Positions 1 through 31,629 of a stretch of 31,629 nucleotides of DNA are shown one piece after another. Numbering within the stretch: the stretch's first letter is position 1; the number at the start of each line of letters is the position of its first letter. Source of the stretch: a virus; the IMG/VR virus record IMGVR_UViG_3300028772_000005; one strand, given 5' to 3'. The translations under genes were made by a program, and so were the position numbers. Under the pieces are notes generated by a model, which did no database searches, was not told the origin of the DNA, and saw nothing but the letters and a program-made list of their open reading frames with translations.

Positions 1-127
1 TTTCAGTGTTGAGAAAACAGGAGAACCACTTGGCGTTTTTGGAGATATTATGCTAACAAACCCGCTCTTACTCATGCCGTTTTTTTGGCAACTCAGGGCT
101 ATGTTATAGAGTCGTTGGTATGGCTCG
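1..127. repeat. Terminal direct repeat, copy 1 (identical to 31503..31629)
   Basis: Read by eye: TTTCAGTGTTGAGAAAACAGGAGAACC...GAGTCGTTGGTATGGCTCG is present at both window ends. 127 bp, no mismatch seen. Confidence 0.95.
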
Positions 128-576
128 CACTTCCAATAGATAGTATTTTCTCCGCAATAAACATTAGGCTCGTCAAACCTGAATATTTCCGCATTTGGAT
201 AGCCATTAATTATTATCTTATCAATTGTCTTAGTATAATTTCTATACGATACATAATAAATAACCCCATCTATTCTTGCAAACACAGCAAGTCCAACCTT
301 TAAATAATCGTTTAGGGCTGCGCTTGAATATTTTGATAACACTTTTAAGAATTGAATATATTGAAAGTTGGTAGCGTTGATTAGGTCTGTTGATCTCCAA
401 TTAGTACCATTTAGTAGATCGGTTCGATAATCTTTGATTTGAGAGTATAAATTGAACTCATCTATAACATATCCGATGCCAGTTCCATAAAAATGATTAG
501 CTAAATTTCCGGATCTACCAAGCTCGAATTGGCTTGGTGTTCTTTTATTTCCGAATGAAAAGTTAAATATTGCCAT
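1..576 (-). CDS. Portal protein (HK97-like), N-terminal 192 codons. The gene runs off the left edge and continues at 31502..30924 once the overlap is collapsed.
   Basis: Hand translation from the minus-strand ATG at 576 gives MAIFNFSFGNKRTPSQFELGRSGNLANHFYGTGIGYVIDEF..., open to base 1. The last residues, ...YQRLYNIALSCQKNGMSKSG, read directly into ORF 30924..31577 (MSKSGFVS...). The frames agree after the 31502-bp offset. The joined product is about 384 aa and sits between terminase and prohead protease. Confidence 0.8.
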   Translation of the reverse strand, partial: MAIFNFSFGNKRTPSQFELGRSGNLANHFYGTGIGYVIDEFNLYSQIKDYRTDLLNGTNWRSTDLINATNFQYIQFLKVLSKYSSAALNDYLKVGLAVFARIDGVIYYVSYRNYTKTIDKIIINGYPNAEIFRFDEPNVYCGENTIYWKCEPYQRLYNIALSCQKNGMSKSGFVSIISPKTPSGSPVFSTLK

Positions 577-597
577 TGTTATAGATTGTTTTCGTTG

Positions 598-605
598 CAA
601 ATATA
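598..605 (-). promoter_or_regulatory. Candidate -7 box TATATTTG (TAnnTTTG type) between terL and portal
   Basis: Forward CAAATATA lies inside GTTGCAAATATAG. The TAtATTTGCA core is the same as at 2266, 2517 and 16446. It is only about 22 nt from the portal ATG, so it may be coincidental. Confidence 0.3.
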
Positions 606-634
606 GTTATATTTTTATTACAATCATAATTTTA

Positions 635-1822
635 TCAAAAAAGTATTTTTAATTCACCAAAAACTAAAATATATGCCATGATCGCATTGTTAAGACAGTC
701 GATATTGTCATCCCTTTCACAATCAATCTTAAATATATAGATCTGATTTGCGTATTCTCGGTTCTGTGGGGTATCAATTATGAATAATTTTTGTGTTAAT
801 ACATCAAAGTTAGCCATGATTCGCTCAAATTTATCCGCCCGGCTGTTCCAACTATCTACTGGTATTTGAGATGATACACAGTCATTATAGAACTTTAACC
901 CAATTTGACCATTAGTTTCGATAAATGTTCTGATCACCGGATAATCTCTTTGCCACTCTTTAATTTTTTCGGCTAATAATACCTTTTCAATTTTATTTCT
1001 CGATATACTATCAATTAAATAAACGTTACCGCTCATATCGGTAGCAGTCAATGTAAGCGCAAAATTATCACCACCCTTAGCATTAGACGGGTCAGCAAAG
1101 ATAATGTAGTTATGAAGACCTATTGGCTTAACGCTTGTAAAGTGTATGTTTTCCGTTGTGAATATCTCCCCGGTTATCTCTGCAAATATGCCTTCACACA
1201 TCACCTGCCATCGCCAATAATCATAGGAGCCTATTTCAGATGCTTGTCCTTTCTTTGTCCACTCCAGGAATAAGTTAATTTGATTAGTGGTTAGGAAGGG
1301 GTTATCTTTCCAGGTGGTTTTCAGAAAGTTTGTTTCAGTTATTAGGTCGTTAATCCAAAATTCACGGTACGGGTTGTAGTCAAAAAACATTTGACCCCGG
1401 TTGTTAATCATTAATTTCTCAACCGTATCTTTTGAAAATGTGTTGCATTCGTTAATATAGCGAATATCACACGCCCCCAGGGAGTTGGCTATGTTGTTTG
1501 CGTTGGTATTATCAGCGATATTTATAAAGGCGAGCTCGTTATTTTTGTATTGGAAAGTTTTTCTCGTCTCGTTAACCTTAATTTTATGTAAAATTGGGTT
1601 AAATATTTGTTTAAAATCAGACATTAAACCAAAGTTTTGTTGCTTTGGGGACTCTGAAAACATTTGAAACTTCTTAAAATTGGTGGATAAGAAATCAATT
1701 CCGTTATGTTGGAGGATGGAGAATGTTTTTCCGGATCGTTTAGACCCCTGGATTATGACAAGGGGTTCGTTTTTTGTTGCTTCAAAAAAATCTCTATACT
1801 TTTTTATAACATTAATTTGCAT
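635..1822 (-). CDS. terL: Terminase large subunit (PBSX/Terminase_3-like)
   Basis: 395 aa. Walker A is QGSKRSGKTFS and a Walker B-like CDIRYINE follows. The C-terminal nuclease-like acidic motifs are IIFADPS, FIETNG and DDNIDCLNNA. The start overlaps the terS stop at 1822. Confidence 0.85.
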   Translation of the reverse strand: MQINVIKKYRDFFEATKNEPLVIIQGSKRSGKTFSILQHNGIDFLSTNFKKFQMFSESPKQQNFGLMSDFKQIFNPILHKIKVNETRKTFQYKNNELAFINIADNTNANNIANSLGACDIRYINECNTFSKDTVEKLMINNRGQMFFDYNPYREFWINDLITETNFLKTTWKDNPFLTTNQINLFLEWTKKGQASEIGSYDYWRWQVMCEGIFAEITGEIFTTENIHFTSVKPIGLHNYIIFADPSNAKGGDNFALTLTATDMSGNVYLIDSISRNKIEKVLLAEKIKEWQRDYPVIRTFIETNGQIGLKFYNDCVSSQIPVDSWNSRADKFERIMANFDVLTQKLFIIDTPQNREYANQIYIFKIDCERDDNIDCLNNAIMAYILVFGELKILF

Positions 1823-2244
1823 TATTCGACAATTTTAATAGTAATTTCATTGTCGGTTCCGTCATTTTCAGATATTGGGGTATTTCCGTATTTCTTCGGA
1901 TTCATTCTTGAGGCAACCCATTTACGAGCATCTATTTTTAGTCGCCTATGTTCTGTCATGTCTCCGGTTTCGGTTATTAATCCTTTCGGGGTATCTTTTG
2001 TCTTTGTACCCTCTTCGGTGGTATCTGCAATATCTATAATTTCTTCGAATAACACATCAGCCCTAATGTCACGTGCGTACTTATAACGCTCTTTAAATGG
2101 GTCACTTTTCGTTAACCATCTATAAAAAGTCATTAGATTTATTTCGCTTTCTTCAATTGCTTTGTTAAAAGATGTTTTATTATTAACAACTTTATCACAT
2201 ATTTCATTGAATATCTTTTGCTTTTGCTTTACTGTATAAGCCAT
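1822..2244 (-). CDS. terS: Terminase small subunit
   Basis: 140 aa. It has an N-terminal HTH-like segment, then YKYARDIRADVLFEEIIDIAD...RRLKIDARKWVASRMNPKKYG, the pattern typical of phage small terminases. It lies immediately upstream of terL. Confidence 0.75.
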   Translation of the reverse strand: MAYTVKQKQKIFNEICDKVVNNKTSFNKAIEESEINLMTFYRWLTKSDPFKERYKYARDIRADVLFEEIIDIADTTEEGTKTKDTPKGLITETGDMTEHRRLKIDARKWVASRMNPKKYGNTPISENDGTDNEITIKIVE

Positions 2245-2265
2245 TTAGGTAGATTTATTTAAATG

Positions 2266-2273
2266 CAAATGTA
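2266..2273 (-). promoter_or_regulatory. Candidate late -7 box TACATTTG upstream of terS
   Basis: Forward CAAATGTA lies inside AATGCAAATGTAC and matches the TAnnTTTG consensus of Bacteroidota sigma-A promoters. It is about 22 nt upstream of the terS ATG. Confidence 0.4.
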
Positions 2274-2398
2274 CAAAATTATTTTAATAGTGGTAATTTA
2301 AATGAATAATGTATGTGGGTTTTGATCGGAATATTATTTTTATAATGCAAATAATAAATAATATTAACTAAAATTTTATCTGATAATTAGCATTTTAC

Positions 2399-2423
2399 AA
2401 TATTATTAACTAATATTATTAAC
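2399..2423. repeat. Tandem direct repeat AATATTATTAAC (2399-2410 and 2412-2423); a related AATAATATTAAC lies at 2357-2368
   Basis: Read directly in the AT-rich divergent intergenic region 2245-2586. Operator- or iteron-like. Confidence 0.6.
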
Positions 2424-2516
2424 ATATTATTATGAAGAAAATAATATTTTTCGGGGTGTTCATAACTATTTTTAAAAAATAAGCGGAGAAATAGTACTAA
2501 TGTTATAAAATTGTCT

Positions 2517-2524
2517 TATATTTG
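2517..2524 (+). promoter_or_regulatory. Candidate early -7 box TATATTTG (in TTATATTTGCATC)
   Basis: Matches TAnnTTTG. It is 63-93 nt upstream of the first plus-strand gene. Confidence 0.45.
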
Positions 2525-2586
2525 CATCGCCTTTAGGATTAAGCCAAAAGGAGTATTGTTATAGAATAGTTTAGCCATTTGAATAG

Positions 2587-2769
2587 ATGGTAATTTTTTA
2601 CATTAAAAATTTGAAAATGAATAAAGTTAATATATCTGGAAATGTATATCTGTCTATCCCCGACTATGCGGAATATTGTGATGTAACCGTTGCAACTGTT
2701 TATAATTGGATTAAAGATGGTAAGGTAGAAACGAGAAAGCTATTAAATACTACGTTTATAAAGCTGTAG
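2587..2769 (+). CDS. Small helix-turn-helix DNA-binding protein (excisionase/MerR-like HTH_17 type); likely true start at 2617 (MNKVNISG...)
   Basis: LSIPDYAEYCDVTVATVYNWIKDGKVETRKL is a typical Xis/AlpA-type HTH. It is the first gene of the early arm. Confidence 0.6.
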   Translation: MVIFYIKNLKMNKVNISGNVYLSIPDYAEYCDVTVATVYNWIKDGKVETRKLLNTTFIKL

Positions 2770-2812
2770 TATTTTTTGGCAAAACTAATTATAAAAATTT
2801 TAAAAAAATGAT

Positions 2813-3187
2813 ATGATTGAAAACGAGATTTGGAAAGATACACCCGGGTACAGGGGAATTTATCAGGTTAGTAATTTTGGAAGGATTAAAAGTTTTAAGT
2901 GTAAAAATGAAAAAATACTTAATTGTAGTTCTGATCTGGAAGGGTATACAAAAACTACACTTACTGGTAAACATGGAACATTGAGAGTAGTATATATTCA
3001 TCAAATAGTTGCAGAAAATTTTGTACTTAACACAAAAATAAAAAGACTAAAATTAAAAAAGCGCATGGTCGTAGATCATATTGACGGCAATAGATCGAAT
3101 AATAGGAAAGATAATTTAAGATATGTAAGTTATTCGTTTAATTTATTTCAAGGGTTTAGAAAAGATAGAGGTTTCGCATATTGTTAA
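2813..3187 (+). CDS. HNH homing-type endonuclease with NUMOD4 N-terminal motif
   Basis: EIWKDTPGYRGIYQVSNFGRIKS is a NUMOD4 signature. VVDHIDGNRSNNRKDNLRYV is an HNH_3 signature. At 124 aa it is short for the family. Confidence 0.75.
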   Translation: MIENEIWKDTPGYRGIYQVSNFGRIKSFKCKNEKILNCSSDLEGYTKTTLTGKHGTLRVVYIHQIVAENFVLNTKIKRLKLKKRMVVDHIDGNRSNNRKDNLRYVSYSFNLFQGFRKDRGFAYC

Positions 3188-3882
3188 ATTATTATATCAT
3201 GATAAAAATTAGCGATACAGAATACTTTTCAAACGATAGGAGTATTCGATTCTTACAAGGGGACTGCAATGAGTTTATGGCAGGATTGAAAGATAATGAG
3301 TTTGATTTGAATTTGAGTGACCCACCGTACGGGATAGGAGTTACAAAAATGAATATGGGAGGAAGAAAAACCATAAAACCGAATAAAATACAATCATGGG
3401 ATAATTGGACTCCTGATTTAAGTTGGTTTAATTTGTGTAAATTAACTGCAGATAATTACATTATTTTTGGTGGTAATTATTTTGAATGGTCGACTATTTA
3501 TAATCCAAAACTTAAAAGAGTAGTTGATTTTAAAAAATACGATGGTATAATATGGGATAAAGGCGAGACTCTTTTAGGGCGTGATTTTTCAGAGGCTGAA
3601 ATTGCTTTTACTAATTTGAAAAATGGAATTTATAAATTAAGTCCAAATCAATTAGATAGAATACACGTCACCCAAAAGCCCATTGACCTATACCGTTGGA
3701 TTATTCAAAACTACACCAAACCAACAGATACTATCCTCGATTGTTTTGGTGGAAGTATGTCCAACGCCATAGCTTGCCACATGGAGCGCAGAAACTTAAC
3801 CATATTGGAGTTAGATCAAGACTACTTTAAAAGTGCCTTAGAACGCTTTAGAATTTACGAAAGTCAATTAACCTTATTTTAA
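3181..3882 (+). CDS. DNA methyltransferase, N6-adenine/N4-cytosine family (beta class); probable start at 3199
   Basis: Motif IV LSDPPYG comes first. TQKPIDLYRWII and motif I ILDCFGGSMSNAIA follow. This order is typical of PF01555-type enzymes, and DPPY favours m6A. No cognate restriction gene was seen. Confidence 0.8.
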   Translation: MLNYYIMIKISDTEYFSNDRSIRFLQGDCNEFMAGLKDNEFDLNLSDPPYGIGVTKMNMGGRKTIKPNKIQSWDNWTPDLSWFNLCKLTADNYIIFGGNYFEWSTIYNPKLKRVVDFKKYDGIIWDKGETLLGRDFSEAEIAFTNLKNGIYKLSPNQLDRIHVTQKPIDLYRWIIQNYTKPTDTILDCFGGSMSNAIACHMERRNLTILELDQDYFKSALERFRIYESQLTLF

Positions 3883-3895
3883 AATATAACATATA

Positions 3896-4306
3896 ATGAG
3901 CAACTACGACAGTTTAGAGGTTATGAAGTTGAAAAAACTCATAGCCGGGAAAGAAAAGTATTTATCAACTATATCTCCGGACAAAGAGTATGCCTTTCAG
4001 ATGATGCAAAACGAAATACTTTTTCTAAAAAATGATGTTCTACCCGTACTTCTCAAAAATACGAGCATTCAACATCAATCTTTTGTAAATTACGCAGTAT
4101 CTAAATATGATAAAGCAATAGGATTTAAAGCAAATGGAATACTGATTTACTATCCTATAGATGAGAATTATACCGATAGTCCAATAGTCGGAATTGCAAA
4201 CCTTAGAGCCAATCAAAACTTTGGAACATTCGGAGCAATGGAAGTATACATCGATAATATGGACGGTAACGGAGTCAAAGTTAAACCTTTAAATTTAAAC
4301 TTATGA
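3896..4306 (+). CDS. Hypothetical protein
   Basis: 136-aa ORF in the early operon. Its stop overlaps the next start (ATGA at 4303). No motif recognised. Confidence 0.5.
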   Translation: MSNYDSLEVMKLKKLIAGKEKYLSTISPDKEYAFQMMQNEILFLKNDVLPVLLKNTSIQHQSFVNYAVSKYDKAIGFKANGILIYYPIDENYTDSPIVGIANLRANQNFGTFGAMEVYIDNMDGNGVKVKPLNLNL

Positions 4307-5754
4307 TTGATGAGGTAGAAGTAGAAGTAGAAGTATTTGATTTTTCGGCACCACAGAAACAAAAACAGAATTTAAAGGAAAATACCATATTATCAAAAGT
4401 AAATGAGTTGATGTGTTGGGATGCATACCCCGAAGAAACTCACAAAGATGTATTCATCCGAAACGGCAATAGACTAAACGATTTGCCGAGCTCTGAGATT
4501 ATAGATATAGTTTATATCGGTGGGATTCACAAATGGGCTGAGAGCTTAAATGTGGGCTCACAAGAGTATCTTTATGAGTCGATAGTAACAGCGATGCGCA
4601 AATGTATATCCGAGCCGGTTTTTTATGACAAAAAGAAAATAGATAGTTTTCCTGTTCTCTCAAACTTCTTTTATTATTGTCAACGCTTGGATCGGGCCGG
4701 AAAAATTGCAAGTGAAGCAGAATCAATAGCAGATATAAGCTGGAACGGTGTAATCTGCCGGCGCAACCTTGCTGAAAATGTGGCAAAGATATTTAAGGAA
4801 AAGCCGGATCACAAAAAATATTTAGAAGCAGTCTCAAAAATTCGTAAAATTTGGGGATTCACTGAAAAAGAGGTTGACGCACTTCGCTATTATGTTTGTC
4901 AGGTAAGACATGATCGGCATAATCCATCGATGAACAAATGCATTTATTTGTGGAGCAAATCAAAACAGACGGGTAAAACTACAATAGCCAGGGCAATAGT
5001 TACCATCCTGAACGGGGATAAGTTTGATTATTACGGGAAATATGAAAGTACATTGAGTACTGAAATGTCATACAATGATCACGATTTACCCCTGGCAGCC
5101 CTGTACAATGCCGTTCTACTTGATGAAGCAATGCCGAAAGATACTAAAAAATCTTATGGGGCAATAAAAAGGATATTAACTTCAAGCTCCTGTAACTATA
5201 ATCCAAAATTCAGACAGGTTATTAATATTAAGTGTAAACGCTTTTATTTTTTCACTTCCAATGATGATATAATTGATTTCGTGCAGGATGATAGCGAGCG
5301 CAGATTTTTTGCCATTAATATAGAAGCAAAGCCGGAACAATTAAGTTTCGATGATATTTATAGTTTATGGTTGCAATTCTGCACAAACGCAACCCCGGAA
5401 AGTGACTGGCAAAAGTGGTACGATTCTTTTGATTTTGTTGATGGATTAGCAACCAAGGATTGCAATGAGATAAAGAACGAAATACTGCTTAATTCAGATT
5501 CCTTATTCGGGATCGGATCGGGAACGTATACGACAGTAAAAAAAGTATCAAGTAGTCTATTCAAGAACGAACCAACCCGGGAGCAAAAAAAATCGGTTGG
5601 AGAAGCGATGACAGAATTATTCTCAAGCTGCAGACTTGAAAGCAATAAGGCGTACTACTCAATTTCAATGTGCAGGCAAAAGGCGTCCTCCATTGGTGAG
5701 CTTGTAGGAGAAGAAGCTCCGGAAGTTGAAAGTAAAAATCTATTTCCGTTTTAA
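4303..5754 (+). CDS. SF3-type replicative helicase / replication initiator (P4/D5/VirE-like P-loop NTPase)
   Basis: Walker A is SKSKQTGKTTIARAI, Walker B is AVLLDEA, and SF3 motif C is FYFFTSND. The roughly 200-aa N-terminal domain is unassigned. The acidic C-terminus ends in NLFPF. Confidence 0.7.
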   Translation: MIDEVEVEVEVFDFSAPQKQKQNLKENTILSKVNELMCWDAYPEETHKDVFIRNGNRLNDLPSSEIIDIVYIGGIHKWAESLNVGSQEYLYESIVTAMRKCISEPVFYDKKKIDSFPVLSNFFYYCQRLDRAGKIASEAESIADISWNGVICRRNLAENVAKIFKEKPDHKKYLEAVSKIRKIWGFTEKEVDALRYYVCQVRHDRHNPSMNKCIYLWSKSKQTGKTTIARAIVTILNGDKFDYYGKYESTLSTEMSYNDHDLPLAALYNAVLLDEAMPKDTKKSYGAIKRILTSSSCNYNPKFRQVINIKCKRFYFFTSNDDIIDFVQDDSERRFFAINIEAKPEQLSFDDIYSLWLQFCTNATPESDWQKWYDSFDFVDGLATKDCNEIKNEILLNSDSLFGIGSGTYTTVKKVSSSLFKNEPTREQKKSVGEAMTELFSSCRLESNKAYYSISMCRQKASSIGELVGEEAPEVESKNLFPF

Positions 5755-5758
5755 TCAA

Positions 5759-5822
5759 TTGAAAATAAATTATTCTTTTAACATATCTTCTTTGGTAATG
5801 TTAGTTTAAAGATATATTTTTG
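5759..5822 (+). promoter_or_regulatory. Conserved 24-bp element (copy A, 5759-5782) plus promoter: -33 TTTG (5791-5794) and -7 TATTTTTG (5815-5822)
   Basis: TTGAAAATAAATTATTCTTTTAAC matches 21/24 with copy B (7477). The spacer between -33 and -7 is 20 nt. It lies upstream of the gene at 5867. Confidence 0.55.
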
Positions 5823-5866
5823 TCTCACTAATTAATCAAACCACAAACAATTAAAATTAATAAATT

Positions 5867-6064
5867 ATGAATGCTAAAAATCCAAAGTTCGCCATACCAC
5901 CGAAAGGATGTTGTAATTATTTAACACCTGGTAAAAAATATAGAATAATAGAAATTAACGGGTTATACTTTTCTTTGGATTTAGAAGAAAACGGGAAAGC
6001 CTATTGTAGGACAAAAGATTGTTGTCATTTAAACGGTAAAAATTGGATATTACGTAATAAATAA
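5867..6064 (+). CDS. Small Cys-rich hypothetical protein
   Basis: 65 aa with GCCNY and CRTKDCCH motifs. It is the first gene after promoter copy A. Confidence 0.45.
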   Translation: MNAKNPKFAIPPKGCCNYLTPGKKYRIIEINGLYFSLDLEENGKAYCRTKDCCHLNGKNWILRNK

Positions 6065-6069
6065 ACACC

Positions 6070-6183
6070 ATGAGAACAAACTACACACCTCTAATTTTTG
6101 CATCATTGCTATTGTTGGCGATAATTGCATTTTACATCAAAAACGAATTTTCAAAACAAAGTAAGAAACGAATTAAAAAATAG
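6070..6183 (+). CDS. Possible 37-aa single-pass membrane peptide
   Basis: Hand translation gives MRTNYTPLIFASLLLLAIIAFYIKNEFSKQSKKRIKK. It is not in the ORF track because it is under 60 aa. It fills the gap between neighbouring genes and competes with the 5' extension of ORF 6125. Confidence 0.3.
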   Translation: MRTNYTPLIFASLLLLAIIAFYIKNEFSKQSKKRIKK

Positions 6184-6184
6184 A

Positions 6185-6454
6185 ATGAAAGATAAAAGAA
6201 TTTTCATTGCTCCGGGATGTACCGGGAGAATTGAAGGAGTTAAGGTGTTGGCAAAAGAAGTGGGCGTAAATAACCCAAACGACATAAGACCGTGTGTTAG
6301 GTGTTTATTTGAATGTACAGGACTTTGCTTTGCAACTCATAGAGATAACAAGCTAAAACTTACAATCACAAAACAACTACCAACACGCCCTTGCTGTTTT
6401 GGTAATGATCCGGAGAATCTTAGTAATAAACCACTTTATTTTGTGAAAGAATGA
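6185..6454 (+). CDS. Small Cys-rich hypothetical protein (track ORF 6125..6454, trimmed to the internal ATG)
   Basis: MKDKRIFIAPGCTG...CVRCLFECTGLCF...PCCFG. The ATG at 6185 lies 1 nt after the stop of the 6070 peptide. Confidence 0.45.
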   Translation: MKDKRIFIAPGCTGRIEGVKVLAKEVGVNNPNDIRPCVRCLFECTGLCFATHRDNKLKLTITKQLPTRPCCFGNDPENLSNKPLYFVKE

Positions 6455-6765
6455 AAACAATTAAAGAGTCAGCAAGTATTCATGCAATGTCGCTAGATGG
6501 CGGAATAAGTCGATGTAAATTAAATTCATTTAAAGCCGGTGTTTCACTTGCACAACGTTGGATTCCGGTTGATGAAGATCTTCCGGAAATCGATGAAATT
6601 GTTCAGGTAAAAGTATTAGCTTCAGGTACGAAAGATAGCCCGAAATCAGAAACTTTTTATGATCATGATAAGTTGATTGTAAAAGAAAAAGAGATGTTTT
6701 TATTCTCAATTGAGCAACAATGTGGGCTAAAAGTTATTTCATGGAGACCAATAGAACTAAAATAA
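6451..6765 (+). CDS. Hypothetical protein, DUF551-like
   Basis: RWIPVDEDLPEIDEIVQVKV resembles the W-I/V-x-V-x-D-x-LPE signature of phage DUF551 proteins. Its ATGA overlaps the previous gene. Confidence 0.45.
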   Translation: MKTIKESASIHAMSLDGGISRCKLNSFKAGVSLAQRWIPVDEDLPEIDEIVQVKVLASGTKDSPKSETFYDHDKLIVKEKEMFLFSIEQQCGLKVISWRPIELK

Positions 6766-6781
6766 ATAATAATTAACCAAA

Positions 6782-7030
6782 ATGAAAAATCAAAAAAAAA
6801 TATTATCGATAGATGAAATGGAATCGATAAAAGGTATCAAGCAAGACACTTTGACCTGGTACACTTCCGTGGCAGAGGAAATCTATAAAGATTATCCTGC
6901 TATCCGACTTACCGACTCGCAGCTCGCAAAACTAATCGTCTTAAAGTACAAAGGCGTTGAAGCAACCCACGTGACCAACATACGACGCACCAGGTGCAAT
7001 GATAAGTCACGGCCTTATGTTTCTAAATAA
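6782..7030 (+). CDS. Hypothetical protein
   Basis: 82-aa ORF, co-oriented and tightly packed. No motif recognised. Confidence 0.45.
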   Translation: MKNQKKILSIDEMESIKGIKQDTLTWYTSVAEEIYKDYPAIRLTDSQLAKLIVLKYKGVEATHVTNIRRTRCNDKSRPYVSK

Positions 7031-7038
7031 TTATAGTT

Positions 7039-7449
7039 ATGTTGTGTATAAAGTGCCATCAAAATGAGTCAGAAAAGCATCGTAAAACATGCTCCCGCTG
7101 TAATTACATTCAGAAAAAGAAATCAAACCCAATCCGCATCGCCTATACTTCGCTAAAGTACCATGCAAAAGAACGCGGAAAAGAATTTTCTTTAACAATT
7201 GATCAATTCAAAGAATTTTGTGTTAAATCGAACTACTTAAATTGCAAGGGTATTGAAAAGAATAGTTTCCATATTGACAGGATAGATGAAAGCAAGGGCT
7301 ACGAAATCGGAAACATTCAGCTACTTACCAATACTGAAAATGTCAGGAAATACATTAAGTTCGTAGAAGTTAATAGACAAGGAAAGAGAATTTTTACCAC
7401 GGAAACTAATTTAAAATTGCGCCACGTCGTAAATTCAGCACCATTCTAA
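7039..7449 (+). CDS. Zn-ribbon protein with a possible HNH-like nuclease-related domain
   Basis: The N-terminal CxxC...CxxC is CIKCH...CSRCN. The segment HIDRIDESKGYEIGNIQLLTNTEN resembles xDRIDxxxGYxxGN motifs of phage HNH-annotated proteins. The assignment is weak. Confidence 0.35.
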   Translation: MLCIKCHQNESEKHRKTCSRCNYIQKKKSNPIRIAYTSLKYHAKERGKEFSLTIDQFKEFCVKSNYLNCKGIEKNSFHIDRIDESKGYEIGNIQLLTNTENVRKYIKFVEVNRQGKRIFTTETNLKLRHVVNSAPF

Positions 7450-7476
7450 CTTTAATTTGTTAAATCTTTCATGTTA

Positions 7477-7500
7477 TTGAAAATATATTTATCTTTTAAC
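7477..7500 (+). promoter_or_regulatory. Conserved 24-bp element, copy B (TTGAAAATATATTTATCTTTTAAC)
   Basis: Matches 21/24 with copy A and 21/24 with copy C. The downstream -33/-7 boxes are degenerate here (TTGC ... ACTTTTAC). Confidence 0.45.
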
Positions 7501-7577
7501 ATTAAATAATTGCATATGTCATTTTGAAACTGTACTTTTACAGGGTCAATAAGACAAACCAACTAAAACATAGTATT

Positions 7578-7766
7578 ATGAGCACATTAGTCTTTTCAAC
7601 TCAAATTAATAACATTGGTATGTTTTTAATCAATTCTAAAACATCTTTTTCTTATGATAAAGAAAAGAATGTTATTATCGTAAACCATGGTATTTCTATC
7701 GTAATGGATTTATTATTATCTTTCGGATTACGCAAAAATGATTTTTATTTAGAAAAGTTTATCTAA
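7578..7766 (+). CDS. Hypothetical protein (track ORF 7524..7766; the internal ATG at 7578 is more plausible)
   Basis: The 62-80 aa ORF follows element copy B. No motif recognised. Confidence 0.35.
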   Translation: MSTLVFSTQINNIGMFLINSKTSFSYDKEKNVIIVNHGISIVMDLLLSFGLRKNDFYLEKFI

Positions 7767-8108
7767 TTCTCAATAACTGCCCTATCGTGCTTCACGGGGA
7801 TTAAAAAAAATAAAGTTATGTACTCAATAACGGCGTCAGAAAAAAAAAGAAGCTAAACGCAACTCAAGAATTTTTTATGAATATCGTTGCAGCTATTGTA
7901 AATAACCATTATTAGATGGAGAGTATAAAATACATGATGATTGTAAAATTAGAGAACAAGAAGAATACGACTTTTACAACAAAGAGCAAGAACCATGTTA
8001 ATGTTATCGATAATCACATACTCACTATTCACAATCTTCTGTGTGATAGCCGTTAAATCAGATTCTAAAATCAATTAACAAATACTAATCATTAAAAAAT
8101 CAAATCCT

Positions 8109-8399
8109 ATGACATCAACTATCTATGTTATTGCTACCGTTTTACTTGTCGTGTGTTTTTTAATCATTGAAAAATCGTTATCCAGGGAGTCAAAAGCCCG
8201 CATTGTAAAACTTGAAAAAGAAATCAACCTGCGTGATCAAATGATTATTGCAAGGGATTTAACGATTAAAGGCTTAAAATCCGAAATTAAAAATCATGTA
8301 GATCTAAATGTACTTCTTTCAAATTCAAATGTAAATTTGAAATCCAAACTCCACCGAAATCGAAACGCAAATGGAACTTTTGTAAAATCCGAAAAGTAA
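8109..8399 (+). CDS. Membrane-anchored coiled-coil protein
   Basis: The N-terminal hydrophobic helix is IYVIATVLLVVCFLII. It is followed by a heptad-like charged segment. Confidence 0.5.
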   Translation: MTSTIYVIATVLLVVCFLIIEKSLSRESKARIVKLEKEINLRDQMIIARDLTIKGLKSEIKNHVDLNVLLSNSNVNLKSKLHRNRNANGTFVKSEK

Positions 8400-8425
8400 A
8401 TCAAACCAACAATAAACCAACAAAA

Positions 8426-9169
8426 ATGGAAACAAAAATTAAAATTAAATCAATTTTCGGATCATTACTTTTTGAATTAGAATGTGAAAATAATTCTATT
8501 AAAAATACAATAGCAGAAGCAAATAATAGAAGTGCCAACCTAAGCGGTGCCAACCTGAGCGATGCCGACCTGAGCGGTGCCGACCTGAGAAGTGCCGACC
8601 TGAGCGGTGCCGACCTGAGCGGTGCCGACCTGAGAAGTGCCAACCTGAGAAGTGCCAACCTGAGCAGTGCCGACCTGAGAAGTGCCAACCTGAGAAGTGC
8701 CAACCTGAGCGATGCCGACCTGAGCGGTGCCGACCTGAGAAGTGCCGACCTGAGCGGTGCCGACCTGAGCGGTGCCGACCTGAGAAGTGCCAACCTGAGA
8801 AGTGCCAACCTGAGAAGTGCCAACCACAATGAAAATACCGGATTTTTACTATCGCAGTGCCCAGACGGTGCATTTGTAGCGTACAAGAAAGCGCAAGGCA
8901 AGATCGTAAAAATTGAAGTTTGTGAGGATGCTAAACGAAGTTCTGCCACATCTTTAAAGTGCCGATGCTCAAAAGCGAAATGTTTAGAAATTCAAAATAT
9001 TGATGGGTTAATTTCTGAATTAAAAGAAATTAGAAGCGATAATGATTCAAAATTTATTTACAAAGTTGGAGAAACCAACGAGATATTGGATTTTGATGAA
9101 GAAAGATTTAATGAGTGTTCGACAGGTATACATTTCTTTATCCGCAGAGAAATGGCAGTAAAATATTGA
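8426..9169 (+). CDS. Pentapeptide-repeat protein with a Cys-containing C-terminal domain
   Basis: There are 19 consecutive A(N/D)L(S/R)(G/S/D) units. The non-repeat tail contains CPDGAFVAYKK, KRSSATSLKCRCSKAKCLEI and ECSTGIHFF. Confidence 0.85.
   Translation: METKIKIKSIFGSLLFELECENNSIKNTIAEANNRSANLSGANLSDADLSGADLRSADLSGADLSGADLRSANLRSANLSSADLRSANLRSANLSDADLSGADLRSADLSGADLSGADLRSANLRSANLRSANHNENTGFLLSQCPDGAFVAYKKAQGKIVKIEVCEDAKRSSATSLKCRCSKAKCLEIQNIDGLISELKEIRSDNDSKFIYKVGETNEILDFDEERFNECSTGIHFFIRREMAVKY
8534..8818 (+). repeat. In-frame 15-bp tandem repeat array (19 units) containing a perfect 116-bp duplication (8549-8664 = 8699-8814, period 150 bp)
   Basis: The units are GCC(A/G)ACCTGAG(C/A)(G/A)(G/A)T, read directly. 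The array is much more GC-rich than its flanks. Confidence 0.95.
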
Positions 9170-9195
9170 TAAATAAATAAAACAAAACAAGCAAA

Positions 9196-11163
9196 ATGAA
9201 ACTTCAAATCAACAAATTTAAACGACACGAAAATTTAACAGTGTCAATTCCTGCGAGAATATCAGGCGGTAATGAGCTTGGAAAATCAACAATACTTGAA
9301 GCAATAGGCTTCGTTCTAACAGGAAAAGATCTGTCAGGAAATGAATTTAAACAAGTATACGACAACCGTGTTGACATTCACGATGCAATTGCTGACGTGT
9401 CATATTTCGACAACTACGGAAACGAATACCATAGAATCGTACAGCCAGTATTTCAAACCGGCAGAGATGGAGTTGAAAGCATAAAGATTAAGTGTTCTAC
9501 TGTATGCAAAAAAAATTCAATTCCCTGCAATGATTTTGCAGACGAATTCAAAGACTTTCAAAAATTCGGAACGGATTATTTCTTTGCTCCTAAAAAAGAT
9601 TTAGAAATCGTCCAACGTTCAATCTTCATCGATATTTTAAAAAGTAAACTTCCGGACTACGATGTAAATTCTGCATCCCTGAAACTGAAAGAACTTAAGA
9701 AAGCTCAGAAAATTGAGGTCGACCTGGTAAAGGGCTTACAGGATGCCAACAAGAATACAAAGGATGTGCCGGTGCCCGAATTTCCAAAGGATATTTTGGC
9801 GATGAATGCTGAATATATTGCTTTATCCGCTTCGACAAATTCGGATGCCATTGCTGAAATTAACAAAAAAAATAATGAGGCGATGGGAGATTATTATACC
9901 GAAAAAGGTAAGATCTCTACCGCCATCTCAGACACTGAAATTAAAATTGGAAGGCTTAAAAGTTCAATTGAAACCGAAAAAGAGCTTTTAGAGAGCGTAA
10001 AAAAGTCGGTATTTGCTCCGAAGGTTATTGAGCCTACGGAAAGACTCGAATCCGATGTAGATGTTCTTAAATCAGCATTAGAAAAGTCAGAATATTTTGA
10101 AAGTGTTGAAAAGTATGCAGAAAAGTACTTTGGAAATAACCCGGTTCTTGTTGAAAATGCTGCAAAAATAAAGGAAATTTCGGAACGGGTGTTTATTCCA
10201 TCGGGTGAGATATCATCAAATTGCCCGCTAAATAATGAAAATTGCCCGGCTGCAAAATTGCATTCTGAAACTGCTGAAAAAATTAAATTTGAGGCAATGA
10301 ACAATGCTATAATTGCCACATCAAGGACTCAAAATCGCACTATTCTCGAAAAAGAAATGTCCGCTATCAATTCAGAATATAGCGCTGTTAAATCCGACTT
10401 GCAAGAAGCCGAAAGAAAGTTAAGCCGGGTGATTGAATCAAATAAATTGGTCGATGACGAAAATGAAACCAGGTTAAGAATAAAGAAAAAAAGAGATGCT
10501 GAGTTGATAGAAATATACAATTTGAATATCTCTCAATTTGAATCTGAACTCCATACAATAACAAAAGAATTGTGGAAAAAACAAACTGAACTCGCAAACC
10601 TTATCGACCCAACTCCCGAAAAACTCCCCGAATCAGTCGAAATTTCGGAAGAATTTAAGGATGCTCACGCAGCATACGAGCTATTGAAGATTGACATCAA
10701 CAAGGCTGTTGGCGTTAATGAGAATAATATCAAATTAATCGTTGAACGTTCATCCGAAATCAAAGAAAAACAAGCCAACCTACTTGAAATAATTGAAAAA
10801 ATAACAATCCTAACCACCGAAATATCAGATTATTTCAGTAACTTAGCAACTATTGTTAAACAGGAATTTGCAGGAGGTATTGCGTTGGATGTCGAATTGT
10901 TGGAGTACGTAATGAGTCGGGATGAATACAAAGATTGCTTTAAAATTACGGCAAACGGAAAAGTATTCCCTTATGAATGTAACGGGGCTTTGCAGAATAA
11001 CGTTAAAATGCAAGTGTTATTTAATTTGCAACGCTTGAAAGGTTATACGGGCGTTACGGTAATGGACAATTGCGAGGCAAATACGACCCAACCAATCAAT
11101 ACTTTAGGTTTGAATTGCATATTGGCTTTTGCGACTAATGATAATGAATTAACAATTAAATAA
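9196..11163 (+). CDS. SMC/Rad50/SbcC-like coiled-coil ATPase
   Basis: The N-terminal Walker A is SGGNELGKSTILEAIGFVLTGK. The central region is a long charged coiled coil. The C-terminal signature-like motif is NGALQNNVKMQV and the Walker B-like motif is VTVMDNCEA. Confidence 0.7.
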   Translation: MKLQINKFKRHENLTVSIPARISGGNELGKSTILEAIGFVLTGKDLSGNEFKQVYDNRVDIHDAIADVSYFDNYGNEYHRIVQPVFQTGRDGVESIKIKCSTVCKKNSIPCNDFADEFKDFQKFGTDYFFAPKKDLEIVQRSIFIDILKSKLPDYDVNSASLKLKELKKAQKIEVDLVKGLQDANKNTKDVPVPEFPKDILAMNAEYIALSASTNSDAIAEINKKNNEAMGDYYTEKGKISTAISDTEIKIGRLKSSIETEKELLESVKKSVFAPKVIEPTERLESDVDVLKSALEKSEYFESVEKYAEKYFGNNPVLVENAAKIKEISERVFIPSGEISSNCPLNNENCPAAKLHSETAEKIKFEAMNNAIIATSRTQNRTILEKEMSAINSEYSAVKSDLQEAERKLSRVIESNKLVDDENETRLRIKKKRDAELIEIYNLNISQFESELHTITKELWKKQTELANLIDPTPEKLPESVEISEEFKDAHAAYELLKIDINKAVGVNENNIKLIVERSSEIKEKQANLLEIIEKITILTTEISDYFSNLATIVKQEFAGGIALDVELLEYVMSRDEYKDCFKITANGKVFPYECNGALQNNVKMQVLFNLQRLKGYTGVTVMDNCEANTTQPINTLGLNCILAFATNDNELTIK

Positions 11164-11171
11164 ATTACGAA

Positions 11172-11468
11172 ATGAAAAAAATGAATTATATATTTGAAGT
11201 TGAAGTGTTGGAAGCTGGACAGAGGAAATCATATGGCGATAGTTATTATTCTTATAGCGTTTCATCAGAAAGACCAGAGAGAGAGGTAAAACTATTCTGC
11301 ATGAATGTTTTAAACAGAAGTTTTATTCCATCTGAAATGCCAAATCCATTTGCTGGCAAATTGCTTGAATTTAAAAAGATTACCGATAACAACAAGGATA
11401 AATCTTTTATGGACAAAAGAGAGGTTGAAATATACTCATACAAATTAAGTAACGAATACACAGGATAA
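11172..11468 (+). CDS. Hypothetical protein
   Basis: 98-aa ORF between the ATPase and the RecT-like gene. No motif recognised. Confidence 0.45.
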   Translation: MKKMNYIFEVEVLEAGQRKSYGDSYYSYSVSSERPEREVKLFCMNVLNRSFIPSEMPNPFAGKLLEFKKITDNNKDKSFMDKREVEIYSYKLSNEYTG

Positions 11469-11502
11469 TATTTAAGCTTAACAATCAAATAAATACAAAA
11501 CA

Positions 11503-12414
11503 ATGAGTACAGAACAATCAACAGCGCTTGAATTGCAAGACAATTTTAAACAGATGTCCGAAATGCACCTGACAATGAGAGGATCAAATAACCCTGAGTT
11601 CAAAATCCAGTTCATGAAAACTTTCTCCGACCTTATTTTCTCACAGAGTGATGAAATGCTGGAAAAGTTGAGTAAAACAAAACCCGCATCTTTGATGAAT
11701 GCAGTTTTCCGGGCAACCGAATCTGGTGCATCATTCGCTAAAAAAGAAATTTCCTTTATTCCCTTTGAAATTTTCAAGAAAGAAAAAAAGAACGGCGCAG
11801 ACGTAAAAACAGCTACCGGGGAATACGAAGCCCTCGTTATTTTCGACATCAATTTTCAGAAACAACAAATACTTAAGCTCTCAAACTGTAAACGCTTTTA
11901 CACCTGTGAAATTCACGAAGGAGTCCAGGTAATTAGCGATATGACTACCGGCAATTACTCTTTTGATGGAAAGAACGATGTATTTAAACCGACAGTTGGT
12001 TATTATGGTGTTTTCGTGACCACTGAAGACCAGATTTATGACATCTTTATGTCTTGTGCCGAAATTGTAGATCGTGCCAAATTTAGCCCTGGATTCAAGG
12101 CGGACAACTACAAAAAAACAAACAACTCAATTCACTTTGAAAAGATTGTTGTCCGTAATTTAATGAAGATTATTCCACGCCCATCGGAAGAATTAAAGTC
12201 TATCCTGGCATACGATGAAAGTTCTGAATACACACATTACGAAGACGTAACGAATGACGGCAAAGCGCTGGAGGAAGCAAAGAAAGAGCTATCTGGAAAA
12301 AAGGAACCGGTAAAGCCTGCCGAAAAATCGACTACGAAAGTTGAGAAAGAAGCGGAAGCTACTCCGACCGAGCCAGCAGAATCAAAACCATCAGAAATTC
12401 AATCATTCTTCTGA
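11503..12414 (+). CDS. recT: RecT-family single-strand annealing protein
   Basis: KPASLMNAVFRATESGASFAKKEISFIPF ... ALVIFDINFQKQQILKL ... EIHEGVQV matches the RecT core pattern. The K/E/P-rich disordered tail ends in SEIQSFF. Confidence 0.6.
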   Translation: MSTEQSTALELQDNFKQMSEMHLTMRGSNNPEFKIQFMKTFSDLIFSQSDEMLEKLSKTKPASLMNAVFRATESGASFAKKEISFIPFEIFKKEKKNGADVKTATGEYEALVIFDINFQKQQILKLSNCKRFYTCEIHEGVQVISDMTTGNYSFDGKNDVFKPTVGYYGVFVTTEDQIYDIFMSCAEIVDRAKFSPGFKADNYKKTNNSIHFEKIVVRNLMKIIPRPSEELKSILAYDESSEYTHYEDVTNDGKALEEAKKELSGKKEPVKPAEKSTTKVEKEAEATPTEPAESKPSEIQSFF

Positions 12415-13097
12415 TGAAAATCAATGTAATCGCAACAGGTAGCGCAGGGAATCTTTACGAGTTAATCGACAAGGATGGAAATTCGATGTTGATAGAAGCT
12501 GGTATGCCACGTGCTACTTATGTAAAATTTCGGGTGGGGGTAACTCCGCCTGAAATGTGCATAATTTCGCACTCTCACATGGATCATGCAAAATACAAGG
12601 GTGAATTTATGGCTGTGATGCCTGTTTATTTGGCGCAGGAAAAGAACGTTAGTGAACATTTTAAAGTTTTCGGACTCCCATTGAATCATGGAGATGTTAC
12701 CACGATGACTTTTTTAATACATTCGTTGGTAGAAAGTAAATTTCTATATTTTGCGACCGATGTACAGTTTGACAATTTAACCGAAGATGTTTGTAGTGAT
12801 TTAAAACACTTTGGAGTCGAAAACTTCCTAATCGAATGCAACTACAATGACTATCTTTTTCATCTTGCCACCGACGAACAGCGACAAGGGTGTTCAAGGC
12901 ATTTATCCGATAACGATGTTATCAATTTTATCCGAAAATCAGGAGCTAAAAACCCAAAAATTATCACAATTCACGGGTCGAATAGATTAAGCGCAGATAC
13001 TTACACAAAAAAGTATTTAAGCTCAAAGTTAATCACCTCAACTGTCAATGTGGCGGTAGGGGTCAAAGGAGGACAAAAAAATATATTTATAATTTAA
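12414..13097 (+). CDS. Metallo-beta-lactamase-fold hydrolase (putative nuclease)
   Basis: HSHMDH is the HxHxDH motif. Downstream are LNHGD, FATD and ITIHGS. The start overlaps the RecT stop (TGATG). Confidence 0.75.
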   Translation: MKINVIATGSAGNLYELIDKDGNSMLIEAGMPRATYVKFRVGVTPPEMCIISHSHMDHAKYKGEFMAVMPVYLAQEKNVSEHFKVFGLPLNHGDVTTMTFLIHSLVESKFLYFATDVQFDNLTEDVCSDLKHFGVENFLIECNYNDYLFHLATDEQRQGCSRHLSDNDVINFIRKSGAKNPKIITIHGSNRLSADTYTKKYLSSKLITSTVNVAVGVKGGQKNIFII

Positions 13098-13108
13098 AGA
13101 AAAACAAA

Positions 13109-13315
13109 ATGGAGCAAATTGATTTTTTAGAACAAGAACTTAAGCAAATGCTTGAAAATATAGAAAGGGTTAAATCCTATAAAAAAAAATACGAACCGGG
13201 AGTATACCACCCTTGTAATTCTTTAGTAATCGGAGAGTTGAAGCACAGGTCAGTAGCATTAAAACAAAGACTAACCGCTATTTCCCACATCTCTACAAAC
13301 GACATATTTAATTAA
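13109..13315 (+). CDS. Hypothetical protein
   Basis: 68-aa ORF with a coiled-coil-like N-terminus. It is the last gene before element copy C. Confidence 0.45.
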   Translation: MEQIDFLEQELKQMLENIERVKSYKKKYEPGVYHPCNSLVIGELKHRSVALKQRLTAISHISTNDIFN

Positions 13316-13316
13316 T

Positions 13317-13380
13317 TTGAAAATATATTTCATTTTTAACTATAATTTCTTTGTAGTTTAAATTTGTTTATCTATTTTTG
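13317..13380 (+). promoter_or_regulatory. Conserved 24-bp element (copy C, 13317-13340) plus promoter: -33 TTTG (13350-13353) and -7 TATTTTTG (13373-13380)
   Basis: The element is TTGAAAATATATTTCATTTTTAAC. The architecture matches copy A, with a 19-nt spacer. Confidence 0.55.
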
Positions 13381-13416
13381 TGGAGTCAATAATTTATACA
13401 CATAAAACCAAATAAA

Positions 13417-13611
13417 ATGGACACAACAAATTTCACTCCCTATCAGAAATTTATAATGGATTTAGCTCCTAAGTTTTTAGAATTAAACGCAGCGGACAAT
13501 CCGATTGAAATAATGGAAATTATGTCTGAGATAAAGGGTATTCACGATTTATACATCAAAGCTCACGACTCCGAACTCCTTTCAAAAATTACAGAATTAA
13601 TCAATCAATAA
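13417..13611 (+). CDS. Hypothetical protein
   Basis: 64-aa ORF following promoter copy C. Confidence 0.45.
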   Translation: MDTTNFTPYQKFIMDLAPKFLELNAADNPIEIMEIMSEIKGIHDLYIKAHDSELLSKITELINQ

Positions 13612-13636
13612 TAATCATTTAAAACAAAACAGCACT

Positions 13637-13810
13637 ATGTTATTAAACACAGGCAAAAAAGACAAAAAGGGCAATGTGATTTATGTAAATAAATTCACTG
13701 GAAAAGAAGAAAAAGCGCAAAGAATGACTTGGTCTATAACTAAAAGACTCCCGAATTATGCGCATTCTTTTATTTTTAATCCATTCAAAAATCCACAACC
13801 AAAATTTTAA
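13637..13810 (+). CDS. Possible 57-aa hypothetical protein
   Basis: Hand translation gives MLLNTGKKDKKGNVIYVNKFTGKEEKAQRMTWSITKRLPNYAHSFIFNPFKNPQPKF. It fills a gap. Its leader AAAACAAAACAGCA is repeated before the next gene. Confidence 0.35.
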   Translation: MLLNTGKKDKKGNVIYVNKFTGKEEKAQRMTWSITKRLPNYAHSFIFNPFKNPQPKF

Positions 13811-13821
13811 AACAAAACAGC

Positions 13822-14046
13822 ATGAAAAAATTAAGTTTAGTCACAGCAAAAGTAGTTAGAGAAAACGAACAGTACGCTTACAAGTTAGTAGGCAAAGGCG
13901 AAAAATACCTGGTGCTACACGAAGATGGAGAAAAGCCGGAAGATGTTGTAATATCCGAGCTTGCTCCATTTTCAAAAGAACCTGTTTCCGTTGAAAGCGT
14001 AGTCCTGCAAAAAAAATTGCGAAATAATCGGGGATCAAGATCTTGA
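13822..14046 (+). CDS. Hypothetical protein
   Basis: 74-aa ORF, co-oriented. Confidence 0.45.
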   Translation: MKKLSLVTAKVVRENEQYAYKLVGKGEKYLVLHEDGEKPEDVVISELAPFSKEPVSVESVVLQKKLRNNRGSRS

Positions 14047-14065
14047 TTATGTTTTCAAAGCAAAC

Positions 14066-14284
14066 ATGAAATTTATCTATTTGGATGAGGTGTCTGGGAA
14101 AGAAAAGAAATCATCAAAAAAATTCTTTGTTTTTTCCGACTCGTTACAAAATGCGACTAAATATGTTTCAAGTGAGATAATGAATGGTCATTTAGTTTCA
14201 ATTTCCGAAACAAAGATACTGGATGTGTTTAATTTCAAGCCAACATTTAAAGTCTCCGTGGAGGAATTTGGAGAAATAATTTAA
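14066..14284 (+). CDS. Hypothetical protein
   Basis: 72-aa ORF, co-oriented. Confidence 0.45.
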   Translation: MKFIYLDEVSGKEKKSSKKFFVFSDSLQNATKYVSSEIMNGHLVSISETKILDVFNFKPTFKVSVEEFGEII

Positions 14285-14299
14285 AACAAATCAAAAAAA

Positions 14300-14809
14300 A
14301 TGAAAGTAAAAATCATTAAAAAATCAATCAAAGAGGGCGATAATTACTGCATTAAATCGCTTTTCTGTTCTGTTGACAATAAAGAAGATGCAAACGTCTT
14401 AGCAATGGCAGCGGCGGGGGCAGGAGCGACGAAAGAGCAGGTAGCTACACTTATTAAGGCTGGAGAATATAACGGTGTTACAACGTACGCATTTGGCTTG
14501 AATTGCTCAAACTTTACATTTGATCATGTCGAACGTTTCGGAGTTATTGATGCCGAGATTATTTACATCAAAAATGATAAGGGATATGTAAATGCTAAAA
14601 TTCAGATCGTTGATAAAGTTGAGCAAGTTCACGGCTATGAAGCTCCGGAAAGCGATGTAACTGGTTGGGCTTCTCCAGCACCCGAACTAAAACCACAACC
14701 ACCAATAGGAGATGGAAGTCACGCAGAACCCAATCCGATTGAACCGTTCGGAGCCCCAATATACGATCCAAATTCGTTGAATATACAGCCAAATGACCTA
14801 CCGTTCTGA
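14300..14809 (+). CDS. Putative single-stranded DNA-binding protein with a non-canonical N-terminal domain
   Basis: A Pro/Gly-rich disordered linker is followed by a C-terminus of IQPNDLPF. This resembles the conserved SSB C-terminal tip (D-D-D-I-P-F type). The N-terminal 110 aa do not look like a classical SSB OB fold to me. Confidence 0.5.
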   Translation: MKVKIIKKSIKEGDNYCIKSLFCSVDNKEDANVLAMAAAGAGATKEQVATLIKAGEYNGVTTYAFGLNCSNFTFDHVERFGVIDAEIIYIKNDKGYVNAKIQIVDKVEQVHGYEAPESDVTGWASPAPELKPQPPIGDGSHAEPNPIEPFGAPIYDPNSLNIQPNDLPF

Positions 14810-14822
14810 TATTCAATGAGTT

Positions 14823-15005
14823 ATGACATTTAAAGCCCGTGATTCAAATTTAGTAGTATTTGAATTTGAAGTGGAAACCGTGAAAGATGCAATTCAGCAT
14901 CTTTCTGACTACGAAACTAAACATAAGGTTTCAACTCGCTGTTTTGAAAAATCGACAGGTAAGAGACTAATTGGAGGAGTATTACAAATTAGTAAACCAT
15001 TTTAA
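14823..15005 (+). CDS. Hypothetical protein
   Basis: 60-aa ORF, co-oriented. Confidence 0.4.
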   Translation: MTFKARDSNLVVFEFEVETVKDAIQHLSDYETKHKVSTRCFEKSTGKRLIGGVLQISKPF

Positions 15006-15007
15006 AA

Positions 15008-15424
15008 ATGAATAAAACACTGAACGAAATATCAGAAGAGATTTACGAAGCAAATAAATTAAAAGGATTTGACGTAAAGGAGTGTAATATTGGACAGACG
15101 CTTATGCTTATAGTTTCTGAGCTATCAGAAGCTTTAGAAGCCGACAGAAAGAATAAAAGAGTAAATATAAACGACACTAAGAATTTGACAAATGACTATA
15201 CTATTAGCGGTAATCTGAGTGGCTTTACAAAACAAGGTAAAACCGAAAAGTTTATTGATCTTTTCAAAGAGCAAGTAAAAGACACTTTTGAAGATGAAAT
15301 TGCTGATTCTTTTATTCTCCTTTTCAACTTAGTCGGTGCTTTAAATATAAATATTGACAGACACATTGAGTTAAAAAGACAATTCAATGCTACTCGAGAG
15401 TATAGACACGGAAAAAGATATTAA
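15008..15424 (+). CDS. MazG-like nucleoside triphosphate pyrophosphohydrolase
   Basis: LMLIVSELSEALEADRK ... EDEIADSFILLFNL ... IELKRQFNATREYRHGKRY is the typical phage MazG/NTP-PPase pattern. An insertion of about 35 aa separates the two helices. Confidence 0.7.
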   Translation: MNKTLNEISEEIYEANKLKGFDVKECNIGQTLMLIVSELSEALEADRKNKRVNINDTKNLTNDYTISGNLSGFTKQGKTEKFIDLFKEQVKDTFEDEIADSFILLFNLVGALNINIDRHIELKRQFNATREYRHGKRY

Positions 15425-15426
15425 TT

Positions 15427-15456
15427 AAAAAAGCGGTAATTATACCGCTTTTTTTT
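15427..15456. terminator. Bidirectional intrinsic terminator at the convergence of the two arms
   Basis: In AAAAAAGCGGTAATTATACCGCTTTTTTTT, a 7-bp stem (15432-15438 / 15443-15449) is flanked by an A-run and a T-run. It overlaps the stop of the minus-strand gene 15440..15781. Confidence 0.75.
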
Positions 15457-15781
15457 GTGACTGTTTTGGAAACTTCTTAAACTTTACAATATCCTTTGGA
15501 TTCTCTTTTAAATATTCCTCCGCAATTTCATCCGTTAAAGTCGGTTGAGTATACCACTTTCCTTTGTGAAGAATTGGAATGTGTGCAAAAATAATATATT
15601 TTCTTTTGTCCATGATTTTAACTAATATTTCAACGGCTGCATCATGTATGCAATTTGAACATTGTTGATCGGAAACCGTTTTGTTAAACAAAAATTCATA
15701 ATAGCTCAAAACATAAGAGCGTACACCGGAATCAATATCCGAATTGTACGCCCTTGCTAATATCTGTTCATTCATATCCAT
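15440..15781 (-). CDS. Hypothetical protein (last gene of the late arm)
   Basis: 113-aa ORF. Its start overlaps the stop of the upstream gene at 15781. Confidence 0.5.
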   Translation of the reverse strand: MDMNEQILARAYNSDIDSGVRSYVLSYYEFLFNKTVSDQQCSNCIHDAAVEILVKIMDKRKYIIFAHIPILHKGKWYTQPTLTDEIAEEYLKENPKDIVKFKKFPKQSQKKAV

Positions 15782-16395
15782 TACACGGCAGCAGTTCCAA
15801 GGGCATCAAATAACGCCTTTGTTGCGGTGTATGAGGTAGAGTACCATCCTGTACGTGGGTGGTTATCTTCGCACTGTAAACCAGCAGCCCATCCGCCGGC
15901 AGTATCGGTAGATGATTTTGTATTCTTGATTGACTGTCCGGTTGAGCGCAATGGAGTTTCAAGTCCGTCAATTTGAAATGCAGAACTACCAGGGGAAAGG
16001 GTACGTCCGAAATCCTTGTAAATATTTTCGGTTACAGCCACAAATCCATCACCATCTTTTCTACCAAGCGACTCAATTACCGAACCGGGTACATCACCAT
16101 CATCGAGCAATACGAAAGAAAGAACGTGTTTCCATCGATTGACATTTGCACCGTCCACCTTTTCGACATCTTCGTCTTTGACGTTCGTCATTTGATAACC
16201 TTTAGCCCCTGTTTTTCTTATCAGAGAAGCATAAAGGTTATTAGATCCGGCTATTTTGGTGGCGATGGTGGCTTCTATGTCGACATCGCTACGATTCAAC
16301 AAATATCCGTTTAACTCCTTTCCTTCGACTACAGGGTTGGTGCAATTCGCAGCCAAATCAGCAGCTAATTTTTTGTTACAACTTGTTACAGGCAT
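15781..16395 (-). CDS. Abundant virion structural protein candidate (possibly major tail protein)
   Basis: 204 aa. It has its own TATATTTG box 50 nt upstream and is visibly more GC-rich than its neighbours, like the capsid gene. No motif recognised. Confidence 0.35.
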   Translation of the reverse strand: MPVTSCNKKLAADLAANCTNPVVEGKELNGYLLNRSDVDIEATIATKIAGSNNLYASLIRKTGAKGYQMTNVKDEDVEKVDGANVNRWKHVLSFVLLDDGDVPGSVIESLGRKDGDGFVAVTENIYKDFGRTLSPGSSAFQIDGLETPLRSTGQSIKNTKSSTDTAGGWAAGLQCEDNHPRTGWYSTSYTATKALFDALGTAAV

Positions 16396-16445
16396 AATTT
16401 TAATTTTTAATTAACGTTAATATAAATAGTTTTTTCTATAGATTG

Positions 16446-16453
16446 CAAATATA
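16446..16453 (-). promoter_or_regulatory. Candidate -7 box TATATTTG upstream of the 204-aa gene
   Basis: Forward CAAATATA lies within ATTGCAAATATAC. It sits in the 60-bp gap between the tape-measure-like gene and 15781..16395. Confidence 0.45.
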
Positions 16454-16455
16454 CA

Positions 16456-19092
16456 TTAAAGTTTCGAATTTTCCTTTACTGATACAACATTTTGCATTGT
16501 AGTTATTTCAGTTACGGATACTACAGGGTTAGGTACTGACTGTGCAATGATTTGCGCTGTCTCATTTTGGCTTGCATTTGATCCGTACATGCTACTAATA
16601 GTCGGCAAATTGGTATATATTGTCGAGCTGCCGGGAGTAGCTACGGAAGTTACAGGGGATGAAGTATTTGGGACTGTTGATGTTCCGGATTCTGATACAG
16701 CCCACACCTGTTTTACGGCTTGTACTCCTGTTGCTATTACACCGTCGGCTGCAATAACACCTAAAGCAGGTCCAACTACAGGTATTTCAGCCATAGAATT
16801 AAACGCTTTAATAGATCCTGCAATAGAGTCAATTGTAATGCCTATAGACGCTGCAACCTTTCCCGCCTGAGTAGTTTTACCGAAAATCTCAGCAAGCGAA
16901 TTTGCGGTAGATGATGCAATAGATAATTTTGTTTGTAAAGACATCCTATCTAAATCACGTTCAGCCTTAGCATATTTTTTATTTATATTTTCTTTTTCGG
17001 TAGCTGTTAAATTTGCATTTTTAAGCTCATTTATTCTTTGAATATCAAGTGCTTGTTTTTTTAACTCGGTTTCTCTGTCTAATCCGGAAGCGGCAAAAGT
17101 TAATTGATTTTCAATATCATTTGACCATAACTGTTTTCTATTTTCAGAAATTGAGTTATCCAAATTCGCTGAATCGGTTGCAAATTGCTGATTAATTAAA
17201 TCAGATTGATCAACATAATTTTTATCGTTCTCTAATTTTAAGCGATTTTGCTCGACAGATGCGTTATAATTTCTTTGCAAGTCATCTTTTTGCATTTGAA
17301 ATGTTTTACCACCTATTACCGTTTTTTCATCCTCCTGCAATTGAATTATTTTTAGCTCTTTTTGCATTTGGTCGATAAGTAAATTAGTTCTTATTGTCGC
17401 AATATCTTCCAGTCTTTTACGTTCCTTATCAAAGACTACGGCTTTTGCAGCTTCTATCTTATCGGAAGTCCATTTTTCAAAAGAAGACTGTTTATCAATC
17501 AACGAAATTTCATCTGTATAAAGTTTTTTGATCTTCTCAGTTCTTTTATTATAGTTTTCCTCTAAAATAAGTTCTGTTTTATTTTCATTATCTAAGACCT
17601 TACCCCGTTCATTTAATATCGTTTGAGTGCTTTTTATTTCCCTTGCTTCTTTAGTATCAGCAGCCTTTGCAAGTGTGTTATTAACCCTTCCAACTCTGTT
17701 TTTAACACTTTGTTCAAATCGGTTATCTTCCGCAATGGTCTGAGTTACACGATTTTTTGCATCTTGAATGGCTTGAAGGTCTTTTTTAGATTTAACAGAC
17801 TGTTCAAGTTGAACAATCCTTAAATTTTCATTTGCGAAATACATTTCTTTTTGATGCAGCTCGTTATCAATTTTTAAGGTCTGATCGGCCGCTTTTTTTC
17901 GTTCAGCAGGAGATAAATCAGATTGTCTAATTTTAAGAGCCAACACATCGATAATACCTTGCTGTCTTATTTTTTCATTTGAAAACTCCCTTTCTGCCTT
18001 TGTTAGTTTTTGTCTCTGATCTGCAATCTTATTACCTAATTCGTAATTTTTTTCTATATTTCCGCTTGCATTTTTCCAATTGTCGCCAATATTTTTTACA
18101 TCGTTTCCAAGTTCTTTTACATTTCCTGTTAAAACATCAACAATCAACTTACCGAGTGACCCCATAAATTTAACACCTTCCTGAATAACGGCATTAACCC
18201 CGGACATAACCCTTTGAAATTGTTTAGCACCCTCATTAGTCGATGTAAAATAAGATACCAAAGCTCCGAGCGCAATTACAATTAATCCGATCCCTGTAGA
18301 TGCAAGCGCAACCTTGAATAGCTTCATTGCACCTGTTCCCGTTTCAGTTGCCACGGTTGCAGCAGCAGTGGCCGTAGCTCGTAAACTATCAGCAGCAGCA
18401 GCTTGTTCGGATGTTGCAGTTCCGGCAGCCTTAGCAATAGACAATTCAAGTTCTGCGGAGGTTGCGGCTTCATCTGCTATTATTGCTGCCGCCTGTGCTT
18501 CTTTTTGCAGTGCGATGCTTGCAATATATTCATCGGTAGCAGATTTTAACCCTCCGAAGCCTTTTGAAAATATACCTAATGTTTGTTCTGCCGAAGATGC
18601 AATATCTTGTATGGGTTTTGGAAGCATTCCAAGCGTACCGGCATAATTTCCGATATTATCTTTAAAATTTCCGACCGATAAATTTGCTTTATTTACATTT
18701 GTATTTAATTGCAGCATTTCGGCAGAAATAGCCCTCCCAACCGATCCCTCACGAGCTGATGCAGATAACGAATTATAAGACTTTTGTAAATCCGTAACCC
18801 TTACCCTCATTCCATTAATTGAGTCCCCGGCAGATGCAACGCTTGCAGCATTTGTTTTTATCTCTTTCGAATTTTCACGAATACCGGATGTATTTTCTTT
18901 GATTTGAGCATTTAGTACCGCCCTTGTAGATGCAGCATCTTTATCTGTTATTTGTCCAGCCTCAACCGCTTTTTTTATGTCCAAAAGAGTGCCTTTTAGC
19001 TTATCGTTCGCAGCAGATAGCTTTTCTATATTGTTTAAGGCATCCTGATTTTGAACCTTAATATCGAGTAATACCTCCTCATTTACTGCCAT
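16456..19092 (-). CDS. Tape-measure-like protein (alternatively an internal/ejection protein)
   Basis: It is the largest ORF, at 878 aa. It has long coiled-coil segments, an Ala-rich region and a hydrophobic helix (MKLFKVALASTGIGLIVIALGALVSYF), plus a C-terminal Gly/Ala hydrophobic stretch. Confidence 0.55.
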   Translation of the reverse strand: MAVNEEVLLDIKVQNQDALNNIEKLSAANDKLKGTLLDIKKAVEAGQITDKDAASTRAVLNAQIKENTSGIRENSKEIKTNAASVASAGDSINGMRVRVTDLQKSYNSLSASAREGSVGRAISAEMLQLNTNVNKANLSVGNFKDNIGNYAGTLGMLPKPIQDIASSAEQTLGIFSKGFGGLKSATDEYIASIALQKEAQAAAIIADEAATSAELELSIAKAAGTATSEQAAAADSLRATATAAATVATETGTGAMKLFKVALASTGIGLIVIALGALVSYFTSTNEGAKQFQRVMSGVNAVIQEGVKFMGSLGKLIVDVLTGNVKELGNDVKNIGDNWKNASGNIEKNYELGNKIADQRQKLTKAEREFSNEKIRQQGIIDVLALKIRQSDLSPAERKKAADQTLKIDNELHQKEMYFANENLRIVQLEQSVKSKKDLQAIQDAKNRVTQTIAEDNRFEQSVKNRVGRVNNTLAKAADTKEAREIKSTQTILNERGKVLDNENKTELILEENYNKRTEKIKKLYTDEISLIDKQSSFEKWTSDKIEAAKAVVFDKERKRLEDIATIRTNLLIDQMQKELKIIQLQEDEKTVIGGKTFQMQKDDLQRNYNASVEQNRLKLENDKNYVDQSDLINQQFATDSANLDNSISENRKQLWSNDIENQLTFAASGLDRETELKKQALDIQRINELKNANLTATEKENINKKYAKAERDLDRMSLQTKLSIASSTANSLAEIFGKTTQAGKVAASIGITIDSIAGSIKAFNSMAEIPVVGPALGVIAADGVIATGVQAVKQVWAVSESGTSTVPNTSSPVTSVATPGSSTIYTNLPTISSMYGSNASQNETAQIIAQSVPNPVVSVTEITTMQNVVSVKENSKL

Positions 19093-19223
19093 AGCGAATT
19101 AACTTTATCAATCATTATATTTTGCTCTTTTTTAGCTCTCTTTAATTTCTTTGTAAGAAGGAAAAGTAGTACTATATCCTTTGCATCGGAGTATTTCTGT
19201 TTAAAATAATTGATTATTTTCAT
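19083..19223 (-). CDS. Possible 46-aa protein overlapping both neighbours
   Basis: Hand translation gives MKIINYFKQKYSDAKDIVLLFLLTKKLKRAKKEQNIMIDKVNSLWQ. The ATGA overlaps the upstream stop, and the ORF overlaps the tape-measure-like start by 10 nt. Confidence 0.3.
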   Translation of the reverse strand: MKIINYFKQKYSDAKDIVLLFLLTKKLKRAKKEQNIMIDKVNSLWQ

Positions 19224-19780
19224 TTTATTAATGCTTTTATTATTTGATCTTGTGTTTTATTCGCTATAAAAGTAGTGAAAAGTTCTATAACTTCGTTAAG
19301 TACCGGAGAATATACCGTCGTATCTGGGTTGATACGACGATTTGTGCCAAGTTTCTTTATCTTAAATGCTATAGCCCATGCTACGGAATTAAGCCCTCTT
19401 TCTTGTGGTGTATATTTTGGCTTCCAATTAATAGATGGTTGGCGAATATATGCTATTGACTTATAAGCTATTCTCTTTGCTTCTATCCATTCTTTAATAC
19501 TTGTGATAGGTGGCATCTTTCCGGGTTCTCTTCCGTATTGTAATGTTGAAATTGGAGCCCGATTTCCTGCATCAGCTATAATTCTAAGCTCTTTTTCTCC
19601 GTCGACTGAATACCTAAGTGACTGTTGAGTCCGTCCGGTCGCTGTAATCTTCTTTGCGATGATTTGTTCCCTAATTTTTTCAACAGCATACTGACCGATA
19701 CGAGGGAGTCCATCTATTTTATTTTTATCAAAACGGCTTTCAATTGTTAATTTGGTTCGTATTTGTAAATCGCTTGCCAT
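19220..19780 (-). CDS. Virion-associated hypothetical protein
   Basis: 186-aa ORF in the late operon. ITATGRTQQSLRY faintly recalls HK97 gp10-type tail-completion proteins. I cannot support more than that. Confidence 0.4.
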   Translation of the reverse strand: MASDLQIRTKLTIESRFDKNKIDGLPRIGQYAVEKIREQIIAKKITATGRTQQSLRYSVDGEKELRIIADAGNRAPISTLQYGREPGKMPPITSIKEWIEAKRIAYKSIAYIRQPSINWKPKYTPQERGLNSVAWAIAFKIKKLGTNRRINPDTTVYSPVLNEVIELFTTFIANKTQDQIIKALIK

Positions 19781-19781
19781 A

Positions 19782-21401
19782 TCATCTTAATTTTAGCAAT
19801 TTTAAGGTAATAGTATTTTTTGTTGTCATTATGCTTTCAAGTGCAATATAAATACCACCCAATTGACGAATTAATAAAGGCTTTTTATTATCAGGGAAAT
19901 AAATAAAATCAGCTTCAAATAATTTTGGATTAATTACCGGTGCATAAATATCGGCTAATTTATTTATTATTTCGAAATGTCCGTCCGGAGTTTGTTGTAA
20001 CACCATTTTATCTGTTACTCTCTCAGATCCATTATCGTCCTGTATGCGAATAGCATCGATTGTAGCTACGTTATTCGTCCCAATGGGTAATGTTTCATCG
20101 TTGATTAAGACAGTGGCTATAACCTTGCTATCTGCATAACTAACAGTAGCATTATTTGAGTCAAGGAATCGGAAAGATTTTGTTTTCCATCCAATTAATT
20201 TATCTGATACGTCAATTGCATTATGCCAGTCGAATATATCTTTAAAATCGATGAAATTTATTGCATTATCGAGGTATTCAACCATCTTCCCAGAACACAG
20301 CGCAATGGTTTCGATCATACTTTTAGCGGTAACTTTCGGTAGGTTCTGCCAGCAAGGGTAAAGCCCGGTTAATCCGAAATCCGCATAATCACTAAATCCT
20401 GCAGTCTCTTTCTCAAGTTCAGTATAACAAGCCATAGCTTCGACTGAAATGCTGAATTGTACGTATGCTTCCACGAACACCCCGATTGAATAAACACCAG
20501 CAGGAAGTATTTTAGATTCCAATAAAAAATGGTCTGAAACGTCCCTTAGTGGCGAAGTTCCTATTATCGAATAAACACCAAGCGAATCCTTAGAATAAAA
20601 GCTGATATATGGCTGACTGGAATTGTTTGAAGTTACGTTAATAAAAAGTTTAAACGGGGATGTAGATGTTATCGATAACCCGTTTATAAAAATTCCTTCC
20701 GTTTGAACTGATACACCTAAATCAATATCGTGATTCCGCGGATTTGAGCCCCCCGTGTTGTAATTCCTGCTTACCGGTGAGGTATAAGCAAGTGAGTTAG
20801 TGCGTCTTTTCCATTGATTTGAATACACTAAGTAGTTATCCGGTGCATTATTCAAAGTTACACCGTAAAATAATGCGAGTTGCTGAATTAAATTTTCTGC
20901 ATAAATATTTGGTCTTCCATTAGCAAAAACTCCATGAAAAATATTAGGTGCATTGGTACCCGGAACAAAAGAGTAATTATACAGCGATCCATCTTGAACA
21001 TTTAACAAAACATCCTGCTTAGTTTTATTCTGAATTTCTGGTAAATAAATATCACATATATTCGTAGTGTCTTTCAACAAATTTGATACCCCACCACTCC
21101 TGAATTGCTCCAGGTAGAACTTAATTGATGTTGGGGAAAACTCTTTAATATAAGCCCTCACACGCATTGAAGTTCCATTTACGTATAAAGCTCCATACAA
21201 GTATTTATTTGTCTTTGCGGAGTCTGAAAACACCTTATAGTCGGAAGCTTCACGGTTATTCTCTGTTAATGCTGCGGTTATATCAGTCGAGTATGTAGAT
21301 GATTCACCTTTCAAAGAATTTTGAATAGGATGTTTCCATTTCAACTCAAATTCTTGATTGTCCAAGTCAATCCAAATACCCTCTAAATTTAATCGTACCA
21401 T
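19782..21401 (-). CDS. Large virion structural protein (tail or baseplate-associated?)
   Basis: 539-aa ORF, tightly coupled to its neighbours. No motif recognised. Confidence 0.45.
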   Translation of the reverse strand: MVRLNLEGIWIDLDNQEFELKWKHPIQNSLKGESSTYSTDITAALTENNREASDYKVFSDSAKTNKYLYGALYVNGTSMRVRAYIKEFSPTSIKFYLEQFRSGGVSNLLKDTTNICDIYLPEIQNKTKQDVLLNVQDGSLYNYSFVPGTNAPNIFHGVFANGRPNIYAENLIQQLALFYGVTLNNAPDNYLVYSNQWKRRTNSLAYTSPVSRNYNTGGSNPRNHDIDLGVSVQTEGIFINGLSITSTSPFKLFINVTSNNSSQPYISFYSKDSLGVYSIIGTSPLRDVSDHFLLESKILPAGVYSIGVFVEAYVQFSISVEAMACYTELEKETAGFSDYADFGLTGLYPCWQNLPKVTAKSMIETIALCSGKMVEYLDNAINFIDFKDIFDWHNAIDVSDKLIGWKTKSFRFLDSNNATVSYADSKVIATVLINDETLPIGTNNVATIDAIRIQDDNGSERVTDKMVLQQTPDGHFEIINKLADIYAPVINPKLFEADFIYFPDNKKPLLIRQLGGIYIALESIMTTKNTITLKLLKLR

Positions 21402-22318
21402 TAAATAGCTGTTTTTGTTTCGTTTGTAACTGTAAAAATAAATTCGTCAATATCCTTGAAGTCTGTTGTGTCTTCGCTTTTAACATTTACACGTTCAGAG
21501 TTCATAAAAACGTACGAGCTTGATTTTATGCTGTTTAAAATTGAAAGAACATCTTTATTTTCATTTCCTGATGTGAAAATTCTTGATATAGTATTCTTTT
21601 TTTGATCAATTTTGTTTATGCGTTCATTGCCGGATGCAGAATAATTTTTAATCAAGTCAACGGTTACCCCTTTTGAGCTCACTTTCGTTTCTGCAAGCTT
21701 GAAATACCACGAACGCCAATACCCATCATCATCGACCCAACTAAAAAATACATGATCCGGGCATACCTTTCGACTTTCGATGTAATATCCGGATGATGGT
21801 ATCATGTATTCCTCAGTGTATTCTTCGGTGTAAGCGCCTTTTGAGCCGGATAGATATTTTTCAACACCCGAAACAGTATTTTTCATGTTCCTTGGAAGTG
21901 TTATTTTTACGCCCGATCCATCGATAAGCTTAAATATGTCAACATCGTAGGTAGCAGAAAAAATATTATCACCATTCCAAAACGGGAGTAGTGATGTTTG
22001 CATGGTTAAAATATCCCCTATTGATTTTTTAGGAAATAAATCGAAAGCCCAATAAAACGGATCTGTAATTTCGATATGTACAACTGCTTTTGTAAAGTCA
22101 TTAAAAGTTAACGCATCAAAATAATAACGCCCTTTACCGTTCCACATTAAAATCGGAATGATTACGTCGTTTATCGTTACATTGAAGTACGAGCCATTGA
22201 TGTATAATCCTGACGGGTCAATTATTTCAACAAATAATTCTTCATCGAACATCGAACCTACTAGTTCTGGAACGTATGCAATTATATTTAATCCGTTGGG
22301 GTTGGTTAGTGTTCTCAT
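21401..22318 (-). CDS. Virion structural protein (hypothetical)
   Basis: 305-aa ORF with a TAATG overlap to the next gene. Confidence 0.45.
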   Translation of the reverse strand: MRTLTNPNGLNIIAYVPELVGSMFDEELFVEIIDPSGLYINGSYFNVTINDVIIPILMWNGKGRYYFDALTFNDFTKAVVHIEITDPFYWAFDLFPKKSIGDILTMQTSLLPFWNGDNIFSATYDVDIFKLIDGSGVKITLPRNMKNTVSGVEKYLSGSKGAYTEEYTEEYMIPSSGYYIESRKVCPDHVFFSWVDDDGYWRSWYFKLAETKVSSKGVTVDLIKNYSASGNERINKIDQKKNTISRIFTSGNENKDVLSILNSIKSSSYVFMNSERVNVKSEDTTDFKDIDEFIFTVTNETKTAI

Positions 22319-22713
22319 GTGTTGCTACAAATTGGATCGTTTACGATGTCCAAAGCAAAAGCAGCGAAAGCCACGTTTGCATCGAACTTATTTAACTCCG
22401 AAAGCACTTGGTAACTTTTAATTTGATTTTGAAACGGATAAATCTTTTTCATTAGGTCGACTTCCATTGATTTAACGGTGTCATAAATGGCTGACGTGGA
22501 AAAATCAAGCTCCATTATAGATAAAGAAGCTACTACGATAGTCTCGACAACTCTAAATCTGTCCGCAACGAATGAAATTTGCTTACTAACAGGAATTACC
22601 ACAATGCAAGGATATGTTGCCGAGTCTAAAATAATATTCAACTCCTCGTAGCTTCCGAAGTAATGGTTATCGTATTTGGTTGCCAATAAATTGTAGACTT
22701 CTTTTGCGTTCAT
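22315..22713 (-). CDS. Hypothetical protein
   Basis: 132-aa ORF with an ATGA-type overlap to the downstream gene. Confidence 0.45.
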   Translation of the reverse strand: MNAKEVYNLLATKYDNHYFGSYEELNIILDSATYPCIVVIPVSKQISFVADRFRVVETIVVASLSIMELDFSTSAIYDTVKSMEVDLMKKIYPFQNQIKSYQVLSELNKFDANVAFAAFALDIVNDPICSNT

Positions 22714-22722
22714 GGTTCAAAT

Positions 22723-23223
22723 TTACAAAATTTTAATCTTAATCAAAAATTTTATAATAAAAGTTATAGCAGCGAGCAAAATAATACCCCACAACACCCA
22801 CCCCGATCCATACATCCAATTTTCCAAGAATCGATCTGAATGCGTATAAACTTTTTCCGTCTTAGTGATGATTATTGGTGCAGGGGTATTGGTTATAGTC
22901 CTAATCGTATTCTTTATTTTAACTGTATCGACATTATTTTTAAGATTTGCCGATAAAAATAAGCTGTCATTAAAAATCCAAGCTTTCGAAAATAGAAACT
23001 TAGTGTCTATAATAGCCAATTTATTCTTAATAGGTACTACCACGGTACTTTTTATAGTATCGTGGTGAATTAGTATTGCCGTGTCAATTAATTGAATAGA
23101 GTCGTTCTGTGTGACGTAATATGGACGATCAACATAGATCGTCCTGCATGAAAAAGTAAACAGCAAAAATCCAAATGTTATCGGAATCAAAATCCACCAA
23201 CAACGTTTTATTAAATTTCTCAT
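22723..23223 (-). CDS. Candidate unimolecular spanin (N-terminal lipoprotein-like signal plus C-terminal TM helix)
   Basis: The N-terminus WWILIPITFGFLLFTFSC is a hydrophobic helix ending in Cys26, a weak lipobox. The extreme C-terminus WVLWGIILLAAITFIIKFLI is a TM helix. The start overlaps the endolysin stop (ATGA). Confidence 0.4.
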   Translation of the reverse strand: MRNLIKRCWWILIPITFGFLLFTFSCRTIYVDRPYYVTQNDSIQLIDTAILIHHDTIKSTVVVPIKNKLAIIDTKFLFSKAWIFNDSLFLSANLKNNVDTVKIKNTIRTITNTPAPIIITKTEKVYTHSDRFLENWMYGSGWVLWGIILLAAITFIIKFLIKIKIL

Positions 23224-23708
23224 AATTTTAAATTGTTTACCCGGTTAATCCATCCTTTTAAAAACTTTGCATTTTTACCTGTTCCAATTAATTTATAAAA
23301 ATCAATACGAGCCTGTTTAAATGCTTCTACATGAGATCCCGTATTTACTGCCAATAAAGTATCTTTTCCAAACGCCCCATCGGCTTCAACTCCTATTACT
23401 TTTTGAAGTATTTTTATGGACCTACTATTTCCTGAATTTACAGCAAAATCAAAAACATGAAGTGCGAGTAATTCATCGCCTATTAAATCTATTTTGCATG
23501 GATCGAAATAAATTGATTTATAGATTTCAATAGCTTTTGCCTCAGTTAGATTTTTTATGTCGACATTTGGAAAGGATTTTTGAGAAATTCCGTACTTTGT
23601 CAACCCTCCTGAATCGTTTGGATCGTTGGTCACTTTATCGCCACCCTCATTAAATAGTATTTTCGGTATAAATTTTTCGGCTCGTGTCATTTTATTTTGT
23701 ATTACCAA
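23220..23708 (-). CDS. Endolysin, glycoside hydrolase family 108 with a PG_binding_3-like C-terminus
   Basis: ILFNEGGDKVTNDPNDSGGLTKYGIS is the GH108 signature (EGG...D.GG.T.YGI). The C-terminal motif is FLKGWINRV. Confidence 0.8.
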   Translation of the reverse strand: MVIQNKMTRAEKFIPKILFNEGGDKVTNDPNDSGGLTKYGISQKSFPNVDIKNLTEAKAIEIYKSIYFDPCKIDLIGDELLALHVFDFAVNSGNSRSIKILQKVIGVEADGAFGKDTLLAVNTGSHVEAFKQARIDFYKLIGTGKNAKFLKGWINRVNNLKL

Positions 23709-24030
23709 TTAAAACCCTTGTTGCAATCACAAAGTCGCTTGAAACTTTTTCAAGTTTATCGAATAGCTTTCCATGGTCCTCCCTGTTGTTTTTTGTGTTA
23801 TCCATAACCAGGGATTCAATTTTATCAAATGATTTTTCATTGCCATCCTTATGTTCTGAAACTTCCTTGTTTAGTGCAACGTACTTCTCATTTAGCTTTG
23901 CAATCTCAATATTCATGTTTAGTTCAAATTCAGTCTGCTTTCGTTTTTGATTTTCAAAAAAAGCATAGGCAGCGCCAAGGTTCGTAAAAAATGCTATTAA
24001 AATTGCAATCCAATCGTTTATCCCCAACAT
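23692..24030 (-). CDS. Holin candidate (single N-terminal TM helix plus coiled coil)
   Basis: The TM helix is WIAILIAFFTNLGAAYAFF, followed by a charged coiled coil. The gene is immediately upstream of the endolysin and overlaps it by 17 nt. Confidence 0.4.
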   Translation of the reverse strand: MLGINDWIAILIAFFTNLGAAYAFFENQKRKQTEFELNMNIEIAKLNEKYVALNKEVSEHKDGNEKSFDKIESLVMDNTKNNREDHGKLFDKLEKVSSDFVIATRVLIGNTK

Positions 24031-24049
24031 AACAATTAATTTAACAAAT

Positions 24050-24079
24050 TAAAAATAGCCCGCTATATTTCAAGCGGGC
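24050..24079 (-). terminator. Intrinsic terminator after the fibre operon
   Basis: The GCCCGCT / AGCGGGC 7-bp stem (24058-24064 / 24073-24079) has an 8-nt loop. In minus sense it is followed by TATTTTT. Confidence 0.65.
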
Positions 24080-24086
24080 ACTTATT

Positions 24087-24350
24087 TTATTTTGCAGCTT
24101 CAGCTTTCGCCTTAGTTACAGCATTGACATCGGTGATAATAATCTGCGATGGAGTCAAAAAGTTTTTAACTAAATACGCAAAAGCCCCACCCACTGCAGC
24201 TATTGTAATATTTTTCCAATCAAAAGTTAATACCCCGGCACTCAAACTATTTTGAATAATTGGGATAACAGGTGTTAAAACTGCGATGATTAATGCTTTC
24301 AATAAATCTCTAAAATTTAAAGAAAGGAATGTACTTGTTACTGTTTTCAT
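24087..24350 (-). CDS. Small two-TM membrane protein (holin-like)
   Basis: It has two hydrophobic helices, LLKALIIAVLTPVIPII and ITIAAVGGAFAYLV, and a Lys/Ala-rich charged C-terminus. Confidence 0.35.
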   Translation of the reverse strand: MKTVTSTFLSLNFRDLLKALIIAVLTPVIPIIQNSLSAGVLTFDWKNITIAAVGGAFAYLVKNFLTPSQIIITDVNAVTKAKAEAAK

Positions 24351-24391
24351 TTTGTTTTTGTTTTATGCCTTTCGGCTGATTAATTTAATAA

Positions 24392-26068
24392 TTATTTAAA
24401 TACCACCCAGTCCAGTGTTATATTTCCGAATATCCCTCCTACTAAAATGAAATCAAACGTGGTAGTCGTTTTATTTGAAACATAATGCGCAGCAGACCCC
24501 CCGATAATTGATGTTGGGGTTACACTTACTTTATATGACGTGTTCGGCATTGTTCCTCCTATCGATACTGTGTACACGGTAACAGTTGCCCCAGATATTG
24601 TAGCTGTAACTCCTACTCCAGAAAAAAAACCAGACAATATGTCACTCACATTAATGTAAGTATTTGAATCCACACTCCCATCGGCTTTTAAAAATTGGGA
24701 TGATGTACCTCCATTCTTTATAAAATTCCCATAAGCCTTAATATCTCCAAGTCCTGTAATTAAATCATCACTTATCATTTGCCCTTCCGAATGAATTATG
24801 TTAGATGAGTATATATTTCCGTTTACTGCTAATTGATTTCCTGTTAAATCCGGATTATCAAAAGCATATCCGATGTTTACCATATCGTTAAAGTAGGATT
24901 TACCATTCACCGCCAACTTATTATTAGTTATTTCAGTTCCTGAGGAGTAGCCTATTCCAACGTTTCCACCACTTGTAATTGTAAGTCTTGTGGTACCTAA
25001 ACTTGTATCATATATACTAAATCCATCCTGACTTTCATTTGTTTGACCAGCAACTAAAGAAAAGCCATGACCAGATGTATTTATAATATTAAACCTTGAA
25101 GACGCTTGATTTCCTGTTGTAATAGTTGTAATTCCACTTACTATAGACAATGGACTATCAATCAACACCCCACTACTTTTCATAGGGATGTAATTTGTTG
25201 TTAGGTTTGTTGGGGTAATCCCTGTTGTTTGGACAGCTGATGAAAAAGTGGCTGAACCTGTTAAATTGATACTACCACTTTGAGCGGATGATGGGTTTAG
25301 TAATACAGCCCCCGTAAGAGATGTTAAATAACTTCCCGGTGGTTGTTTATTGTTAAATACATTAAAATTCGCTGCCGTTAATATACCATCGGTCGATGTA
25401 CTTGCGTTTGGAATACTTAATTGTACCCCACTTCCAATAACAGCCCCTGTTCCACCTGCTACCGACATACTCGCCACTGAACTTGTTAGATTTCCAAAAG
25501 TCAAAGCGTTTTGTTTTCCATTAAATGTTGACCAATCAGTATTTAATAGGTAGCCCGAATTTGAAGAACTTGCAGCGCCTAATTTTGTCTTAATAGATGT
25601 TAATGTTTCGTCTCCAGTATTTGTTCCTGATACTGCATTTAAAGCAGTAATATTTGAATGGATGTCCGTAGAGTAAGTTCCTGCCGCCTGCTTCCCATTT
25701 AAAGCCGTTTGAGTAGCCGTACTGATAGGTTTGTTTGTATCGGATGTATTGTCCACGCTTCCCAATCCAACCTGCGATTTGGTCACAGAATGAGGATTTG
25801 AAGTACTTGAAATGTGAGCCTGTATGTTTGAGTTTGCAGGTTCTTTGGTGTTTATTCGATTCGACAAACTTGCAGTATCAGTTTTAATAGATGCAACCGC
25901 CCGTGCAGAACCATTACCAAGCAATACGCTGTCGACCGTAGATCCTGTGCGAATAAATTTAGGAGATGTAATATCACCCGTTACGATTACCTTATTGAAT
26001 CGTTGGGGAGCCTGCCCCATTGACAAGATAGAAATAAATACCAATAAAAATAAAATAGCTTTTTTCAT
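24392..26068 (-). CDS. Tail-fibre-like protein with an N-terminal signal-peptide-like sequence
   Basis: The N-terminus is MKKAILFLLVFISILSMGQAP. It contains the fibre motif SNPHSVTKSQVGLGSVDNTSDTNKPISTATQTALNGK and repeated G-x-L-x-x-x-D/N-W/F-x-x-F-N-x-KQ motifs. Composition is S/T/G/N-rich. Confidence 0.6.
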   Translation of the reverse strand: MKKAILFLLVFISILSMGQAPQRFNKVIVTGDITSPKFIRTGSTVDSVLLGNGSARAVASIKTDTASLSNRINTKEPANSNIQAHISSTSNPHSVTKSQVGLGSVDNTSDTNKPISTATQTALNGKQAAGTYSTDIHSNITALNAVSGTNTGDETLTSIKTKLGAASSSNSGYLLNTDWSTFNGKQNALTFGNLTSSVASMSVAGGTGAVIGSGVQLSIPNASTSTDGILTAANFNVFNNKQPPGSYLTSLTGAVLLNPSSAQSGSINLTGSATFSSAVQTTGITPTNLTTNYIPMKSSGVLIDSPLSIVSGITTITTGNQASSRFNIINTSGHGFSLVAGQTNESQDGFSIYDTSLGTTRLTITSGGNVGIGYSSGTEITNNKLAVNGKSYFNDMVNIGYAFDNPDLTGNQLAVNGNIYSSNIIHSEGQMISDDLITGLGDIKAYGNFIKNGGTSSQFLKADGSVDSNTYINVSDILSGFFSGVGVTATISGATVTVYTVSIGGTMPNTSYKVSVTPTSIIGGSAAHYVSNKTTTTFDFILVGGIFGNITLDWVVFK

Positions 26069-26198
26069 GATTTAATAAGTTGTTTGATTATTTTAAACAT
26101 TTCTTTTTGTGCTGTAAAAGTTGACATTAAAAATATTGTGATGTATAAGTATTTGAATATCAGATATATTTTCCTTTGATAAAGGTAAATTAACGTAA

Positions 26199-27632
26199 TC
26201 ATATGTTATACTTTATGATTTGAATTTTAACAACTCCGCCAGATACGTTTACCTGTAAATTACCTGCGTTTGTTAAATGTAGATTAGCAGAACACGGGTA
26301 AATATCTTCTCCGGTCATATCTCCTGTATTTATTCCGGGGATGTTTATTATTGGATTACCTGAAACTTTGAAAACGTTAATATCTCGTATGTAAGTATTA
26401 GCAGGGATTGGTATGTCTACCCTTGCCGATGCTTCAGTAACCGATAAAATATAAGTGGGATTTGCAGAAACTACAGATCCAGCATCTTGAGTACTTCCAT
26501 CGTCAAAAGTTAATATTAGGTGTCCATTTTCATTTATCAAAGCGGTAAAGCTTCCACCTGTATTTTTTAACTTAATAATCCAATACGAAGCAATATAAGG
26601 GGGCATATTATTGTGAGCTTGCCCACCACCTAAACTATCAGTTTTTCCAAGCGTTGGAACGGCTCCCGAATTTGCAGCATACAGTTTATATGCGTTATTG
26701 TCATCGTCCTGAACATTTCCTGTGGCTTCGGTTGCGATTGATCTGTCAATCGGAGATGTTGCTAATGTTCCGTTTCCACCCCGTGGAGCATTTACGACTG
26801 TTTTAAAACTATGTGCCGGTATTTTTTCAATCGTTAAAGTTTCATCTTTTGTTCCCCCGATAGACCTATTAATAAATCCAGTTCCTTGCTGAATTATAGA
26901 TGATCCTGGTGCAATATATGGAATTGAAAATGAATCTGCAGTTATACCCCAAGGATTGGCTTCAGACCCTAAAGCGACATATAATTGATTGTAAGCCGAT
27001 TTTAGGTACCACGTCTGAACAGATGGTATAATAGCCCAATCTTGCGGAATTGTAGTTGTTAATCCCATCCATGGCATAATTGAACCGGCAACAGATGCCC
27101 CGATTGCACCGCTATTTTTTAAAGCTGCAATAGCATTATCAATATATGATTGAGATGCTGCATCAATATTTATGCGAGCCTGTGATTTTTGTGGAGTGGT
27201 TAAAGTTTGAAGTGTGTATTTAATTGATTCACCGCCTGGATTACCAAAATCAATTGTATGGACAAGGGTAGTATTTACTAAATCGTCACTCAGTGCGTAA
27301 TAATTCCGCTTTCCATCATCTGTATTGTGAAAGAAAAACATATCATTTGACTTATCAACAACATTCCATGCTCCTGATAATTTAGCAAATACGCTGCAAT
27401 TAGCAGATATTAATATGAAGTATTCGCCATCCATACCAACAGTCGAATCTGGCATATTTTCGGATGGAGCAATTGAGAGTTTTAGATACGGAATGTTACC
27501 GGCTTTATTATTAAGTGTTTCAAGTATGTCTAATTTTATACCACCATCTAAAGCAGGATCAATTGAAAGCGGGGCGGATAGTGCAGAATAAACAACTATT
27601 TCGGAATTGACAATGGTTACTGCTTTTTTCAT
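26199..27632 (-). CDS. Tail fibre protein with a phage tail-collar domain
   Basis: GSIMPWMG...IPQDWAIIP...YNQLYVALGSEANPWG...FSIPYIAPG...GGTKDETLTIEKIPAHSF fits the Collar (PF07484-type) pattern. Confidence 0.65.
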   Translation of the reverse strand: MKKAVTIVNSEIVVYSALSAPLSIDPALDGGIKLDILETLNNKAGNIPYLKLSIAPSENMPDSTVGMDGEYFILISANCSVFAKLSGAWNVVDKSNDMFFFHNTDDGKRNYYALSDDLVNTTLVHTIDFGNPGGESIKYTLQTLTTPQKSQARINIDAASQSYIDNAIAALKNSGAIGASVAGSIMPWMGLTTTIPQDWAIIPSVQTWYLKSAYNQLYVALGSEANPWGITADSFSIPYIAPGSSIIQQGTGFINRSIGGTKDETLTIEKIPAHSFKTVVNAPRGGNGTLATSPIDRSIATEATGNVQDDDNNAYKLYAANSGAVPTLGKTDSLGGGQAHNNMPPYIASYWIIKLKNTGGSFTALINENGHLILTFDDGSTQDAGSVVSANPTYILSVTEASARVDIPIPANTYIRDINVFKVSGNPIINIPGINTGDMTGEDIYPCSANLHLTNAGNLQVNVSGGVVKIQIIKYNI

Positions 27633-28204
27633 TTGTTATTTTTTTTCTTACTATTTTCCTTCATTATGTCTTGGTGTGCTTTTTCACAACGTTTAATTGC
27701 TGCATTCTGGTCGATCGATTGAATTACTAAGTGCATCGGTAAATCATAAGCTTTTAACGTTCCGATACCTTCAAATGATCCCACCGTCCTTGCCATCCCT
27801 AAATCACCGAAATTTAGCTTTCCAAATCCTGCATTCTTTTGATCATCCGAAAGTTCGGGTTGTTTAATATTTGAAATTGCATCAGTAATATCTTTAACTC
27901 CATCCTTCGCAAATTTCAAAGTTTCAAGATACTTTTTAACATTAATCTTTAGCGGATTAGTTTTAAATAATATTTTGTTTAGCAAAGATAATTTATCTTT
28001 TTCAATTTTCAAAAGATAACGCACAATTTCAATATCATTTGCTAATTGTGTAATCGTTGCAAATTGATCGAGTGTCCAATAAAGATGTTTTCCGAGTTCA
28101 ATTTTTCGGGATTCAACAAGATTTATAATATCTTCTTGTTTAATTAATCCACGCCCGAGCGCCTGGAAAAGTTTTTTTGTGCTATCATTTGCTTTTAGCT
28201 TCAT
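27629..28204 (-). CDS. Hypothetical virion/neck protein
   Basis: 191-aa ORF overlapping both neighbours by 4 nt. Confidence 0.45.
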   Translation of the reverse strand: MKLKANDSTKKLFQALGRGLIKQEDIINLVESRKIELGKHLYWTLDQFATITQLANDIEIVRYLLKIEKDKLSLLNKILFKTNPLKINVKKYLETLKFAKDGVKDITDAISNIKQPELSDDQKNAGFGKLNFGDLGMARTVGSFEGIGTLKAYDLPMHLVIQSIDQNAAIKRCEKAHQDIMKENSKKKNNK

Positions 28205-28647
28205 CTTAAAAATATATCATAAATTTTCAAAATATCATCGTATTCAAATTTATTCAATGGAGGATAGATAGTTAAATTAAGATAGTAATCAAAATACGGT
28301 TTTATAGGGTTAGGAATATTAATTGTTAAATAATACTTTTCTAACCTCGATGCACAATACCCACGTATTTCGGACGTGATTGCATCCTCCTCCGCCCGCA
28401 CTGAATAGGCGAGATTTTTTTCGACCGATCCGTAACGGGTTAATACTATTTTCCTACGCAACAGCAAAGAGTAAACAAGAGCATGTAGCAAGTCAACTGT
28501 TTTCTCGTCTGCGAATAATTCGGTAGATGGAAAGTATGCATCTTTAATGTCAGAATCTGCAAGTGTTATTTGTCCTTCGCTTTTCAGAGTTGATACCGGA
28601 TATCCTTTTGCGATTAAAGATGTAGCCGTTACGATTGGAATTGCCAT
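28201..28647 (-). CDS. Hypothetical head-tail joining region protein (track ORF 28201..28737 trimmed to the ATG at 28647)
   Basis: The 30-codon 5' extension of the track ORF coincides with the tRNA-like element. MAIPIVTATS... starts 20 nt after that element. Confidence 0.45.
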   Translation of the reverse strand: MAIPIVTATSLIAKGYPVSTLKSEGQITLADSDIKDAYFPSTELFADEKTVDLLHALVYSLLLRRKIVLTRYGSVEKNLAYSVRAEEDAITSEIRGYCASRLEKYYLTINIPNPIKPYFDYYLNLTIYPPLNKFEYDDILKIYDIFLR

Positions 28648-28666
28648 AATTTTAAATTTTGTTTTG

Positions 28667-28736
28667 TTGCGGTCGCCAGACTCGAACTGAAACGCAAGCT
28701 TATGAGACTTGCATGTTACCTTTACAATACCCCGCA
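28667..28736 (-). tRNA. tRNA-like element with a CAT anticodon loop (degenerate tRNA-Met-like, or a tRNA-derived fragment)
   Basis: Minus sense reads TGCGGGG TA TTGT AAAGGTA ACAT G CAAGT CTCATAA GCTTG CGT TTCAG TTCGAGT CTGGC GACCGCA A. The anticodon arm is well formed (5 bp, loop CU-CAU-AA) and the T-loop is a canonical GTTCGAGTC. The acceptor stem pairs 5/7, the D stem 3/4 and the T stem 4/5, and the variable loop is only 3 nt. Confidence 0.35.
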
Positions 28737-28743
28737 ATATTTA

Positions 28744-28776
28744 TTAAAAAGAAGGGTGGCGATTAACCACCCTTCC
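28744..28776 (-). terminator. Strong intrinsic terminator closing the terminase-to-capsid operon
   Basis: In minus sense, GAAGGGTGG TTAATCG CCACCCTTC forms a 9-bp GC-rich stem followed by TTTTT. Confidence 0.75.
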
Positions 28777-28826
28777 GAAACCAAACAACAAAATCAATAA
28801 ATCAATAAACCAACAACAAAACAGAA

Positions 28827-29003
28827 TTATTTAGATTCTTCTTTTTTCTTTTTAGGTTTTTCTTCCTCTTTATCAACTTCTTCAACACTTTCAAGACTTT
28901 TTGCAAAGCCTTTTTTGATTAATATAGCGGAATACTCCATATCTATGTCAAGTTGTTTGCCAAATTCAAGGAGTCTAAATGGTTTAATTATTTCGATTTT
29001 CAT
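28827..29003 (-). CDS. Possible 58-aa protein with a Lys/Glu-rich tail
   Basis: Hand translation gives MKIEIIKPFRLLEFGKQLDIDMEYSAILIKKGFAKSLESVEEVDKEEEKPKKKKEESK. It lies between the capsid gene and the terminator. Confidence 0.35.
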   Translation of the reverse strand: MKIEIIKPFRLLEFGKQLDIDMEYSAILIKKGFAKSLESVEEVDKEEEKPKKKKEESK

Positions 29004-29048
29004 AATTTTACTTTTAAACGGGGAGCTTTTACACTTCCCGTTAGTTTA

Positions 29049-30287
29049 TCACGCTGGAGTCAGGTCTGTAATAATCCCGGCTATCGAATCGTAAATAGTA
29101 GTAACAATGTCTGTTCCACGAATAACAATACCTTCATTCAGGTATTCAGCCAAAATGCTGATTTGATTTTTCTTGAAGTTATCACCGGAAACACCACGAC
29201 CGTTTAACTCATCTGATCCAACCCATAAGCCATCGTTATAAAAACGAACCGATAAAGCATCGACCCATCCGAAAATCTTATCAGATGTATAAGTTGCATC
29301 AGCGATAAAGTTTTCAATTAACAAATCAGGATAAGAAATTTTAGCCAATTTATTTTCGTTTGCATCTTTCAAAAGGTTTAATGCCTTTTGTTGTTCACTC
29401 GAAATTGCAATGTGGATAGTTTTACCCTGTGCATATTGACGTAATTGCCAGTAAGCAACTTCAATTACATCGGCAATCGTTGGAGTTCCAACATTTACTT
29501 TTGCAGTTGTAACGATAGGATTGTTTGCAGTAGCTAAAACCCCGGCAACCTGTAGAGATATTTTATCCTCAATATCTCCTTTCAAATCATCTTCGTAAAG
29601 AGATTGAACGCCATTGATTGCTTTCAAAAGTTGAACCGGAACAGTTACACCCTGAGCTAAAGTAGACAATGCTAACGTACTGTTTGCAGTAGTGTTTGTT
29701 TTGAAAGGTTTATCAGCACCAATGGCAACGATGGCAGCGACGTTTGCACCCCTTGTGCCTTCCGTCCAAATAATTTGATTTGTACCTTCTGCCTGATTCA
29801 TTTCTTTCAGACCAGCAAGCATACCGGAGTTACGCAACTTTTGAGAAAAGCTAAACTCTTCCTCGATGGTTTTTGTGAACGTTCCGTTGTTTGCGTTAAA
29901 AACTCTAAGTCTACCATTGTTTTTAACCATGGCATCAAAATTCATATTCTTTGCTTTTGCTTCCCCGGAACCTAAGTTTTTTTGTTTGGTCTCAAAATTA
30001 CGGATGGCAACATTTACGGCTGCAACTTTTGCATCTGTAATCTTATTACTCACCTTTGATTTTTCGGCATTGTCCTTAATCTTTTCAGCAAGATCAGTCA
30101 TTTTCTGCAACAGTTCGTTTGTTGCGGCTTGATCTCCTGCCTGATCAGGATTTGCACCTTCGCCCATTGCGTTGATTGATGCGGTCAAAGCATCGATTTC
30201 AGATTGTAATTCGGGTGGGATTTCTCCTCCGCCCTGCGTTAAAGCCGTCATTGTTAACGCCAACAAATTTAAAAGAATTTCTTTCAT
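29049..30287 (-). CDS. Major capsid protein, HK97 fold, with an N-terminal coiled-coil delta-like domain
   Basis: 412 aa, immediately after the prohead protease (ATGA overlap). The first roughly 100 aa are charged and helical. The remainder has HK97-like composition and motifs (GADKPFKT..., SLYEDDLKGDIEDK). Confidence 0.75.
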   Translation of the reverse strand: MKEILLNLLALTMTALTQGGGEIPPELQSEIDALTASINAMGEGANPDQAGDQAATNELLQKMTDLAEKIKDNAEKSKVSNKITDAKVAAVNVAIRNFETKQKNLGSGEAKAKNMNFDAMVKNNGRLRVFNANNGTFTKTIEEEFSFSQKLRNSGMLAGLKEMNQAEGTNQIIWTEGTRGANVAAIVAIGADKPFKTNTTANSTLALSTLAQGVTVPVQLLKAINGVQSLYEDDLKGDIEDKISLQVAGVLATANNPIVTTAKVNVGTPTIADVIEVAYWQLRQYAQGKTIHIAISSEQQKALNLLKDANENKLAKISYPDLLIENFIADATYTSDKIFGWVDALSVRFYNDGLWVGSDELNGRGVSGDNFKKNQISILAEYLNEGIVIRGTDIVTTIYDSIAGIITDLTPA

Positions 30288-30919
30288 TTGTGTAATTGTT
30301 TTTTAAAATTAGTAAATTGTTTAAATGCGTTGACGTTCAACGCTTTTTTCTTTTCTATGTAATTTTTGTAAATATTTTCCTGTTTTGTTTTTGCATGGTT
30401 CATTACTGCAAAAGAATTTAACCCAACAAATCCCAAATTAAAAATAGCTTCATCGGATGTTAACCACCACTCATTCGATATTAAAGTTCTAAGTTCCTCG
30501 ATTGGCTTTCCGGAGCGGGCAACTAAATTTTTAAGTAGAATATCATTTTCGATCTTATCTAACATATCCGCCTGACTTCTCATTTCGGTAGCCGTTCCAT
30601 TCAATCCGCCTGCCGGCTTATGGTTCATTACCATTGCGCCTTTTGAAATGTTAACAATATCATTTTCATCAAACAACAAATTGGCCGCACTTGCACAAAT
30701 TCCAAGTATGTTAAATGTTTTTGTTGCCTGGGAGTTTTTAATTATAGCCCGAATTGCCACCGATGCGAACACCTCACCTCCGTAACAATCAATATTAACT
30801 ATTAATTCATCACCCGATGATAATGAACCAATTTGATCTTTAACAAGCGACGGAGAAACCTCACCTACATTCTCAATGCAAGAAACAATATCACCAAATA
30901 TGTTAAGTTCTTTTACCAT
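30284..30919 (-). CDS. Prohead (head maturation) protease, ClpP/S14-like
   Basis: GGEVFASVAI ... ICASAANLL (Ser nucleophile context) ... MVMNHKPAGG (His context). It is placed between the portal and capsid genes. Confidence 0.75.
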   Translation of the reverse strand: MVKELNIFGDIVSCIENVGEVSPSLVKDQIGSLSSGDELIVNIDCYGGEVFASVAIRAIIKNSQATKTFNILGICASAANLLFDENDIVNISKGAMVMNHKPAGGLNGTATEMRSQADMLDKIENDILLKNLVARSGKPIEELRTLISNEWWLTSDEAIFNLGFVGLNSFAVMNHAKTKQENIYKNYIEKKKALNVNAFKQFTNFKKQLHK

Positions 30920-30923
30920 CTCT

Positions 30924-31629
30924 TTAAATTTGCTGTTCTGGAGTTGCGTTTACCGCCTCGCTAACCCCAATATTAACACCTTGTAATATTAATTTTGCCT
31001 GATCCTTCGATATTTGAGGGATTGCGCTAATTATTATTTCAATTGCAGATGATGGGGTTATTAATCCACCTGACACGCTCGCCAAAATCTCAAGTAGACT
31101 AGATATTTGAGCACCGTTTAACGAAATATTTTGCGATTGATCAATCCCTTTATCTTCTTCGGCAATTGTTTTATAGTCAATGTCCAAACCTATTTCACTT
31201 TTAACGAACTTACAAAAACTTTCACAATATTTCGAGTGATTCTCATACAGTATTTTATTTGCTTCTTCATAATTTGCAAATGTTTGCCCGGAAGATGGAA
31301 GTAAAACAAACGGAACACCCAGTTTTGAACACATAAATTCTTCACAAATTCGTTTAGTGTCAAGTATTCCGAGCTTCGTCGAGTCAAATGTTATTGTTTT
31401 AACATCTACTTCTCTCTTAAATATAAGCATGTTGCTTTGCTCGTTTGTCGAAACCCCGTGTTTTTCGGATAAACGCTTTTCCATTTCTTCGATTTCATCA
31501 TCTTTCAGTGTTGAGAAAACAGGAGAACCACTTGGCGTTTTTGGAGATATTATGCTAACAAACCCGCTCTTACTCATGCCGTTTTTTTGGCAACTCAGGG
31601 CTATGTTATAGAGTCGTTGGTATGGCTCG
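30924..31629 (-). CDS. Portal protein, C-terminal part (the frame stays open to the right window edge; joins 1..576)
   Basis: ORF 30924..31577 begins at an internal Met. The same frame continues through 31629, matching the translation of 1..127. ICEEFMCSKLGVPFVLLPSSG resembles the conserved portal segment. Confidence 0.8.
   Translation of the reverse strand, partial: EPYQRLYNIALSCQKNGMSKSGFVSIISPKTPSGSPVFSTLKDDEIEEMEKRLSEKHGVSTNEQSNMLIFKREVDVKTITFDSTKLGILDTKRICEEFMCSKLGVPFVLLPSSGQTFANYEEANKILYENHSKYCESFCKFVKSEIGLDIDYKTIAEEDKGIDQSQNISLNGAQISSLLEILASVSGGLITPSSAIEIIISAIPQISKDQAKLILQGVNIGVSEAVNATPEQQI
31503..31629. repeat. Terminal direct repeat, copy 2 (identical to 1..127)
   Basis: Read by eye; see copy 1. 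Confidence 0.95.

Follow-up and report, generated by a model that had tools for sequence, protein, structure and literature searches.

A DUF5758 gene with a length-polymorphic array of 15-bp pentapeptide units in the early arm of a phage

The window analysed here is the whole 31,629-nucleotide stretch of IMG/VR virus record IMGVR_UViG_3300028772_000005, from a phage that probably infects Bacteroidota. It contains a gene at 8426..9169 on the + strand in which an array of near-identical 15-bp units, predicted to encode a beta-helix, is joined to a C-terminal DUF5758 domain. Comparison with relatives shows, at the level of sequence, that the array gains and loses whole units in frame and that all units appear to be copies of one founder 15-bp unit. 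Alleles of 9 and 19 units, together with orthologues of 2-8 units, show in the same sense that the length of the predicted helix is apparently not critical for function. The conserved function probably resides in DUF5758 and not in the helix. We give roughly an even chance to the account as a whole, that of a non-structural early-arm protein with its activity in DUF5758, a length-tolerant helix and a role in early replication or recombination. The gene itself is not new: it is a further member of the Pfam-catalogued, uncharacterised Pentapeptide + DUF5758 family.

Architecture of the gene and its repeat array

The ORF starts with ATG and encodes 247 aa plus stop; its start agrees with the N-termini of homologues (MKTKIQIKS...). 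A Pfam scan of the 247-aa protein returned PF00805 (Pentapeptide) with an E-value of 1.7e-33 and 114.2 bits against a cut-off of 20.2, as well as DUF5758 (PF19062) with an E-value of 6.6e-31 and 106.8 bits against a gathering threshold of 26.9. The latter match covers model positions 4-104 of 105 and corresponds to aa 144-243 (8855..9154, +), a region that is beta-rich in a model of the C-terminal domain. The first-pass annotation had suspected that the last 115 aa or so are a domain of their own, also present on uncharacterised phage and bacterial pentapeptide proteins, and had proposed a profile-HMM check of this part and of the full protein. Both profiles scored above their cut-offs and the suspected domain turned out to be DUF5758, with 725 close homologues and 4686 clusters at 50% identity. 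Antisense ORFs of 182, 124 and 95 aa that overlie the array were treated as stop-free artefacts of the repeat.

The full-length AF2 model (pLDDT 91.5) consists of an N-terminal cap, a quadrilateral beta-helix and the beta-rich C-terminal domain. According to DSSP on this model and to orthologue alignments, the cap (aa 1-36; 8426..8533, +) comprises a beta-hairpin (aa 2-21), a helix (aa 25-34) and a degenerate first pentapeptide, ANNRS; residues 27-36 differ among the aligned orthologues. The beta-helix corresponds to aa 37-131, with a strand predicted at every fifth residue of aa 41-133 at pLDDT 90-96. All 47 matches obtained at E <= 1e-3 in a PDB fold search with the full model are pentapeptide beta-helices, and 2j8i_B aligns to the model with an rmsd of 0.4 A across 82 columns. 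A right-handed quadrilateral helix of about five coils, as had been anticipated, is thus what AF2 predicts, backed by the PDB fold matches. Pentapeptide-repeat proteins are recognised by eight or more A(D/N)LXX-type pentapeptides in a row (PMC8145042); here 19 contiguous units were found, and the predicted helix fold matches this class.

The array (8534..8818, +), delimited by Tandem Repeats Finder, pattern search and the AF2 model, consists of near-identical 15-bp units with the consensus GCCRACCTGAGCGGT that encode A(N/D)L(S/R)(G/S/D). Counting the units in frame gave 19, which agrees with the 19 uninterrupted pentapeptides reported before. Tandem Repeats Finder placed the repeat at 8531-8825 with period 15, 19.7 copies, 90% matches and a score of 380. 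The degenerate unit GCCRACCTGAGMRRT, allowing at most two mismatches, has 19 matches in the window, every one within the array, against 0.2 expected and a maximum of 2 in shuffled sequence. A 116-bp block at 8549-8664 had been described as recurring exactly at 8699-8814. The identity is indeed exact, but the maximal exact match is 118 bp long, with copies at 8547..8664 and 8697..8814 (both +; exact-match comparison) at an offset of 150 bp or ten units. It does reflect an internal duplication, but not a simple tandem duplication of ten units: units 1-9 are followed by ADLRS ANLRS and then by a copy of units 2-9, the last unit of which carries an S to R change.

The G+C content amounts to 62.8% in the array, 35.2% in the whole window and 31.6% in the remainder of the ORF, and the earlier estimate of 8-11 G+C per unit in otherwise AT-rich DNA was reproduced. 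At third codon positions the G+C fraction is 0.69 in the array versus 0.22 in the remainder of the gene. When this comparison was made across 91 DUF5758 ORFs, the array was found far above the rest of the gene in the window clade, L069, L018 and L094, and far below it in L009 (0.00 versus 0.27) and L085 (0.08 versus 0.32). The view that such arrays are in general selected for high G+C was rejected, since they lie above or below the rest of the gene. Because the third-position G+C of the array swings both ways among lineages, amplification of one founder unit is favoured, and a foreign origin of the G+C-rich array is the less good explanation.

Megablast of window positions 1-25000 against 50,697 phage records returned the array as sole match, at about 88% identity and in 111 Barba records. 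Horizontal transfer from the Rheinheimera Barba phages was rejected, Barba17S gp045 having unrelated N- and C-terminal domains, and we read the match as an apparent coincidence of codons in amplified units. The array was also considered as target of a diversity-generating retroelement; this was rejected, with no unit copy outside the array in the window and no reverse transcriptase among the window ORFs scanned.

Variation in unit number

Metagenome contig L151 equals window positions 6771-9430 with 1 SNP plus a 150-bp indel. The segment missing from L151 (8669..8818, +; contig comparison) comprises ten units; the L151 allele has 9 units and encodes a 197-aa protein while the window allele has 19, absolute unit numbers being provisional and the contigs probably short-read assemblies. 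Window-clade orthologues, every one of which uses the unit GCCAACCTGAGCGGT, carry 2, 4, 6 and 8 copies of the window's 15-bp unit. L007 and L008 are identical in their C-domain DNA (351/351 nt), yet have 8 and 6 units, respectively. A second clade (clade B) shows eight alleles with 4-11 units between nearly identical flanks. The shortest array, that of orthologue P0004, has two full units only, which is less than one coil; the index has P0004 in 56 blocks, and the phage contigs that carry it are 38 kb long and look complete. An IMG/VR search for further alleles by means of the junction pattern gave no match. By our own count, nonsynonymous and synonymous proportions at polymorphic sites of the array are roughly neutral. 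Variation in repeat number, which had been predicted from the duplication and was to be sought among relatives, is hence seen both between relatives, with 2-8 units in orthologues, and within what is essentially one phage, with 9 versus 19 units.

Could the 19-unit state, or the difference between 9 and 19 units, be an assembly artefact? Exact repeats inside tandem arrays are a structure that short-read assemblers mis-resolve, and the 118-bp exact repeat sits within such an array; the contigs of the closest relatives are moreover short (1.6-2.5 kb). However, the junction of GAGCAGT with GCCAACCAC occurs only in L151 and that of GAGCAGT with GCCGACC only in the window; because each allele has a private junction sequence, neither is a simple graph collapse of the other. 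In addition, unit number varies in independent orthologues and in the second clade, and a 15-bp pentapeptide indel distinguishes phage L from ST64T, both of them finished genomes (bioRxiv 10.1101/2020.10.05.325894). We consider an artefact very unlikely.

The L/ST64T indel concerns orf232, which encodes pentapeptide repeats and belongs to the early left operon of these Salmonella phages; the indel is a clean difference of one 15-bp unit between genomes that are >99.9% identical (bioRxiv 10.1101/2020.10.05.325894). The window gene is likewise an early-operon pentapeptide gene with a unit indel, though of ten units as compared to one. Since a DUF5758 tblastn found no Salmonella phage at E <= 1e-5, orf232 is taken to lack DUF5758.

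Units would be gained and lost by slippage or unequal recombination. The beta-helix would then act as a rod or scaffold of which the exposed positions and the length drift or diversify, and we infer that it is a length-tolerant rod.

The DUF5758 domain, its relatives and its genomic setting

In an alignment of 272 DUF5758 sequences R171, R180 and G234 are conserved at 100%, H236, K154 and Y212 at 99%, C179 at 98% and C231 at 96%. The conservation of C179, C231 and H236 would suggest a metal site or an active or ligand site. A four-ligand Zn site consisting of C145, C179/C181, C231 and H236 was weakened as a candidate: mycobacteriophage members have other residues in place of C145 and C181, so that such a site is not universal. 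Modelled alone, the C-terminal domain reached a pLDDT of 83.9. A PDB fold search with this domain identified no relative (best E-value 1.3, TM <= 0.24), and a PDB sequence search with the DUF5758 profile gave nothing better than an E-value of 2. A BFVD fold search resulted in 32 matches with TMq 0.6-0.76 in phage and giant-virus proteins, where the partners of the fold are HEAT, MORN, pentapeptide or RING modules. DUF5758 is almost always C-terminal, stand-alone DUF5758 proteins of about 110 aa exist, and at the loci examined the domain is confined to viruses and prophage regions.

Database annotation and literature were scrutinized as well. All strong PHROG matches of the protein belong to families of unknown function, NCBIfam gave only pentapeptide families below threshold, and neither Pfam nor NCBIfam recognised a cofactor motif. 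The literature searched contains no mention of DUF5758, PF19062 or DUF7666, and phage pentapeptide proteins are mentioned incidentally only. The stand-alone proteins, the two-unit orthologue P0004 and the conserved Cys, His and Arg residues are the reasons for placing the function in DUF5758; the idea that the helix is the conserved functional part is not supported, given that P0004 has less than one coil and that DUF5758 occurs by itself. In the mechanism that we propose, DUF5758 would be the seat of the conserved activity, with its invariant Arg and the highly conserved C179, C231 and H236.

The same order of Pentapeptide and DUF5758 is found in gp59 of mycobacteriophage 244, gp54 of Traaww1 (both cluster E, Kostyavirus) and Blautia sp. 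An249 B5F53_11565. The DUF5758 of 244 gp59 scores 101.9 bits, as compared to 106.8 here and a cut-off of 26.9. The two mycobacteriophage proteins examined are both 281 aa long and their N-terminal cap differs from that of the window protein; their arrays are degenerate, whereas the window array is near-perfect, recently amplified and length-polymorphic. Proteins with DUF7666 and Pentapeptide_2, such as Rheinheimera phage Barba17S gp043, also combine a small G(I/L)HF-motif domain with a solenoid of five-residue repeats. In gp043, unlike in the window protein, the order is reversed, with the head at the N-terminus, and the repeat is of the type NTGNx; the window C-domain scores 22.8 bits with DUF7666, below the Pfam cut-off of 27.

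The + strand arm of the window contains a methylase, a DUF5906 primase-like protein, an HNH endonuclease, an ATPase, RecT, a hydrolase and the pentapeptide gene, and the structural genes are on the - strand. The first-pass annotation had located the gene in the early arm directly upstream of a recombination module, and such a module was found there. An SbcC/RecF-like P-loop ATPase of 655 aa (9196..11163, +; phrog_77, E-value 3.1e-7; TIGR00611 RecF N-terminus, E-value 2.9e-6, below cut-off) is encoded on the same strand, 26 bp downstream of the pentapeptide gene, and a terminator scan between the two genes gave no terminator-like site. A RecT-family single-strand annealing protein (11503..12414, +; PF03837, E-value 1.1e-8; phrog_148) follows, and a metal-dependent hydrolase (12414..13097, +; phrog_392, E-value 5.3e-26) completes the module. 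The hydrolase family also follows RecT in Peptococcus simiae prophage L024, where the order is ATPase, PRP/DUF5758, RecT and phrog_392 hydrolase.

Placement of the pentapeptide gene is syntenic with the window in L002-L005; among complete relatives, the closest have a methylase and small ORFs in a 1.7-kb gap between it and the ATPase. In mycobacteriophages 244 and Traaww1 the gene is the third of the early operon, adjoining the repressor and, as in the window, upstream of recombination genes; an exonuclease and an ERF protein are encoded 2.3 kb downstream in Traaww1. Early-region placement was also found in Firmicutes prophages, and at 22 bacterial loci the surrounding genes belong to prophage early regions (repressors, DnaC-like loaders, methylases, SbcC-like ATPases). 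BLAST clustering of 645 neighbour ORFs from 50 lineages revealed no universal partner gene. RecT is found near 10/90 DUF5758 genes versus 10/57 other phage pentapeptide genes and is not enriched. The link with recombination may be no more than a consequence of the gene's location in the early region.

Candidate functions

The first-pass annotation had put forward a beta-helix that acts as a DNA mimic and neutralises a topoisomerase, a restriction enzyme or another defence, in the style of Qnr, MfpA and AlbG or of Ocr and ArdA. QnrB1, MfpA and AlbG share with the window protein the right-handed quadrilateral beta-helix, the gene lies in the early arm, and the array is mildly acidic: the 13 Asp and 9 Arg counted earlier were found again, giving a net charge of -4 and a pI of 4.42. 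This charge is however far from that of a dedicated mimic and is not conserved: the whole protein has a net charge of -5 (pI 5.28), and the N-terminal regions of 262 family members have a median of -2, with 69% within +/-4. Comparison of charge counts thus revealed no dense conserved negative charge of the Ocr/ArdA type. Helix length is equally unconserved (2-19 units in orthologues): orthologues with 2-4 units are too short for a DNA-length helix and the number goes from 9 to 19 within one phage, whereas Qnr and MfpA function depends on a defined dimeric length. Qnr proteins are defined by loops that interrupt the helix and by a C-terminal dimerisation helix. These hallmarks are described in part in PMC3089455. 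The window array is uninterrupted, without Qnr-type loops, and the C-terminus holds a globular, beta-rich domain of 105 aa, DUF5758, where Qnr/MfpA-type proteins have the dimerisation helix. NCBIfam scores point the same way, with 39.7 bits for NF033086 (Qnr; cut-off 240), 25-44 bits for QnrA/B/S and other Qnr models (cut-offs 425-500) and 40.9 bits for NF000349 (MfpA; cut-off 360). PADLOC, the library of which does not cover anti-defence genes, gave 0 matches. Judging from these comparisons, the protein would be neither a Qnr/MfpA-type gyrase protector nor an Ocr-like charge mimic; DNA mimicry or anti-defence by the helix was not upheld and appears quite unlikely.

Other readings take the neighbourhood or the domain as point of departure. 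The protein could serve the recombination module as an accessory factor, be it as a Gam-like protector against host end-processing nucleases (RecBCD/AddAB/SbcCD) or as a partner or regulator of the phage SbcC-like ATPase. This fits the 26-bp spacing from the ATPase, the shared module of L024 and the Traaww1 locus. It also fits the finding that four lineages unrelated in sequence (the window clade, Peptococcus L024, Gemella L046 and a Lachnospiraceae group) encode ATPases of about 650-710 aa at a distance of 0-3.3 kb, only that of L060 being on the other strand. The position upstream of ATPase, RecT and hydrolase is Gam-like as well, a resemblance of position only. Yet such an ATPase is nearby in only about 9-10 of 50 lineages with no universal neighbour family, the control of 0/57 is biased by ATPase families seeded from DUF5758 neighbours, RecT is not enriched, the 1.7-kb gap in the closest complete relatives interrupts the pair, and PDB sequence and fold searches returned neither Gam nor any nuclease inhibitor, also with the C-domain; we find an accessory role of this kind rather unlikely. 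DUF5758 could instead be an enzyme with a Cys/His-dependent active site and the beta-helix its substrate-binding arm. NleL and SopA follow the same logic, with a pentapeptide beta-helix at the N-terminus and, C-terminal to it, a functional domain of its own, there a ligase with a catalytic Cys; the fold matches of the helix include NleL, the conserved residues are polar, and the DUF5758 fold sits on diverse repeat scaffolds and, in giant viruses, on RING proteins. NleL and SopA are however secreted effectors, the window C-domain is not HECT-like and the phage protein is predicted to be cytoplasmic. With a small domain of about 105 aa, no PDB enzyme fold matched, no recognised cofactor motif, and a CxxxxH spacing equally compatible with a metal knuckle and with a catalytic pair, an enzyme seems improbable.

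A virion or tail-fibre component, for which one weak repeat-level match speaks (tail-fibre PHROG phrog_28766, E-value 0.0045), is extremely unlikely: the neighbours of the gene serve DNA metabolism, the structural module is encoded on the other strand, the mycobacteriophage copies adjoin the repressor where the early operon begins, and none of the strong PHROG matches has a known function. It is also conceivable, though unlikely, that DUF5758 is a virus-specific Cys/His effector carried on swappable solenoids and that, in this phage lineage, rapid changes in the length and surface of the rod reflect an ongoing conflict with a host factor, the protein being for instance an inhibitor or decoy of a host end-processing nuclease or of a defence sensor. 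The target would in that case act on replicating or recombining phage DNA. In the same reading the DUF5758 fold is new to the PDB and shared by phages and giant viruses. In the account that we prefer, that of a conserved DUF5758 activity on a length-tolerant rod, the protein would bind or modulate a DNA-processing enzyme of host or phage within the early replication and recombination programme.

Two alleles, of 9 and of 19 units and otherwise identical, provide a clean natural case of in-frame change in the length of a beta-helix, and this length variation argues against automatic annotation of phage pentapeptide proteins as DNA mimics. DUF5758 itself, being large as a family and without PDB relative, is a good target for work on structure and function; in bacterial and eukaryotic viruses it comes with four or more types of scaffold or module. 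The cluster-E mycobacteriophages are cultured, genetically tractable relatives in which its function is directly testable.

The pentapeptide gene in its early arm

The window is a phage sequence with a large terminase subunit (635-1822, - strand) and tail-like genes on the minus strand. Relatives of this terminase occur in phages of Flavobacterium, Bacteroides, Phocaeicola and Parabacteroides (identity ≤ 31%), and the host probably is a member of the Bacteroidota. The plus-strand arm encodes an N6/N4 methylase, a DUF5906 primase-like protein and an HNH endonuclease; the pentapeptide gene (8426..9169, + strand; 247 aa, ATG start) lies in the same arm and belongs to the early, non-structural part of the genome. 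As the first-pass annotation had placed it, the gene lies just upstream of a recombination module (9196-13097): an SbcC/RecF-like ATPase of 655 aa begins 26 bp downstream and is followed by a 98-aa ORF, RecT and a phrog_392 metal-dependent hydrolase. The ATPase resembles known families only in its N-terminal P-loop. A terminator scan between the pentapeptide gene and the ATPase gave no terminator-like site; an imperfect 21-bp direct repeat (9183-9223, 1.9 copies, CAAAACAAGCAAAATGAAACTT) spans the ATPase start codon. In the gap that parts the leftward terminase genes from the rightward early arm lies an AT-rich tandem repeat (2397-2432, period 13, 3 copies), a possible regulatory or origin-like region.

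A repeat array of variable length

The gene contains 19 consecutive in-frame 15-bp units (8534-8818, + strand) that encode A(N/D)L(S/R)(G/S/D). Tandem Repeats Finder delimits the array at 8531-8825 (period 15, 19.7 copies, 90% matches), and a degenerate unit pattern gave 19 matches, all within the array, against 0.2 in shuffled sequence. Inspection of the sequence alone had already proposed this ORF with 19 uninterrupted pentapeptides, an exact internal repeat of 116 bp, 13 Asp and 9 Arg residues in the array and a high G+C content in an AT-rich genome. All of this holds on recount, except that the exact repeat extends to 118 bp (8547-8664 = 8697-8814, offset 150 bp). Three antisense ORFs of 182, 124 and 95 aa (8401-8949, 8499-8873 and 8540-8827, all - strand), composed of recurring LRSA/SGRH/QVGT peptides, were rejected as genes, being artefacts of a stop-free repeat.

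G+C content is 62.8% in the array, 31.6% in the rest of the ORF and 35.2% in the window, with third-position G+C at 0.69 in the array versus 0.22 in the remainder of the gene. In some other lineages third-position G+C of the array lies far below that of the rest of the gene, as in the second-clade locus L009 (gene at 10001-10579; 0.00 versus 0.27), and the high G+C goes back to the founder unit that was amplified. A nucleotide search of window 1-25000 against 50,697 phage records matched only the array (8528-8825), namely to genes labelled 'pentapeptide' in 111 Rheinheimera Barba phages (~88% identity, 11-20 places per listed record; in Barba17S, L001 2920-3597). Since the N- and C-terminal domains of the Barba protein are unrelated, this looks like a codon-level coincidence between amplified units.

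The expectation that repeat number varies was borne out upon comparison of relatives at three levels. Within the same phage, metagenome contig Ga0302210_10015027 (L151, 2510 bp) matches window 6771-9430 except for one SNP and 150 bp cleanly deleted, which takes out units 10-19 and leaves a 197-aa product with 9 units. Both alleles have private junction sequences, so neither arose from the other by simple collapse in assembly. Orthologues in related phages have 2, 4, 6 and 8 full units; unit GCCAACCTGAGCGGT is common to all their arrays, in genomes of 31-35% G+C. The orthologues at loci L007 and L008 agree in every nucleotide of the C-domain (351/351 nt), yet have 8 versus 6 units and differ in cap residues 27-36. 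A second clade shows eight alleles with 4-11 units in shuffled order, whose N- and C-domains are alike save one residue in each. L009, from this clade, lies on a 423-kb contig; the stretch examined carries chiefly small same-strand ORFs lacking a Pfam match, suggestive of a very large phage or a phage-like element. Such a change has been published for phages L and ST64T, which share >99.9% identity: in orf232, of the early left operon, they differ by the loss of a single 15-bp pentapeptide unit (bioRxiv 10.1101/2020.10.05.325894).

Predicted fold and the DUF5758 domain

Pfam assigns Pentapeptide PF00805 (E 1.7e-33) and, where a separate C-terminal domain had been suspected, DUF5758 (PF19062, aa 144-243, E 6.6e-31, 106.8 bits, cut-off 26.9). 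The AlphaFold2 model (121 sequences, mean pLDDT 91.5) shows the protein as a rod, a capped beta-helix that varies in length, to which a conserved domain is attached whose predicted fold is absent from the PDB. In the modelled cap a beta-hairpin (aa 2-21) precedes a helix (aa 25-34), aa 41 to 133 have one strand per five residues, and a short helix leads to the beta-rich C-domain (aa 150-246). All 47 Foldseek matches in the PDB at E <= 1e-3 are pentapeptide beta-helices (Np275/276, designed beta1 solenoids, Rfr23, HetL, QnrB1, MfpA, AlbG and NleL), in agreement with a PDB sequence search. As four repeats form a coil according to PMC8145042, 19-21 pentapeptides would make about five coils, in line with the beta-helix of that size anticipated earlier. 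When window 8426-8533 is set against L006, L007, L008 and L002, the orthologues differ within their first 36 residues chiefly at residues 27-36, which comprise the last part of the cap helix and the degenerate first pentapeptide; most of these differences are nonsynonymous (9/12 between L007 and L008).

A separate model of aa 132-247 (pLDDT 83.9, pTM 0.78) had no fold match in the PDB (best E 1.3, TM <= 0.24), and a PDB search with the DUF5758 profile found none. Predicted viral structures gave 32 matches (E <= 1e-3, TMq 0.6-0.76), to phage proteins without characterised function and to many proteins of giant viruses (Klosneuvirus, Harvfovirus, Hyperionvirus, mimivirus, pithovirus); there the fold is combined with repeats of the HEAT, MORN or pentapeptide type or with RING modules. 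Nearly all 725 close homologues carry PF19062 with or without PF00805. The profile retrieves 4686 clusters (50% identity) at E <= 1e-3 and 2613 at E <= 1e-10, with DUF5758 almost always C-terminal; stand-alone proteins of ~110 aa exist.

In an alignment of 272 sequences R171, R180 and G234 are invariant (100%), followed by C145 (99%), H236 (99%), C179 (98%), C231 (96%) and C181 (90%). Mycobacteriophage members have C145 and C181 substituted, leaving only C179, C231 and H236 of these Cys and His residues in all members examined. Judged from sequence, these residues may form a metal or active site. Among the papers searched, none mentions DUF5758, PF19062 or DUF7666. Barba17S gp043 (L001 1233-2210) combines an N-terminal DUF7666 (E 5e-21) with NTGNx Pentapeptide_2 repeats, and both DUF7666 and DUF5758 are small domains with a G(I/L)HF motif, each joined to a solenoid whose repeats are five residues long; the window DUF5758 matches DUF7666 weakly (22.8 bits, below cut-off 27), by which the two may be distant relatives.

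Neighbours and putative function

Related 38-kb phage contigs are syntenic with the window. The closest complete relatives have an extra YdcK-type beta-solenoid gene a few genes upstream of the DUF5758 gene (L002 8633-9217, GDARVFGNARVF..., PF18836 E 1.4e-14), to which scans of the window found no counterpart. Bacterial DUF5758 genes come mostly from Clostridia/Lachnospiraceae and Bacteroidales, with a few others, and have neighbours that belong to prophage early regions, namely repressors, DnaC-like loaders, methylases and SbcC-like ATPases. In a prophage of Peptococcus simiae (L024 3513-8542) the window's module recurs in a different gene order and encloses the DUF5758 gene: SbcC-like ATPase, pentapeptide/DUF5758 protein, small pentapeptide protein, RecT, phrog_392 hydrolase. 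The architecture recurs in 152 cluster-E mycobacteriophages; in 244 and Traaww1 the gene is third in the early operon beside the repressor, and Traaww1 has an exonuclease and ERF protein 2.3 kb downstream. In four sequence-unrelated lineages an SbcC-like ATPase of ~650-710 aa lies within 3.3 kb of the DUF5758 gene. The choice of seeds biases this comparison, such an ATPase is nearby in only about 9-10 of 50 lineages, no neighbour family is universal across the 50 and RecT is not enriched, so the ATPase link is a lead and not a finding.

The first-pass annotation put forward a host-takeover or anti-defence role as a hypothesis, by analogy with DNA mimics, and noted that the mildly acidic array weakens a pure mimic reading. 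We do not favour DNA mimicry: charge is weak and unconserved, helix length is unconserved, and scores against the Qnr and MfpA models are 39.7 (cut-off 240) and 40.9 (cut-off 360). Moreover, Qnr has loops and a C-terminal dimerisation helix, whereas here the array is loop-free and DUF5758 stands in place of that helix. These points remove the specific support for mimicry and leave binding of a DNA enzyme compatible. The conserved function probably lies in DUF5758, since the domain stands alone in some genomes, is joined to other scaffolds in other viruses and is kept with just two pentapeptides in orthologue P0004 (listed in 56 index blocks); the beta-helix would then be a length-tolerant rod or scaffold. 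With only moderate confidence, the protein would bind a DNA-processing enzyme and thereby act in the early replication/recombination programme.

The gene belongs to a catalogued, uncharacterised family, and 15-bp indels in a pentapeptide gene of a phage early operon will be little surprise to the specialist; worth recording are the 10-unit indel within a population and the orphan fold of this viral domain.
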